NCBI RefSeq assembly: GCF_003334355.1
Contig: NZ_QOWP01000006.1
Strand: one strand, 5' to 3'
DNA length: 64,000 bases
Source of the DNA: Escherichia coli
GTDB taxonomy: Bacteria > Pseudomonadota > Gammaproteobacteria > Enterobacterales > Enterobacteriaceae
Shown: piece after piece, positions 1 to 64,000 of the stretch
Layout: each line of letters starts with the position of its first letter
How positions within the stretch are numbered: position 1 is the stretch's first letter
Translations under genes and position numbers: made by a program
The notes under the pieces: generated by a model
Databases searched by the model: none
What the model was told of the DNA's origin: nothing
Seen by the model: only the letters and a program-made list of their open reading frames with translations

Positions 1-1
1 T

Positions 2-649
2 GCTGAGGCACTGGCGCGCTGGCCGCAGACAGACGGTAGTTGGTTGTCACCAGATAGTTTTATTCCGCTGGCACAGCAAACGGGCCTTTCTGAGCCATTG
101 ACGCTACTGATTATAAGAAGCGTCTTTGAAGATATGGGCGACTGGCTGCGTCAGCATCCACAGCAGCATATTTCGATCAATCTTGAATCCCCCGTGCTCA
201 CCTCGGAAAAAATCCCGCAATTGCTGCGTGACATGATCAATCACTATCAGGTTAATCCCAGACAGATCGCGCTTGAACTCACTGAACGCGAGTTTGCCGA
301 TCCGAAAACCAGCGCCCCGATAATTTCTCGCTACCGGGAGGCGGGCCATGAAATTTATCTTGATGATTTTGGTACGGGGTATTCAAGTTTAAGTTATTTA
401 CAGGATCTGGATGTCGACATTCTGAAGATCGATAAATCTTTCGTTGATGCGCTGGAATATAAAAATGTCACGCCGCATATCATCGAAATGGCAAAAACAC
501 TGAAACTGAAAATGGTAGCGGAGGGAATCGAAACCAGTAAACAAGAAGAGTGGTTACGCCAGCATGGCGTGCACTACGGTCAGGGCTGGCTCTACAGCAA
601 GGCATTACCGAAAGAAGATTTCTTACGCTGGGCCGAGCAACATTTGTGA
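2..649 (+). CDS. pdeB: c-di-GMP phosphodiesterase, EAL domain, C-terminal part (5' end lies outside the window)
   Basis: Frame open from window edge to TGA at 647-649; EAL-domain motifs (ELTERE, DDFGTGYSS, KIDKSF, EGIET); position next to ybaA matches E. coli ylaB/pdeB. Confidence 0.85.
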   Translation, partial: AEALARWPQTDGSWLSPDSFIPLAQQTGLSEPLTLLIIRSVFEDMGDWLRQHPQQHISINLESPVLTSEKIPQLLRDMINHYQVNPRQIALELTEREFADPKTSAPIISRYREAGHEIYLDDFGTGYSSLSYLQDLDVDILKIDKSFVDALEYKNVTPHIIEMAKTLKLKMVAEGIETSKQEEWLRQHGVHYGQGWLYSKALPKEDFLRWAEQHL

Positions 650-690
650 ATTTTTGGGCTGACGGCACGCCGCACAGCCCGTCACGCTAC

Positions 691-1044
691 CTATTCGTCG
701 ATGATTGACTCGAATCCGCCATAGATCATTCGCTTGCCGTCAAACGGCATGGACTCGCCGAACTCTTTCATCCGTGGGTCCGACATCATCTTTTGATTAG
801 CAGCGTCGCGGACCTCTTTTGAAGGGTATTCAATCCAGCTAAAGACAACCTCTTCATTCTCTTCCGCTTTCACCGCCATACGAAAATCGGTCACTTTGCC
901 ATCCGGTACATCGCTGGCCCAGCATTCGACAATACGAAGCGCGCCAAACTCTTTAAACAATGGCGCAGCCTTAGCGGCCATTTCCCGATAGGCATCCTTT
1001 TTATCGGCAGGAACGGCAACCACAAAACCATCAACATACTTCAT
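691..1044 (-). CDS. ybaA: DUF1428-family protein YbaA
   Basis: ORF track 691..1044, 117 aa, MKYVDGFVVAVPADKK...; expected length and neighbourhood. Confidence 0.9.
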   Translation of the reverse strand: MKYVDGFVVAVPADKKDAYREMAAKAAPLFKEFGALRIVECWASDVPDGKVTDFRMAVKAEENEEVVFSWIEYPSKEVRDAANQKMMSDPRMKEFGESMPFDGKRMIYGGFESIIDE

Positions 1045-1154
1045 CAGACATACCTCCGAAGCGTACTGCGCAGCCAGACAATTCTTGCGACGTCAGTTGT
1101 GGTTAAAGTTTAGCCATGTTGGGATTTTTTGACGAAACGGTGGGAGGCAGAAAT

Positions 1155-1268
1155 GGGTGGGGGCCCTGCCAGCTACATCCCGGCACACGCGTCATCTGCC
1201 TTGGCTGCTTCCTTCCGGACCTGACCTGGTAAACAGAGTAGCGTTGCGGGAGAACCAACAGAGCCCCC
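1155..1268 (-). ncRNA. ffs: 4.5S RNA (signal recognition particle RNA)
   Basis: Reverse complement reads GGGGGCTCTGTTGGTTCTCCCGCAACGC...CAGGTCCGGAAGGAAGCAGCC...GGCAGGGCCCCCACCC, 114 nt, matching E. coli 4.5S RNA including the conserved GGAA loop region; lies in the 300-bp ybaA-atl spacer. Confidence 0.95.
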
Positions 1269-1344
1269 ATTGAGAGCGTTGAGAACCAACGCGCAGGCGC
1301 ATTATCACTGCTGCCCCGGCTAATTGCAACCCATCGCGTGCCAG

Positions 1345-1734
1345 ATGCTGGTTTCTTGCGCAATGCGACTTCACTCGGGCGTTTTTCCAGATTATGCTGA
1401 AAAATTACCTCAGGAAGAAAAGATGGAAAAAGAAGATTCATTTCCCCAACGCGTCTGGCAAATCGTCGCCGCTATTCCCGAAGGCTATGTCACCACTTAC
1501 GGTGATGTGGCGAAACTGGCGGGATCGCCCCGCGCCGCGCGCCAGGTGGGCGGTGTGTTAAAGCGTCTCCCTGAAGGCAGCACCTTACCCTGGCACCGGG
1601 TGGTTAATCGCCACGGCACAATTTCGCTAACCGGACCGGATTTACAGCGTCAGCGACAGGCATTACTGGCAGAAGGTGTGATGGTATCGGGAAGCGGGCA
1701 AATCGACTTGCAGCGTTATCGCTGGAACTACTAA
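1345..1734 (+). CDS. atl: alkyltransferase-like DNA-binding protein Atl (YbaZ)
   Basis: ORF track 1324..1734 trimmed to ATG 1345 (129 aa, MLVSCAMRL...); PWHRVVN helix motif typical of O6-alkylguanine transferase fold lacking active Cys. Confidence 0.9.
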   Translation: MLVSCAMRLHSGVFPDYAEKLPQEEKMEKEDSFPQRVWQIVAAIPEGYVTTYGDVAKLAGSPRAARQVGGVLKRLPEGSTLPWHRVVNRHGTISLTGPDLQRQRQALLAEGVMVSGSGQIDLQRYRWNY

Positions 1735-1754
1735 CCCTCTCCGGGCGGAGAGGG
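1735..1754. terminator. GC-rich perfect hairpin between convergent atl and ybaY (possible bidirectional terminator)
   Basis: CCCTCTCC-GGGC-GGAGAGGG, 8-bp perfect stem immediately after atl stop; flanking U-tracts weak. Confidence 0.45.
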
Positions 1755-1764
1755 TTAACGTCGC

Positions 1765-2337
1765 TTAATATTGCGTAGGAGCTGGAACTGCCGAAGACGG
1801 ATTCACCTGAGTTGGTGAAGTCGAAGGTACGGTAGTCGTTGCGCCACCGCTGGCCTGAACCGGCACGGCGGTTTGCTGTACCGGCACCAATGTCAGGTCG
1901 GCTTTAGTTCCGCCCTGGTTGATCACCGGCTGAACGGTATCGGTGATAAATACCAGTTTGTCATTCACGGTAATCGCCGCACTCAACAGAATACGCGCGT
2001 TCGGCTGAACATCTGCCGGGTTAAATGGCAGAACAAAGCTGAATGGTGACTGTTTACCTTCAGTACGCACCGCTTTCTGCGCCAGCACTTTTGACGGTGC
2101 ATCGGCTAACGACGCGTCAGAAAGTGTCACGGTCAGCACAGCATCAGGCGGCAGTGCGACTTTCTGACGGATCCAGACGGTACCGGAGACATTCGGTTGC
2201 TGGATAGCTGGTTGTTGTGTTGCTGAAATAGACGTATTTGCAGCCGGTGCTGGCGTCTGAATATCCGCGCTTTTATCTGCGCAAGCCGCCAACGCAATCG
2301 CAACCGCTAAACCACTGGCCATGTGCACGAGTTTCAT
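1765..2337 (-). CDS. ybaY: outer-membrane lipoprotein YbaY
   Basis: 190 aa; signal peptide with lipobox (MKLVHMASGLAVAIALAACADKS). Confidence 0.9.
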   Translation of the reverse strand: MKLVHMASGLAVAIALAACADKSADIQTPAPAANTSISATQQPAIQQPNVSGTVWIRQKVALPPDAVLTVTLSDASLADAPSKVLAQKAVRTEGKQSPFSFVLPFNPADVQPNARILLSAAITVNDKLVFITDTVQPVINQGGTKADLTLVPVQQTAVPVQASGGATTTVPSTSPTQVNPSSAVPAPTQY

Positions 2338-2554
2338 TCATTTCTCCTTATTATCAATGCACCAGCGGGCTAACTTTCCTCGCCGGAAGAGTGGTTAACA
2401 AAATAGTAACGTCAACAAGTGTGGCACACATCACGCATTTCTGCCTGTAATTAGCCCATAATTCAGACCATTGCACCCATCGGACCAGTAGCAAATTTGC
2501 GTTATACTCAACTCACTTTGGCTTGCTGCGGCAGCTTTGTTACTGGAGAGTTAT

Positions 2555-3415
2555 ATGAGTCAGGCGCTAAAAAATTTACTGACATTGTTAAATCTGGAAA
2601 AAATTGAGGAAGGACTCTTTCGCGGCCAGAGTGAAGATTTAGGTTTACGCCAGGTGTTTGGCGGCCAGGTCGTGGGTCAGGCCTTGTATGCTGCAAAAGA
2701 GACCGTCCCTGAAGAGCGGCTGGTACATTCGTTTCACAGCTACTTTCTTCGCCCTGGCGATAGTAAGAAGCCGATTATTTATGATGTCGAAACGCTGCGT
2801 GACGGTAACAGCTTCAGCGCCCGCCGGGTTGCTGCTATTCAAAACGGCAAACCGATTTTTTATATGACTGCCTCTTTCCAGGCACCAGAAGCGGGTTTCG
2901 AACATCAAAAAACAATGCCGTCCGCGCCAGCGCCTGATGGCCTACCTTCGGAAACGCAAATCGCCCAATCGCTGGCGCACCTGCTGCCGCCAGTGCTGAA
3001 AGATAAATTCATCTGCGATCGTCCGCTGGAAGTCCGTCCGGTGGAGTTTCATAACCCACTGAAAGGTCACGTCGCAGAACCACATCGTCAGGTGTGGATC
3101 CGCGCAAATGGTAGCGTGCCGGATGACCTGCGCGTTCATCAGTATCTGCTCGGTTACGCTTCTGATCTTAACTTCCTGCCGGTAGCTCTACAGCCGCACG
3201 GCATCGGTTTTCTCGAACCGGGGATTCAGATTGCCACCATTGACCATTCCATGTGGTTCCATCGCCCGTTTAATTTGAATGAATGGCTGCTGTATAGCGT
3301 GGAGAGCACCTCGGCGTCCAGCGCACGTGGCTTTGTGCGCGGTGAGTTTTATACCCAAGACGGCGTACTGGTTGCCTCGACCGTTCAGGAAGGGGTGATG
3401 CGTAATCACAATTAA
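2555..3415 (+). CDS. tesB: acyl-CoA thioesterase II
   Basis: ORF track 2537..3415 trimmed to ATG 2555 preceded by GGAGAG; 286 aa, [24 protein letters not shown]... Confidence 0.95.
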
Positions 3416-3454
3416 AAAAATAGCCGGAGGTGAAAACCGTCCGGCTGTTTTTTG
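3414..3454. terminator. bidirectional rho-independent terminator between convergent tesB and amtB
   Basis: AAAAAAA-tAGCCGG-13 nt loop-CCGGCT-GTTTTTTG; A-run and T-run flank the stem. Confidence 0.8.
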
Positions 3455-3463
3455 CAGTGCTTG

Positions 3464-4750
3464 TTACGCGTTATAGGCATTCTCGCCGTGGCTGTTGACA
3501 TCCAGCCCTTCTCGCTCCTGCTCTTCCGGTACACGCAGACCAACCGTCAGATCCGCCAATTTGTAGCCGATAAATGCCACAACACCGGACCAGACGATCG
3601 TAATGGCGATGCTTTCCAGCTGTACCAGCAACTGATGGCCCATCGTCACACCTTCAGCGAAGCCCACGCCGCCCAGCGAGCTGGCGGCAAAAATCCCGGT
3701 CATGATACAGCCGACAATGCCACAAACGCCGTGCACACCGAAGACATCGCAGGGATCATCCACCCGCAGCAAGCGTTTGAGCATGGTAACGCCCCACAAG
3801 CCCGCCAGACCAGCTACCACGCCGATAATCAACGCGCCGCCAACCCCAATGTAGCCGCAGGCTGGCGTCACGCCGACCAGACCGGCAATCGCGCCAGAAC
3901 ACGCCCCCAGCAGTGAAGGCTTACCACGCAGCGCCCATTCACCGAAGATCCAGCCAAGAATTGCCGCCGCCGTTGCGACCACAGTATTCACAAATGCCAG
4001 TGCCGCGATTTCATTCGCCGTGCCCGCTGACCCGGCGTTAAAGCCAAACCAACCGATATAGAGAATGGCAGTCCCGGTGAAGACCATCGGCAGGTTGTGC
4101 GGTTTAAACGCCTCTTTACCGAAGCCCACGCGTTTTCCTATCAGATACGCGCCCACCAGACCGGCGATTGCGGCGTTAATGTGCACCACGGTGCCACCCG
4201 CGAAATCCAGCGCACCGTGAGAAGCCAGCAAACCACCGCCCCACACCATATGCGCAATCGGAATGTAAGAGAGCGTCAGCCATACCACCACGAAAATCAA
4301 CACAGCTGAGAAGCGGATTCGTTCCGCCAGCGCCCCAACTATCAAGCCGACGGTAATGCAGGCAAACGATCCCTGAAACGCCACGTGGATATACTGATAA
4401 ATGCTGCCCATCACCGCCGTCAGTTCGATGTTTTTCAGCATCAACCAGTTAATGTTGCCGAAGAAGTTGTTGCCCTCACCAAACGCCAGCGAGTAACCGT
4501 AAACCACCCAGAGAATACAGACCAGTGCAAATGTCACCGTCACCTGCGTCAGCATCGACAGCACGTTTTTGCCGCGAATCAACCCACCGTAAAACAGGGC
4601 AATCCCCGGAATAGTCATAAACAGCACCAGCGCAGTACAAATCATCATAAACGCATTGTCGGCTTTATCGGCCACCGCAGGTGCAGCCATTACCAGTCCC
4701 GGAAGCATCGCCAGTGAAGCAAGCCCAGTTTTTATCGTCGCTATCTTCAT
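3464..4750 (-). CDS. amtB: ammonium transporter AmtB
   Basis: 428 aa; N-terminal signal peptide MKIATIKTGLASLAMLPGLVMA; Amt family membrane protein; directly downstream of glnK. Confidence 0.97.
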   Translation of the reverse strand: MKIATIKTGLASLAMLPGLVMAAPAVADKADNAFMMICTALVLFMTIPGIALFYGGLIRGKNVLSMLTQVTVTFALVCILWVVYGYSLAFGEGNNFFGNINWLMLKNIELTAVMGSIYQYIHVAFQGSFACITVGLIVGALAERIRFSAVLIFVVVWLTLSYIPIAHMVWGGGLLASHGALDFAGGTVVHINAAIAGLVGAYLIGKRVGFGKEAFKPHNLPMVFTGTAILYIGWFGFNAGSAGTANEIAALAFVNTVVATAAAILGWIFGEWALRGKPSLLGACSGAIAGLVGVTPACGYIGVGGALIIGVVAGLAGLWGVTMLKRLLRVDDPCDVFGVHGVCGIVGCIMTGIFAASSLGGVGFAEGVTMGHQLLVQLESIAITIVWSGVVAFIGYKLADLTVGLRVPEEQEREGLDVNSHGENAYNA

Positions 4751-4779
4751 TTTTCGTTCCTGTTGCTGTGTGCCAGAGA

Positions 4780-5118
4780 TTACAGCGCCGCTTCGTCGGC
4801 TTCGCCGGTACGAATACGAATGACGCGTTGCAATTCAGCGACGAAGATTTTGCCGTCGCCAATTTTTCCGGTGTAAGCCGCCTTACTGACGATATCGATC
4901 ACTTCATCGAGTTGGTCATCAGCAATCGCCACATCAATTTTTACTTTTGGCAGGAAATTGACGCTGTATTCCGCCCCCCGGTACAGCTCGGCATGCCCTT
5001 TCTGACGCCCGAAACCTTTCACTTCGGTGACGGTCAGGCCCTGAATACCAATGGAAGATAACGCTTCACGAACGTCTTCCAGCTTGAATGGTTTGATTAT
5101 CACGGTCACCAGCTTCAT
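4780..5118 (-). CDS. glnK: nitrogen regulatory protein PII-2 (GlnK)
   Basis: ORF track 4780..5256 trimmed to ATG at 5116-5118 with GGAGG SD at 5125-5129; 112 aa, MKLVTVIIKPFKLEDVREAL... Confidence 0.95.
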   Translation of the reverse strand: MKLVTVIIKPFKLEDVREALSSIGIQGLTVTEVKGFGRQKGHAELYRGAEYSVNFLPKVKIDVAIADDQLDEVIDIVSKAAYTGKIGDGKIFVAELQRVIRIRTGEADEAAL

Positions 5119-5169
5119 AGATCCCCTCCGGTCAGAATTCGGTAATGGTTCTGCTACACGAAGAAGGTA

Positions 5170-5187
5170 TTGCAAGCGGTGTGCCAG
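5170..5187 (-). promoter_or_regulatory. sigma54 (-24/-12) promoter of glnK-amtB
   Basis: Minus strand reads CTGGCAC-ACCGC-TTGCAA, a match to TGGCAC-N5-TTGCA; about 50 bp upstream of glnK ATG. Confidence 0.75.
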
Positions 5188-5298
5188 AAATGAAAAACGA
5201 GAAAGAGAGCAGGAAGTTAAGAAGTTTGAAAATGAAAACGCACTATGACAGTGCACAGTGCGTTACATTTTTGCACCAACGATGAAATATTGCGCTAT

Positions 5299-8845
<3,547 letters not shown>

Positions 8846-8874
8846 GCGTTGTGTCCTGACCTGATTCTGGATAT

Positions 8875-9333
8875 TTATTCGATGGGTAAAGAAGTGGTGT
8901 ATTTAATCTGTTCCATCGCGAAGCTGGAAGTGACGTCCGACAGCCCCGGCACGCTGTTTACCAGACGCTTATAAAACTCGTCGTAGCGTTTCATGTCGGC
9001 AACCTGGACGCGCATCAGATAATCGTATTCACCGGCCATGCGCCAGAACCCCAGCACTTCTGGCATTTCGGTAACCACCGTGACAAAGCGGCAATACCAT
9101 TCGCTGCTGTGATGTTGCGTTTTTATCAGCACAAAAGCGGTCAGGCCGAGGCCTATTTTTTCCGGATCCAGCAGGGCGACTTTGCCGATAAGGATACCGT
9201 CGTCCTCCAGCCGTTTCAGGCGCTTCCAGCAAGGGGTGGTTGTCAGATTAACGGCTTCAGCCAGTGCCTGCAAAGAGAGGGTGCAATCCTGCTGCAGTAA
9301 GGCCAGCAGCTTACGGTCAATTTTATCTAACAT
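8875..9333 (-). CDS. decR: Lrp/AsnC-family transcriptional regulator DecR (YbaO)
   Basis: ORF track 8875..9459 trimmed to ATG 9333 (152 aa, [31 protein letters not shown]...); 29 bp upstream of mdlA on same strand. Confidence 0.9.
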
Positions 9334-9484
9334 AGCCCTTCCACAGAGAATTTTTTTCTCTTTTAATTCTATTTTAAAGGTGAAATCACGACAATTTATT
9401 CTGTGCGGTTTAAACACCACGGCACAAAATGACAAATTCAACGCAAAAAAACCGGGCAATTGCCCGGTGCTGGAAGGGATCTCA

Positions 9485-10303
9485 TTATTCGGGGGAATAA
9501 GGTAGATGTGGATAGTCCAGCCAGTGCGTCAAATAGTGAGAGACAGCCTGATTTCGGCAATGTCCAATCACCGGTAAATGCGGGAGCTCCGCGCGCAGTT
9601 GCGGCATCGCATTGCCCATAATAAACCCGCTACCGACGCTGCCTAACATTTCGCGATCGTTCATCGCATCACCAAAGGCCATGCAATCGCGCAACGATAA
9701 ACCTAAATGTTGGGTCAGCACCGTCAATGCAGCGCCTTTATTGCAGCCCACCGGCAGCACTTCGAGGCAATCCGTGGCGGAAAAACACAAATGTGCACGC
9801 TCGCCTAATGCTTCGTATAGCTGGATCTGCAAGCGTGTAAGATCGTCGTGATCGCCACAGAAGCAGATCTTGGTGACACTGCCGAGTGGCATTTTTTTGA
9901 CATCGATTATCTGATAACGAAAACCGCTATAGACAAATGCCTGCAACAACGCAGGGATCTCTTTCCCGGTAAACCAACCGTCGTCATTGAAGATATGCAT
10001 GCTGGCTCGGGTATCCCATTGCTGATACAGCACCAGCTCCGCGACATCCGCAGGTAAATCATCACGATGTAAAAGTTCACCTTCCAGAGAATGCACGCGC
10101 GTTCCGTTGCCGGTAATCAAATATGCATCCAGCGATAGCGCCCCGAGAATATGCTGCATCTCCAGCGCATGACGCCCCGTGGCAAAAGTGAGGGTAATGT
10201 CGCGTTCACGCAGTCGCGCCAAAGTAGAGAGGGTTTTCTCACCTAAATGATGGTCAGGCATCAATAAAGTGCCATCCATATCAAATGCTGCCAGACGAGC
10301 CAT
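9485..10303 (-). CDS. cof: HAD-superfamily HMP-PP phosphatase Cof
   Basis: ORF track trimmed to ATG 10303 (272 aa, [14 protein letters not shown]...); HAD motif DMDGTL. Confidence 0.92.
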
Positions 10304-10402
10304 TTCTTTCTCCACTCTGTGACACGGTTAATGGTGATTGAGTATCACCTGATATATACGGAAGTAATAGTGAATAGTGAAATAATATTGTTCCGGGTTT
10401 AT

Positions 10403-12103
10403 ATGCGATTGCTCAACCGTCTTAACCAGTATCAACGTCTGTGGCAACCTTCAGCCGGAAAGCCGCAAACCGTCACCGTCAGCGAACTGGCCGAACGCTG
10501 TTTTTGCAGCGAACGCCATGTTCGTACGCTGTTGCGTCAGGCACAGGAGGCGGGATGGCTGGAGTGGCAGGCGCAGTCAGGACGCGGAAAGCGCGGACAA
10601 TTACGCTTTCTGGTCACGCCGGAATCGCTACGCAATGCGATGATGGAACAGGCACTGGAAACCGGAAAGCAGCAAGATGTGCTGGAGCTGGCGCAACTGG
10701 CCCCAGGTGAGCTGCGCACTCTGTTACAGCCGTTTATGGGCGGACAATGGCAAAACGATACACCCACGTTGCGTATTCCCTACTATCGCCCGCTCGAACC
10801 GCTACAACCAGGCTTTTTGCCCGGCCGTGCCGAGCAGCATCTCGCCGGGCAGATATTTTCCGGCCTGACCCGCTTCGATAATAATACTCAGCGCCCGATT
10901 GGCGATTTAGCGCATCACTGGGAAACCTCTACTGACGGGTTACGCTGGGACTTTTATCTTCGTTCAACCCTACACTGGCATAACGGCGATGCAGTAAAAG
11001 CCTCACACTTACACCAGCGATTATTGATGCTGTTACAACTGCCAGCACTGGATCAATTATTTATTAGCGTGAAGCGTATTGAAGTCACCCATCCGCAGTG
11101 TCTGACCTTCTTTTTACATCGCCCCGATTACTGGCTTGCGCACCGGCTGGCGAGCTATTGCAGCCATCTGGTGCATCCGCAATTCCCACTGATCGGCACT
11201 GGTCCTTTTCGCTTAACACAATTCACAGCGGAGCTGGTGCGCCTGGAGAGCCATGATTATTACCATTTGCGTCATCCGCTGCTTAAAGCGGTTGAGTACT
11301 GGATAACTCCGCCGCTTTTCGAAAAAGATTTGGGAACCAGTTGTCGGCATCCCGTGCAAATCACCATCGGCAAACCGGAGGAGCTGCAACGGGTCAGCCA
11401 GGTCAGTAGTGGCATCAGTTTAGGTTTTTGCTATTTAACGTTGCGCAAAAGTCCCCGACTCTCCCTCTGGCAGGCGCGAAAAGTGATCTCCATTATTCAT
11501 CAATCCGGTTTATTACAAACGTTAGAAGTCGGAGAAAACCTGATCACCGCCAGTCATGCATTACTGCCAGGCTGGACTATTCCGCACTGGCAAGTACCGG
11601 ATGAAGTCAAACTACCGAAAACCTTGACGCTGGTTTATCACCTACCGATAGAACTTCATACCATGGCAGAACGCCTACAGGCGACACTGTCAGCGGAAGG
11701 CTGTGAACTCACAATTATTTTTCATAACGCAAAAAACTGGGACGACACGACCCTACTGGCACACGCAGACCTCATGATGGGCGACAGATTAATTGGCGAA
11801 GCACCGGAATATACTCTGGAGCAATGGCTACGTTGCGATCCACTGTGGCCACATGTTTTCGACGCTCCAGCATATGCACATCTGCAATCGACGCTGGACG
11901 CGGTGCAAGTAATGCCTGATGAGGAAAACCGATTTAATGCCCTGAAAGCGGTTTTTAGCCAGTTAATGGCAGACGCGACGCTGACGCCGCTGTTCAACTA
12001 TCACTATCGCATTAGTGCCCCTCCCGGCGTGAACGGTGTGCGACTGACACCGCGCGGCTGGTTTGAATTTACCGAAGCCTGGCTTCCCGCGCCGTCGCAA
12101 TGA
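10403..12103 (+). CDS. ybaE: solute-binding-protein-like protein YbaE
   Basis: ORF track 10319..12103 trimmed to ATG 10403 (566 aa, MRLLNRLNQYQRLWQ...). Confidence 0.85.
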   Translation: MRLLNRLNQYQRLWQPSAGKPQTVTVSELAERCFCSERHVRTLLRQAQEAGWLEWQAQSGRGKRGQLRFLVTPESLRNAMMEQALETGKQQDVLELAQLAPGELRTLLQPFMGGQWQNDTPTLRIPYYRPLEPLQPGFLPGRAEQHLAGQIFSGLTRFDNNTQRPIGDLAHHWETSTDGLRWDFYLRSTLHWHNGDAVKASHLHQRLLMLLQLPALDQLFISVKRIEVTHPQCLTFFLHRPDYWLAHRLASYCSHLVHPQFPLIGTGPFRLTQFTAELVRLESHDYYHLRHPLLKAVEYWITPPLFEKDLGTSCRHPVQITIGKPEELQRVSQVSSGISLGFCYLTLRKSPRLSLWQARKVISIIHQSGLLQTLEVGENLITASHALLPGWTIPHWQVPDEVKLPKTLTLVYHLPIELHTMAERLQATLSAEGCELTIIFHNAKNWDDTTLLAHADLMMGDRLIGEAPEYTLEQWLRCDPLWPHVFDAPAYAHLQSTLDAVQVMPDEENRFNALKAVFSQLMADATLTPLFNYHYRISAPPGVNGVRLTPRGWFEFTEAWLPAPSQ

Positions 12104-12167
12104 ATAGCTGGTCCGGGTTAATCGCAGGCGTTACCATAACGCTTTTATTGTTCAAGCAGGATTATCT

Positions 12168-12863
12168 ATGAAACGTGCTGTCGTTGTGTTCAGTGGAGGC
12201 CAGGATTCCACCACCTGTCTGGTGCAGGCATTACAACAATATGATGAAGTCCATTGCGTGACGTTCGATTACGGTCAGCGACATCGCGCAGAAATCGACG
12301 TGGCACGCGAACTGGCGCTGAAACTGGGAGCACGCGCGCATAAGGTTCTTGATGTAACGCTGCTCAACGAGCTGGCGGTCAGCAGCCTGACGCGTGACAG
12401 CATTCCGGTGCCTGATTATGAACCTGAAGCCGATGGCATCCCGAATACGTTTGTCCCAGGGCGTAATATTTTGTTCCTGACGCTGGCGGCAATATATGCG
12501 TATCAGGTAAAAGCAGAAGCCGTAATTACTGGCGTCTGCGAAACGGATTTCTCCGGCTACCCGGATTGCCGCGATGAGTTTGTGAAAGCACTAAACCATG
12601 CCGTCAGTTTGGGCATGGCGAAAGATATTCGTTTTGAAACGCCGCTGATGTGGATTGATAAAGCGGAAACCTGGGCGCTGGCAGATTATTACGGCAAACT
12701 GGATTTAGTCCGTAACGAAACGTTGACCTGCTATAACGGCATTAAAGGCAACGGTTGCGGTCATTGTGCGGCATGTAATTTACGCGCCAACGGTTTGAAT
12801 CATTATCTGGCCGATAAACCGACGGTGATGGCAGCGATGAAGCAGAAAACCGGGTTGAGGTAA
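12168..12863 (+). CDS. queC: 7-cyano-7-deazaguanine synthase QueC
   Basis: 231 aa, [18 protein letters not shown] (PP-loop SGGxDS), C-terminal Cys cluster CGHCAAC. Confidence 0.96.
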
Positions 12864-12877
12864 TTATTCCGGGTGTC

Positions 12878-12902
12878 GCCGGATGCGGCTTGAGCATCCG
12901 GC
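12878..12902. repeat. REP-like palindrome between convergent queC and fadM
   Basis: GCCGGATGC-ggcttga-GCATCCGGC, 9-bp perfect arms. Confidence 0.6.
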
Positions 12903-12914
12903 ACCACAAAACGT

Positions 12915-13313
12915 TTACTTAACCATCTGCTCCAGCTTTTCGCGCAATTCCCCTTCCAGAGCTAATGCTTTCTGCGTTTTAAGATCAATACAAACAAACG
13001 TAATAAGCGCATCCGCTACCACCTGCCCTTCCGGCTCCAGTGTAATGACCTGGCTTAAGATGCCGCTTTTACCGTTTAATTGCTGCAACTGACTGGTAAT
13101 AGTTAACAGGTCACTTAATACCGCTGGGCGACGATAGTTAATATTGATATTGACCACGACGAAGGCGATGTTATGGGCCGTCATCCACTGAAAACTGTCG
13201 CTATTTTCCAACCCATCCCAGCGGGCTTCTTCGAGAAATTCAAGGTAGCGGGCGTTGTTGACGTGCTGGTAAACGTCGAGATGATATCCACGAACTTTGA
13301 TTTGTGTTTGCAT
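12915..13313 (-). CDS. fadM: long-chain acyl-CoA thioesterase III FadM (YbaW)
   Basis: 132 aa, MQTQIKVRGYHLDVYQHVNNARYLEF...; hotdog-fold thioesterase. Confidence 0.93.
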   Translation of the reverse strand: MQTQIKVRGYHLDVYQHVNNARYLEFLEEARWDGLENSDSFQWMTAHNIAFVVVNININYRRPAVLSDLLTITSQLQQLNGKSGILSQVITLEPEGQVVADALITFVCIDLKTQKALALEGELREKLEQMVK

Positions 13314-13354
13314 AGCGCAATAACCTTACGTTGTTGTTATAAGTACAGAGGTCA

Positions 13355-15800
<2,446 letters not shown>

Positions 15801-15927
15801 GGTGTAACAACACTCCGCTGTAGATGACTGTGTACCTCACGCAACGTATCGATGCGCGCAAAGGCCTATTGTGACAAGAAACGGGGGCAATTGTCAGCCC
15901 ACAAGACGCAGAAAGTCACCGAATACA

Positions 15928-15957
15928 AATAAAAAAGGCACATCAGTAGATGCGCCC
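15928..15957 (-). terminator. probable hupB terminator
   Basis: Minus strand GGGCGCATC-tact-GATGTGCC followed by TTTTTTATTTG. Confidence 0.55.
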
Positions 15958-15991
15958 TTGAACTTCGTCACATCCCCACTGGGGACAACGC

Positions 15992-16264
15992 TTAGTTTAC
16001 CGCGTCTTTCAGTGCTTTACCTGCACGGAAGCTCGGTACTTTAGCAGCAGCGATGGTGATCTCTTTACCGGTCTGCGGGTTGCGGCCAGTACGGGCAGCA
16101 CGCTCTTTAACGGCAAAAGTACCAAAACCTACCAGTGCTACATCATCCCCTTCTTTCAGAGATTCAGTTACGGAAGCAATAATAGCATCTAACGCACGGC
16201 CAGCCGCAGCTTTAGAGATATCAGCCCCTGCAGCAATCTTGTCGATCAATTGAGATTTATTCAC
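15992..16264 (-). CDS. hupB: DNA-binding protein HU-beta
   Basis: 90 aa, [36 protein letters not shown]... Confidence 0.98.
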
Positions 16265-16403
16265 TCTTCTCTTCCTCTTTATAATTTATATCGCACTTGA
16301 ATCCTTCAAGGTACGAACGCGCAGCAGTTATATCAGGCCAGCCATCCCCTTACAACACCCCTTAATAAGGGCAAGCCCGATCCGCCATCTAACTTAGCGA
16401 GAC

Positions 16404-16446
16404 AAAAAAAGGCTGGCAAGCCCGAATTAGCCTGCCAGCCCTGTTT
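16404..16446. terminator. rho-independent terminator after lon (hairpin flanked by A-run and T-run, potentially bidirectional)
   Basis: AAAAAAA-GGCTGGCAAGC-ccgaatta-GCCTGCCAGCC-ctgTTTTTAT. Confidence 0.7.
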
Positions 16447-16472
16447 TTATTAGTGCATTTTGCGCGAGGTCA

Positions 16473-18827
16473 CTATTTTGCAGTCACAACCTGCATGCCA
16501 GACGGTTCATTTTGCAGCGCCAGAGTCAGAACTTCCTCAATGCGCTTCACAGGATGAATGTCCAGATCGGCAATTACGTTGTCAGGAATCTCTTCCAGAT
16601 CGCGTTTATTTTCGAACGGAATTAACACTGTTTTAATCCCGCCGCGATGCGCTGCCAGGAGTTTTTCTTTCAAACCACCGATCGGCAGTACCTGACCACG
16701 CAGAGTGATCTCACCGGTCATTGCCACATCGGCACGAACCGGGTTACCGGTCAGGCAAGAAACCAGCGCGGTGCACATAGCAATACCGGCACTCGGACCA
16801 TCTTTCGGCGTCGCACCTTCCGGTACGTGGACGTGGATGTCGCGTTTTTCGTAAAAATCAGGGTTGATCCCCAGTTTTTCCGCACGCGCACGAACCACCG
16901 TTAACGCCGCCTGAATGGACTCCTGCATCACTTCGCCGAGCGAACCGGTATAGGTCAGTTTGCCTTTACCCGGAACACATGCGGTTTCAATGGTCAGCAA
17001 GTCACCGCCCACTTCCGTCCACGCCAGACCGGTTACCTGACCGACACGGTTTTCGTTATCCGCGCGACCATAGTCGAAACGCTGAACACCGAGATAGTCA
17101 TGCAGGTTATCGCCGTTAATTTCGATATGTTTTAATGACTTATCGAGCAGTAACTGCTTAACCGCTTTGCGACACAGTTTGGAGATTTCACGCTCCAGAC
17201 CACGCACGCCCGCCTCACGGGTGTAGTAACGAATAATGCCGATAATGGCGCTATCGTCGACGGTCAGCTCACCTTTTTTCAGTGCATTACGTTCAATCTG
17301 CTTCGGCAGCAGGTGACGTTTGGCGATGTTCAGTTTTTCATCTTCGGTATAACCGGAGAGGCGAATCACTTCCATACGATCCAGCAGCGGTGCCGGAATG
17401 TTCATGGAGTTCGACGTCGCGACAAACATCACGTCGCTGAGATCGTAATCCACTTCCAGGTAGTGGTCGCTGAACGCTACGTTCTGCTCTGGATCCAGCA
17501 CTTCAAGCAGTGCAGAGGCCGGATCGCCACGCATGTCAGAAGACATTTTGTCGATCTCATCGAGCAGGAACAGCGGGTTTTTCACGCCCACTTTCGCCAT
17601 TTTCTGGATCAGTTTACCCGGCATAGAACCGATGTAAGTACGGCGGTGACCACGGATTTCCGCTTCATCACGCACGCCGCCCAGCGCCATACGGACATAT
17701 TTACGCCCGGTGGCTTTGGCAATGGACTGACCAAGAGAGGTTTTACCTACCCCCGGCGGCCCTACCAGGCAGAGGATCGGTCCCTTGATTTTGTTGACAC
17801 GGCTTTGAACCGCAAGATACTCAAGGATTCGATCTTTCACGCGCTCCAGACCATAATGGTCGGTATCAAGGATTTCCTGCGCCTGACGCAGGTCTTTTTT
17901 GACCTTGCTACGCGCATTCCACGGCACCTGTACCATCCAGTCGATATAACCACGCACTACGGTCGCTTCTGCCGACATCGGAGACATCATTTTCAGCTTC
18001 TGCAACTCTGCTTCCGCTTTCTCTTTTGCTTCTTTCGGCATCTTCGCCGCGTCGATTTTGCGCTTCAGGGCTTCGTTTTCGTCCGGCGCGTCGTCCATTT
18101 CACCGAGTTCTTTCTGAATAGCTTTCATTTGCTCGTTCAGATAGTACTCACGCTGGGATTTCTCCATCTGCTTTTTAACGCGGTTGCGAATGCGTTTCTC
18201 AACCTGCAGCAGATCGATTTCCGATTCCATCATTGCCATCAGATATTCCAGACGTTCGTTAACGTCGGACATCTCCAGAACGGACTGTTTGTCAGCCAGT
18301 TTCAGCGGCATATGTGCAGCAATGGTATCCGCCAGACGCGCCGGATCGTCGATGCTATTCAACGACGTCAGCACTTCTGGTGGGATTTTTTTGTTCAGCT
18401 TGATGTAGCCTTCGAACTGGCTGATTGCAGTACGCACCAGCACTTCCTGTTCTCGCTCATCAATGGTCGGCGACTCCAGATACTCCGCCTTCGCAGAAAA
18501 GTGTTCGCCATTGTCAGAGAGCGCAGAAATACGCGCGCGCTGTAACCCCTCGACCAGCACTTTGACGGTGCCGTCAGGCAGCTTCAGCATCTGCAATATA
18601 GAGGCCACGGTCCCGACGGTGAAAAGATCGTTTACACCCGGCTCATCCGTTGAAGCTTCTTTCTGCGCGACCAGCATAATTTTTTTATCATGGTCCATCG
18701 CCGCTTCCAGACAACGGATAGATTTTTCCCGCCCGACAAATAAGGGGATGACCATGTGCGGATAAACCACCACATCGCGCAGCGGCAATACGGGGATTTC
18801 AATGCGTTCAGAACGCTCAGGATTCAT
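16473..18827 (-). CDS. lon: ATP-dependent Lon protease
   Basis: ORF track 16473..18872 trimmed to ATG 18827 (784 aa, [25 protein letters not shown]...); Walker [10 protein letters not shown]; protease motif DGPSAG. Confidence 0.97.
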
Positions 18828-18910
18828 AGAGCTCTCTCTTAGTTTAATTTCCGCCAGGTAATCAGATGACACGACTGTGCTTCACGCCATCTATTAACAT
18901 GTACGTCAGT

Positions 18911-18938
18911 ATATGGGGATGTTTCCCCCACATTCAAC
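18911..18938 (-). promoter_or_regulatory. sigma32 heat-shock promoter of lon
   Basis: Minus strand GTTGAAT-13 nt-CCCCATAT matches sigma32 consensus CTTGAAA-N13/14-CCCCATnT; 85-110 bp upstream of lon ATG. Confidence 0.7.
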
Positions 18939-18949
18939 GCCGAGAATAG

Positions 18950-18985
18950 AGGAAAAATTAAAGGGGAGATAAAATCCCCCCTTTT
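18950..18985. terminator. clpX terminator (hairpin with U-tracts on both strands)
   Basis: Plus AAAGGGGAGATAAAATCCCCCCTTTTTGG; minus strand hairpin GGGGGGA-uuuua-UCUCCCC followed by UUUAAUUUUU. Confidence 0.7.
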
Positions 18986-19014
18986 TGGTTAACTAATTGT
19001 ATGGGAATGGTTAA

Positions 19015-20289
19015 TTATTCACCAGATGCCTGTTGCGCTTCCGGCTTGCCATAAATCAGCAACGGTTTGCTTTGACCATCAATTACCGACTCGTCGATAA
19101 CCACTTTTTCGACGTCTTCCATGGACGGCAGATCGTACATGGTATCGAGCAGTGCGGCTTCTACGATGGAACGCAGGCCACGGGCACCGGTTTTACGCGC
19201 CATCGCTTTCTTAGCGATAGCATCCAGCGCCTCGTCACGGAATTCCAGATCCACGCCTTCCAGATTAAACAGCGCCTGATACTGCTTGGTCAGGGCGTTT
19301 TTCGGCTCTTTGAGGATCTGAATCAGAGCTTCTTCGCTCAGTTCATTCAACGTTGCGACAACCGGCAGACGACCAATGAACTCAGGGATCAGACCAAACT
19401 TGATCAGATCTTCCGGTTCAACCTGCGCCAGCAGCTCGCCTTCGCTTGCTTTGTCGGACTTCGCTTTTACCGTCGCGCCAAAACCAATGCCGGAGCCGGT
19501 TTCTACACGATGGGAAATCACTTTATCCAGACCGGCAAACGCACCGCCACAAATAAACAGGATCTTAGAGGTATCAACCTGCAAGAATTCCTGCTGCGGA
19601 TGTTTACGCCCACCTTGCGGTGGAACAGCAGCTACCGTACCTTCGATCAGTTTCAACAGTGCCTGCTGTACGCCTTCACCGGAAACGTCTCGGGTAATGG
19701 ACGGGTTGTCTGACTTACGAGAAATCTTGTCGATTTCATCGATGTAGACAATACCACGCTGTGCTTTCTGGACATCGTAGTCGCATTTCTGCAACAGCTT
19801 CTGAATGATGTTTTCAACGTCTTCACCCACATAACCGGCTTCGGTCAGTGTAGTCGCGTCGGCCATGGTGAACGGAACATCCAGCAGGCGCGCCAGCGTT
19901 TCAGCCAGCAGCGTTTTACCGGAACCGGTCGGACCGATCAGCAGAATGTTACTTTTGCCCAACTCGACGCCATTGCTGGTATCGCCGTTGCGCAGACGTT
20001 TGTAATGGTTGTATACCGCGACCGCCAGCACTTTTTTCGCCTGTTCCTGGCCGATAACGTAATCGTCCAGGTGGTTGCGAATTTCATGCGGCGTCGGTAG
20101 CGCACTGCGTTCACGATGCGGTGCAACTTCTTTAATCTCTTCGCGAATGATGTCGTTACATAAATCAACACATTCGTCGCAGATATACACGGATGGACCG
20201 GCAATCAGCTTGCGCACTTCATGCTGGCTTTTGCCGCAAAAAGAGCAATACAGCAATTTGCCTGAGCCATCTTTGCGTTTATCTGTCAT
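19015..20289 (-). CDS. clpX: ATP-dependent Clp protease ATP-binding subunit ClpX
   Basis: 424 aa; zinc-binding CSFCGK...CDEC; Walker A GPTGSGKT. Confidence 0.98.
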
Positions 20290-20414
20290 GGGTCAAAACC
20301 TCTTCTTTGTTCTTTGTGCCGCACACGACGACGCAAATGCCATTCTCAGGCGCAAGCCGCTTACAGCGTTGTGCCGCCCTGGATAAGTATAGCGGCACAG
20401 TTGCGCCTCTGGCA

Positions 20415-21038
20415 TCAATTACGATGGGTCAGAATCGAATCGACCAGACCGTATTCCACCGCTTCAGGGGCGGAAAGGAAGCGATCGCGCTCGGTATCAC
20501 GTTCAATCTGTTCTAATGATTGACCCGTATGAAGCGCCATAAGTTCATTCATGCGCCCTTTAACTTTCAGAATTTCACGGGCATGAATTTCGATATCGGT
20601 CGCCTGGCCCTGGTAGCCGCCCAACGGTTGGTGAATCATCACGCGCGAATTCGGCAGGCAAAAACGTTTACCTTTTGCCCCTGCGGTCAGCAAGAAAGCG
20701 CCCATCGAGGCCGCCTGGCCCATACAGATGGTGCTGACATCAGGCTTGATAAACTGCATGGTGTCATAGATAGACATCCCGGCAGTGATCACCCCGCCTG
20801 GGGAGTTAATGTACAGATAGATATCTTTTTCTGGGTTTTCCGCTTCCAGGAACAGCATCTGCGCCACAATCAGGTTAGCCATGTGGTCTTCAACCTGGCC
20901 AGTCAGAAAAATGACGCGTTCCTTAAGTAGACGAGAATAGATATCAAAAGAGCGCTCACCGCGTGAGGTCTGTTCAATGACCATCGGCACCAGCGCCATA
21001 TGGGGTGCAAAGTTATCTCGTTCGCCGCTGTATGACAT
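20415..21038 (-). CDS. clpP: ATP-dependent Clp protease proteolytic subunit ClpP
   Basis: 207 aa, [38 protein letters not shown]... Confidence 0.98.
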
Positions 21039-21116
21039 TTCCGTCTCCTGGATAAAATTGAAAAAACCTGCTGTACCGATTGTAACCTTATGGACGGATT
21101 ATCAGCTAGTCCCTGT

Positions 21117-21146
21117 GTTATGGGTACGGCATCACCATATTTCAAG
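21117..21146 (-). promoter_or_regulatory. sigma32-type promoter of clpP
   Basis: Minus strand CTTGAAA-tatggtgatgccgta-CCCATAAC; clpP is a known heat-shock gene. Confidence 0.6.
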
Positions 21147-21213
21147 CATAACAATCTTTTGTTGTTACGCTAACACCGAAAGAGGCTTTTCGCACGGTTC
21201 CATGCAAAATTCA

Positions 21214-21248
21214 TGACAAAAAAAAGCCCACCACCTGGCGGTGACGGG
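21214..21248 (-). terminator. tig rho-independent terminator
   Basis: Minus strand GCCCGUCACC-gcca-GGUGGUGGGC followed by UUUUUUUUG. Confidence 0.7.
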
Positions 21249-21283
21249 CCTTTGTGCGAATTTAGCGCGTTATGCTGCGTAAA

Positions 21284-22591
<1,308 letters not shown>

Positions 22592-22839
22592 TCAAAAAAT
22601 CACAGTGCTCGGTCAACTCTTACCCCGCAAGCACAGGTTGTTGGCTTCGCGGAACCGGGATGTTCTTATAATCAATCACATTCCCTGTTACCAGAATCAT
22701 CCCGAAAGCATTCAAATAGGACGCGGCATTATAGCGGCATCACTTTTATGAGTCGAGAACGGTTATTGCGCGCTGTCGCGTATTTTTTCACAATTCCCGG
22801 GCAATTTTCGTCTGAATGCTGGGCAAAAAGCGCAAAATC

Positions 22840-22871
22840 CAGACAAAACAAAACGGCCCGCAGGCCGTTTT
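22840..22871 (-). terminator. bolA rho-independent terminator
   Basis: Minus strand AAAACGGCC-tgcg-GGCCGTTTT followed by GTTTTGTCT. Confidence 0.7.
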
Positions 22872-22925
22872 TCATAAAATCTTTAGCAACATACTGGAAA
22901 AGCGCCGACAGTTGCAAATGCGTTT

Positions 22926-23243
22926 TTACGCGATGCTTCCTGCTCCACGACAGGGAGGAGAGGCAAAGACGGTGTCCTGCAACCCTTCCCACTCCTTAAT
23001 AGTGTAAGTATGCAGAGCCAGCGCATGAACGGTAGTAGAGAGTTCCTCCGCTAAAGTACTGTAAATCATTCGATGACGATTCAGAAAACGTTCACCCGTA
23101 AAACGATCGCTGACCAGCACAACTTTAAAATGGCTTTCAGAGCCGGCTGGGACATTGTGACGATAGCTTTCATCCACTACTTCGAGGAATACGGGTTGGA
23201 ACGCCGCCCTTAATTTTTCTTCTATCCGCTCACGTATCATCAT
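22926..23243 (-). CDS. bolA: stress/morphology regulator BolA
   Basis: ORF track 22926..23276 trimmed to ATG 23243 (105 aa, [29 protein letters not shown]...). Confidence 0.93.
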
Positions 23244-23289
23244 GAAATATCTCCTCCGACAACGCTGAGATGTCATCCATCCCTTTAAA

Positions 23290-23319
23290 TACTAGCCGCT
23301 TTTACCGTTTCCATTGCAG
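23290..23319 (-). promoter_or_regulatory. bolA P1 gearbox-type promoter
   Basis: Minus strand CTGCAA-N15-CGGCTAGTA resembles gearbox consensus CTGCAA...CGGCAAGT; 47-76 bp upstream of bolA ATG. Confidence 0.55.
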
Positions 23320-23547
23320 CTTAACAACAAATATTTAGGTTTCGTCCTGGTTTTTCCGTCAAGCGTATGAAGTTTACTGATTTAAAGATTGAAACACAGG
23401 CCTCGCATCAGTGTTTCTTTTACCAGGGGCGATTATTTCGTCAACATGATGAATTTACATGCCTTACCCACTTCCCCTCGCCGTTGGCAATGTTATGATG
23501 GCGGGAATTTTTACCAAACACGCTTAAGAGTCTCTGAGAGCCCGAAC

Positions 23548-24126
23548 ATGTTCAAAAAAATCCTCTTCCCGTTAGTTGCTCTGTTTATGCTTGCAGGATG
23601 CGCAAAACCGCCAACAACTATTGAAGTTTCCCCGACGATTACACTGCCACAGCAGGATCCAAGCCTGATGGGCATCACCGTAAGCATTAATGGTGCCGAT
23701 CAGCGTACCGATCAGGCGCTGGCAAAAGTCACCCGCGATAATCAAATCGTTACCCTGACCGCCTCCCGCGATCTGCGTTTCCTGCTGCAAGAAGTGCTGG
23801 AAAAACAGATGACCGCGCGTGGTTACATGGTTGGTCCGAATGGCCCGGTTAATCTGCAAATCATCGTTAGCCAACTGTATGCTGACGTGTCCCAGGGCAA
23901 CGTGCGCTACAACATCGCGACCAAAGCGGATATCGCCATCATCGCTACCGCGCAGAATGGCAACAAAATGACCAAAAACTATCGTGCCAGCTACAACGTT
24001 GAAGGTGCGTTCCAGGCCTCCAACAAAAATATCGCCGATGCGGTTAACAGTGTGCTGACCGATACCATCGCTGATATGTCTCAGGACACCAGCATCCACG
24101 AATTCATCAAGCAGAACGCGCGTTAA
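23548..24126 (+). CDS. yajG: lipoprotein YajG
   Basis: ORF track 23389..24126 trimmed to ATG 23548 (192 aa, MFKKILFPLVALFMLAGCAKPP, lipobox LAGC). Confidence 0.9.
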   Translation: MFKKILFPLVALFMLAGCAKPPTTIEVSPTITLPQQDPSLMGITVSINGADQRTDQALAKVTRDNQIVTLTASRDLRFLLQEVLEKQMTARGYMVGPNGPVNLQIIVSQLYADVSQGNVRYNIATKADIAIIATAQNGNKMTKNYRASYNVEGAFQASNKNIADAVNSVLTDTIADMSQDTSIHEFIKQNAR

Positions 24127-24169
24127 TTTCTGCCCTCTGGCCCGGTGCAAGCCGGGCCTGTAGACGCCC

Positions 24170-25645
24170 ATGTCCAGTCAATATTTACGTATTTTTCAAC
24201 AGCCGCGTTCAGCCATATTGCTGATCCTGGGTTTTGCTTCCGGGCTACCGCTCGCCCTGACATCCGGCACCTTACAGGCCTGGATGACGGTCGAGAATAT
24301 CGATCTCAAAACCATTGGTTTCTTCTCTCTGGTAGGCCAGGCTTACGTTTTTAAATTCCTCTGGTCACCGCTGATGGACCGCTACACGCCCCCATTTTTT
24401 GGGCGGCGGCGCGGTTGGCTGCTCGCCACGCAAATCCTGTTATTAGTCGCCATTGCGGCGATGGGTTTTCTCGAACCAGGCACCCAACTCCGCTGGATGG
24501 CGGCGCTGGCGGTGGTGATCGCTTTTTGCTCTGCCTCCCAGGATATTGTCTTCGATGCGTGGAAAACCGATGTGCTCCCGGCAGAAGAACGTGGTGCGGG
24601 CGCGGCAATCAGCGTTCTGGGTTACCGTTTAGGGATGCTGGTTTCCGGCGGCCTAGCCCTGTGGCTGGCAGATAAATGGCTGGGCTGGCAGGGCATGTAC
24701 TGGTTGATGGCGGCGCTGTTGATCCCCTGTATTATCGCGACGTTGCTTGCACCAGAACCAACCGACACCATTCCTGTGCCCAAAACGCTGGAACAAGCGG
24801 TTGTTGCACCTCTGCGAGATTTCTTTGGTCGCAATAATGCCTGGCTTATTTTGCTTCTTATCGTGCTGTATAAGCTGGGCGACGCATTCGCCATGAGCCT
24901 GACAACCACGTTTTTGATTCGCGGCGTCGGGTTTGATGCGGGTGAAGTAGGCGTGGTAAACAAAACGCTTGGCTTACTAGCAACCATTGTTGGCGCATTG
25001 TACGGTGGGATTTTGATGCAGCGCCTGTCACTGTTCCGGGCACTGCTGATTTTCGGCATTTTACAAGGTGCGTCTAACGCTGGTTACTGGCTGCTGTCGA
25101 TTACTGATAAGCATCTCTACAGCATGGGCGCAGCCGTCTTTTTCGAAAACCTCTGTGGCGGGATGGGTACATCAGCCTTTGTCGCGCTGTTAATGACGCT
25201 GTGTAATAAGTCATTTTCCGCTACTCAATTTGCCCTGCTCTCAGCGCTTTCCGCTGTAGGGCGAGTTTATGTCGGCCCCGTGGCGGGTTGGTTTGTTGAA
25301 GCACACGGCTGGTCGACATTCTATCTATTCTCCGTCGCCGCTGCCGTACCAGGGCTTATTTTGCTGCTGATTTGCCGCCAGACGCTTGAATATACACGAG
25401 TAAATGACAACTTTATCTCCCGTACCGCATATCCGGCAGGTTATGCCTTTGCCATGTGGACACTGGCGGCGGGCGTCAGCCTGTTGGCCGTGTGGTTACT
25501 GCTGTTGACGATGGACGCGCTGGATTTGACGCACTTCTCTTTCCTGCCTGCTCTGCTGGAAGTCGGGGTTTTAGTCGCCCTTTCTGGCGTCGTGCTTGGT
25601 GGTTTGCTGGATTATCTGGCGCTACGAAAAACGCATCTGACGTAA
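24170..25645 (+). CDS. ampG: muropeptide (anhydromuropeptide) permease AmpG, MFS family
   Basis: 491 aa, MSSQYLRIFQQPRSAILLILGFASGLPLAL...; polytopic membrane protein. Confidence 0.96.
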   Translation: MSSQYLRIFQQPRSAILLILGFASGLPLALTSGTLQAWMTVENIDLKTIGFFSLVGQAYVFKFLWSPLMDRYTPPFFGRRRGWLLATQILLLVAIAAMGFLEPGTQLRWMAALAVVIAFCSASQDIVFDAWKTDVLPAEERGAGAAISVLGYRLGMLVSGGLALWLADKWLGWQGMYWLMAALLIPCIIATLLAPEPTDTIPVPKTLEQAVVAPLRDFFGRNNAWLILLLIVLYKLGDAFAMSLTTTFLIRGVGFDAGEVGVVNKTLGLLATIVGALYGGILMQRLSLFRALLIFGILQGASNAGYWLLSITDKHLYSMGAAVFFENLCGGMGTSAFVALLMTLCNKSFSATQFALLSALSAVGRVYVGPVAGWFVEAHGWSTFYLFSVAAAVPGLILLLICRQTLEYTRVNDNFISRTAYPAGYAFAMWTLAAGVSLLAVWLLLLTMDALDLTHFSFLPALLEVGVLVALSGVVLGGLLDYLALRKTHLT

Positions 25646-26104
25646 TCTGTAAATATTATTTAGCTGTAGTAATCACTCGCCGTAATTATTACAGCTAAAT
25701 AAACATCAGCATCGCTTATTAATATTTGTTCTTTTGTGCGGCTTAGCGTTTGGAAATTATTGACGCCATTTATAAATTCTATTTTTCTTACACGATTCAG
25801 CTAATGAGTCTTTATTTTCTCATCACCCAGTTGTTACTCCAATGATAATTATTTGTTAAATAATTGTTTTATTTCGCATTGGTTATACCAATTGCCCGCC
25901 CAGACTCCTTCTGCACTCCCCTTTTGTTATAACGCCCTTTTGCAACAGCTTCTTAAAATTAACCTGATATGTTTTGCAACATATGCGACCTGACAGCCAA
26001 ATTCAAGTAACAGGAATTTAATCATGTTTACAGTAATGTAACCTTCCCGTAAAATGCCCACACACTTTAAACGCCACCAGATCCCGTGGAATTGAGGTCG
26101 TTAA
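25646..26104 (+). promoter_or_regulatory. AT-rich cyoABCDE promoter/regulatory region (includes ampG 3' hairpin at 25657-25701)
   Basis: 459-bp AT-rich spacer upstream of cyoA; 12-bp perfect inverted repeat TATTTAGCTGTA/TACAGCTAAATA just after ampG stop; individual regulator sites not resolved by eye. Confidence 0.5.
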
Positions 26105-27052
<948 letters not shown>

Positions 27053-27061
27053 AGGGGTTGA

Positions 27062-29998
<2,937 letters not shown>

Positions 29999-30009
29999 GA
30001 GCGGCGGTT

Positions 30010-30900
30010 ATGATGTTTAAGCAATACCTGCAAGTAACGAAACCAGGCATCATCTTTGGCAACCTGATCTCGGTGATTGGGGGATTCCTGCTGGCCTCAA
30101 AGGGCAGCATTGATTATCCCCTGTTTATCTACACGCTGGTTGGGGTGTCACTGGTTGTGGCGTCGGGTTGTGTGTTTAACAACTACATCGACAGGGATAT
30201 CGACAGAAAGATGGAAAGGACGAAGAATCGGGTGCTGGTTAAAGGCCTGATCTCTCCTGCTGTCTCGCTGGTGTACGCCACCTTGCTGGGTATTGCTGGC
30301 TTTATGCTGCTGTGGTTTGGCGCGAATCCGCTGGCCTGCTGGCTGGGGGTGATGGGCTTTGTGGTTTATGTCGGCGTCTATAGCCTGTACATGAAACGCC
30401 ACTCAGTCTACGGCACATTGATTGGTTCGCTCTCCGGCGCTGCGCCGCCGGTGATTGGCTACTGTGCAGTAACCGGCGAGTTCGATAGCGGCGCAGCGAT
30501 CCTGCTGGCTATCTTCAGCCTGTGGCAGATGCCTCACTCCTATGCCATCGCCATTTTCCGCTTTAAGGATTACCAGGCGGCAAACATTCCGGTATTGCCA
30601 GTGGTAAAAGGCATTTCGGTGGCGAAGAATCACATCACGCTGTATATCATCGCCTTTGCCGTTGCCACGCTGATGCTCTCTCTTGGCGGTTACGCTGGAT
30701 ATAAATATCTGGTGGTCGCCGCGGCGGTTAGCGTCTGGTGGTTAGGTATGGCTCTGCGCGGTTATAAAGTTGCTGATGACAGAATCTGGGCGCGCAAGCT
30801 GTTCGGCTTCTCTATCATCGCCATCACTGCCCTCTCGGTGATGATGTCCGTTGATTTTATGGTACCGGACTCGCATACGCTGCTGGCTGCTGTGTGGTAA
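30010..30900 (+). CDS. cyoE: heme O synthase (protoheme IX farnesyltransferase)
   Basis: ORF track 29965..30900 trimmed to ATG 30010 (296 aa, [18 protein letters not shown]...); UbiA-family motif NNYIDRDID. Confidence 0.95.
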
Positions 30901-30915
30901 CAAAACCTCTCAGTT

Positions 30916-30943
30916 AAAAAGGTGCTACGGCACCTTTTTTCTT
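30916..30943 (+). terminator. cyo operon rho-independent terminator
   Basis: AAAAAGGTGC-tacg-GCACCTTTTTTCTT immediately after cyoE stop. Confidence 0.85.
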
Positions 30944-31048
30944 AGCATTAGAAACATATCCCTCTCGAAATATTTACTAAAAAATCCGCATGTTTACCCC
31001 ATTCGTTTGCCGCTTTACACTAGTCGCGAATTTAAAACAGAGGTGGTA

Positions 31049-32413
31049 ATGAACGATTATAAAATGACGCCAGGTGAGCGGCGCGCGACCTGGGGTTTAG
31101 GAACCGTTTTCTCGTTGCGCATGCTGGGCATGTTTATGGTTCTGCCGGTTCTGACCACGTATGGCATGGCTCTGCAAGGTGCCAGCGAAGCATTAATCGG
31201 TATTGCCATTGGTATTTATGGTCTGACTCAGGCCGTTTTTCAGATTCCGTTTGGCCTGCTTTCCGACCGCATTGGTCGCAAACCATTAATTGTCGGTGGG
31301 CTGGCGGTGTTTGCCGCCGGTAGCGTTATCGCTGCGCTTTCTGACTCCATCTGGGGAATTATTCTGGGCCGGGCGCTACAAGGCTCCGGTGCGATTGCCG
31401 CTGCCGTTATGGCGCTGCTTTCCGATCTCACGCGCGAACAAAACCGTACCAAAGCAATGGCGTTTATCGGCGTGAGCTTTGGCATTACCTTTGCCATTGC
31501 GATGGTGCTTGGCCCGATCATCACTCACAAACTTGGGCTGCACGCGCTGTTCTGGATGATCGCTATTCTGGCAACGACCGGCATTGCGTTGACCATTTGG
31601 GTTGTGCCCAACAGTAGCACTCACGTACTTAATCGTGAGTCCGGAATGGTGAAAGGCAGTTTCAGTAAAGTGCTGGCGGAACCGCGGCTGCTGAAACTCA
31701 ACTTTGGCATTATGTGTCTGCATATTTTGCTGATGTCGACGTTTGTTGCCCTGCCCGGACAACTGGCTGATGCAGGGTTCCCGGCGGCTGAACACTGGAA
31801 GGTCTATCTGGCGACAATGCTAATCGCCTTTGGCTCGGTCGTGCCTTTCATTATCTACGCTGAAGTTAAGCGCAAAATGAAGCAAGTCTTTGTCTTCTGC
31901 GTCGGGTTGATCGTGGTTGCGGAAATTGTGTTGTGGAACGCGCAAACGCAGTTCTGGCAACTGGTGGTCGGCGTGCAGCTTTTCTTTGTGGCGTTTAATT
32001 TGATGGAAGCCCTCCTGCCCTCACTTATCAGTAAAGAGTCGCCAGCAGGTTACAAAGGTACGGCGATGGGTGTTTACTCCACCAGCCAGTTTCTTGGCGT
32101 GGCGATTGGCGGTTCGCTGGGCGGCTGGATTAACGGCATGTTTGACGGTCAGGGGGTATTTCTCGCTGGCGCAATGCTGGCCGCAGTGTGGCTGACAGTC
32201 GCCAGTACCATGAAAGAACCGCCGTATGTCAGCAGTTTGCGCATTGAAATCCCGGCGAACATTGCCGCAAACGAGGCGTTAAAAGTGCGTTTGCTAGAAA
32301 CTGAAGGCATCAAAGAAGTGTTGATTGCAGAAGAAGAACATTCAGCTTATGTGAAAATCGACAGCAAAGTGACGAATCGCTTTGAGATAGAACAGGCAAT
32401 TCGTCAGGCATAA
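31049..32413 (+). CDS. yajR: MFS transporter YajR
   Basis: ORF track 30851..32413 trimmed to ATG 31049 (454 aa, MNDYKMTPGERRATWGLG...); the cyoE terminator at 30916-30943 argues against the longer upstream start. Confidence 0.9.
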   Translation: MNDYKMTPGERRATWGLGTVFSLRMLGMFMVLPVLTTYGMALQGASEALIGIAIGIYGLTQAVFQIPFGLLSDRIGRKPLIVGGLAVFAAGSVIAALSDSIWGIILGRALQGSGAIAAAVMALLSDLTREQNRTKAMAFIGVSFGITFAIAMVLGPIITHKLGLHALFWMIAILATTGIALTIWVVPNSSTHVLNRESGMVKGSFSKVLAEPRLLKLNFGIMCLHILLMSTFVALPGQLADAGFPAAEHWKVYLATMLIAFGSVVPFIIYAEVKRKMKQVFVFCVGLIVVAEIVLWNAQTQFWQLVVGVQLFFVAFNLMEALLPSLISKESPAGYKGTAMGVYSTSQFLGVAIGGSLGGWINGMFDGQGVFLAGAMLAAVWLTVASTMKEPPYVSSLRIEIPANIAANEALKVRLLETEGIKEVLIAEEEHSAYVKIDSKVTNRFEIEQAIRQA

Positions 32414-32435
32414 AAAACGCGGCGAATTGCCTGCT

Positions 32436-32515
32436 GCGCTACGCTTATCAGGCCTACAAAGTTTCTGAATTACAAACCTTTGTAGGCCGAATCAGGCGTT
32501 CATGCCGCATCTGAC
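32436..32515. repeat. REP/BIME-like palindromic elements between convergent yajR and yajQ
   Basis: GCGCTACGCTTATCAGGCCTACAAAG ... CTTTGTAGGCCGAATCAGGCGTTCATGCCGCATCTGAC; inverted REP-type units. Confidence 0.6.
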
Positions 32516-32540
32516 ATGAACAAAACGCACATAGTCGCGA

Positions 32541-46747: not shown

Positions 46748-46762
46748 AATTTTACGTTTTAA

Positions 46763-47110
46763 TCACTTCTTCTTGTTCATCATCGCTTTCAGGTCAGCGA
46801 ATGGGTTGTACTTCGCTTCACCGACATCTTTCTGCGCATCTTCCCCTGCGATAACGGTCGTACCATACTGATCCGCTTCGGTATATTTCGAATGCTCATG
46901 ATCGTGGCAATAGAGACACAACAATTCCCAGTTACTGCCATCTTCCGGGTTATTGGTATGGTCGTGATCAATGTGGTGAACGGTAAGTTCACGCAGGTTG
47001 GAATAAACAAACTCGCGGGAACAGCGACCGCAGACCCACGGATAGATTTTTAATGCTTTTTCGCGATAGCCGCTTTCTAACCGCGCATAGTTTTTTGGGA
47101 TGATAGCCAT
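46763..47110 (-). CDS. yajD: HNH-nuclease-family protein YajD
   Basis: 115 aa; Cys/His-rich HNH motif (CGRCSREF...HHIDHDHTNN...CLYCHDHEH). Confidence 0.9.
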   Translation of the reverse strand: MAIIPKNYARLESGYREKALKIYPWVCGRCSREFVYSNLRELTVHHIDHDHTNNPEDGSNWELLCLYCHDHEHSKYTEADQYGTTVIAGEDAQKDVGEAKYNPFADLKAMMNKKK

Positions 47111-47182
47111 GAAAAGTTACCTGGATGAAATGTAGGGTTACGCGCAGTTTCCCAAGATGCGGGGATTTTCGCAATCTCCATA

Positions 47183-47217
47183 CATCAAAAAAATCCCGAT
47201 CTTCTGACCGGGATTTT
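47183..47217 (-). terminator. secDF operon rho-independent terminator
   Basis: Minus strand AAAATCCCG-gtcagaagat-CGGGATTTT followed by TTTGATG (7 consecutive U). Confidence 0.65.
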
Positions 47218-47237
47218 CAACATCAACGGGAACTTGA

Positions 47238-48209
47238 TTACGGCAGAATTGACGGCTGATCCGCCCCTTCTTTTTCCACTTTCTGCTGCAACATGTGTTC
47301 GCGCTTCATACCCAGTTTCAGAGCCAACGCAGATGCCACATAGATGGAAGATGCAGTACCGATGGAAACACCGATAAGCATGGTCAGCGAGAAGCCTTCC
47401 AGTACCGGACCACCGAAGAGGTACAGCATCAGGATAACCATCAAGGTAGTACCGGATGTGATCAAGGTACGGTGCAGCGTCTGGGTCAAGGACACGTTAA
47501 AGATTTCGTAAGGCGTACCGCGACGGATCTTGCGGAAGTTTTCACGAATACGGTCCGATACCACGATACTGTCGTTAAGCGAGTAACCGATAACCGACAT
47601 CAACGATGCCACAATGGTCAGGTCAATCTCGATATGGAATAACGACAAAATACCCAGCGTAATGATAACGTCGTGCGCCAGCGCAATAACCACCCCTGCC
47701 GCCAGTCGCCACTCAAAGCGGAAACCTACGTACACGAGGATAGACAGCAGCGCTGCCATCAACGCCATCGCACCGGTTTGCGCAAGGTCTGCCCCCACGC
47801 TCGGACCGACGAACTCAATACGCTTCACTGCTGCATTCTGATTGGTGGATTCGTTAATCACCTTCAGAACCTGGCTGCCCAACACCTGACCGCCGGTTTC
47901 GCCTTCAGCAGGCGGCATACGGACCATGATGTCATGGCTGCTACCAAAGTTTTGCAGCATCGGCTCTTCAAAACCGGCTTTTTGCAATGCATCACGCATT
48001 ACGTCAATTTCAGCCGGTTTTTCGAGCGTAATTTCAATAACCGTACCACCGGTGAAATCCAGCCCCCAGTTAAAGCCGCGCACGCCCATAATAACGATAG
48101 CGGCGATTAACAGCAGACCAGAGATGCCGAAAGCCCAGTAGTCCCAGCGCATAAAGTCATAGACTTTACGGCCATGGTTTAGTTGTTCAACAGTATATTC
48201 CTGTGCCAC
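47238..48209 (-). CDS. secF: protein translocase subunit SecF
   Basis: ORF track 47238..48254; start placed at GTG (plus-strand CAC 48207-48209) to give the known N-terminus (M)[18 protein letters not shown], 323 aa. Confidence 0.93.
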
Positions 48210-48219
48210 ATCGCACTCC

Positions 48220-50067
48220 TCAGATTGACAGCTTCTTGACGCGCTTGCCGCCATATAGCAGGTTTACGATGGCACGCGTACCGACAATCGCGGTAAACAT
48301 CGACGTCGCCACACCGATACCGGTAGTAATCGCGAACCCTTTAATTGCCCCGGTACCCACTGCGTACAGGATGATGACTTTAATCAGCGTGGTGATGTTC
48401 GCATCGAAGATAGAACTGAATGCGCCACGATAACCTTCATCAATTGCCTGTTGAACAGTACGTCCGTTGCTCAACTCTTCTTTAATACGTTCGTTGATAA
48501 GTACGTTCGCATCGACCGCTACCGCAAGTGTTAAGACGATACCCGCGATACCTGGCATACTCAGCGTTGCGCCTGGCAACAGCGACATAATGCCGACGAT
48601 CAAGATCAAGTTGGCAATCAGAGCACTGGTCGCAATCAGACCAAATTTCTTATAGAAGATGATCATGAACAGAATAGAAACCAGCAGACCGGCAAGGCAA
48701 GCCTCCAGCCCCTGCTCAATGTTCTGCATACCCAGGGTCGGGCCAATGGTACGTTCTTCAACAATCTGAATCGGCGCGATCAACGCACCGGCACGCAGCA
48801 GCAGTGACAGCTGACGGGCTTCGTTCGGGTTGTTGATGCCGGTGATACGGAAGCTGTTACCCAGACGAGACTGGATGTTGGCGATGTTAATCACCTCTTC
48901 CTGTTTCACCAGAACCGCACGACCATTTGCATCTTTCTTACCGCTGTCTTTGTACTCCACAAACAGGGTTGCCATCGGTTTGCCGATGTTGTCCTTAGTG
49001 AAGTTAGACATGATGTTACCACCAGCGCTATCGAGCGAGATGTTAACCTGCGGTTGGTTGTATTCGTCCTGGCTGGAAGTGGAGTCGGTGATATGGTCAC
49101 CGGTCAGAATTACGCGTTTGTACAGCACAACTGGCTGACCTTCGCGGGTCTGTTTCACTTCAGAGTCGCCCGGTACGCGACCGGATGCCGCAGCGGCCTG
49201 GTCAACGTTGGTGTTTACCAGACGGAATTCCAGCGTTGCCGTCGCACCCAGAATCTCTTTCGCACGCGCAGTGTCCTGAATACCTGGCAGTTCAACAACG
49301 ATACGGTCAGCACCCTGACGCTGAACCACCGGCTCCGCCACGCCAAGTTGGTTTACACGGTTACGCAGGATATTGATGTTCTGCTGCACCGCATATTCAC
49401 GCGCTTCACTCAGACGAGCATCGCTCATTACCGCACGCAGCTGGTTGCTGCCCTGGCTACTAATCACCAGGTCCGGATGGCGCTTGCTCAGATACGCAAT
49501 GGCTTCATCACGAGCTTTAGCATCGCGGAAAGTAATGCTCAGGCCGTAGTTGTTTTCTTTACGAACGGTGGTATACGGGATGCCCTTTTCACGCAGATCG
49601 CTGCGCAGGCTATCGATATTTTGTTCCTGGAGTTTGCCAAGCGCGGTGTCCATATCCACTTCCATCAGGAAGTGAACGCCGCCACGCAGGTCAAGGCCGA
49701 GCTTCATCGGCTCAGCGTGAATAGCTGCCAGCCAGCGCGGCGTTGCCGGGGCAAGGTTAAGCGCCACGACGTATTTGTCACCCATAACGCCCATTAATGC
49801 TTCACGAGCGCGCAGCTGGGTGTCAGTGGAGTCGAAGCGCGCAAGAATAACGCCCTCTTCCAGTGCCACAGACTTAGCAGTTATTTTTTCTTCTTGTAAC
49901 GTTTTCTGGACCTGGATCAGCGTTTGCTCACTGGCGGCGACTCCGCGCGCACCAGTGATCTGAACAGCCGGATCCTCACCAAACAGGTTGGGAAGCGCAT
50001 ACAGCAGACCGATGACAATCACCACGATCAGCATGACGTACTTCCACAAAGGATAACGGTTTAACAC
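48220..50067 (-). CDS. secD: protein translocase subunit SecD
   Basis: 615 aa, [37 protein letters not shown]... Confidence 0.98.
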
Positions 50068-50094
50068 GGCAATTCCCTTAGGGAAAAATTTTAA

Positions 50095-50427
50095 TTACAG
50101 CGCCTTCATGGTGCCTTTCGGCAGGACGGCAGCTACGAAGTCACGTTTAATAACTACTTCAGTGGTGTCATTCAGCGCGATAGCAATGTAGCCGTTTTCC
50201 GCTACTTTGGTTACGCGACCAACCAGGCCACCGTTCGTCAGAACTTCATCACCTTTGGCAATGGAGTCCATCAGCTTTTTGTGTTCTTTGGTGCGCTTCT
50301 GCTGTGGACGCAGGATCATGAAATAGAAAATCAGACCGAATACCACCAGCATCAAAATCAAAGACATCGGGCTACCTTGCGCCGGTGCACCCGTTGCCGC
50401 TACCGCATCAGAAATAAAAAAGCTCAT
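50095..50427 (-). CDS. yajC: Sec translocon accessory subunit YajC
   Basis: ORF track 50095..50457 trimmed to ATG 50427 (110 aa, MSFFISDAVAATGAPAQG...). Confidence 0.93.
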   Translation of the reverse strand: MSFFISDAVAATGAPAQGSPMSLILMLVVFGLIFYFMILRPQQKRTKEHKKLMDSIAKGDEVLTNGGLVGRVTKVAENGYIAIALNDTTEVVIKRDFVAAVLPKGTMKAL

Positions 50428-50449
50428 TAAATTTCCCTCATTATTAATA

Positions 50450-51592
<1,143 letters not shown>

Positions 51593-51632
51593 TCAGAAAA
51601 ACAGTCCAACGTTTTAAACCAGCGCCGCGGAA

Positions 51633-52703
51633 TTACTCCCCGACGCGCTCATTAATTGCCTGCGGATTGTACGTGATAAACATCGCATCACCGTAACTAA
51701 AAAAGCGATATTTCTCTTCTACCGCTGCTTTATAGGCGTTCATGGTGTGTTGATAACCGGCAAAGGCCGAAACCAGCATAATCAGCGTCGACTCTGGCAA
51801 GTGGAAGTTCGTCACCAGCGCATCGACCACTTTGTACTGGAAGCCCGGATAGATAAAGATTTGGGTATCGTCGAAGAACGGTTCAATGAGATCGTTTTTC
51901 GCTGCCTGAGCCGCGCTTTCCAGCGAACGTACTGAAGTGGTGCCAACCGCAATCACCCGGTTACCGCGCGCTTTCGCCGCCAGTACCGCGTCTACCACAT
52001 CCTGCGGTACTTCAGCGTATTCCGAGTGCATGATGTGATCTTCAATGGTGTCGACGCGCACCGGCTGGAAGGTGCCCGCACCAACGTGCAACGTCACAAA
52101 CGCCATCTCCACGCCTTTGGCGCGCAATTTTTCCAGCAAAGGCTCGTCAAAATGCAGACCTGCGGTCGGGGCTGCAACCGCGCCCGGTTTTTCGCTATAA
52201 ACGGTTTGATAAAGTTCGCGGTCAGCGTCTTCGTCCGGACGGTCGATATACGGCGGCAGCGGCATATGGCCGATGCTGTTGAGAATATCCAGCACCGAGC
52301 GTTCATCATTAAATTCGACTTCAAACAGTGCGCCGTGGCGCGCGGTCATTGTTGCGTTAATACTTTCGTCATCGCCCAGCAGCAGTTCTGCGCCAGGTTT
52401 TGGCGCTTTCGAGGCGCGAATATGCGCAAGAATGCGTTTGTCGTCGAGCATCCGTTCAACCAGCACTTCAATCTTGCCGCCGCTGGCTTTACGCCCAAAC
52501 AGGCGCGCCGGGATCACGCGGGTATTATTAAAAACCAGAAGATCGCCGGGGTTGAGCTTATCAAGTAAATCGGTGAAAGTACCGTGCGTCAGCGCGCCCG
52601 TCGGCCCGTCCAGCGACAGTAAACGACAGCTACTGCGTTCAGGCATGGGATAGTGGGCAATCAGGGATTCGGGCAATTCAAAGGAGAAATCGGTAACGCG
52701 CAT
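51633..52703 (-). CDS. queA: S-adenosylmethionine:tRNA ribosyltransferase-isomerase
   Basis: 356 aa, [29 protein letters not shown]... Confidence 0.98.
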
Positions 52704-52795
52704 GACACTGACTCAGACTAAAATAAGAGGCGGGTAGTCTAGTGCCGGGGCGCTCTCCCTGCAACCTTTACCCCCTTTTGGATAGAATATAATCG

Positions 52796-53377
52796 ATGAA
52801 TTTTTTAGCTCACCTGCATTTAGCCCATCTCGCGGAAAGCTCGCTTTCCGGCAATTTACTGGCTGATTTCGTACGCGGAAATCCTGAAGAAAGTTTTCCG
52901 CCCGACGTCGTGGCTGGCATTCATATGCATCGACGTATCGACGTATTGACTGACAATCTGCCGGAAGTCCGCGAAGCACGGGAGTGGTTTCGTAGTGAAA
53001 CGCGCCGCGTTGCGCCTATTACGCTGGATGTCATGTGGGATCACTTTCTTTCCCGCCACTGGTCGCAGCTGTCGCCGGACTTTCCGCTACAGGAATTTGT
53101 CTGTTATGCCCGCGAGCAAGTGATGACGATTTTGCCGGACTCACCGCCACGTTTTATCAATCTGAACAATTACTTGTGGTCAGAGCAGTGGCTGGTGCGC
53201 TATCGCGATATGGATTTCATCCAGAACGTGTTAAACGGCATGGCAAGCCGCCGCCCACGTCTGGATGCCCTGCGTGACTCCTGGTACGATTTAGACGCTC
53301 ATTATGACGCCCTCGAAACCCGCTTCTGGCAGTTTTATCCGCGGATGATGGCGCAGGCGTCACGCAAGGCGTTATAA
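52796..53377 (+). CDS. acpH: acyl carrier protein phosphodiesterase (YajB)
   Basis: 193 aa, [25 protein letters not shown]... Confidence 0.95.
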
Positions 53378-53381
53378 AACG

Positions 53382-55196
53382 TTAGTTCATCCATACCGTA
53401 GCCGAAATGGCAGGCAAAGCCAGAATCCCGTCAGTCAGTTGCCCATGCCCTTCTTTGCATTGCCATTGCACGGCATTGAGAAACGGTGACGCGGGTAGCA
53501 CCACTTCACAGGCCTCGCCACGGTTGATTGCCACCAGTACACGTTGCTGATTCAGCACGCGGACAAATACCACCACGTTATCTTCCGCATACAGCACCTG
53601 ACAGCCGCCATGACGTAGCGCCTGACTTTTCTTACGCAGCGCAATCATTCGCTGGTACAGCGCGAATAACGCCGTATCCTGCTTTTCCACCTGCCAGGGG
53701 AACGGTTTACGGCAAAACGGATCGTTTTTGCCATCCAGTCCTACTTCATCACCGTAATAAATGCACGGTACACCAGGCCAGGTGAACAGCCAGACCACCG
53801 CCAGCGGCAGGCGCGCAATATCCCGACCGAGCAGCGTTTTAAATCGCGCAGTATCGTGGCTGTCGAGCTGATTAAACATACGTAATTGTTGTTGATGAGA
53901 AAGCCCTGCGCGGTAATTATCCATCCAGGCCATACAGGTTTGGGCATCAATTTGCTGCGGATCGTAAGAGATATCGGTATTGGCAAGAAATCCCCACAAC
54001 GGGAATGTGAAGCCACGATAGTTCATGGCGGCATCTTCCACATCGGCCTGTAACCATTGCCGTGCATCGCCAAAATGTTCGCCGACAATATACGCTTCCG
54101 GCTGGGTTTCTTTCGCCGCTTCGGTGATCCCGGCAACGTGCTGCATATTATTGCGCGCCCCACCCGCCTCCCCCAGCATATGCACCACATCCAGCCGCCA
54201 GCCGTCCATATTCCACGGCGCTTTCAGCCAGTGGCGGACAATACTGTCTTCCCCGCGATAAATTTCATTCACCAGACTTTCCGACTGATAATCCAGCTTC
54301 GGCAAGCTGGCATAGCCAAGCCAGTCGAGCGCCGTGCCATCATCACTAAACGAGTACCAGTCGCGCCAGGGCGATTCGGGGTTGTGACAAGCACCACCCG
54401 TGCCACGATTATGCCTGTCAAACCAGGCATGGGAATCGCCACTGTGGTTAAACACGCCGTCCAGCACCAGCCGCATTCCCAGCTGCTGCGTATTGTGTCG
54501 CAAACGCAGCAACGCCCCATCACCGCCAAACTGCGGATCGACATGGCGATAATCCTCGGTATCGTATTTATGTACGCTGGGAGCTTTAAACACCGGATTG
54601 AGATACAGCGCCGTCACGCCAAGTTTTTTCAGATACGGCAGTTTTTCGCTTATCCCGTCCAGATCGCCGCCATAGAACGTTGATCCGCCCGCCTGCGCCG
54701 TGACCGGTTCATCCCAGTCACGCAATATGATCTCTTGTCCGGCTGCGTGATGGTAATAGACATGATCCTGTTCAGCTTCACGAGGAAGACTACGGGCGAA
54801 ACGATCAGGGAAGATCTGATAAAAAATCTGATCCGCAGCCCATTGTGGGCCGATATCCGGTACATCAACGGCAAACTGCTCCAGTCGTGCCGGCGGCATT
54901 CGGCTGAAGCCCTGCGGTGTAAACCAACGCTGGCGATCGTGCCAAAGCAATTTGAAACTATAACGCCGCCGGGGTTGTCCGCTGGAGAGATCGATCGCCG
55001 CCCGCCATGCGGTGACGCCTGGCTGCGGCTGACTGCGCTGCTTATGCATCGGTACTGACATTTCTTCGTTATCGTGTTCTGTACGCAGCATAATGCGCTG
55101 CGGTGGGTCTTCGCCCGTCAGCCACAGTGTAATGAGCAGTTGATCTTTGCTTTGTTTAACAAATGGGGGCACCGGCAGGTGCCATGCATTTAACAT
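53382..55196 (-). CDS. malZ: maltodextrin glucosidase
   Basis: ORF track 53382..55199, second ATG 55196 gives 604 aa ([15 protein letters not shown]...); GH13 alpha-amylase family. Confidence 0.95.
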
Positions 55197-55354
55197 CATA
55201 ATTCCCCTGTGATGAAAATCTGATCACCTTGCCATAGCCTAATGCAGGATCACTCATCATCTGAAGGATATTTGGGGGAGGAGGACGGGGGCGGATAACT
55301 TTCGGAATAGCCGGATCAGGATTTCCTCCTGAACCGGCTTACAGAACGCAAGGA

Positions 55355-56728
55355 TTACTGGTTTTCAGCCAGCTGACGATCGTGGCGGCGTTTAAACATC
55401 CAGCCAATCAACAGCACAACAATCCACGCGAAACCGACATACAGCGAGATACGCGTATCCGGGTGATAACCAATCAACCCGATAATAAAGAGCAGGAAAA
55501 TCAGCCCGCCGATGGTCGTTGCTACCCCACCCGGCACTTTAAATTTCAGCGCCTTAACTTCTTCTGGCGGCAAACGGCGACGGAAGGCAATTTGCGACAG
55601 CAGGATCATAATCCACACCCACACCGTGGCGAAGGTTGCCAGCGAAGCGATCACCAGGAAGACGTTTTCCGGCATGATGTAGTTCAGATACACCGCAAAC
55701 AGCAGCGCGGTAGTCATCACCAGCACCGTAACCCACGGAATACCGCGACGCGACGTTTTGCTGAAAATTTTCGGCGCGCTGCCCTGCTCTGCCATACCGT
55801 GGAGCATACGGCCTACGCCAAATACATCACTGTTAATTGCCGACAGCGAAGCAGTCAGCACAACAAAGTTAAGAATGCTGGCGGCAAAGGTAATGCCCAT
55901 ATGCTGGAACGTCAGCACGAACGGGCTACCGGCAGTGCCAACCTGATTCCACGGGTAGATAGACATAATGACGAACAGCGTACCGACGTAGAACACCAGA
56001 ATACGCATCGGCACGGAGTTAATCGCACGCGGTATCGATTTCTCAGGATCTTTCGCTTCACCGGCGGTAATCCCGATAATTTCGATCCCACCGTAAGCAA
56101 ACATCACCATTTGCAACGACATTACCATGCCAAGCCAGCCGTTACTGAAGAAGCCGCCGTTGCTCCACAGGTTATGAATACCGGTCGGTTGCCCGCCGTT
56201 GCCAATCCCCCAGATGATGATGCCGAAACCGGCGACAATCATGATGATGATGGTGGCGACTTTAAAGAACGAGAACCAGAATTCCAGCTCACCGAATACC
56301 TTCACGCTCATCAGGTTTACGGCGCAAATGATCAGCACCACGCTCAGTACCCAAATCCAGTGCGGCACCGTCGGGAACCAGACACCCATATAGATACCAA
56401 AAGCGGTCACATCGGCGATGGCGACAATAAGGATTTCAAAGCAGTAGGTCCAGCCGGTAATGTAACCTGCCAGCGGGCCGAGGTTTTCCTGCGCATAACG
56501 CGAGAAAGAGCTGGCGGCCGGGTTATGTACCGACATTTCCCCCAGCGCACGCATAATGATATACGCCGCGATACCACCGATAATATAGGCCAACAACACG
56601 CTCGGACCGGCCATTTTGATGGCGTCTGCCGAACCGTAAAACAGCCCGGTGCCAATTGCTGAACCCAGTGCCATAAAGCGTATGTGGCGGGTACTTAGCC
56701 CACGCTTTAGCTTGTTCTTACTTTCCAT
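55355..56728 (-). CDS. proY: APC-family amino acid permease ProY
   Basis: ORF track 55355..56731, second ATG 56728 gives 457 aa ([32 protein letters not shown]...). Confidence 0.95.
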
Positions 56729-56749
56729 CAATTCCTAACCCATCAACAC

Positions 56750-56784
56750 AATAAAAAACCACGGGGCATCGCAGCCCCGTGGTT
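56750..56784 (-). terminator. brnQ rho-independent terminator
   Basis: Minus strand AACCACGGGG-ctgcgatg-CCCCGTGGTT (10-bp perfect stem) followed by TTTTTATTG. Confidence 0.7.
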
Positions 56785-56803
56785 AAAACAAATGTTCAGT
56801 GAT

Positions 56804-58123
56804 TTAGTGAGCGCTGGAGGTCACCTGACGACCTGCCGCGCGATCCCAGATAATGGCCAGAACCACCATCACCACTGTTGGCATTAACCACGCCAGACCT
56901 TGTTCGGCCAGCGGTAAACGCTGCGCCCAGGACGGTAAGATATCGCTGAATGCAGATGCTTTGATCCCGTCGAGAATACCAAAAAGCAGGCTGATAAACA
57001 TCGGCGGAGCAATCACGCGGGACGAATTATGCCACCATGAGCGTGTAAAACTTAATACAACCAGTGCGATACACGGCGGATAAATAGCGGTCAGCACCGG
57101 TACGGAGATCTGGATCAGCTGGCTTAAGCCGAGGTTAGAAACCACCATCGAGAAGCCGCCGAGGATAAACACCAGCGTACGATAAGAGAGCGGTACGTAC
57201 TGGGCAAAGAATTCTGCACAAGCACAGGTCAGGCCAACTGCCGTTACCAGGCAGGCGATGAAGATTAACGCCGCCAGCAGGAAGCTACCGCCGCCGCCAA
57301 AGGTGTGCTGAACGTAAGCATGCAGAATAGCAGCGCCGTTTGCAGACTGATCGACCAGCGACGCGCTGTCTGACCCCAGACGGAACAGCGCCAGGTACAG
57401 CAGAGTCAGACCAACACCCGCCATCAGGCCAGCCCAGACGGTATAACGGGTCAGCAGACGCGCTTCGGTAACGCCACGAGAACGCGCCGCGTTAACAATA
57501 ACGATACCAAACACCATTGCGCCCAGCGTATCCATGGTCAGATAGCCGTTAACGAAGCCGTTAGAAAACGCAGCGTTTTGATAAGCCTCAGTCGCCGTGC
57601 TGATAGAACCCGCCGGCCAGACAATAGCGGCAACAGACAGGATGACCAGCGCGATAATTTTCAGCGGCGCAAGGAAGTTGCCCACGGTATCCAGCAGCTT
57701 GCCCGGATAGAGCGAAACCAGAATAACGATAGCGAAATAGACCAGGCTGTAGATAAACAGCGGCAGCGCGGAATCACCCGTCAGCGGCGCAATCCCCACT
57801 TCAAAGGAAACGGTAGCTGTACGCGGCGTAGCGAAAAGCGGCCCCACCGCCAGGTAACAAACCGTTGCCAGCAGTACGCCAGCGACTTTACCGATTGGCG
57901 TGCTGAGGCTGTCAACACCGCCGCCAACTTTTGCCAGCGCCACTACCGTTAATACCGGCAGGCCAACGGCAGTAATGAGGAAGCCGAATGCCGCAGTCCA
58001 GACGTGTTCGCCTGCCTGTAAGCCGACCATTGGAGGGAAAATAATGTTACCTGCGCCGACGAACAACGCAAATGTCATAAAGCCCAGAGCGATGATATCG
58101 CGCGATCTTAATTGATGGGTCAT
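56804..58123 (-). CDS. brnQ: branched-chain amino acid transporter BrnQ (LIVCS family)
   Basis: 439 aa, [34 protein letters not shown]... Confidence 0.97.
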
Positions 58124-58472
58124 AAATCATACTGCCTGTGGATGTGGTGTTGTAACGTTAAATTTTTGTGCCAATCCCTGGGGATGATACAGCGGTATAT
58201 TTAAACAATTTTAGCGGGAAATACTCCCAACCAGGCGCGGCGAAGAATAGTTTTTCGATTTACCGCGTTAATGCAGTCAGTATGACAGCACCTGAAGCGC
58301 AATTTAAACGCTTATAACGTTTTAAAGCAAGGAGGGATCTAAAAACCAGAGGTATATAGCGATAAGAAATCACCAACCAGTATAAAACACTATTTCCGTG
58401 AAAAAGACATGGCTAATCATGCGAACAAAAAATCACCAACCGTTGTAAAATCTAACGCCCGTATTTTGACTG

Positions 58473-58504
58473 CAAAGAAAATAAGCCAGCATCGACTGGC
58501 TTAT
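58473..58504 (-). terminator. phoBR terminator
   Basis: Minus strand ATAAGCCAG-tcgatg-CTGGCTTAT followed by TTTCTTTG. Confidence 0.55.
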
Positions 58505-58529
58505 GGCAATAAAAGATGACAAAGGCGGA

Positions 58530-59825
58530 TTAATCGCTGTTTTTGGCAATTAAACGTTCCGGGATAACAAAACTGAAACGTGTTCCTTTTCCTACTGTAC
58601 TCTCAATATTCAGGCGACTTTCGTGATGATTCACAGCATGTTTCACGATCGCTAACCCTAATCCGCTACCGCCGGTTTGCCGGGAACGCGCTTTATCAAC
58701 GCGATAAAAACGCTCGGTCAGGCGCGGAATATGCTCCGGTGCAATGCCCGGTCCGTTATCTTCAACGCTAAATTCGGCACCGTGCGGCACTCGCTGCCAG
58801 CGTACGGTGATATGCGTGCCTTCCGGCGTATGATTCACGGCGTTATAGACCAGGTTCGAAATCGCACTGCGTAGCTGATCTTCGTTGCCAGACACCTTGA
58901 GGCCGTTATCTATCTCAAAGGTAAATGTCTGTTTTTTCTGACTCAGAGTCTGAGCCTCGCGCTCAACAACGCGCAGCATCATCGGCACATCAACCTTTTC
59001 ATTGAGCAAATGCGTCGGTGCGGCTTCTATTTTCGACAGCGTCAGCAATTGCTTCACCAGTCCTTCCATCCGCTGGGTCTGCTCGCGCATGGTGTGCAAC
59101 GCTTTTTCGCGTACCGCGCCTTCCAGCGGCTGCTCATTCATCATCTCCAGGTAACCCTGTAACACGGTCAATGGCGTACGTAACTCATGGCTCACGTTGG
59201 CAAAAAAGTTACGCCGCGCCCCTTCCAGTTGATGCATTTGCGTGACATCACGCGCCACCATCAGCAACTGTTTGTGGGTATAAGGCATGACGCGAATTTC
59301 CAGATGCCGCCCGGTGTTGAGCACCAGATTGAGCGGGCGAGAAAAATCACGCGTTTTCAGATATTGCGTAAACTCCGGGTAACGCAGTAGGTTAAGGATG
59401 TTCTGCCCGTTATCTTCCGGCCAGCGCAAACCAAGAATTTGTTGCGCCAGACCGTTACACCAGAAAATACCGCCCTCTTCCGTGGTCAGCACCACCGCGT
59501 CGGGCAGCGACTCCGCGCCGCTACGAAAGCGTTTAATCAGATTGCCCAGTTCACGGCGGCGTTTTTTATTTCGCAGCTGCATCTGGTGTAAGCCGTATAG
59601 TAGCGGTTCCCAGCTACCACGCCCCGGTGGCGGGGTCATACTGCGATCCACCCACAGCCACCATGAAAGGCGCAATAAATTCCAGAAATGCCAGATAAGC
59701 AGTCCTGTTACCGATGCCAGCAAAAACCAGGGCAGGTAACCAAAAAATGCACCCAGGATGAAAGCCGGGAGGCAGCAAAGTAGCAGCTCCAGCACCAGCC
59801 TTTTCCACGACAGCCGTTCCAGCAC
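58530..59825 (-). CDS. phoR: phosphate-regulon sensor histidine kinase PhoR
   Basis: 431 aa; HisKA H-box SHELRTPLT; HATPase N/G boxes; directly downstream of phoB. Confidence 0.98.
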
Positions 59826-59882
59826 GTAAGATACTCCAGTTAAGAAATCATAAGCCCTGCTCTGCGTCCGATGAGCAAGGCG

Positions 59883-60572
59883 TTAAAAGCGGGTTGAAAA
59901 ACGATATCCTGTACCGCGCACGGTCTGCACCATGCGGTCATGCCCGCCGGGCTCCAGTGCTTTACGCAGGCGACGAATGTGGACATCGACCGTGCGGTCT
60001 TCCACATACACGTTAGTTCCCCAGACGTGGTTTAACAGCTGCTCGCGGCTGTACACGCGCTCAGGATGCGTCATAAAAAAGTGCAGCAGTTTAAATTCTG
60101 TCGGCCCCATCTCCAGCGGCTCTTCGCCCGCCATCACTCGGTGAGATGTCGGGTCGAGACTTAATCCCTGCATCTCAATCACCTCTTCCACCGCCATTGG
60201 CGAAATACGGCGCATTACCGCTTTGATTCGCGCCACCAGCTCCTTCGGCGAAAACGGCTTGGTGATATAGTCATCCGCGCCGGTTTCAAGGCCGCGCACG
60301 CGATCTTCTTCTTCCCCTCTGGCGGTCAACATCACCACTGGAATATCCCGGGTCATCGACTCGCGCTTGAGGTGTTTGATGAACTGGATACCGGAGCCGC
60401 CAGGTAACATCCAGTCAAGGAGAATTAAATCCGGCCAGGGTTCATTCAGTTGATTCACAGCACTGTCATAATCTTCCGCTTCGACCGGCTGAAAGCCATT
60501 TTGTTCGAGCACGAAGCAGACCATTTCGCGAATTGGAGCTTCATCTTCTACGACCAGAATACGTCTCGCCAT
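59883..60572 (-). CDS. phoB: phosphate-regulon response regulator PhoB
   Basis: 229 aa, [18 protein letters not shown]...; receiver domain plus OmpR-type winged helix; Pho boxes upstream. Confidence 0.98.
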
Positions 60573-60628
60573 GATTTGCCCTGTTGTAATAAATAGGTTG
60601 CGATCATTAATGCGACGTCATTATGCGT

Positions 60629-60654
60629 CAGATTTATGACAGATTTATGAAAAG
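60629..60654 (-). promoter_or_regulatory. Pho box (PhoB binding site) in phoB promoter
   Basis: Minus strand TTTTCATAAATCTGTCATAAATCTG: tandem 7-bp CTGTCAT-type repeats with 4-bp AT spacers, matching the Pho box consensus; about 55-80 bp upstream of phoB ATG. Confidence 0.75.
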
Positions 60655-60761
60655 CTCGTCGCACATATCTTCAGGTTATTGATTTCCGTGGCGCAGAAAA
60701 AAGCAAATGGCACATCTGTTTGGGTATAATCGCGCCCATGCTTTTTCGCCAGGGAACCGTT

Positions 60762-61964
60762 ATGCGCATCCTTCACACCTCAGACTGGCATCTCGGCCAG
60801 AACTTCTACAGTAAAAGCCGCGAAGCTGAACATCAGGCTTTTCTTGACTGGCTGCTGGAGACAGCACAAACCCATCAGGTGGATGCGATTATTGTTGCCG
60901 GTGATGTTTTCGATACCGGCTCGCCGCCCAGTTACGCCCGCACGTTATACAACCGTTTTGTTGTCAATTTACAGCAAACTGGCTGTCATCTGGTGGTACT
61001 GGCAGGAAACCATGACTCGGTCGCCACGCTGAATGAATCGCGCGATATCATGGCGTTCCTCAATACTACCGTGGTCGCCAGCGCCGGACATGCGCCGCAA
61101 ATCTTGCCTCGTCGCGACGGGACGCCAGGCGCAGTGCTGTGCCCCATTCCGTTTTTACGTCCGCGTGACATTATTACCAGCCAGGCGGGGCTTAACGGTA
61201 TTGAAAAACAGCAGCATTTACTGGCAGCGATTACCGATTATTACCAACAACACTATGCCGATGCCTGCAAACTGCGCGGCGATCAGCCTCTGCCCATCAT
61301 CGCCACGGGACATTTAACGACCGTGGGGGCCAGTAAAAGTGACGCCGTGCGTGACATTTATATTGGCACGCTGGACGCGTTTCCGGCACAAAACTTTCCA
61401 CCAGCCGACTACATCGCGCTCGGGCATATTCACCGCGCACAGATTATTGGCGGCATGGAACATGTTCGCTATTGCGGCTCCCCCATTCCGCTGAGTTTTG
61501 ATGAATGCGGTAAGAGTAAATATGTCCATCTGGTGACATTTTCAAACGGCAAATTAGAGAGCGTGGAAAACCTGAACGTACCGGTAACGCAACCCATGGC
61601 AGTGCTGAAAGGCGATCTGGCGTCGATTACCGCACAGCTGGAACAGTGGCGCGATGTATCGCAGGAGCCACCTGTCTGGCTGGATATCGAAATCACTACT
61701 GATGAGTATCTGCATGATATTCATCGCAAAATCCAGGCATTAACCGAATCATTGCCTGTCGAAGTATTGCTGGTACGTCGGAGTCGTGAACAGCGCGAGC
61801 GTGTGTTAGCCAGCCAACAGCGTGAAACCCTCAGCGAACTCAGCGTCGAAGAGGTGTTCAATCGCCGTCTGGCACTGGAAGAACTGGATGAATCGCAGCA
61901 GCAACGTCTGCAGCATCTTTTCACCACGACGTTGCATACCCTCGCCGGAGAACACGAAGCATGA
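60762..61964 (+). CDS. sbcD: SbcCD nuclease subunit D (Mre11-like)
   Basis: ORF track 60720..61964 trimmed to ATG 60762 (400 aa, [24 protein letters not shown]...); calcineurin-like phosphoesterase motifs. Confidence 0.95.
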
Positions 61965-64000
61965 AAATTCTCAGCCTGCGCCTGAAAAACCTGAACTCAT
62001 TAAAAGGCGAATGGAAGATTGATTTCACCCGCGAGCCGTTCGCCAGCAACGGGCTGTTTGCTATTACCGGCCCAACAGGTGCGGGGAAAACCACCCTGCT
62101 GGACGCCATTTGTCTGGCGCTGTATCACGAAACTCCGCGTCTCTCTAACGTTTCACAATCGCAAAATGATCTCATGACCCGCGATACCGCCGAATGTCTG
62201 GCGGAGGTGGAGTTTGAAGTGAAAGGTGAAGCGTACCGTGCATTCTGGAGCCAGAATCGGGCGCGTAACCAACCCGACGGTAATTTGCAGGTGCCACGCG
62301 TAGAGCTGGCGCGCTGCGCCGACGGCAAAATTCTCGCCGACAAAGTGAAAGATAAGCTGGAACTGACAGCGACGTTAACCGGGCTGGATTACGGGCGCTT
62401 CACCCGTTCGATGCTGCTTTCGCAGGGGCAATTTGCTGCCTTCCTGAATGCCAAACCCAAAGAACGCGCGGAATTGCTCGAGGAGTTAACCGGCACTGAA
62501 ATCTACGGGCAAATCTCGGCGATGGTTTTTGAGCAGCACAAATCGGCCCGCACAGAGCTGGAGAAGCTGCAAGCGCAGGCCAGCGGCGTCACGTTGCTCA
62601 CGCCGGAACAAGTGCAATCGCTGACAGCGAGTTTGCAGGTACTTACTGACGAAGAAAAACAGTTAATTACCGCGCAGCAGCAAGAACAACAATCGCTAAA
62701 CTGGTTAACGCGTCAGGACGAATTGCAGCAAGAAGCCAGCCGCCGTCAGCAGGCCTTGCAACAGGCGTTAGCCGAAGAAGAAAAAGCGCAACCTCAACTG
62801 GCGGCGCTTAGTCTGGCACAACCGGCACGAAATCTTCGTCCGCACTGGGAACGCATCGCAGAACACAGCGCGGCGCTGGCGCATACTCGCCAGCAGATTG
62901 AAGAAGTAAATACTCGCTTACAGAGCACAATGGCGCTTCGCGCGAGCATTCGCCACCACGCGGCGAAGCAGTCAGCAGAATTACAGCAGCAGCAACAAAG
63001 CCTGAATACCTGGTTACAGGAACACGACCGCTTCCGTCAGTGGAACAACGAACTGGCGGGTTGGCGTGCGCAGTTCTCCCAACAAACCAGCGATCGCGAG
63101 CATCTGCGGCAATGGCAGCAACAGTTAACCCATGCTGAGCAAAAACTTAATGCGCTTGCGGCGATCACGTTGACGTTAACCGCCGATGAAGTTGCTACCG
63201 CCCTGGCGCAACATGCTGAGCAACGCCCACTGCGTCAGCGCCTGGTCGCGCTGCATGGGCAGATTGTTCCCCAACAAAAACGTCTGGCGCAGTTAATGGT
63301 CACTATCCAGAATGTCACTCTGGAACAGACGCAACGTAATGTCGCACTTAACGAAATGCGCCAGCGTTATAAAGAAAAGACGCAGCAACTTGCCGATGTG
63401 AAAACCATTTGCGAGCAGGAAGCGCGCATCAAAACGCTGGAAGCTCAACGTGCACAGTTACAGGCGGGTCAGCCTTGCCCACTTTGTGGTTCCACCAGCC
63501 ACCCGGCGGTCGAGGCGTATCAGGCGCTGGAGCCTGGCGTTAATCAGTCTCGATTACTGGCGCTGGAAAACGAAGTTAAAAAGCTCGGTGAAGAAGGTGC
63601 GACGCTACGTGGGCAACTGGACGCCATAACAAAGCAGCTTCAGCGTGATGAAAACGAAGCGCAAAGCCTCCGACAAGATGAGCAAGCACTTACTCAACAA
63701 TGGCAAGCCGTCACGGCCAGCCTCAATATCACCTTGCAGCCACTGGACGATATTCAACCGTGGCTGGATGCACAAGATGAGCACGAACGCCAGCTGCGGT
63801 TACTCAGCCAACGGCATGAATTACAAGGGCAGATTGCCGCGCATAATCAGCAAATTATCCAGTATCAACAGCAAATTGAACAACGCCAGCAACTACTTTT
63901 AACGACATTGACGGGTTATGCACTGACATTGCCACAGGAAGATGAAGAAGAGAGCTGGTTGGCGACACGTCAGCAAGAAGCGCAGAGCTGGCAGCAACGC
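61961..64000 (+). CDS. sbcC: SbcCD nuclease subunit C (Rad50-like), N-terminal part (3' end lies outside the window)
   Basis: ATG 61961 overlaps sbcD stop (ATGA); frame stays open to the window end; [22 protein letters not shown]..., Walker [10 protein letters not shown], long Q/E-rich coiled coil with CPLCGS zinc hook at about 63478-63495. Confidence 0.95.

Follow-up and report, generated by a model that had tools for sequence, protein, structure and literature searches.

We are highly confident that the spacer between mdlB and glnK of Escherichia coli holds the classical promoter of glnK-amtB, made up of a sigma54 element and an NtrC enhancer at 5278..5239, with occupancy and dependence known from the literature. 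Positions are those of the window, the whole 64-kb stretch of DNA that was analysed, and a window position p converts to NC_000913.3 position 472598 + (5118 - p). The genes around the spacer are mdlA, mdlB, glnK, and amtB, in that order and all on the minus strand. glnK (coding sequence at 4780..5118 according to the gene calls) encodes PII-2 and is the first gene of glnK-amtB, and amtB lies at 3464-4750. Because the glnK ATG occupies 5118..5116 and the stop codon of the co-directional mdlB occupies 5301..5299, both on the minus strand, the region 5119-5298 is exactly the 180-bp mdlB-glnK spacer. Identity to E. coli K-12 MG1655 is 100% over mdlB-glnK-amtB and over the stretch 4700-5700, which occurs in 5424 of the 5426 complete E. 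coli genomes. The mdlB-glnK-amtB synteny is kept in all 14 of the 14 Enterobacterales loci in which it was followed. Exact-protein look-ups with E. coli GlnK returned Escherichia only, and variants of the protein led to Citrobacter-like and Klebsiella-like lineages. The promoter, glnKp, is curated in EcoCyc and RegulonDB as a sigma54- and NtrC-dependent promoter of glnK-amtB, and it was reportedly studied by van Heeswijk in 1996 and by Atkinson in 2002. The locus described here is that same locus, with the same 42-nt leader and no difference from it. The region 5119-5298 is a real, ordinary, and already well-studied nitrogen-regulated promoter region. No Rfam family was found in 4700-5700. Elsewhere in the window, the Rfam matches above threshold are to the 4.5S/SRP RNA (ffs) and sraA, at 1164-1260 on the minus strand and 18899-18994 on the plus strand, and the 64-kb window contains no tRNA genes.

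The sigma54 promoter, CTGGCACACCGCTTGCA, is located at 5187..5171 on the minus strand, where it is identified by a pattern match, by conservation, and by a published sigma54 motif. A reading made earlier from the sequence only had described CTGGCACACCGCTTGCAA at 5187..5170 of the minus strand as a -24/-12 element, and this was confirmed, with the GG at 5185/5184 and the GC at 5173/5172. All three strings that the sequence-only reading quoted were in fact found where it had placed them. In TGGCACACCGCTTGCA (5186..5171) the GG and GC doublets are exactly 10 nt apart, and there are 0 mismatches to the pattern TGGCAC-N5-TTGCW. A perfect match to this pattern occurs once in the 64-kb window, compared with 0.14 expected. 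When one mismatch is allowed, the count in the window is at chance level; such one-mismatch sigma54-like 16-mers, no more numerous than chance predicts, stand at 38254-38269 (plus strand) and 54390-54405 (minus strand). The element begins 68 nt upstream of the glnK ATG and is in the sense orientation. A comparable element is found 59-104 nt before the glnK ATG in 15 of 15 Enterobacterales loci fetched, and a sigma54 element is also present upstream of glnK in many other Gammaproteobacteria.

Published genome-wide work places sigma54 at the same bases. Sigma54 ChIP-seq reported the motif CTGGCACACCGCTTGCA with its centre at 471761 (U00096.2) and a distance of 42 nt to glnK (PMC4591121). This coordinate converts to window position 5179, the exact centre of the 17-mer described above. 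The same glnK 17-mer is listed by a sigma54 gSELEX study (PMC8743547), and deletion of rpoN lowers glnK 18.8-fold (PMC2831329). The 17-mer is the glnK motif listed in three genome-wide studies, and in a literature search for the literal sequences of the sites it was the only one found in print. Since the C of the GC doublet (5172) is placed at -12, the transcription start is predicted near 5160 (5159..5161, minus strand), and the resulting 42-nt leader agrees with the motif-derived distance of 42 nt (PMC4591121). The element at 5187..5171 is the consensus sigma54 promoter of glnK-amtB, its occupancy and its rpoN dependence being taken from the literature. Within E. coli, a C>T polymorphism at 5176 changes the -12 region to TTTGCA.

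The predicted leader ends in a conserved block at 5119-5140, GAATTCTGAC(C/T)GGAGGGGATCT, which contains the glnK Shine-Dalgarno sequence GGAGGGG (5122..5128, minus strand). The block is nearly invariant across Enterobacteriaceae, its conservation exceeds what a ribosome-binding site alone would need, and in Yersinia, Rahnella, and Acerihabitans AATTC...GA..GG can still be made out. In one complete E. coli genome, NZ_OZ040756.1, the match to the spacer breaks near window position 5133, within the glnK leader, and is found at two places in the record, which suggests an insertion or rearrangement between the glnK promoter and its start codon.

Candidate NtrC sites were identified by scoring 17-mers against TGCACCA-N3-TGGTGCA. 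The method was checked first on glnAp2 of MG1655, where it recovered sites at -140 (13/14) and -108 (12/14), matching the published positions of -140 and -108 (PMC1865078); it also returned weak downstream sites at -89 and -68 (9/14). The best candidate of the glnK spacer is the proximal 17-mer TGCACTGTCATAGTGCG at 5239..5255 on the minus strand, centred at 5247 (-87). It contains the palindrome GCACT-N5-AGTGC that had been noticed at 5240-5254, and that palindrome proved to be the core of a conserved 17-bp predicted NtrC site. The 17-mer scores 10/14 with both the GCAC and GTGC cores intact. Against TGCACC-N5-GGTGCA it has 3 mismatches, and matches of this quality number 32 in the window vs 36 expected; the tandem arrangement of dyads occurs once vs 0.35 expected. 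As single-sequence matches, the dyads are no rarer than chance in the window, and the case for their reality therefore rests on position and conservation.

In the proximal site, GCAC...GTGCG is invariant across 15 Enterobacterales species, in loci that were anchored on the site, and the flanks are without conservation. These species are E. coli, E. albertii, two Citrobacter, three Enterobacter-named species, Superficieibacter, a Klebsiella-named species, two Yersinia, Rahnella, Acerihabitans, and two Photorhabdus. The sequence-only reading had proposed a conservation check in Salmonella and Klebsiella, and the GCAC...GTGCG core is present in both a Klebsiella-like group of loci (L114-L123), a very abundant lineage that is probably Klebsiella, and a Salmonella-like locus (L156), which was reached through the sigma54 18-mer published for Salmonella glnK (PMC3844500) and is presumably Salmonella. 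In the Salmonella-like locus the proximal site is stronger (12/14) and centred at -117. A gapless alignment of E. coli and E. albertii has 2 mismatches in the 40 positions of 5278..5239 vs 23 in 71 flanking positions (Fisher p=0.0007), the latter being made up of 6/20 upstream and 17/51 downstream of the block. Among the 9 most divergent E. coli alleles, 11 of 221 nt are variable and none of these positions falls in 5239-5275, an underpowered comparison in which ~1.8 would be expected. On this comparative evidence, the predicted proximal site is the universal core of the glnK enhancer.

A second, weaker candidate site lies further upstream. It is anchored on TGGTGCA (5272..5278, minus strand), a perfect NtrC half-site that was singled out by its conservation and that stands 25-31 bp upstream of the proximal centre. 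The distance of this half-site to the proximal site is fixed in Escherichia, Citrobacter, three Enterobacter-named species, Superficieibacter, and the probable Klebsiella lineage. Yersinia, Rahnella, and Acerihabitans instead have TGCACY, at almost the same position. No distal site is recognisable in the Salmonella-like locus or in Photorhabdus, which have the proximal site only, and among the Enterobacteriaceae lineages the Salmonella-like locus alone is without TGGTGCA. The partner of the half-site is ambiguous between a 20-bp and a 33-bp register. The first register, TGCAAAAATGTAACGCA (5259..5275, minus strand), is centred at -107, 20 bp from the proximal centre, and pairs TGGTGCA with the promoter-ward TAACGCA; its score of 9/14 is like that of the weak glnAp2 sites. 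The 20-bp spacing is also found in Citrobacter, the Enterobacter-named species, Yersinia, Rahnella, and Acerihabitans, and the register fits the left-half-type TGCACY carried by the last three genera. Against it, the probable Klebsiella lineage keeps TGGTGCA and loses TAACGCA. The second register, ATTTCATCGTTGGTGCA (5272..5288, minus strand), is centred at -120, 33 bp from the proximal centre, and pairs TGGTGCA with bases away from the promoter. Its right half is perfect and its left half is conserved in no genus; its 33-bp spacing resembles that of glnAp2 (32 bp) and of Pseudomonas glnK (33 bp). We conclude that the putative distal element is weaker and lineage-variable and is anchored on one good half-site, with partner bases that cannot be fixed from sequence.

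Further NtrC-like sequences occur in and around the spacer in individual genera. In E. coli, AGCGCCTGAATAGCGCA across the mdlB stop codon (5307..5291, 9/14) was considered as a possible third site and was rejected, since it has no conserved counterpart in E. albertii or Citrobacter. In seven loci (L004-L006 and L010-L013), which belong to Superficieibacter, Yersinia, Rahnella, Acerihabitans, and two Enterobacter-named species, a third NtrC-like 17-mer of the form GCACC-N7-GCA, for example TGCACCAAAATCAGGCG, stands at a fixed distance of ~61 bp upstream of the proximal site. A similar 17-mer is found in Enterobacter sp. Ag1 ~11 bp further out, at ~72 bp. The third 17-mer is absent in Escherichia and Citrobacter, whose spacers are shorter.

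Control of glnK-amtB by nitrogen limitation, which the sequence-only reading had given as known, is borne out by published NtrC binding and dependence (PMC4066584; PMC3844500). NtrC ChIP-seq assigned a 39.7-fold peak to glnK-amtB, and glnK mRNA is not readily detected after deletion of glnG (PMC4066584). The ChIP-seq interval, 471741-471821 (U00096.2), corresponds to window 5119-5199. It covers the promoter and leader and lies 40-100 bp downstream of the dyads, and so is evidence for the region rather than for the individual NtrC sites. A gSELEX peak of NtrC is also present at the mdlB/glnK spacer (PMC8743547). Under nitrogen limitation, the activity of the Salmonella glnK promoter increases ~1600-fold, from 1.1 to 1778 Miller units (PMC3844500). 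In starved cells, NtrC-specific activity at glnKp is 400-fold higher, and glnK needs more phosphorylated NtrC than glnA and fires only on starvation (PMC3870243). The lower scores of the predicted glnK sites (10/14 and 9/14) than of those at glnAp2 (13/14 and 12/14) fit this greater need. The two promoters are alike in activator, in sigma factor, in the 17-bp dyad type, and probably in having more than one site on roughly one helical face (PMC1865078; PMC3870243). They differ in that glnAp2 has weak 'governor' sites, of which none is recognisable at glnK, and in that the glnK sites lie nearer the promoter (-87) than those of glnAp2 (-108/-140). The spacing between sites is 20 or 33 bp at glnK, depending on the register, and 32 bp at glnAp2. 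Unlike glnAp2, glnK is without an overlapping sigma70 promoter, and its sites directly follow a co-directional gene.

Of the ways in which the promoter could work, the standard mechanism is the best supported. Sigma54 RNA polymerase would sit at 5187..5171 as a closed complex that cannot melt the DNA by itself. Under nitrogen scarcity, the enhancer block 5278..5239 would be bound by phosphorylated NtrC, with the main contact at the 17-bp dyad at -87 and a weaker neighbour anchored on TGGTGCA (5278..5272). NtrC would then oligomerise, presumably loop the ~50-bp T-rich spacer to reach the polymerase, and open the promoter with ATP. Transcription would begin near 5160 and yield the 42-nt leader. 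No IHF-like site was found within one mismatch in the enhancer-promoter spacer, where the loop would be ~60 bp.

The predicted enhancer centre lies ~80-150 bp upstream of the sigma54 start: Escherichia has it at -87, the shortest distance among the genera sampled, and elsewhere it stands at -97, -118, ~-130, and ~-141. The five distance classes (n=5) differ by near-integral helical turns, with R=0.85 and p~0.02 at 10.5 bp per turn and no significance at 10.0. This is suggestive and would fit a face-of-helix requirement. A sigma54 element with an NtrC-like arrangement is also found upstream of glnK in Pseudomonas and other Gammaproteobacteria. In the Pseudomonas glnK loci (L020, L031, L034, L035, L042, and others) TGGCAAGCTTTCTGCT stands ~200 nt or more before the ATG, so that the leader would be much longer than that of Enterobacterales, and NtrC-like sites are located at -109 and -142, 33 bp apart. 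In Enterobacter sp. Bisph1 and in the Salmonella-like locus, GC-rich hairpins occur where the DNA would loop, between the NtrC site and the sigma54 element; their sequences are GCCCGC-ACC-GCGGGC, with a T-run behind it, and GGCGCGTC-N8-GACGCGCC.

The promoter also carries a known device against read-through. At glnKp, an anti-Shine-Dalgarno 'insulator' has been described that consists of a CT-rich region of 7 nt centred at -4 (Levy et al., bioRxiv 10.1101/086108). It corresponds here to the CT-rich stretch CCTTCTTC at 5160..5167 on the minus strand, just upstream of +1, and the glnKp stretch is the type example of such an insulator. In folds of the native context, the stretch at 5160-5167 pairs with the glnK Shine-Dalgarno sequence (5122-5128) in read-through RNAs. 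The sigma54-initiated leader does not contain the CT-rich stretch and folds weakly, so that sequestration of the Shine-Dalgarno sequence was reproduced only in read-through RNA. The published work used synthetic constructs; the upstream mdlB (0 mentions) and the hairpin and T-run of the enhancer were not considered in it (Levy et al., bioRxiv 10.1101/086108). A C>T polymorphism at 5167 in E. coli alters the first base of the anti-Shine-Dalgarno stretch.

Further features overlap or adjoin the enhancer. Directly after the proximal site comes a T-run, TTTTCATTTT (5229..5238, minus strand), which is not part of the NtrC consensus. In 10 of 10 Enterobacteriaceae lineages, 5-8 of the 8 nt after the site are T, compared with 1-2 in Yersinia, Rahnella, Acerihabitans, and Photorhabdus. 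A terminator scan detected a terminator-like RNA hairpin at 5237..5264 on the minus strand, with the arms AACGCACTGTG and CATAGTGCGTT, 11 pairs, and a 6-nt loop. Written out, it is AACGCACTGTG-CACTGT-CATAGTGCGTT followed by TTCATTTTCA. The hairpin consists of the end of the distal 17-mer, a 3-nt spacer, and the proximal site, and it starts 35 nt past the mdlB stop codon. An 86-nt fold is more stable than its shuffles (z -3.6). Across 9 Enterobacteriaceae, 92% of the helix positions are paired, and one pair is changed on both sides (CG in 5, UA in 4); this pair falls within the 3 nt that separate the 17-mers, bases that NtrC is not expected to read. An alternative fold, a short palindrome hairpin, is paired equally well. 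The long hairpin is not kept in the probable Klebsiella lineage or in the Salmonella-like locus, and the short palindrome hairpin remains in both.

These features raise the possibility of a dual use, in which the enhancer DNA also encodes an intrinsic terminator on the RNA of mdlAB, formed by the hairpin at 5264..5237 (or a shorter one) and the U-run at 5238..5229. Together with the anti-Shine-Dalgarno stretch, such a terminator would keep read-through from mdlAB from expressing glnK-amtB when nitrogen is plentiful. We regard this reading as tentative and rather doubtful. In its favour, the hairpin is flagged by the terminator scan and by the stability of the fold, it begins 35 nt after the stop codon of a gene that is co-directional in 14 Enterobacterales loci, and it is the sole consistent terminator-like feature in the spacer of the 9 Enterobacteriaceae; in Yersinia artesiana and Photorhabdus cinerea, distinct hairpins occur at other places. 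The T-run, which the NtrC consensus does not call for, is shared by all 10 Enterobacteriaceae lineages and missing from the other genera; it and the one fully compensatory pair point the same way. A second layer of insulation against read-through has been shown experimentally at glnKp (bioRxiv 10.1101/086108), and it folds as expected in the native context. The likeness to intrinsic terminators consists of a stem-loop and then a U-run (UUUUCAUUUU) shortly after the stop codon of a co-directional gene. Unlike typical terminators, however, the stem is built of transcription-factor half-sites and is A/U-richer, and the U-run UUUUCAUUUU is interrupted in E. coli. Moreover, any palindromic NtrC site gives rise to a hairpin, the one covarying pair may reflect a single evolutionary event and was judged against weak shuffle controls, the long hairpin is lost in the probable Klebsiella lineage and the Salmonella-like locus, and the T-run could instead serve the DNA bending needed for looping. 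The possibly incomplete supplementary files of one 3'-end mapping study contain no entry for an mdlB 3' end (PMC7815308), and mdlAB is probably weakly expressed.

A much less probable alternative concerns the shape of the distal site. The sequence-only reading, which offered its enhancer boundaries as inference, had drawn it from TGCACCAACGATGAAATATTGCGC, read at 5272-5295 on the plus strand, as a dyad of TGCACCA (5272-5278) and GCGC (5292-5295). The first half stood up, since TGCACCA (TGGTGCA on the minus strand) is a perfect and conserved half-site, and the GCGC does resemble GCAC; the partner and the spacing did not. The proposed dyad spans 24 bp, and a canonical NtrC dyad spans 17 bp. Conservation of the block does not extend past 5278. 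Of the 6 differences between E. coli and E. albertii in the 20 positions of 5298..5279, five fall in 5298..5289, where GCGC lies, and no other genus keeps anything at the position of this partner. A polymorphism of E. coli at 5286 lies next to it. The pairing is unsupported because of the end of the block, the difference in E. albertii, the polymorphism, and the 24-bp span, and we consider it very unlikely that NtrC uses the distal site in this form. Least credible of all, at a level we judge close to negligible, is the view that the dyads are chance matches and that NtrC acts elsewhere or indirectly: their frequency as single-sequence matches would allow it, but the proximal core does not vary within a whole bacterial order even though its flanks diverge, the position of the sites relative to the conserved sigma54 promoter is fixed, and NtrC occupancy and direct dependence are published.

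The preferred reading of the spacer thus remains the sigma54 promoter with its NtrC enhancer, and the comparative analysis delimits that enhancer to 5239-5278, with the proximal site alone being universal and the distal site varying among lineages. Such a lineage-variable distal site fits the idea of a deliberately weak glnK enhancer. The one reading with some novelty is that the enhancer may double as a terminator for mdlAB. If it is true, the glnK enhancer of Enterobacteriaceae would be a two-level element, which binds the activator as DNA and terminates transcription as RNA made from mdlAB. The 180-bp spacer of Escherichia would then have enhancer and terminator merged in one 40-bp block, and a transcriptional layer would be added to the published translational insulation at glnKp.

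Follow-up and report, generated by a model that had tools for sequence, protein, structure and literature searches.

The 29-bp interval between decR (= cyuR, ybaO) and mdlA, at 8846..8874 of the window (the whole 64-kb stretch of Escherichia coli DNA analysed here), is with a probability of about 0.85 the intra-operon spacer of a single ~4.1-kb transcription unit, decR(cyuR)-mdlA-mdlB. The original prediction had read the three genes as one transcription unit. This reading is well supported by the gene geometry, the lack of a terminator, the synteny and the published co-expression, and from these we infer the read-through transcript itself. The locus had already been named the "cyuR-mdlAB operon" by Rodionova et al. 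2024 (Commun Biol 7:1160, PMC11408624), and no sequence difference was found between the published K-12 operon and the locus in the window. Earlier literature already covers the operon, its regulation by CyuR, SoxS and MarA, and the fact that E. coli has lost the desulfhydrase gene next to it. To the 2024 description the present analysis adds an order-wide synteny count, a conserved GTG start, the bounding terminators, a second conserved palindrome common to the upstream region of cyuP, and an asymmetry between the nucleotide-binding domains (NBDs) of the exporter. The 29-bp spacer is a real, ordinary internal junction of a known operon, and its significance rises only if the substrate of the exporter is tied to cysteine.

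The gene layout was taken from the RefSeq annotation of the identical E. coli stretch together with the sequence and its translation, and the coordinates of all features are collected in Table 1. Sequence reading and annotation both confirmed that decR and mdlA are separated by 29 bp on a shared strand, and the 8-nt overlap between mdlA and mdlB was found as predicted. The strand, a detail omitted from the original prediction, is minus in the window. The 4.7-kb stretch around the spacer is present in 5424 of 5426 complete E. coli genomes, with 100% identity in several of them, and the 129-nt decR-mdlA junction shows at least 99% identity in 5371 of the 5376 complete genomes holding it. Within the spacer, an AGGA Shine-Dalgarno sequence is located at 8857..8854, 8 nt ahead of the mdlA GTG, and mdlA would be translated from these weak signals of its own. 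The overlap with mdlB is consistent with translational coupling, by which the translation of mdlB may depend on that of mdlA.

Table 1 Features of the decR-mdlA-mdlB locus and its borders (window coordinates).
Feature	Coordinates	Strand	Description	Basis
decR (= cyuR, ybaO)	9333..8875	minus	TAA stop 8877..8875	RefSeq annotation of identical E. coli stretch and translation
mdlA	8845..7073	minus	GTG start 8845..8843	RefSeq annotation of identical stretch and sequence
mdlB	7080..5299	minus	ATG start 7080..7078	RefSeq annotation of identical stretch and sequence
cof	10303..9485	minus	upstream neighbour of decR	RefSeq annotation mapped to window
glnK	5118..4780	minus	after mdlB	RefSeq annotation mapped to window
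decR-mdlA spacer	8846..8874	minus	29 bp, ATATCCAGAATCAGGTCAGGACACAACGC	
mdlA/mdlB overlap	7080..7073	minus	8 nt, ATGCGTAG	
cof intrinsic terminator (putative)	9444..9468	minus	ACCGGGCAATTGCCCGGT then T7; hairpin-plus-T-run 9468..9451	scan
Terminator-like hairpin after mdlB	5264..5237	minus	11-bp stem, T-rich tail; begins 35 nt past mdlB stop	scan
Sigma-70-like promoter of decR	9366..9394	minus	TTGTCG, 17-nt spacer, TAGAAT	consensus scan
CyuR operator motif	9401..9379	minus	GAATAAATTGTCGTGATTTCACC; 1 mismatch; overlaps -35 element	published motif (PMC11408624)
Perfect inverted repeat GAGAA-AAAAA-TTCTC	9360..9346	minus	~+1..+15 of predicted transcript, just past predicted -10	
MarA/SoxS/Rob box	9422..9436	plus	gcacaaaatgacaaa	sequence match to published site

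When the borders of the block and the spacer itself were scanned for signals of termination, no terminator-like site was detected in the spacer by consensus scan. The RNA fold of 8800..8930 was not better than that of shuffled sequences (z = -0.47), and no Rfam family matched across 4500..10500, the gap and the 5' UTR included. The lack of a terminator hairpin in the gap, as originally proposed, was thus borne out by the terminator scan, the fold statistics and Rfam. Upstream, the intrinsic terminator of cof would isolate the decR promoter from cof, while the hairpin that follows mdlB is likely the 3' end of the transcription unit, ahead of glnK. Framed by these two hairpin-plus-T-run sites, the ~4.1-kb decR-mdlA-mdlB block has what appears to be the anatomy of a single transcription unit. 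Between the cof terminator and mdlA, the sole promoter-like site found by the consensus scan of the coding strand is the one upstream of decR, with its -35 element at 9394..9389 and its -10 element at 9371..9366. Transcription would begin at this single sigma-70-like promoter, RNA polymerase would pass the spacer, no terminator being present, and it would stop at the hairpin after mdlB. In several Enterobacteriaceae a GC hairpin without a U-tract is found in the decR-mdlA gap, which could attenuate the read-through there.

Over 1035 published RNA-seq samples, the expression of cyuR and mdlA is correlated with r = 0.71 (PMC11408624), a good value, yet less than is usual for a strictly single-promoter operon. 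A correlation short of 1 would fit an arrangement in which mdlAB has its own promoter, either in the 3' portion of decR or within the gap, so that the short distance reflects compact packing and decR and mdlAB are largely separate units. Such an arrangement would also agree with the iModulon assignments, which differ between cyuR (SoxS and MarA) and mdlA and mdlB (SoxS only) (PMC11408624), and with the 12 of 78 species whose decR-mdlA gap exceeds 100 bp and so leaves room for a promoter. However, no sigma-70-like match was found on the coding strand from 9366 to 8845, the decR body included, in a scan that covers consensus-like sites rather than weak or non-sigma-70 promoters, and no transcription start site within the gap is predicted in the published work (PMC11408624). 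The synonymous sites in the 3' half of decR vary freely among 80 species (relative codon entropy 0.66-0.95, with no conserved dip) and therefore give no sign of a conserved embedded promoter or hidden element. CyuR is described as an autorepressor (PMC11408624). Deletion of cyuR raises, rather than lowers, the expression of mdlA (PMC11408624), so the main mdlA promoter should not lie inside the deleted ORF; part of this rise could stem from polarity of the construct used for the deletion. Moreover, the induction by paraquat is lost in soxS and soxR mutants, with control assigned to SoxS/MarA (PMC11408624), yet the sole marbox is upstream of decR. Taken together, largely separate units are very unlikely, and the single decR-mdlA-mdlB transcription unit is the preferred reading. 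The operon call of 2024 was itself an inference, made without a junction-spanning transcript (PMC11408624), and the accessible portion of the SMRT-Cappable-seq supplement text (PMC6131387) contains no mention of mdlA, ybaO or mdlB.

The region upstream of decR carries several candidate regulatory sites. ChIP-exo has located CyuR upstream of cyuR, and the motif GAAwAAATTGTxGxxATTTsyCC was reported to bind CyuR in vitro in a cysteine-sensitive manner, as determined by fluorescence polarisation (PMC11408624). This motif has one match in the 64-kb window, against 0.01 expected. The pattern GAGAA-N5-6-TTCTC, of which the perfect inverted repeat near the predicted transcript start is an instance, likewise has a single match in the window (0.07 expected). 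One match was also found in a 12-kb stretch around K-12 cyuPA, upstream of cyuP (GAGAATATTCATTCTC; 0.03 expected), and 62 of 80 species have a looser form of the repeat at position -26 relative to the decR ATG. The cyuP upstream region is the other region bound by CyuR and is missing from the published motif scan (PMC11408624). Since the repeat is conserved and common to the upstream regions of decR and cyuP, it is a candidate for a second or core CyuR operator. DecR/CyuR would repress the unit through operators over the -35 element and probably over the start site. The marbox is identical to the MarA ChIP-seq site given for ybaO (PMC5684230), in Salmonella the homologous intergenic region holds a SoxS ChIP site (PMC10268841), and the box may serve to activate the decR promoter. 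Boxes of this MarA/SoxS type are typical of xenobiotic and oxidative-stress genes.

The protein encoded by decR (152 aa, WP_000884589.1) is annotated as DecR, a cysteine-sensing transcription factor of the Lrp/AsnC family. Its homologs possess the HTH_AsnC and AsnC_trans_reg domains (PF13412, PF13404, PF01037), and the nearest solved structure is the AsnC-family protein 3i4p (E 8e-51). An identity with Lrp itself was ruled out by the score against the Lrp equivalog model (96.9, cut-off 233).

MdlA and MdlB scored well above the cut-offs of the NCBIfam equivalogs SmdA (1266.8 bits, cut-off 845) and SmdB (1184.9 bits, cut-off 746), respectively, which relates them to SmdAB, the heterodimeric multidrug ABC exporter of Serratia marcescens. 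Five Serratia loci have the genes in the order decR-mdlA-mdlB, as in E. coli. The Walker B motif of MdlA (ILILDD) has no catalytic Glu and its signature is canonical (LSGGQ), while MdlB has a canonical Walker B motif (ILILDE) and a degenerate signature (LSVGQ). In a head-to-tail NBD dimer these motifs are complementary: LDD of MdlA pairs with LSVGQ of MdlB in a degenerate ATP site, and LDE of MdlB with LSGGQ of MdlA in a consensus one. MdlA and MdlB would thus make up a type IV ABC exporter that is an obligate, asymmetric heterodimer. The same pattern is found in the obligate heterodimers BmrCD and TM287/288. BmrC of Bacillus subtilis BmrCD (YheI/YheH) is the closest solved relative (8t1p/7m33, E 3e-147), and the other nearest solved relatives, ABCB1/4 and MsbA, are multidrug or lipid exporters. 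BmrCD is under the control of an antibiotic-sensing leader peptide, whereas MdlAB sits behind a transcription-factor gene. It was suggested in 2024 that MdlA and MdlB act independently (PMC11408624), which is unlikely in view of the complementary ATP-site motifs and the conserved 8-nt overlap.

CydDC is another heterodimeric ABC exporter with the fold of MdlAB; it was formerly assigned to the export of cysteine and glutathione and is now annotated as a heme transporter. Membership of MdlA and MdlB in the CydD/CydC family was rejected, as the matches (E 1e-67 to 1e-82) fall far under the cut-offs. The similarity between MdlAB and CydDC appears to be of superfamily level and would be uninformative on a thiol substrate. 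Among the known cysteine exporter families, it was the only homology to MdlAB that we found. EamA, EamB and AlaE have folds unrelated to that of MdlAB.

To describe the conservation of the locus, DecR was searched with one genome per species, which gave 80 loci across Enterobacterales. The genera covered include Citrobacter, Enterobacter, Klebsiella, Pantoea, Erwinia, Serratia, Yersinia, Pectobacterium, Dickeya, Hafnia, Budvicia, Xenorhabdus and Photorhabdus. The order decR, mdlA, mdlB on one strand was found in 79 of the 80 species. The decR-mdlA gap ranges from 6 to 242 bp with a median of 53 bp, and it is 60 bp or less in 47 of 78 loci. In 78 of 79 species mdlA begins with GTG, with a conserved CAGGA/TGGAA ribosome site ahead of it, and the 8-nt overlap of mdlA and mdlB recurs in 63 of 78 loci.

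Upstream of decR in most of these loci (72 of 81), at a distance of ~116 bp and in divergent orientation, lies a gene encoding a PLP-dependent L-cysteine desulfhydrase (cdsH/ccdA). Against the NCBIfam Cds1 model the encoded protein reaches 568 bits, slightly below the cut-off of 600, and it corresponds to Salmonella CdsH and Pantoea CcdA. The gene is absent from E. coli and E. albertii and from single loci of Entomohabitans, Erwinia, Pantoea and Edwardsiella. Nonaka and Takumi 2017 (PMC5423876) had already remarked that E. coli has no such gene beside ybaO. Given the frequency of the divergent arrangement, the ancestral unit would consist of the desulfhydrase gene opposite a sensor-exporter operon. 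In the cdsH-cutR/decR cluster of Salmonella and the ccdA-ccdR cluster of Pantoea ananatis, the regulator is the ortholog of DecR and shares an intergenic control region with the desulfhydrase gene, while in E. coli the latter gene has been lost. Two papers on cdsH/ccdA (PMC7767077, PMC9040844) do not mention mdlAB.

A separate protein search with DecR listed just close Enterobacteriaceae homologs, and the contexts beyond the order were read from MdlA representatives at falling identity. In Salinivibrio (55% identity of MdlA) the full arrangement is found, with a PALP gene divergent from AsnC-ABC-ABC-tesB. In Buchnera (47%) the order is lon-mdlA-mdlB-dnaX, without decR and without cdsH. In Pseudaeromonas, Pokkaliibacter, a Pseudomonadales genome and Listeria, where the identity is 45-49%, the ABC pair is preceded by unrelated genes and no AsnC-type regulator is present. 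As the distant pairs are found without an AsnC-type regulator and Buchnera is without decR, the decR-mdlAB linkage appears to be a single ancestral arrangement, inherited since, rather than one of repeated origin.

What MdlAB exports is the question in which the remaining value of the locus lies, given that most Buchnera genomes, tiny as they are, keep the pair and that throughout the order it is linked to a cysteine sensor. The statement that the substrate was not settled has held, as papers up to 2026 still describe a "predicted multidrug" exporter. The position behind decR makes the level of the exporter follow the promoter of the regulator and is not enough to identify the substrate, which need not be related to sulfur. 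The published assignment to antibiotic efflux is weak: in E. coli it consists of a lag-phase difference with cefazolin and vancomycin, seen for the mdlA deletion only, and complementation failed (PMC11408624). Other reports on mdlAB come from overexpression or from engineered anthocyanin export, and the drug efflux by SmdAB was seen when the pair was overexpressed in an E. coli host that is hypersensitive. We give somewhat better than even odds to a housekeeping or general exporter whose substrate (lipid, peptide or xenobiotic) is unrelated to cysteine, with the position of decR inherited and supplying only a low, stress-tunable expression under MarA/SoxS. This agrees with the survey of Buchnera transporters, in which mdlAB is present in all four genomes compared, absent from a fifth (BCt) and termed uncharacterised in function (PMC3246468). 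It also agrees with the weak conserved GTG start, which suggests a low constitutive synthesis, with a marbox bound by MarA and SoxS, with the drug phenotypes of SmdAB from Serratia and the data on anthocyanin export, and with the multidrug or lipid exporters among the nearest solved relatives. On the other hand, the drug phenotypes seen in E. coli are weak, complementation with mdlA failed, and a decR linkage this tight across the whole order and in Salinivibrio exceeds the neutral expectation.

The original prediction took the arrangement to favour a cysteine- or sulfur-related substrate for MdlAB. Such a substrate is a speculation of low probability, supported circumstantially by the linkage to the regulator and by the desulfhydrase gene of the ancestral unit. 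In its specific form, MdlAB would export cysteine or a derived thiol or sulfur compound and would be induced when DecR senses cysteine, which we regard as rather unlikely. It has in its favour that the operon is headed by a cysteine sensor whose binding to the cyuR upstream DNA responds to cysteine in vitro, and that a desulfhydrase gene stands opposite decR in most loci of the order and opposite the sensor-exporter unit in Salinivibrio as well. Co-control by SoxS would fit the danger of cysteine-driven Fenton chemistry, a hazard reportedly described by Park and Imlay in 2003. However, our literature searches found no cysteine phenotype, regulation or transport for mdlAB, and published RNA-seq data (Table 1 of PMC11408624) list no differential expression of cyuR at 5 mM cysteine. 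The effects reported so far have to do with drugs and anthocyanin, a MarA/SoxS box is present at the promoter, Buchnera retains mdlAB without decR or cdsH, the relatives at 45-49% identity have no upstream AsnC-type regulator, and the linkage appears to have arisen once and then to have been inherited.

A wider proposal, which we consider unlikely, is that cdsH and the divergent decR-mdlA-mdlB together make up a full cysteine-overload module, with DecR as the sensor, CdsH as the degrader and MdlAB as an ATP-driven exporter of cysteine or a derived thiol, persulfide or thiazolidine, of which E. coli would keep the sensor-exporter half. If true, this would provide a physiological substrate for an ABC pair present in four of five Buchnera genomes (PMC3246468). 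When the upstream regions are aligned, E. coli is seen to retain the old cdsH-decR intergenic region as far as the marbox, and the cof terminator abuts there.

Immediately 3' of the predicted -10 element of decR (also cyuR or ybaO, encoding the regulator CyuR), we found a perfect inverted repeat that is the single match of its type across the 64-kb window. When the 12-kb stretch around cyuPA of E. coli K-12 was searched, the sole match (8203..8218 of that stretch) lay upstream of cyuP, and the cyuP region is the other region bound by CyuR. Of 80 Enterobacterales species, 62 have a looser form of the repeat at position -26 relative to the decR ATG. Since cyuP is missing from the list of the published CyuR motif scan (Rodionova et al. 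2024, PMC11408624), the GAGAA-N5-TTCTC repeat may be the core CyuR operator.

Features of the decR-mdlA-mdlB region, in window coordinates
Feature	Position	Strand	Description
Terminator-like hairpin	5237..5264	-	11-bp stem, then a T-rich tail; between mdlB and glnK
MdlB	5299..7080	-	Walker B LDE; degenerate signature LSVGQ
MdlA	7073..8845	-	Walker B LDD, lacking the catalytic Glu; signature LSGGQ
mdlA start codon	8843..8845		GTG
Inverted repeat	9346..9360	-	GAGAA-N5-TTCTC
cdsH/ccdA deletion scar	9420..9470
cof terminator	9468..9451

Further upstream, the window carries the scar left by deletion of the cysteine desulfhydrase gene cdsH/ccdA, whose absence from E. coli is already published. In other genera, the marbox (MarA/SoxS box) upstream of the decR promoter is followed by the cdsH-decR intergenic region of roughly 116 bp; in E. 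coli, the homology to this region ends at the marbox, which is directly adjoined by the cof terminator. At the opposite border, the hairpin with the T-rich tail probably separates the decR-mdlA-mdlB operon from glnK-amtB.

The motifs of the two half-transporters pair a degenerate ATP site with a consensus one, the same pattern as in obligate heterodimeric exporters. This asymmetry is at odds with the published suggestion that MdlA and MdlB act independently.

Among the decR loci compared (L002-L081), GTG is the mdlA start codon in 78 of 79 species, the exception being TTG in Klebsiella oxytoca (L023). Such strong conservation of a non-ATG start suggests that the exporter is selected to be translated at a low level. 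Many Enterobacteriaceae (loci L003-L005, L008-L010, L012, L013, L024, L025, L033 and L034) possess a short GC-rich hairpin directly past the decR stop codon, such as TTCCGGCGCTCATTGCCGGAA, which is absent from the 29-bp decR-mdlA gap of E. coli. The stretch 3' of this hairpin is A-rich rather than T-rich, and a canonical intrinsic terminator was therefore ruled out; the element could affect RNA stability or act as a partial attenuator.

Roughly 1% of the complete genomes of E. coli (H20, NZ_CP116094.1, and about 50 others) do not have an intact decR-mdlA junction. The match in H20 breaks at query position 80, exactly the mdlA start, and resumes at another place in the record, pointing to an insertion at this site. 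In Escherichia albertii NBRC 107761 (L040 4380..4860), a 13-bp deletion near codon 127 shifts the decR frame, which consequently runs on into mdlA; either decR is a pseudogene here or the assembly is in error. Edwardsiella hoshinae (L070 8001..12023) is the sole sampled species without mdlAB after decR; cdsH is missing too, and downstream lie ORFs of 128 and 435 aa that, by size alone, resemble glnK-amtB. Buchnera aphidicola (CP135006.1) has kept mdlA-mdlB between lon and dnaX without a regulator, and a Salinivibrio-type contig (Vibrionaceae) carries the complete arrangement, with PALP divergent from AsnC-mdlA-mdlB-tesB.

Follow-up and report, generated by a model that had tools for sequence, protein, structure and literature searches.

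SraA in the clpX-lon spacer of Escherichia coli: an antisense RNA locus lying across the lon heat-shock promoter and the clpX terminator

The spacer between clpX and lon carries the clpX terminator and the sigma32 promoter of lon on one strand and the small RNA locus sraA on the other. This superposition raises the question whether the conservation of the sraA family speaks for a functional small RNA or is owed to the elements that the RNA overlaps. We studied the locus in a contiguous stretch of E. coli DNA of 64,000 nucleotides (in the following, the window), which runs in reverse relative to the E. coli K-12 chromosome that it represents; its minus strand therefore carries lon, clpX, clpP, and tig. 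Subtracting a window coordinate from 477715 gives the corresponding coordinate in NC_000913.3 (designated g). Over the 451 bases around the spacer, the identity to MG1655-type E. coli chromosomes is 100%. Used as a query, these 451 bp had a match in all but one of 5,426 complete E. coli genomes (5,425); among the matching genomes, there were 55 in which no single place covered 80% of the query.

Layout of the clpX-lon spacer

The spacer comprises 187 bp (18828-19014) and has the same length in NC_000913.3 (458701-458887). A first-pass annotation, made from the sequence alone, had singled out precisely this interval, and it is indeed exactly the clpX-lon spacer, flanked by the start codon of lon and the stop codon of clpX. 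The features needed for the following are, in window coordinates:

18827..18825, minus strand: start codon ATG of lon
18828..18900, minus strand: 5' UTR of lon, 73 nt, with the transcription start site (TSS) at 18900
18913..18908, minus strand: sigma70-like TATACT, overlapping the sigma32 -10 region
18918-18911, minus strand: -10 region of the lon promoter, sigma32-type CCCCATAT, invariant in 21 species
18914..18930: TGGGG-ATGTTTC-CCCCA, an inverted repeat of the lon promoter spacer that the Rfam model of SraA folds into the inner helix of hairpin 1
18937-18932, minus strand: -35 element TTGAAT of the lon promoter (CATTCAA is invariant in alignment A1)
18950..18984, minus strand: intrinsic terminator of clpX, with the stem at 18984..18960 and the U-tract at 18959..18950
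18899-18994, plus strand: sraA, Rfam RF02029, 106.7 bits, E = 6.3e-17, model positions 1-95
18937..18959, plus strand: SraA linker, unpaired in the model, whose 3' half is the A-run encoding the clpX U-tract on the other strand
18960..18988, plus strand: reverse face of the hairpin with CCTTTTTGG, the presumed SraA terminator
19015..19017, minus strand: stop codon TAA of clpX

Read on the clpX/lon strand, terminator and promoter are compactly joined in the spacer: the terminator comes first and the lon promoter follows about 20 bp downstream. The arms of the terminator hairpin (18960-18970 and 18974-18984) are 11 nt long and 91% complementary. Read on the minus strand, 11 pairs are followed by AATTTTTCCT; read on the plus strand, a 5-pair GC core precedes the tail CCTTTTTGG, this face of the hairpin having CCCCCC and then UUUUU, and an A.C mismatch is located at 18967/18977. 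A GC-rich hairpin with a T-run past the stem is thus found on both strands, and a palindromic hairpin with an A-run on one side and a T-run on the other could terminate in both directions. The region contains five terminator-like matches, compared to 0.4 expected in shuffled sequences. Published 3' ends of the clpPX transcript are at g458758/9, i.e. at window positions 18957/18956 (Term-seq, g458758; SMRT-Cappable-seq, g458758/9), and in the TRS table, g458754-65 has an entry of about 0.95 under what we took to be termination efficiency. The hairpin proposed at 18950-18985 in the first-pass annotation, with U-tracts on both strands, agrees with the arms, the tails, and these 3' ends.

lon is an established heat-shock gene, for which an RpoH-dependent induction by heat would be expected. 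A pattern search for TTGAA and CCCCAT, allowing a spacing of 12-16 nt, had a unique match in the 64 kb (TTGAA-N14-CCCCAT, 18937..18913), with 0.19 matches expected by chance. A consensus promoter scan additionally gave a sigma70-like pair, TTGAAT-18-TATACT, which overlaps the sigma32 elements. The main TSS of lon has been assigned to U00096.2 position 458039, i.e. window 18900 (Cappable-seq score 188.9; Kim 2012), and to g458812, i.e. window 18903 (SMRT-Cappable-seq), which places it 73-76 nt upstream of the lon ATG. Both promoter elements, their spacing in the allowed range, and the mapped TSS downstream bear out the lon sigma32 promoter previously read at 18911-18938. Besides the main site, SMRT-Cappable-seq lists minor upstream TSS of lon-hupB transcripts at g458779/g458724 (window 18936/18991), and Cappable-seq lists weak starts at U00096.2 positions 458004, 458056, 458083, and 458105.

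The proximal part of the lon 5' UTR, AGAGCTCTCTCTTAG..CCGCCAGG in plus-strand reading, contains the Shine-Dalgarno sequence and is strongly conserved in A1. A block of about 32 nt adjoining the lon start codon (ACCUGGCGGAAAUUAAACUAAGAGAGAGCUCU, 18828-18859) is near-invariant in Enterobacterales (identity 0.88); its conservation extends further than a Shine-Dalgarno sequence requires, and in Mangrovibacter it is interrupted by a 32-nt palindromic insertion. The supplement of Adams 2021 contains two further entries for this strand: a region of (Rho) termination sensitive to bicyclomycin, at g458831 (window 18884) within the lon 5' UTR, and a tag as Rho-associated for the clpX 3' end at g458758. 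These entries hint that Rho may control the lon leader or the read-through.

SraA on the opposite strand

The covariance model RF02029 matched the plus strand over its full length with 106.7 bits, compared to a curated gathering score of 56 bits. The match is located in the clpX-lon spacer, is antisense to both genes, spans the whole lon promoter and the clpX terminator, and extends beyond the hairpin's plus-strand face by a few nt. Hairpin 1 of SraA is the reverse complement of the lon -10 region and the promoter spacer; hairpin 2 is the clpX terminator seen from its reverse face. In the supplement of Adams 2021, the EcoCyc gene sraA (G0-8861) covers g458758 and g458831, which correspond to window positions 18957 and 18884; both are within the spacer, and the gene is on the plus strand. 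The full-length match and the EcoCyc position and strand support the earlier reading, which had named a SraA locus as reported for this spacer: the match at 18899-18994 falls within 18828-19014. The locus itself is already known, as are the lon promoter and the clpX terminator. The sole other match in the window that reached its gathering score was ffs (4.5S RNA, Bacteria_small_SRP; 1164-1260, minus strand, 68.1 bits). Further Rfam matches in the spacer (DapZ, L20 leader, leuA-Halobacteria) were rejected, as they scored far under the gathering score and merely reflected the terminator hairpin.

The first-pass annotation had also considered a plus-strand transcript that ends at the clpX hairpin. 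Position and strand of the covariance-model match are in favor of this proposal, whereas the transcript evidence is thin. A consensus scan of the plus strand between 18600 and 19200 detected no sigma70-like promoter and gave the lon promoter alone. Two plus-strand promoters read by hand were discarded as poor: ATGACA (18866-71) has a spacer of 17-20 nt to ATCTAT/TATTAA, TAACAT (18895-900) is without a -35 element, and neither is conserved in A1. Table S2 of Kim et al. 2012, which covers five methods, has no TSS for sraA, and no 3' end is given under sraA among the entries listed in the thresholded Term-seq and TRS tables; note that SMRT-Cappable-seq size-selects against small RNAs and that the Cappable-seq starts used here are those of the genome plus strand, on which lon lies. 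The feature table of NC_000913.3 has no entry in the spacer, though the ncRNAs ffs and chiX are annotated there, and the RepRanger supplements contain no sraA coordinates. Moreover, the annotated lengths are in conflict: the Klebsiella homologue has 56 nt in the 2012 table (Kim 2012) and 158 nt on a Klebsiella array, and the Rfam family has 95 nt.

The missing TSS, 3' end, and promoter-like site, the missing feature, and the conflicting lengths would all be accounted for if there were no discrete SraA RNA, so that the signal came from degradation fragments or from a heterogeneous read-through in antisense and the gene were a relic of annotation. We consider this very unlikely, as RNA has been reported over sraA and a plausible end exists for it. 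SraA was reportedly detected on Northern blots by Argaman and co-workers in 2001, as an RNA of about 120 nt. RNA-seq gave reads over sraA in all conditions, without differential expression; the plus-strand hairpin followed by U5 could plausibly act as a terminator and thereby define a 3' end. SraA has been named among the small RNAs of E. coli and Salmonella, and a paper of 2025 still counts it among the 88 small RNAs of EcoCyc. The Northern report, the EcoCyc listing, and the RNA-seq reads together indicate that some plus-strand RNA exists.

This RNA might in principle be a message. The Rfam match starts precisely with an ATG (18899), from which a frame of 16 codons stays open up to a TAG (18947-18949) and would encode the peptide MYVSIWGCFPHIQRRE. 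However, there is no upstream Shine-Dalgarno sequence, the stop codon shifts in E. albertii and Citrobacter, and the ATG is missing in Yersinia, Rahnella, and Brenneria. Most codons of MYVSIWGCFPHIQRRE are fixed by the lon -10 and -35 elements, so that codon conservation is uninformative with respect to coding. As start and stop are unconserved outside close relatives, the 16-codon reading frame was rejected, and we consider a peptide-coding role extremely improbable.

Mutant phenotypes have to be read with care at this locus. In Salmonella, a pooled-mutant screen in mice reported a phenotype for sraA, which was not reproduced with the single mutant, and sraA was also flagged by a Tn-seq score. 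Lesions in sraA also disrupt the lon promoter; phenotypes of deletions or insertions are therefore confounded by a loss of lon expression. A natural disruption is present in E. coli BL21(DE3), where an IS4-like element of the IS421 family (IS186) is located between clpX and lon, inside GGGGGAAACATCCCC and between the -35 and -10 elements of lon. The insertion falls in the inverted repeat at window 18914-18930, and the target GGGGGAAACATCCCC is duplicated at both BL21(DE3) junctions (1460-1485 and 2820-2845 of the locus). Since IS186 is inserted inside hairpin 1 of SraA, both the lon promoter and sraA are split in B strains. The lon/IS junction, with the query break at window position 18928, also occurs on the 129-kb plasmid pEcFELIX533.1.

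Conservation across species and between the strands

For the comparison of species, 80 loci were collected via the N-terminus of Lon. The sraA model reached at least its gathering score at the syntenic position and strand in 14 of 20 Enterobacterales loci, and position and strand of the match are kept in 17 other Enterobacterales loci. The scores were 35-37 bits in Photorhabdus and in a single Pantoea symbiont; the loci of Providencia, Arsenophonus, and Budvicia gave no match to the model. Sub-threshold scores of 33-46 bits were obtained for eight loci from Vibrio, Aliivibrio, Enterovibrio, Pseudoalteromonas, and Shewanella (at about 1040-1180, minus strand, upstream of lon). These non-enteric genera share only ATATGGGG..ATTCAA, which belongs to the lon promoter, and the succession of A-run, GC hairpin, and T-run. 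This finding indicates that the layout of a clpX terminator followed by a sigma32 promoter of lon is old in Gammaproteobacteria, and that this layout is what the model recognizes.

In order to resolve conservation within the spacer, it was divided into 12 segments, and the mean pairwise identity was determined for 18 species:

lon -10 region: 1.00
lon -35 element: 0.94
lon Shine-Dalgarno sequence and proximal 5' UTR: 0.88
terminator stem: 0.72
A-run: 0.72
plus-strand T-run: 0.63
lon promoter spacer: 0.58
distal lon 5' UTR: 0.46
SraA linker (18940-18952): 0.37, the lowest of the 12 values, with variable columns

What is conserved are the blocks that function on the clpX/lon strand, and the single-stranded part of SraA is conserved least.

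This distribution bears directly on the idea that SraA acts in trans, as a base-pairing RNA dependent on Hfq or ProQ that uses the linker as its seed. Its generic shape would suit such a role: a single-stranded linker rich in A and G separates the 5' hairpin from a second hairpin, which is a terminator with a U-tail. Moreover, SraA is catalogued with the small RNAs of E. coli and Salmonella. Seeds, however, are normally the best conserved part of such RNAs, whereas the linker shows no conserved seed at an identity of 0.37. In addition, SraA abundance was unchanged (-1.02-fold) in a Klebsiella hfq mutant, overexpression of sraA had no phenotype in biofilm formation, motility, or fimbriae, and our literature search found no SraA target. 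Taken together, a trans-acting SraA appears quite improbable.

If not the sequence, the structure of SraA might be under selection, and it can be asked which strand is favored. To this end, pairing in the Rfam structure was counted on the SraA strand and, for its mirror image, on the clpX/lon strand. In the 18-species set, 86.4% of the cells in the terminator helix were paired on the SraA strand, compared to 90.9% on the clpX strand. Compensatory changes were observed at six pairs of the terminator. Pair 70/80 is instructive: eight A.C mismatches on the SraA strand are eight G.U pairs on the clpX strand, where the series proceeds from G-C via G.U to A-U. The RNAalifold consensus consisted of the terminator alone on either strand, with -12.84 kcal/mol for the clpX strand and -7.12 kcal/mol for the SraA strand.

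A larger set of 65 distinct enterobacterial spacers was obtained by scanning metagenomes with the invariant promoter elements only, followed by a search with our own model R1. Here, the clpX strand had 96.1% of its terminator cells paired, compared to 93.0% for the SraA strand; 36 wobbles on the clpX strand, which are A.C on the SraA strand, stand against 14 G.U pairs on the SraA strand. In the 8-nt tail, the mean number of T was 6.29 on the clpX strand, where 62 of 63 spacers had five or more; on the SraA strand, the mean was 5.44, and 52 of 63 spacers had five or more. The U-tail was the better one on the clpX strand in 42 of the 63 spacers and on the SraA strand in four. Pairing, wobbles, and U-tail thus indicate that the hairpin is primarily the terminator of clpX, although the two-way shape is kept in most species.

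Hairpin 1 has the opposite bias. Its inner helix was paired in 77.2% of the cells on the SraA strand and in 56.3% on the lon strand (65 spacers); in the 18-species set, the values were 85.6% and 54.4%, respectively. Even so, 23% of the cells in the 65 spacers are mismatched on the SraA strand, the perfect GGGG/CCCC repeat occurs in two of the 65 rows and in Escherichia only, the commonest variant, CCCACAC, has a mismatch, and hairpin 1 is absent from the RNAalifold consensus. Note that the 5' arm of hairpin 1 (GGGG) is the invariant -10 region of lon; a compensatory change is therefore impossible, and any pyrimidine in the opposite position scores as a pair. Covariation in hairpin 1 was rejected for these data: the pyrimidine excess in the 3' arm is modest and could be explained by a decay of an ancestral CCCC through transitions. 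As a sign of selection, the excess of pairing on the SraA strand is suggestive at most.

Hairpin 1 is also relevant for a second proposal, namely that SraA is a cis-acting antisense regulator of lon, either because its transcription runs across the promoter or because it pairs with another RNA, namely the start of the lon 5' UTR or a read-through transcript of clpX. The entire lon promoter lies within SraA, and the EcoCyc gene, by reaching window position 18884, extends 17 nt into the lon 5' UTR that begins with the TSS at 18900. The better pairing of hairpin 1 on the SraA strand and the bicyclomycin-sensitive region at g458831 would fit as well. On the other hand, the lon TSS is strong (188.9) and SraA has none by the five methods; with so rare an SraA, much interference is unlikely. 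The distal lon 5' UTR, which would be the site of pairing, is poorly conserved (0.46), and the SraA level did not differ across growth conditions. We therefore regard cis-antisense regulation of lon as unlikely. The more specific claim that SraA is no by-product but an RNA selected for tuning the lon heat-shock promoter or 5' UTR could draw on the G.U-tolerant pairing of hairpin 1 over the lon -10 region and spacer, which is confined to the antisense strand (77% versus 56%), and on the retained T-run; to this claim we attach little credence.

SraA as a probable weak antisense transcript and its relation to known systems

The explanation that we prefer, and hold to be somewhat better than an even bet, is that SraA, an RNA of unproven function, is transcribed weakly in antisense and capped by a bidirectional terminator, and that its family owes its conservation to the lon promoter and the clpX terminator. 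According to this model, SraA would be an RNA of low abundance, which arises from a weak, non-canonical start near or inside the region of the lon TSS and 5' UTR. The RNA would then cross the lon promoter and be halted by the reverse face of the clpX terminator, which may supply its 3' end and, probably, its stability. The main selected role of this reverse face would be to block antisense entry into clpX and to strengthen the clpX terminator by means of the A-tract; it would not be kept mainly for making a trans-acting regulator. Likewise, the conservation of the sraA family would be inherited from the promoter and the terminator on the other strand. The plus-strand T-run (at least five T in 52 of 63 spacers) and the strand bias of hairpin 1 are compatible with some selection on the antisense RNA.

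On this explanation, the sraA family is conserved because it lies over the lon sigma32 promoter and the clpX terminator. A match of the covariance model at this place is consequently no evidence of a functional small RNA, given that conservation stems from the overlapped elements. As the sraA locus, the promoter, and the terminator were known, the value of our analysis as a discovery is small, and what it adds is caution. If it were true that SraA regulates lon, an RNA layer would be added to the control of a central stress protease.

Among known systems, the lon promoter resembles other sigma32 (RpoH) promoters. Their consensus is CTTGAA-N13-15-CCCCATNT, and lon has TTGAAT-N13-CCCCATAT at a proper distance to the TSS; its elements are invariant from Escherichia to Budvicia and recognizable in Vibrio and Shewanella. 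Unlike in a plain sigma32 promoter, the -10 region of lon is overlapped by the sigma70-like TATACT, and the TSS mapped at 37 C (18900) fits TATACT better than the sigma32 -10 region. With bidirectional intrinsic terminators, the hairpin shares the palindromic GC stem, the A-run upstream, the T-run downstream, and the clpX 3' end at the U-tract. It differs from them on the SraA strand, for which the (thresholded) Term-seq tables list no 3' end and where the stem has the A.C mismatch and the U-run is shorter.

With respect to SraA (sraA, psrA3, t15; RF02029, G0-8861), the present locus is not a relative but this very locus, 100% of K-12 type and alike in spacer and strand. Its ends alone are uncertain, as Rfam gives 95 nt, an older annotation 56 nt, and EcoCyc an extent to at least window position 18884. 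With the pervasive or promoter-overlapping antisense transcripts of enteric bacteria, SraA shares a presumably low abundance, the lack of a canonical promoter, and a strong overlapping sense promoter; likewise, its sequence conservation is accounted for by sense-strand elements. In contrast to these transcripts, SraA is a named gene with its own Rfam family, and its 3' end is defined and resembles a terminator.

Follow-up and report, generated by a model that had tools for sequence, protein, structure and literature searches.

Overlapping transcription at convergent gene ends of E. coli has been catalogued with ExcludonFinder (Sanmartin et al., NAR 2025, PMC12288877). Its Table 1 contains 165 convergent excludons of MG1655, defined by transcription units that overlap in at least 50% of 58 MG1655 RNA-seq samples, and malZ-acpH is among them. 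The pair shares the short intergenic distance typical of that list. However, TransTermHP predicted overlapping terminators in 146 of the 165 pairs, while we found no terminator-like hairpin at malZ-acpH. A functional excludon combines reciprocal expression with RNase III processing, whereas the listing of malZ-acpH reports overlap, with no locus-specific analysis. For genes separated by 4 bp, passing a 50% coverage threshold is nearly automatic, so the listing says little about the length of the overlap. Other E. coli pairs are built in the same way: mscL-arfA, zapC-ycbX, yccX-tusE and others converge with gaps of 4 bp or less or with overlaps of 4-38 bp, and their transcripts, like those of acpH and malZ, must end inside the partner gene. 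The mscL-arfA pair has a shared 3' hairpin with a documented role in arfA mRNA processing, and an arfA-derived sRNA is annotated there in K-12; at acpH-malZ, in contrast, nothing of the kind is known, and none was seen. A third related class is that of the Rho-dependent 3' ends described by Dar & Sorek 2018 (PMC6061677), which lie downstream of stable stem-loops devoid of a U tract, with rut sites just beyond.

The acpH-malZ junction was analysed in a window of 64,000 nucleotides of E. coli DNA. The relevant features are the following.

52704..52795, no strand assigned: acpH-queA divergent intergenic region, the promoter side of acpH.
52796..53377, + strand: acpH, ACP phosphodiesterase, 193 aa; stop TAA at 53375-53377.
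53378..53381, no strand assigned: spacer between the two stops, AACG, 4 bp.
53382..55199, - strand: malZ, maltodextrin glucosidase, 605-aa ORF; stop TAA at 53384-53382.
55275..55284, + strand: exact MalT-box consensus, GGGGAGGAGG, upstream of malZ.

The two genes adjoin tail to tail on opposite strands and are thus convergent, the malZ stop appearing as tta at 53382-53384 on the + strand. Their coding sequences have no nucleotide in common. The preliminary description had placed both stops at these positions, 4 bp apart, and its coordinates are exact. The gap is also 4 bp in K-12, where this is the reference arrangement. Gene identity is secure: the NCBIfam equivalogs NF007466 and NF008051 are matched by AcpH with 432 bits (cut-off 331) and by MalZ with 1132 bits (cut-off 568), respectively, and the RefSeq annotation of identical E. 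coli DNA makes the same calls. An annotation artefact, with a wrong stop or frame, was rejected because each protein aligns with its equivalog model over the full length and the C-termini agree to within 1 residue across genera. The malZ ORF has 605 aa in the window and 604 aa in the K-12 annotation. Small indels separate the window from E. coli C upstream of about position 47200 (offsets +14, +13 and +1); junction gaps and hairpin coordinates were re-checked and still hold. Expression of malZ depends on MalT. The box GGGGAGGAGG is the sole exact match to the MalT-box consensus in the window and is consistent with membership of malZ in the maltose regulon.

The earlier claim that the junction leaves no room for terminators is borne out. 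Scans by pattern, by inverted repeats and by hairpin-plus-T gave no terminator in the roughly 400 nt that follow each stop. The best single hairpins lying within 60 nt of the junction reach -12.9 kcal/mol on the + strand and -9.6 kcal/mol on the - strand, with interrupted stems, compared with strong hairpins of -16 to -25 kcal/mol at all eight other convergent junctions of the window. The hairpin and terminator scans likewise gave no stable stem-loop between or across the two gene ends that could act as a bidirectional terminator. A weak hairpin over the acpH stop (53341-53382, about -11 to -13 kcal/mol) was discarded as a terminator for want of a U tract, and a search of Rfam over 51500-56800 at E <= 1 for a known RNA family gave just a chance snoRNA match. 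On the - strand, no intrinsic terminator was found from the malZ stop to queA. Since 4 bp separate the stops and no hairpin is present, RNA polymerase coming from either gene must enter the 3' coding region of the partner, so the earlier structural argument that each transcript extends into the other gene was right and some overlap of the transcripts is unavoidable.

Such an arrangement is ordinary and no rarer than one would expect. A K-12 sample of 150 kb, taken as three arbitrary slices of 50 kb, contains 18 convergent pairs; 7 of the 18 had a gap of at most 4 bp or overlapped, and six of these seven are also in the excludon list of PMC12288877. How commonplace these junctions are in E. coli had escaped the preliminary description.

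Comparison with related genomes suggests how the junction arose. Outside Escherichia, the gene following acpH is usually that for peroxiredoxin C (NF011576, 473 bits); it comes next after acpH, on the same strand, in 63 of 76 non-Escherichia Enterobacteriaceae loci and in none of four Escherichia loci. In Salmonella a terminator, AAAGGCTCGCGATAGCGAGCCTTTTTT, sits between the peroxiredoxin C gene and malZ, and two further loci, from two other genera (L029 and L040), have similar hairpins before malZ. Flanking genes and their orientation are unchanged in Salmonella enterica subsp. arizonae (L009), and the C-termini coincide to within 1 residue, but the stops are 883 bp apart, with the extra gene and a hairpin-plus-T terminator in between, where Escherichia has 4 bp and no terminator. 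Across Escherichia loci L002-L005 the spacer length is fixed at 4 while its sequence is AACG, GGCT or GGTA. The 4-bp junction is thus most likely a derived state, found in Escherichia only, that arose by loss of the peroxiredoxin gene; the choice of loss over gain follows from parsimony applied without an explicit tree. We hypothesize that, in an ancestor of Escherichia, the DNA carrying the peroxiredoxin gene and its terminator was deleted right up to both stops, which would have left four unconstrained bases. Tight junctions at acpH in other lineages are independent recurrences: acpH and malZ overlap by 4 bp in Siccibacter turicensis, the gap at the acpH junction is 10 bp in Pseudenterobacter, and a different convergent gene lies 0-3 bp from acpH in Phytobacter and Kosakonia.

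Within E. coli the spacer is itself polymorphic. Split matches and the O157 loci L084 and L085 reveal a segment of 1.65 kb inserted in the 4-bp spacer in about 1092 of 5425 genomes (~20%). The 481-aa protein of the O157-type insert had no match in NCBIfam, PADLOC or Pfam, and the 30 named members of its 254-member cluster are all called 'hypothetical' or 'uncharacterized'.

Further information about the fate of the two transcripts was obtained from the RNA that each would carry beyond its stop.

53378..53637, + strand: acpH 3' extension, antisense to the malZ 3' end; untranslated, C-rich, G-poor and weakly structured; candidate rut-like zone.
53267..53370, - strand: stem-loop 1 of the malZ extension, antisense within the acpH CDS, with a 12-bp stem; candidate 3'-protective structure.
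53220..53267, - strand: hairpin 2 of the malZ extension, arms UCCAGACGUG / CACGUUCUGGA, with no U tract after it.

The acpH extension has a C/G ratio of 1.50 at 53378-53455 and of 2.0 at 53534-53637, and the RNA of 53340-53540 on the + strand folds less stably than its shuffles (z = +1.5). Being C-rich, G-poor and weakly structured, it is a candidate zone for Rho loading. The malZ extension is of another kind. Its C/G ratio starts at about 0.7-1.0, over 130 nt, a composition poorly suited to a rut site. Stem-loop 1, with arms 53359-53370 and 53267-53278, begins 11 nt past the malZ stop, and the - strand RNA from 53420 to 53220 has a predicted folding energy of -78 kcal/mol (z = -2.9, with 2/200 shuffles folding as well), against z = -1.15 for the + strand of the same DNA. 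Past hairpin 2 comes a stretch in which C exceeds G (53251-53174, C/G 1.47). The acpH extension therefore has the RNA features expected downstream of the stop at a Rho terminator (untranslated, C-rich, G-poor, weakly structured) and the malZ extension has them in part.

We think it likely that the acpH-malZ junction came about by ordinary compaction of a convergent pair in one lineage and is not a dedicated regulatory device, with Rho as the most probable agent ending both transcripts. Devoid of intrinsic terminators, both transcripts would run into the 3' coding region of the partner. As the RNA is untranslated once the ribosome leaves at the stop codon, termination by Rho is the most likely outcome. 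Rho should end the acpH extension, which is C-rich, G-poor and unstructured from its first nucleotide, in the first few hundred nucleotides. The malZ extension would fold two stable stem-loops in antisense acpH before reaching its stretch of C over G. It resembles in this respect the ends of Dar & Sorek 2018 (PMC6061677), with no U-tract terminator, stable stem-loops and then a C-over-G stretch, and acpH shares with that class the C-rich, unstructured RNA past the stop. In contrast to those ends, Rho dependence of acpH and malZ is a prediction from RNA composition and modelled structure, and on these grounds the most likely one. Neither the text of the Adams 2021 Term-seq supplement nor the SMRT-Cappable-seq supplements have an entry for malZ or acpH, and a literature text search combining malZ, Rho-dependent and bicyclomycin gave no match. 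The resulting 3' overlap would be the reason why RNA-seq surveys flag acpH-malZ as a convergent excludon.

The preliminary description had gone further and suggested mutual antisense or convergent-transcription interference linking a gene of the maltose regulon with one for ACP turnover. In its strongest form, acpH-malZ would be a functional convergent excludon in which MalT-induced malZ antisense RNA lowers acpH and acpH does likewise to malZ, by polymerase collision or by RNase III cleavage of the 3' duplex, thereby coupling maltodextrin use to turnover of the ACP prosthetic group. The overlapping units in at least half of the 58 RNA-seq samples of PMC12288877 and the missing terminator fit this proposal, as does the malZ extension, which has little rut character at its start and could therefore span a large part of acpH (582 nt). 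However, among the listed entries of the p19 duplex study (PMC7373196), the one that comes next after proY lies between acpH and queA, so that no abundant duplex is listed over malZ or acpH; per-gene p19 dsRNA reads for acpH and malZ are ordinary compared with neighbouring genes, in a table whose strand column looks shifted. According to the ExcludonFinder authors (PMC12288877), p19 captures few 3'-UTR duplexes. Sense and antisense counts of Huang 2020 Table S1c were dropped as a measure of read-through direction, since the strands of yajB and queA disagree with Table S1b and look shifted by one row. Conservation also speaks against the proposal: the arrangement is found in Escherichia only, the insert breaks it in about 20% of E. 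coli genomes, and the overlap is under no extra sequence constraint. Synonymous sites at the malZ 3' end were not more conserved than in the rest of the gene, and were less conserved in two of three comparable genomes, so additional purifying selection on the overlap zone was set aside. AcpH and MalZ have, moreover, no known functional link as enzymes, and convergent genes abut so often that being adjacent is by itself hardly informative. Mutual control would be unlikely if both genes were expressed at a low level, but the per-gene RNA-seq table that points to low levels is unreliable here. Hence the p19 lists, conservation and the insert lend the interference claim no support; we infer no regulatory effect between acpH and malZ and regard a functional excludon as quite unlikely.

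Converging RNA polymerases could also halt one another at the junction and so be released. This collision-driven bidirectional termination is a model proposed for overlapping bidirectional terminators between convergent genes, of which E. coli would have hundreds (bioRxiv 10.1101/2022.10.23.513370), and would suit convergent genes such as acpH and malZ that have no intrinsic terminator. The same study reports, however, that collisions at defined positions require a nascent-RNA stem-loop between the genes and that release needs trailing polymerases. The hairpin scan found no such stem-loop at acpH-malZ, and if transcription of the two genes is weak, as suggested by the table with the seemingly shifted strand column and uncertain values, polymerases would seldom meet head-on. 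We consider collision very unlikely to end these transcripts. The Escherichia-specific stem-loops on the - strand of acpH (53220-53370) could be a selected replacement 3' element that evolved after the deletion and defines and protects the malZ mRNA 3' end while the DNA still encodes the AcpH C-terminus. The strand bias in folding points that way, together with a structure of the type of the Rho-dependent 3' ends of PMC6061677. The 12-bp stem can pair 12/12 in six of seven Escherichia sequences and is absent in 76 other genera (mean 6.6/12, equal to slid controls), and four transitions retain - strand pairing through G-U pairs. The clade that has the tight junction is also the one that has the stem, which could be a selected element and not a chance one. 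Yet the Escherichia sequences are 89-100% identical, so conservation of the stem is expected anyway. In locus L003 it pairs 9/12, with two transitions that favour pairing on the sense strand and a transversion that disrupts a pair. No compensatory double change occurs among the sequences compared, we estimate a chance expectation of about 0.1-0.15 for a 12-nt inverted repeat within 200 nt, and the stem is unchanged in O157, where malZ no longer adjoins acpH. Selection for such an element is, on balance, unlikely.

One objection to Rho termination concerns malZ. Given the poor early rut character of its extension, transcription may fail to terminate and continue across the whole of acpH to queA, and since nothing terminator-like lies on the - strand between the malZ stop and queA, read-through into queA-tgt-yajC-secDF might occur. 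Any such route passes along the - strand of 52704..52795. It is tempting to extend this to a circuit in which maltose-induced malZ transcription reads antisense through acpH into queA-tgt-yajC-secDF, so that MalT lowers acpH and boosts transcription of the queuosine and Sec genes, with the stem-loops tunable, but we hold this to be very improbable. If true, it would be Escherichia-specific wiring, with the stem-loops at 53220-53370 as a tunable 3' element.

In summary, the acpH-malZ feature is real, already known and of little importance: it is the arrangement of the K-12 reference, it belongs to a very common class of junction, and the pair stands in a published excludon catalogue. To this our analysis adds that the junction is a derived state of Escherichia only, most likely reached by loss of the peroxiredoxin gene, after which Salmonella has its terminator; that within E. 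coli the 4-bp spacer is an active site of insertion; and that the 3' extensions of acpH and malZ differ in their predicted fate. Were cross-talk between the two genes shown, it would provide one further example of transcriptional interference and not a new principle.

The convergent ends of acpH and malZ lie exactly as the preliminary description had placed them, with stops on opposite strands and 4 bp apart. The window reads GCG TTA TAA aacg TTA GTT CAT at 53369-53390, and both the ORFs and the K-12 annotation agree.

52796-53377, + strand, acpH ORF, 193 aa, TAA stop at 53375-53377
53378-53381, spacer AACG, the 4 bases between both stops
53382-55199, - strand, malZ ORF, 605 aa, TAA stop (tta on the + strand) at 53382-53384

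The + strand product is the ACP phosphodiesterase AcpH (NCBIfam equivalog NF007466, 432 bits against a cut-off of 331) and the - strand product is the maltodextrin glucosidase MalZ (NCBIfam equivalog NF008051, 1132 bits against 568). The sole exact MalT-box consensus in the window, at 55275-55284, is upstream of malZ. Several E. coli chromosomes match segment 52700-55300 at 100% identity, and 5425 of 5426 complete genomes contain it. K-12 MG1655 has an equal 4-bp gap (malZ 422518-424332, +; acpH 424337-424918, -), in the reverse orientation to the window.

The junction was also said to leave no room for terminators, and three empty searches bear this out, as do eight control junctions that carry hairpins. 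A consensus scan gave no terminator-like site close to the junction, and a short-range inverted-repeat search around it returned just one 8-nt pair, within acpH. A scan for hairpins of -8 kcal/mol or better followed by four or more T within 9 nt, covering ~400 nt past each stop, found only weak, interrupted structures in the acpH direction and none in the malZ direction. The controls were the other eight convergent CDS pairs in the window (gaps 30-176 bp), all with a strong single spacer hairpin of -16 to -25 kcal/mol on both strands; up to 60 nt from where acpH and malZ meet, the best hairpins reach -12.9 (+) and -9.6 (-) kcal/mol.

646-685, 1726-1762, 3415-3453, 12873-12907, 32392-32434, 34666-34715, 40559-40600 and 46585-46625, both strands, control-junction hairpins

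A/T runs flank only some of these hairpins, for example at tesB/amtB (AAAAAATAGCCGG...CCGGCTGTTTTTT). Their positions come directly from the window sequence, and they fall within true spacers despite the offsets of the E. coli C annotation (+14, +13 or +1 nt upstream of ~47200). Small indels between the window and E. coli C across ~1-47200 produce these offsets, which change near 9400-9450, near 13300-13350 (12 nt, fadM-ybaV spacer) and near 47150-47200 (yajD-secF spacer). In the annotation of E. coli C, ybaE is a pseudogene with an internal stop.

The deduction that the two transcripts must extend into each other is right, and the overlap has already been published. malZ-acpH is one of 165 convergent excludons (gene pairs with overlapping transcription units) of MG1655 in Table 1 of the ExcludonFinder paper (Sanmartin et al., NAR 2025, PMC12288877), the sole match in a full-text literature search for both gene names together. 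An excludon is defined there by RNA-seq-defined transcription units overlapping in half or more of 58 samples. Since transcript ends are placed where coverage drops below 50% of the gene mean (PMC12288877), genes only 4 bp apart are flagged almost inevitably; inclusion in the table confirms that overlap occurs and says little on its length or effect. Nor is the junction unusual. Of 18 convergent CDS pairs in three arbitrarily chosen 50-kb stretches of the annotated K-12 genome, 7 overlap or are at most 4 bp apart, which makes acpH-malZ a typical representative of a large class; six of the seven are also present in the excludon table (PMC12288877).

Tight convergent CDS pairs in the K-12 sample
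zapC-ycbX, overlap 4 bp
sxy-yccS, overlap 38 bp
yccX-tusE, overlap 4 bp
yohO-yehW, overlap 20 bp
yhdU-envR, gap 2 bp
yrdA-yrdB, overlap 25 bp
mscL-arfA, overlap 4 bp

Mutual antisense or interference between malZ and acpH, proposed in the preliminary description, is unsupported by either p19 dsRNA data or sequence constraint. Consecutive duplexes in the p19 study (Huang et al. 2020, PMC7373196) go from proY (420,791-420,814) to 424,171-424,202 in older K-12 coordinates, with no abundant duplex within malZ or acpH among those listed. Reads per gene were 16-72 RPM for malZ and 20-63 RPM for yajB/acpH, similar to brnQ and proY, and 250-1160 RPM for queA (PMC7373196). As evidence against dsRNA at the junction this is weak, because p19 captures few 3' duplexes, a caution given by the ExcludonFinder authors (PMC12288877). 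Third-codon-position identity between the window and other Escherichia was 0.58 in the last 50 malZ codons vs 0.86 in the rest for locus L002, 0.58 vs 0.74 for L003 and 0.82 vs 0.74 for L005, and in acpH the last 50 codons exceed the others in conservation by just a small margin. Nothing points to constraint on the overlap.

At the other end of acpH, window 52736-52764, in the divergent acpH-queA intergenic region, exactly matches two p19 duplexes at 424,171-424,202 (gtctagtgccggggcgctctccctgcaa), and queA dsRNA reads are 10-fold above those of its neighbours (PMC7373196). Thus, acpH and queA probably overlap at their 5' ends; the pair is missing from the divergent excludon list (PMC12288877). 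Table S1c of Huang et al. 2020 (PMC7373196) gives yajB as '+' and queA as '-' in rows b0404-b0405, the opposite of Table S1b and the genome. Its strand column looks shifted by one row, and sense and antisense values may be misassigned. Because this column contradicts Table S1b, the sense/antisense totals of Table S1c are unusable.

In E. coli, untranslated RNA that lacks a terminator hairpin is a substrate for Rho. Past both stops the RNA is untranslated and has no terminator hairpin, and Rho most likely ends it. The acpH extension is C-rich and G-poor from its start (C/G 1.50 at 53378-53455 and 2.0 at 53534-53637) and folds worse than shuffled sequence (z = +1.5); it would be ended by Rho within a few hundred nucleotides. 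The malZ extension has a C/G of 0.7-1.0 across its first ~130 nt, and from 53420 to 53220 on the - strand it folds to -78 kcal/mol (z = -2.9, 2 of 200 shuffles as good), against z = -1.15 for the + strand of the same DNA.

53359-53370 paired with 53267-53278, - strand, 12-bp stem of the malZ extension, beginning 11 nt after the malZ stop
53267-53220, - strand, second hairpin of the malZ extension

No U tract comes after either stem-loop; next is a stretch with C>G (53251-53174). This anatomy matches the Rho-dependent 3' ends described by Dar & Sorek (PMC6061677), stable stem-loops without U tracts and with rut sites just downstream. If Rho failed, malZ read-through would join the queA-tgt-yajC-secDF transcript, since the terminator scan found nothing terminator-like on the malZ strand up to queA.

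A selected role for the 12-bp stem is a minority possibility. All 12 pairs can form on the - strand in six of seven Escherichia sequences, and the same positions in 76 other genera average 6.6 of 12, equal to slid controls, so that the stem is specific to the tight-junction clade. However, the Escherichia sequences compared are close relatives, with no compensatory double change in the stem, and its substitutions are divided (four favour the - strand, two the + strand and one is against both). Alternatively, converging polymerases could end both transcripts by collision at the junction. That model requires a stem-loop element between the genes, together with trailing polymerases that release the collided complexes (bioRxiv 10.1101/2022.10.23.513370), but the acpH/malZ junction has no such stem-loop. 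Weak expression of both genes, suggested by an RNA-seq table on which we do not rely, would also argue against collision.

Within E. coli, a 161-nt junction query matches as one piece in 4295 of 5425 genomes and is split into two places in ~1092. O157 strain AR-0427 and strain 24A16CRGN010 carry a 1.65-kb segment exactly in the spacer.

L084 6079-7731, 1.65-kb insert in O157 AR-0427
L085 4079-5729, 1.65-kb insert in the second locus; both insertion points correspond to window 53378-53381

The insert holds one hypothetical gene on the malZ strand, encoding a 481-aa protein rich in lysine, glutamate and asparagine (WP_000155946.1), and a hairpin (CAGCCCTGACA...TGTCAGGGCTG) between this gene and the malZ stop. 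The protein has no match in Pfam, NCBIfam or PADLOC, and all names read in its 254-member cluster are 'hypothetical' or 'uncharacterized'. Given an insert exactly in the spacer in ~1092 genomes, the spacer is the one harmless insertion point, in use. A divergent strain (93.7% identity) retains the 4-bp gap.

Across the Enterobacteriaceae, we located both stops in 80 loci of an AcpH scan with one genome per species. AcpH has 193 aa in every locus, and the MalZ end is constant to within one residue. The gap is exactly 4 bp in all four Escherichia loci (E. coli, E. albertii and two Escherichia sp.), with differing spacers (AACG, GGCT, GGTA). A 200-aa peroxiredoxin C gene (NF011576, 473 bits) lies 3' of acpH on the same strand in 63 of the 76 other loci, often followed by variable cassettes that leave malZ more than 4 kb off; within the family, the interval from acpH to malZ is variable. 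At least three alternative cassette types precede malZ in these loci.

Cassettes before malZ
membrane protein pair, 450-700 aa and 515-870 aa
three-gene set, 622/181/213 aa
PTS-like set, 148/95/463 aa

Tight acpH 3' junctions outside Escherichia arose independently: acpH overlaps malZ by 4 nt in Siccibacter, the gap is 10 bp in Pseudenterobacter, and a different convergent gene lies 0-3 bp from the acpH 3' end in Phytobacter and Kosakonia. The 38-bp spacer of Leclercia UBA7405 is a GC hairpin. The 358-bp acpH-malZ spacer of a Superficieibacter sp. (L061 4583-4940) consists of three tandem copies of a ~110-bp unit, each with REP-like GC-rich palindromes (GCCCGGTGGCGCTGCGCTTACCGGGCCTACG...).

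Salmonella enterica subsp. arizonae (L009 4583-5465) has acpH, 210 bp, the peroxiredoxin gene and malZ, with a canonical terminator (AAAGGCTCGCGATAGCGAGCCTTTTTT) between the last two; equivalent GC hairpins with T runs are found in two further loci (L029 and L040). In the established taxonomy, the nearest relatives of Escherichia are Salmonella and Citrobacter. As both carry the peroxiredoxin gene, parsimony suggests that the Escherichia ancestor lost it, along with the spacer on either side and the terminator. The acpH-malZ junction is ordinary and already catalogued, and most likely a by-product of this gene loss in the lineage of Escherichia.

Follow-up and report, generated by a model that had tools for sequence, protein, structure and literature searches.

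The direct repeat upstream of Escherichia coli brnQ may belong to a phased Lrp-binding control region of constrained length

Two segments sharing an identical 12-bp core, placed on the same face of the DNA in the spacer between phoR and brnQ, raise a simple question. Are they a paired operator, parts of a larger control region, or a by-product of how such sequence evolves? To our knowledge, the regulation of BrnQ, the low-affinity branched-chain amino acid carrier, is poorly described. The DNA analyzed here is a single 64-kb stretch of an E. coli genome (the window), in which the minus-strand genes proY (55355-56731), brnQ (56804-58123), phoR (58530-59825), and phoB (59883-60572) surround the spacer. 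The spacer itself occupies 58124-58529, 406 bp, between the phoR stop at 58530 and the brnQ ATG at 58123; spacer positions are counted in the brnQ sense, so that a window coordinate equals 58530 minus the spacer position. It was found in 5425 of 5426 complete E. coli genomes and carries no annotated feature in PGAP-annotated RefSeq genomes or in the curated K-12 MG1655 record. Three features of its phoR-proximal half are needed at the outset:

58472-58504, minus strand: intrinsic terminator of phoR, a hairpin (58504-58481) followed by a T-tract; in the brnQ sense, R1 comes after it
58427-58452, minus strand: repeat copy R1, phoR-proximal, GATTTTACAACGGTTGGTGATTTTTT in the brnQ sense, core at 58430-58441
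58364-58389, minus strand: repeat copy R2, promoter-proximal, TGTTTTATACTGGTTGGTGATTTCTT in the brnQ sense, core at 58367-58378

The window holds exactly two copies of AAATCACCAACC (58367-58378 and 58430-58441), a sequence that reads GGTTGGTGATTT in the brnQ sense. Extended copies at 58364-58387 and 58427-58450 are identical at 20 of 24 positions, with starts 63 bp apart. The sequence-only reading that drew attention to this pair had described the shared core, the 63-bp offset, and a position 240 to 330 bp upstream of brnQ in a 406-bp spacer; all of this holds, the measured distance being 241 to 329 bp upstream of the ATG. Only two exact core copies exist in 64 kb, which does not fit a dispersed repeat family such as REP/BIME or MITE elements, and the 40-bp central segment was found once in each of 5424 E. 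coli genomes. One tandem array was seen in the neighborhood of the pair: Escherichia sp. MOD1-EC7003 carries an insertion of ~0.75 kb in the phoR terminator region (1388-2086 of the extracted locus), made of about six tandem units of ~117 bp with a REP/BIME-like look, which enlarges its spacer to 1147 bp and leaves the repeats and the promoter untouched.

The location of the pair relative to the brnQ promoter narrows the possibilities. A single transcription start site (TSS) is listed for brnQ, with a 5' untranslated region (UTR) of 170 nt and the upstream sequence ...TTGCTTTAAAACGTTATAAGCGTTTAAATTGCGCTTCA (Kim et al. 2012, PMC3415461), and it maps to an A at window position 58293. The orthologous brnQ promoter and start of Klebsiella pneumoniae are mapped in the same TSS table (PMC3415461). 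The promoter and leader are laid out as follows:

58293-58350, minus strand: brnQ core promoter with a conserved upstream block, anchored on the published TSS (PMC3415461), nearly invariant over 58295-58349, with 88% identity across genera
58325-58330 and 58302-58307, minus strand: σ70 promoter elements of brnQ, -35 TTGCTT and -10 TTAAAT, respectively
58124-58292, minus strand: brnQ 5' UTR, 170 nt, with an invariant C/A-rich element and an SD near the ATG

Relative to this TSS, R1 spans -159 to -134 and R2 spans -96 to -71, with the cores at -148 to -137 and -85 to -74. The repeats thus lie upstream of the mapped TSS, in upstream promoter DNA and outside the brnQ mRNA. The conserved upstream block includes TCTGGTTTTTAGATCCC at -57 to -41, with an invariant GATC. 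A generic σ70 scan found no promoter on either strand of the spacer and also missed the experimentally mapped brnQ promoter.

A known structured RNA at the repeats was rejected, since the repeats lie upstream of the TSS and a scan of the spacer against Rfam at E ≤ 10 returned no family, only a chance match to tmRNA at 8.4 bits. Two small open reading frames were also rejected. The sense frame (MISH..., 16 codons, 58260-58376, minus strand) ends at an in-frame TGA inside the R2 core; it is open for 32 to 38 codons in Citrobacter and Enterobacter, but its ATG is lost in several Citrobacter species and it is cut at codon 7 to 16 in many genera, including Escherichia. The antisense frame (MANHANKK..., 36 amino acids, 58409-58519, plus strand) overlaps the repeats, varies in length from 8 to 43 codons, and has often lost its start.

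The leader downstream of the TSS has features of its own. Its C/A-rich element with the SD, CAACACCACATCCACAGGCAGT at 58131-58152, is 97.7% identical across genera. brnQ is listed as a target of the R1 region of GcvB that has been verified in Salmonella and is also conserved in E. coli (PMC9299463), and the sequence of the C/A-rich element fits the R1 site reported for GcvB. Two candidate leader hairpins were drawn by hand, at 58232-58263 and 58212-58226, and show modest covariation only. The first pairs GCGYGG with CCRCGC, one base pair of which swaps between C-G and U-A, and encloses a 20-nt loop that is nearly invariant, AAAUCGAAAAACUAUUCUUC; the second pairs GGGAG with UCCC. RNAalifold predicted essentially no structure in the brnQ 5' UTR, these hairpins included. 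A σ54-like sequence, TGGCAC-N5-TTTAA, is present at 58159-58175 in Escherichia only, and a genomic SELEX table for RpoN plus NtrC has a peak at 418832 in the phoR-brnQ spacer (PMC8743547).

The sequence-only reading had offered an Lrp-type oligomerizing regulator of brnQ as an example of what might bind the pair. Genomic SELEX with Lrp gave a peak at 418534 in the same spacer, with brnQ-proY as the target (Shimada et al. 2015, PMC5320599 Table S1). In the genome coordinates of that period the peak falls at spacer position ~126, window position ~58404, midway between the two repeats; the assay uses purified protein alone in vitro and its resolution is coarse. We scanned the spacer with the 15-bp Lrp consensus YAGHAWATTWTDCTR, which is degenerate and AT-rich. 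In E. coli the top-scoring segment of the spacer is TAGTGTTTTATACTG, which scores 13/15 and adjoins the R2 core. Conservation was assessed on brnQ loci from 80 Enterobacteriaceae species, 69 of which contributed spacers to the alignment, and four candidate sites stand out together with one highly conserved block:

58347-58361, minus strand: Lrp-like 15-mer A, center -61, scoring 10/15 in E. coli but 12/15 or more in 74% of the 69 species
58378-58392, minus strand: Lrp-like 15-mer B, TAGTGTTTTATACTG, center -92, 13/15, overlapping the AT-rich arm of R2
58410-58424, minus strand: Lrp-like 15-mer C, center -124, 11/15, a weak match within the invariant block
58443-58457, minus strand: Lrp-like 15-mer D, CGTTAGATTTTACAA, center -157, 11/15, overlapping the AT-rich arm of R1
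58407-58433, minus strand: invariant 27-bp block, ATTTTTTGTTCGCATGATTAGCCATGT, between the repeats at -140 to -114, containing 15-mer C

The highest mean Lrp scores upstream of the promoter in the 69-species alignment fall at spacer positions 169, 138, 106, and 73, corresponding to -61, -92, -124, and -157, and they exceed those of column-permuted motifs (p of 0.044, 0.019, 0.010, and 0.008 for ranks 1 to 4). These four positions are separated by 31, 32, and 33 bp, in that order, a phasing matched by 0.3% of permuted motifs. Given sites phased at 31 to 33 bp, the 63-bp offset of the repeats corresponds to two periods of the array. Sites B and D have mean scores of 11.3/15 and only 9.2/15 over the species, respectively; the outer positions of B are kept in many genera, and D is a tentative site. 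In register, D and B are 65 bp apart, against 63 bp for the repeats. A second motif, the ilvIH-type 13-mer AGAATTTTATTCT, recovers the -61 and -92 sites with weaker statistics and adds two matches in the leader, at +38 and +69. Next to the promoter-proximal Lrp-like site, the conserved TCTGGTTTTNNGATCCC block holds a single invariant GATC, a Dam site, at 58336-58339 (-46 to -43).

What matches the Lrp consensus in the repeats is their AT-rich arms, TTTTATACTG and TTTTACAACG, together with neighboring segments; the 12-bp cores fall between the matches, and the core itself has no resemblance to the consensus. The proposal of an Lrp-type regulator is therefore partly supported, for the spacer, which is bound by Lrp in vitro and carries phased candidate sites, but not for the cores, which are unlike the consensus and unconserved. 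A literature search, to which genome-wide Lrp ChIP sets were out of reach, found no in vivo Lrp occupancy of the region or Lrp-dependent brnQ expression. In one RNA-seq table, brnQ was unchanged while livJ and livKHMGF fell 3- to 7-fold (PMC7373191).

On balance, we favor a reading in which the brnQ promoter has a phased upstream control region, constrained in length and bound by Lrp, and the two 26-bp segments form alternate members of it. Dimers of an Lrp oligomer would sit on 15-bp AT-rich sites near -157, -124, -92, and -61, spaced 31 to 33 bp apart. The AT-rich arms of the repeats (TTTTAYA) would form parts of the sites centered at -157 and -92, and the GGTTGGTGATTT cores would be the linkers that follow these two sites. 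This model draws on one in vitro data set, motif statistics, and conservation of spacing.

Phased regions with several Lrp sites are known in E. coli from the ilvIH, gltBDF, and dadAX promoters and the pap regulatory region. The brnQ region resembles them in having several degenerate AT-rich 15-bp candidate sites similar to YAGHAWATTWTDCTR upstream of a σ70 promoter, in their center-to-center spacing of ~30 to 33 bp with the proximal site near -60, and in being bound by purified Lrp in vitro ahead of an amino acid transport gene. It differs in that its sites are candidates from motif matches, in that conservation of one 27-bp segment goes far beyond that of known Lrp sites, and in that two of its linkers happen to be identical 12-mers in E. 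coli.

In the strongest competing explanation, the repeat has no role of its own at any level. The resemblance of the two segments would then have arisen by chance or slippage in T/G-rich filler constrained in length alone, and the invariant and promoter-proximal blocks would do all of the regulating. In a first-order Markov simulation of the spacer, a 12-mer direct repeat appeared in 1.6% of trials. In the real window, 5 such repeats at most 100 bp apart are observed versus 0.33 expected, indicating that local 12-mer repeats are over-represented in general and that the pair upstream of brnQ is unexceptional by count. Since such repeats are common in real sequence, their count alone is weak evidence of function, and the five comparable cases favor a by-product.

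The poor conservation of the pair favors it as well. In most genera the spacer is about 405 to 412 bp long. Outside Escherichia the R1 core is 68% identical, near the spacer average, and the R2 core is 43.5% identical, the 24th least conserved of 395 12-mer windows. Nearer relatives depart from the pair too: E. albertii has GAATGGTGATTT and GATTGATGATTT at the core positions, differing from E. coli in both copies, and in the cryptic clades of Escherichia the cores read GTCTGGTGATTT/GGTTGATTATTT and GTCTGCTGATTT/GGTTGGTGATTT; the repeat is absent from these lineages. Even the exact 12/12 identity is a polymorphism within E. coli. The 96-bp haplotype of the window is carried by 3332 of 5424 complete genomes, and K-12 and its relatives (344 genomes) have AAATCACCAATC in R1, an 11/12 match. 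Conservation in relatives, proposed in the sequence-only reading as a check on the pair, was accordingly not found in K-12, E. albertii, the cryptic clades, or other genera. A further idea, that a two-site module was duplicated in tandem long ago to give two 63-bp units, was rejected on similar grounds: over 69 species the similarity between the units has a median z of about 0, and it reaches significance only in E. coli and in three species of Kluyvera, a restriction that leaves an ancient duplicated module unsupported.

Variation among strains bears on both sides of the question. Strain A39 (NZ_CP028737.1) has a 343-bp spacer (201-543 of the extracted locus) with an exact 63-bp deletion bounded by the repeats, which leaves one hybrid copy and takes out the invariant block, with brnQ and its promoter intact. 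That a wild isolate tolerates this loss speaks for a repeat of no consequence. In about 150 genomes of the 042/N3 type, strain 042 included, the two cores share a derived A-to-G substitution at corresponding positions (155 genomes with G in R1 and 142 with G plus a further C-to-T change in R2), and six genomes have AAATCGCCAACC in both copies; outgroups indicate that A is ancestral at this position in both cores. In Kluyvera, a different direct repeat occupies the orthologous pair of positions, with two copies of GTCTGGTTGTT in K. georgiana and CGTCTGaTTATTTTTT/CGTCTGcTTATTTTTT in K. ascorbata; where the species differ by G versus A, both copies show the difference. The co-substitution in E. 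coli and the independent repeat in Kluyvera hint at more than drift and thereby tell against a mere by-product, but conversion alone could explain both. A further point against it is that the best match to the Lrp consensus in the spacer overlaps the arm of R2, with outer positions kept in many genera. Overall, we regard a repeat without a role of its own as a serious but rather unlikely explanation.

Taken together, the A39 deletion, the co-substitution in E. coli, and the matched repeat of Kluyvera suggest that the two segments have undergone slippage or templated conversion with each other; the co-substitution, seen in a single lineage per genus, is suggestive only. Selection for matched linkers is a possible alternative to conversion. 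Short nearby direct repeats are known substrates of replication slippage and templated mutation, including RecA-independent deletion. The brnQ repeats behave like them in that A39 lost exactly one 63-bp period and kept a single hybrid copy, and in that both copies share a substitution in one lineage. They differ from such cases in having only 12 exact bases (24 with mismatches) and in that conversion is read from population data. Within the favored model of a phased Lrp-binding region, the 12/12 identity of the cores would be recent and specific to E. coli, and was probably made and kept by slipped-strand or templated conversion, not by the recognition of a regulator.

A second competitor gives the leading part to the invariant 27-bp block rather than to Lrp. 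Here a specific regulator conserved in Enterobacteriaceae would bind the block and set the architecture, and the flanking repeats would be incidental or auxiliary. The block, to which the 3' T-run of R1 belongs, is 85 to 89% identical across about 65 non-Escherichia species, far above what a degenerate Lrp site needs, so that another factor may be the real organizer. No further copies were found when they were sought, the block occurring once per E. coli genome. In 70 of the 73 species compared, exactly 107 bp separate the block from the promoter anchor, while the UTR length ranges from 195 to 216 nt. This distance stays fixed while the intervening sequence, including the R2 core, drifts, indicating a constraint on length and not on sequence. 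Loss of the block, by the deletion seen in A39, was apparently found in only 1 of about 5425 E. coli genomes. Against a block-binding regulator as the organizer, Lrp binds the spacer in vitro with a peak adjoining the block, and the block itself holds an 11/15 Lrp-like 15-mer. Nor was a known motif recognized: inspection by eye of the cores and the block gave no convincing match to the consensus of PhoB, CRP, IHF, FNR, TyrR, PhoP, RcsB, or σ54. We consider it improbable that the block, and not Lrp, sets the architecture. Yet more speculative is an extension to which we give little credence, namely, that the linkers flanking an operator invariant throughout Enterobacteriaceae evolve in concert, as the shared substitution of E. 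coli and the separate repeat of Kluyvera might indicate, through an unusually active templated-conversion hotspot or selection for matched arms, and that the block is the site of a specific regulator of branched-chain amino acid uptake 107 bp off the promoter. The invariant block is a more interesting object in the phoR-brnQ spacer than the pair of 12-mers.

The simplest idea, that the cores are a paired operator for a dimeric or oligomeric regulator recognizing GGTTGGTGATTT on the same face six turns apart, would account for the exact 12/12 identity, the 63-bp spacing, and the joint change of both cores to AAATCGCCAACC in one E. coli lineage, but it is very improbable: the cores are unrecognizable in other genera though brnQ, its promoter, and the spacing are conserved, they match at only 11/12 in K-12 and are altered in E. 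albertii and the cryptic clades, the only other matches to the core with one mismatch in the window lie inside ORFs, and selection from one fixed DNA-binding protein does not predict covariation of two sites. The identical 12-mers themselves are thus probably not the operator. Tandem direct-repeat operators of response regulators, such as the Pho box of PhoB with its 7-bp half-sites 11 bp apart, are a natural comparison, since PhoB is encoded next door and the brnQ pair is likewise a direct repeat upstream of a promoter. In contrast to the Pho box, the brnQ repeats are 63 bp apart, their cores do not resemble CTGTCAT, and the cores are not conserved in orthologous promoters.

For the biology of branched-chain amino acid uptake, the analysis provides a map of the brnQ control region: a mapped promoter, a length-constrained upstream region bound by Lrp in vitro with four candidate phased sites, the invariant block, and a leader site of the GcvB type. 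It also gives a caution for the reading of bacterial intergenic regions, because two exact 12-mers on the same face of the helix can be no operator at all but a polymorphic by-product of recent origin. The repeat pair itself is a small natural example of repeat-mediated deletion and of probable templated co-substitution.
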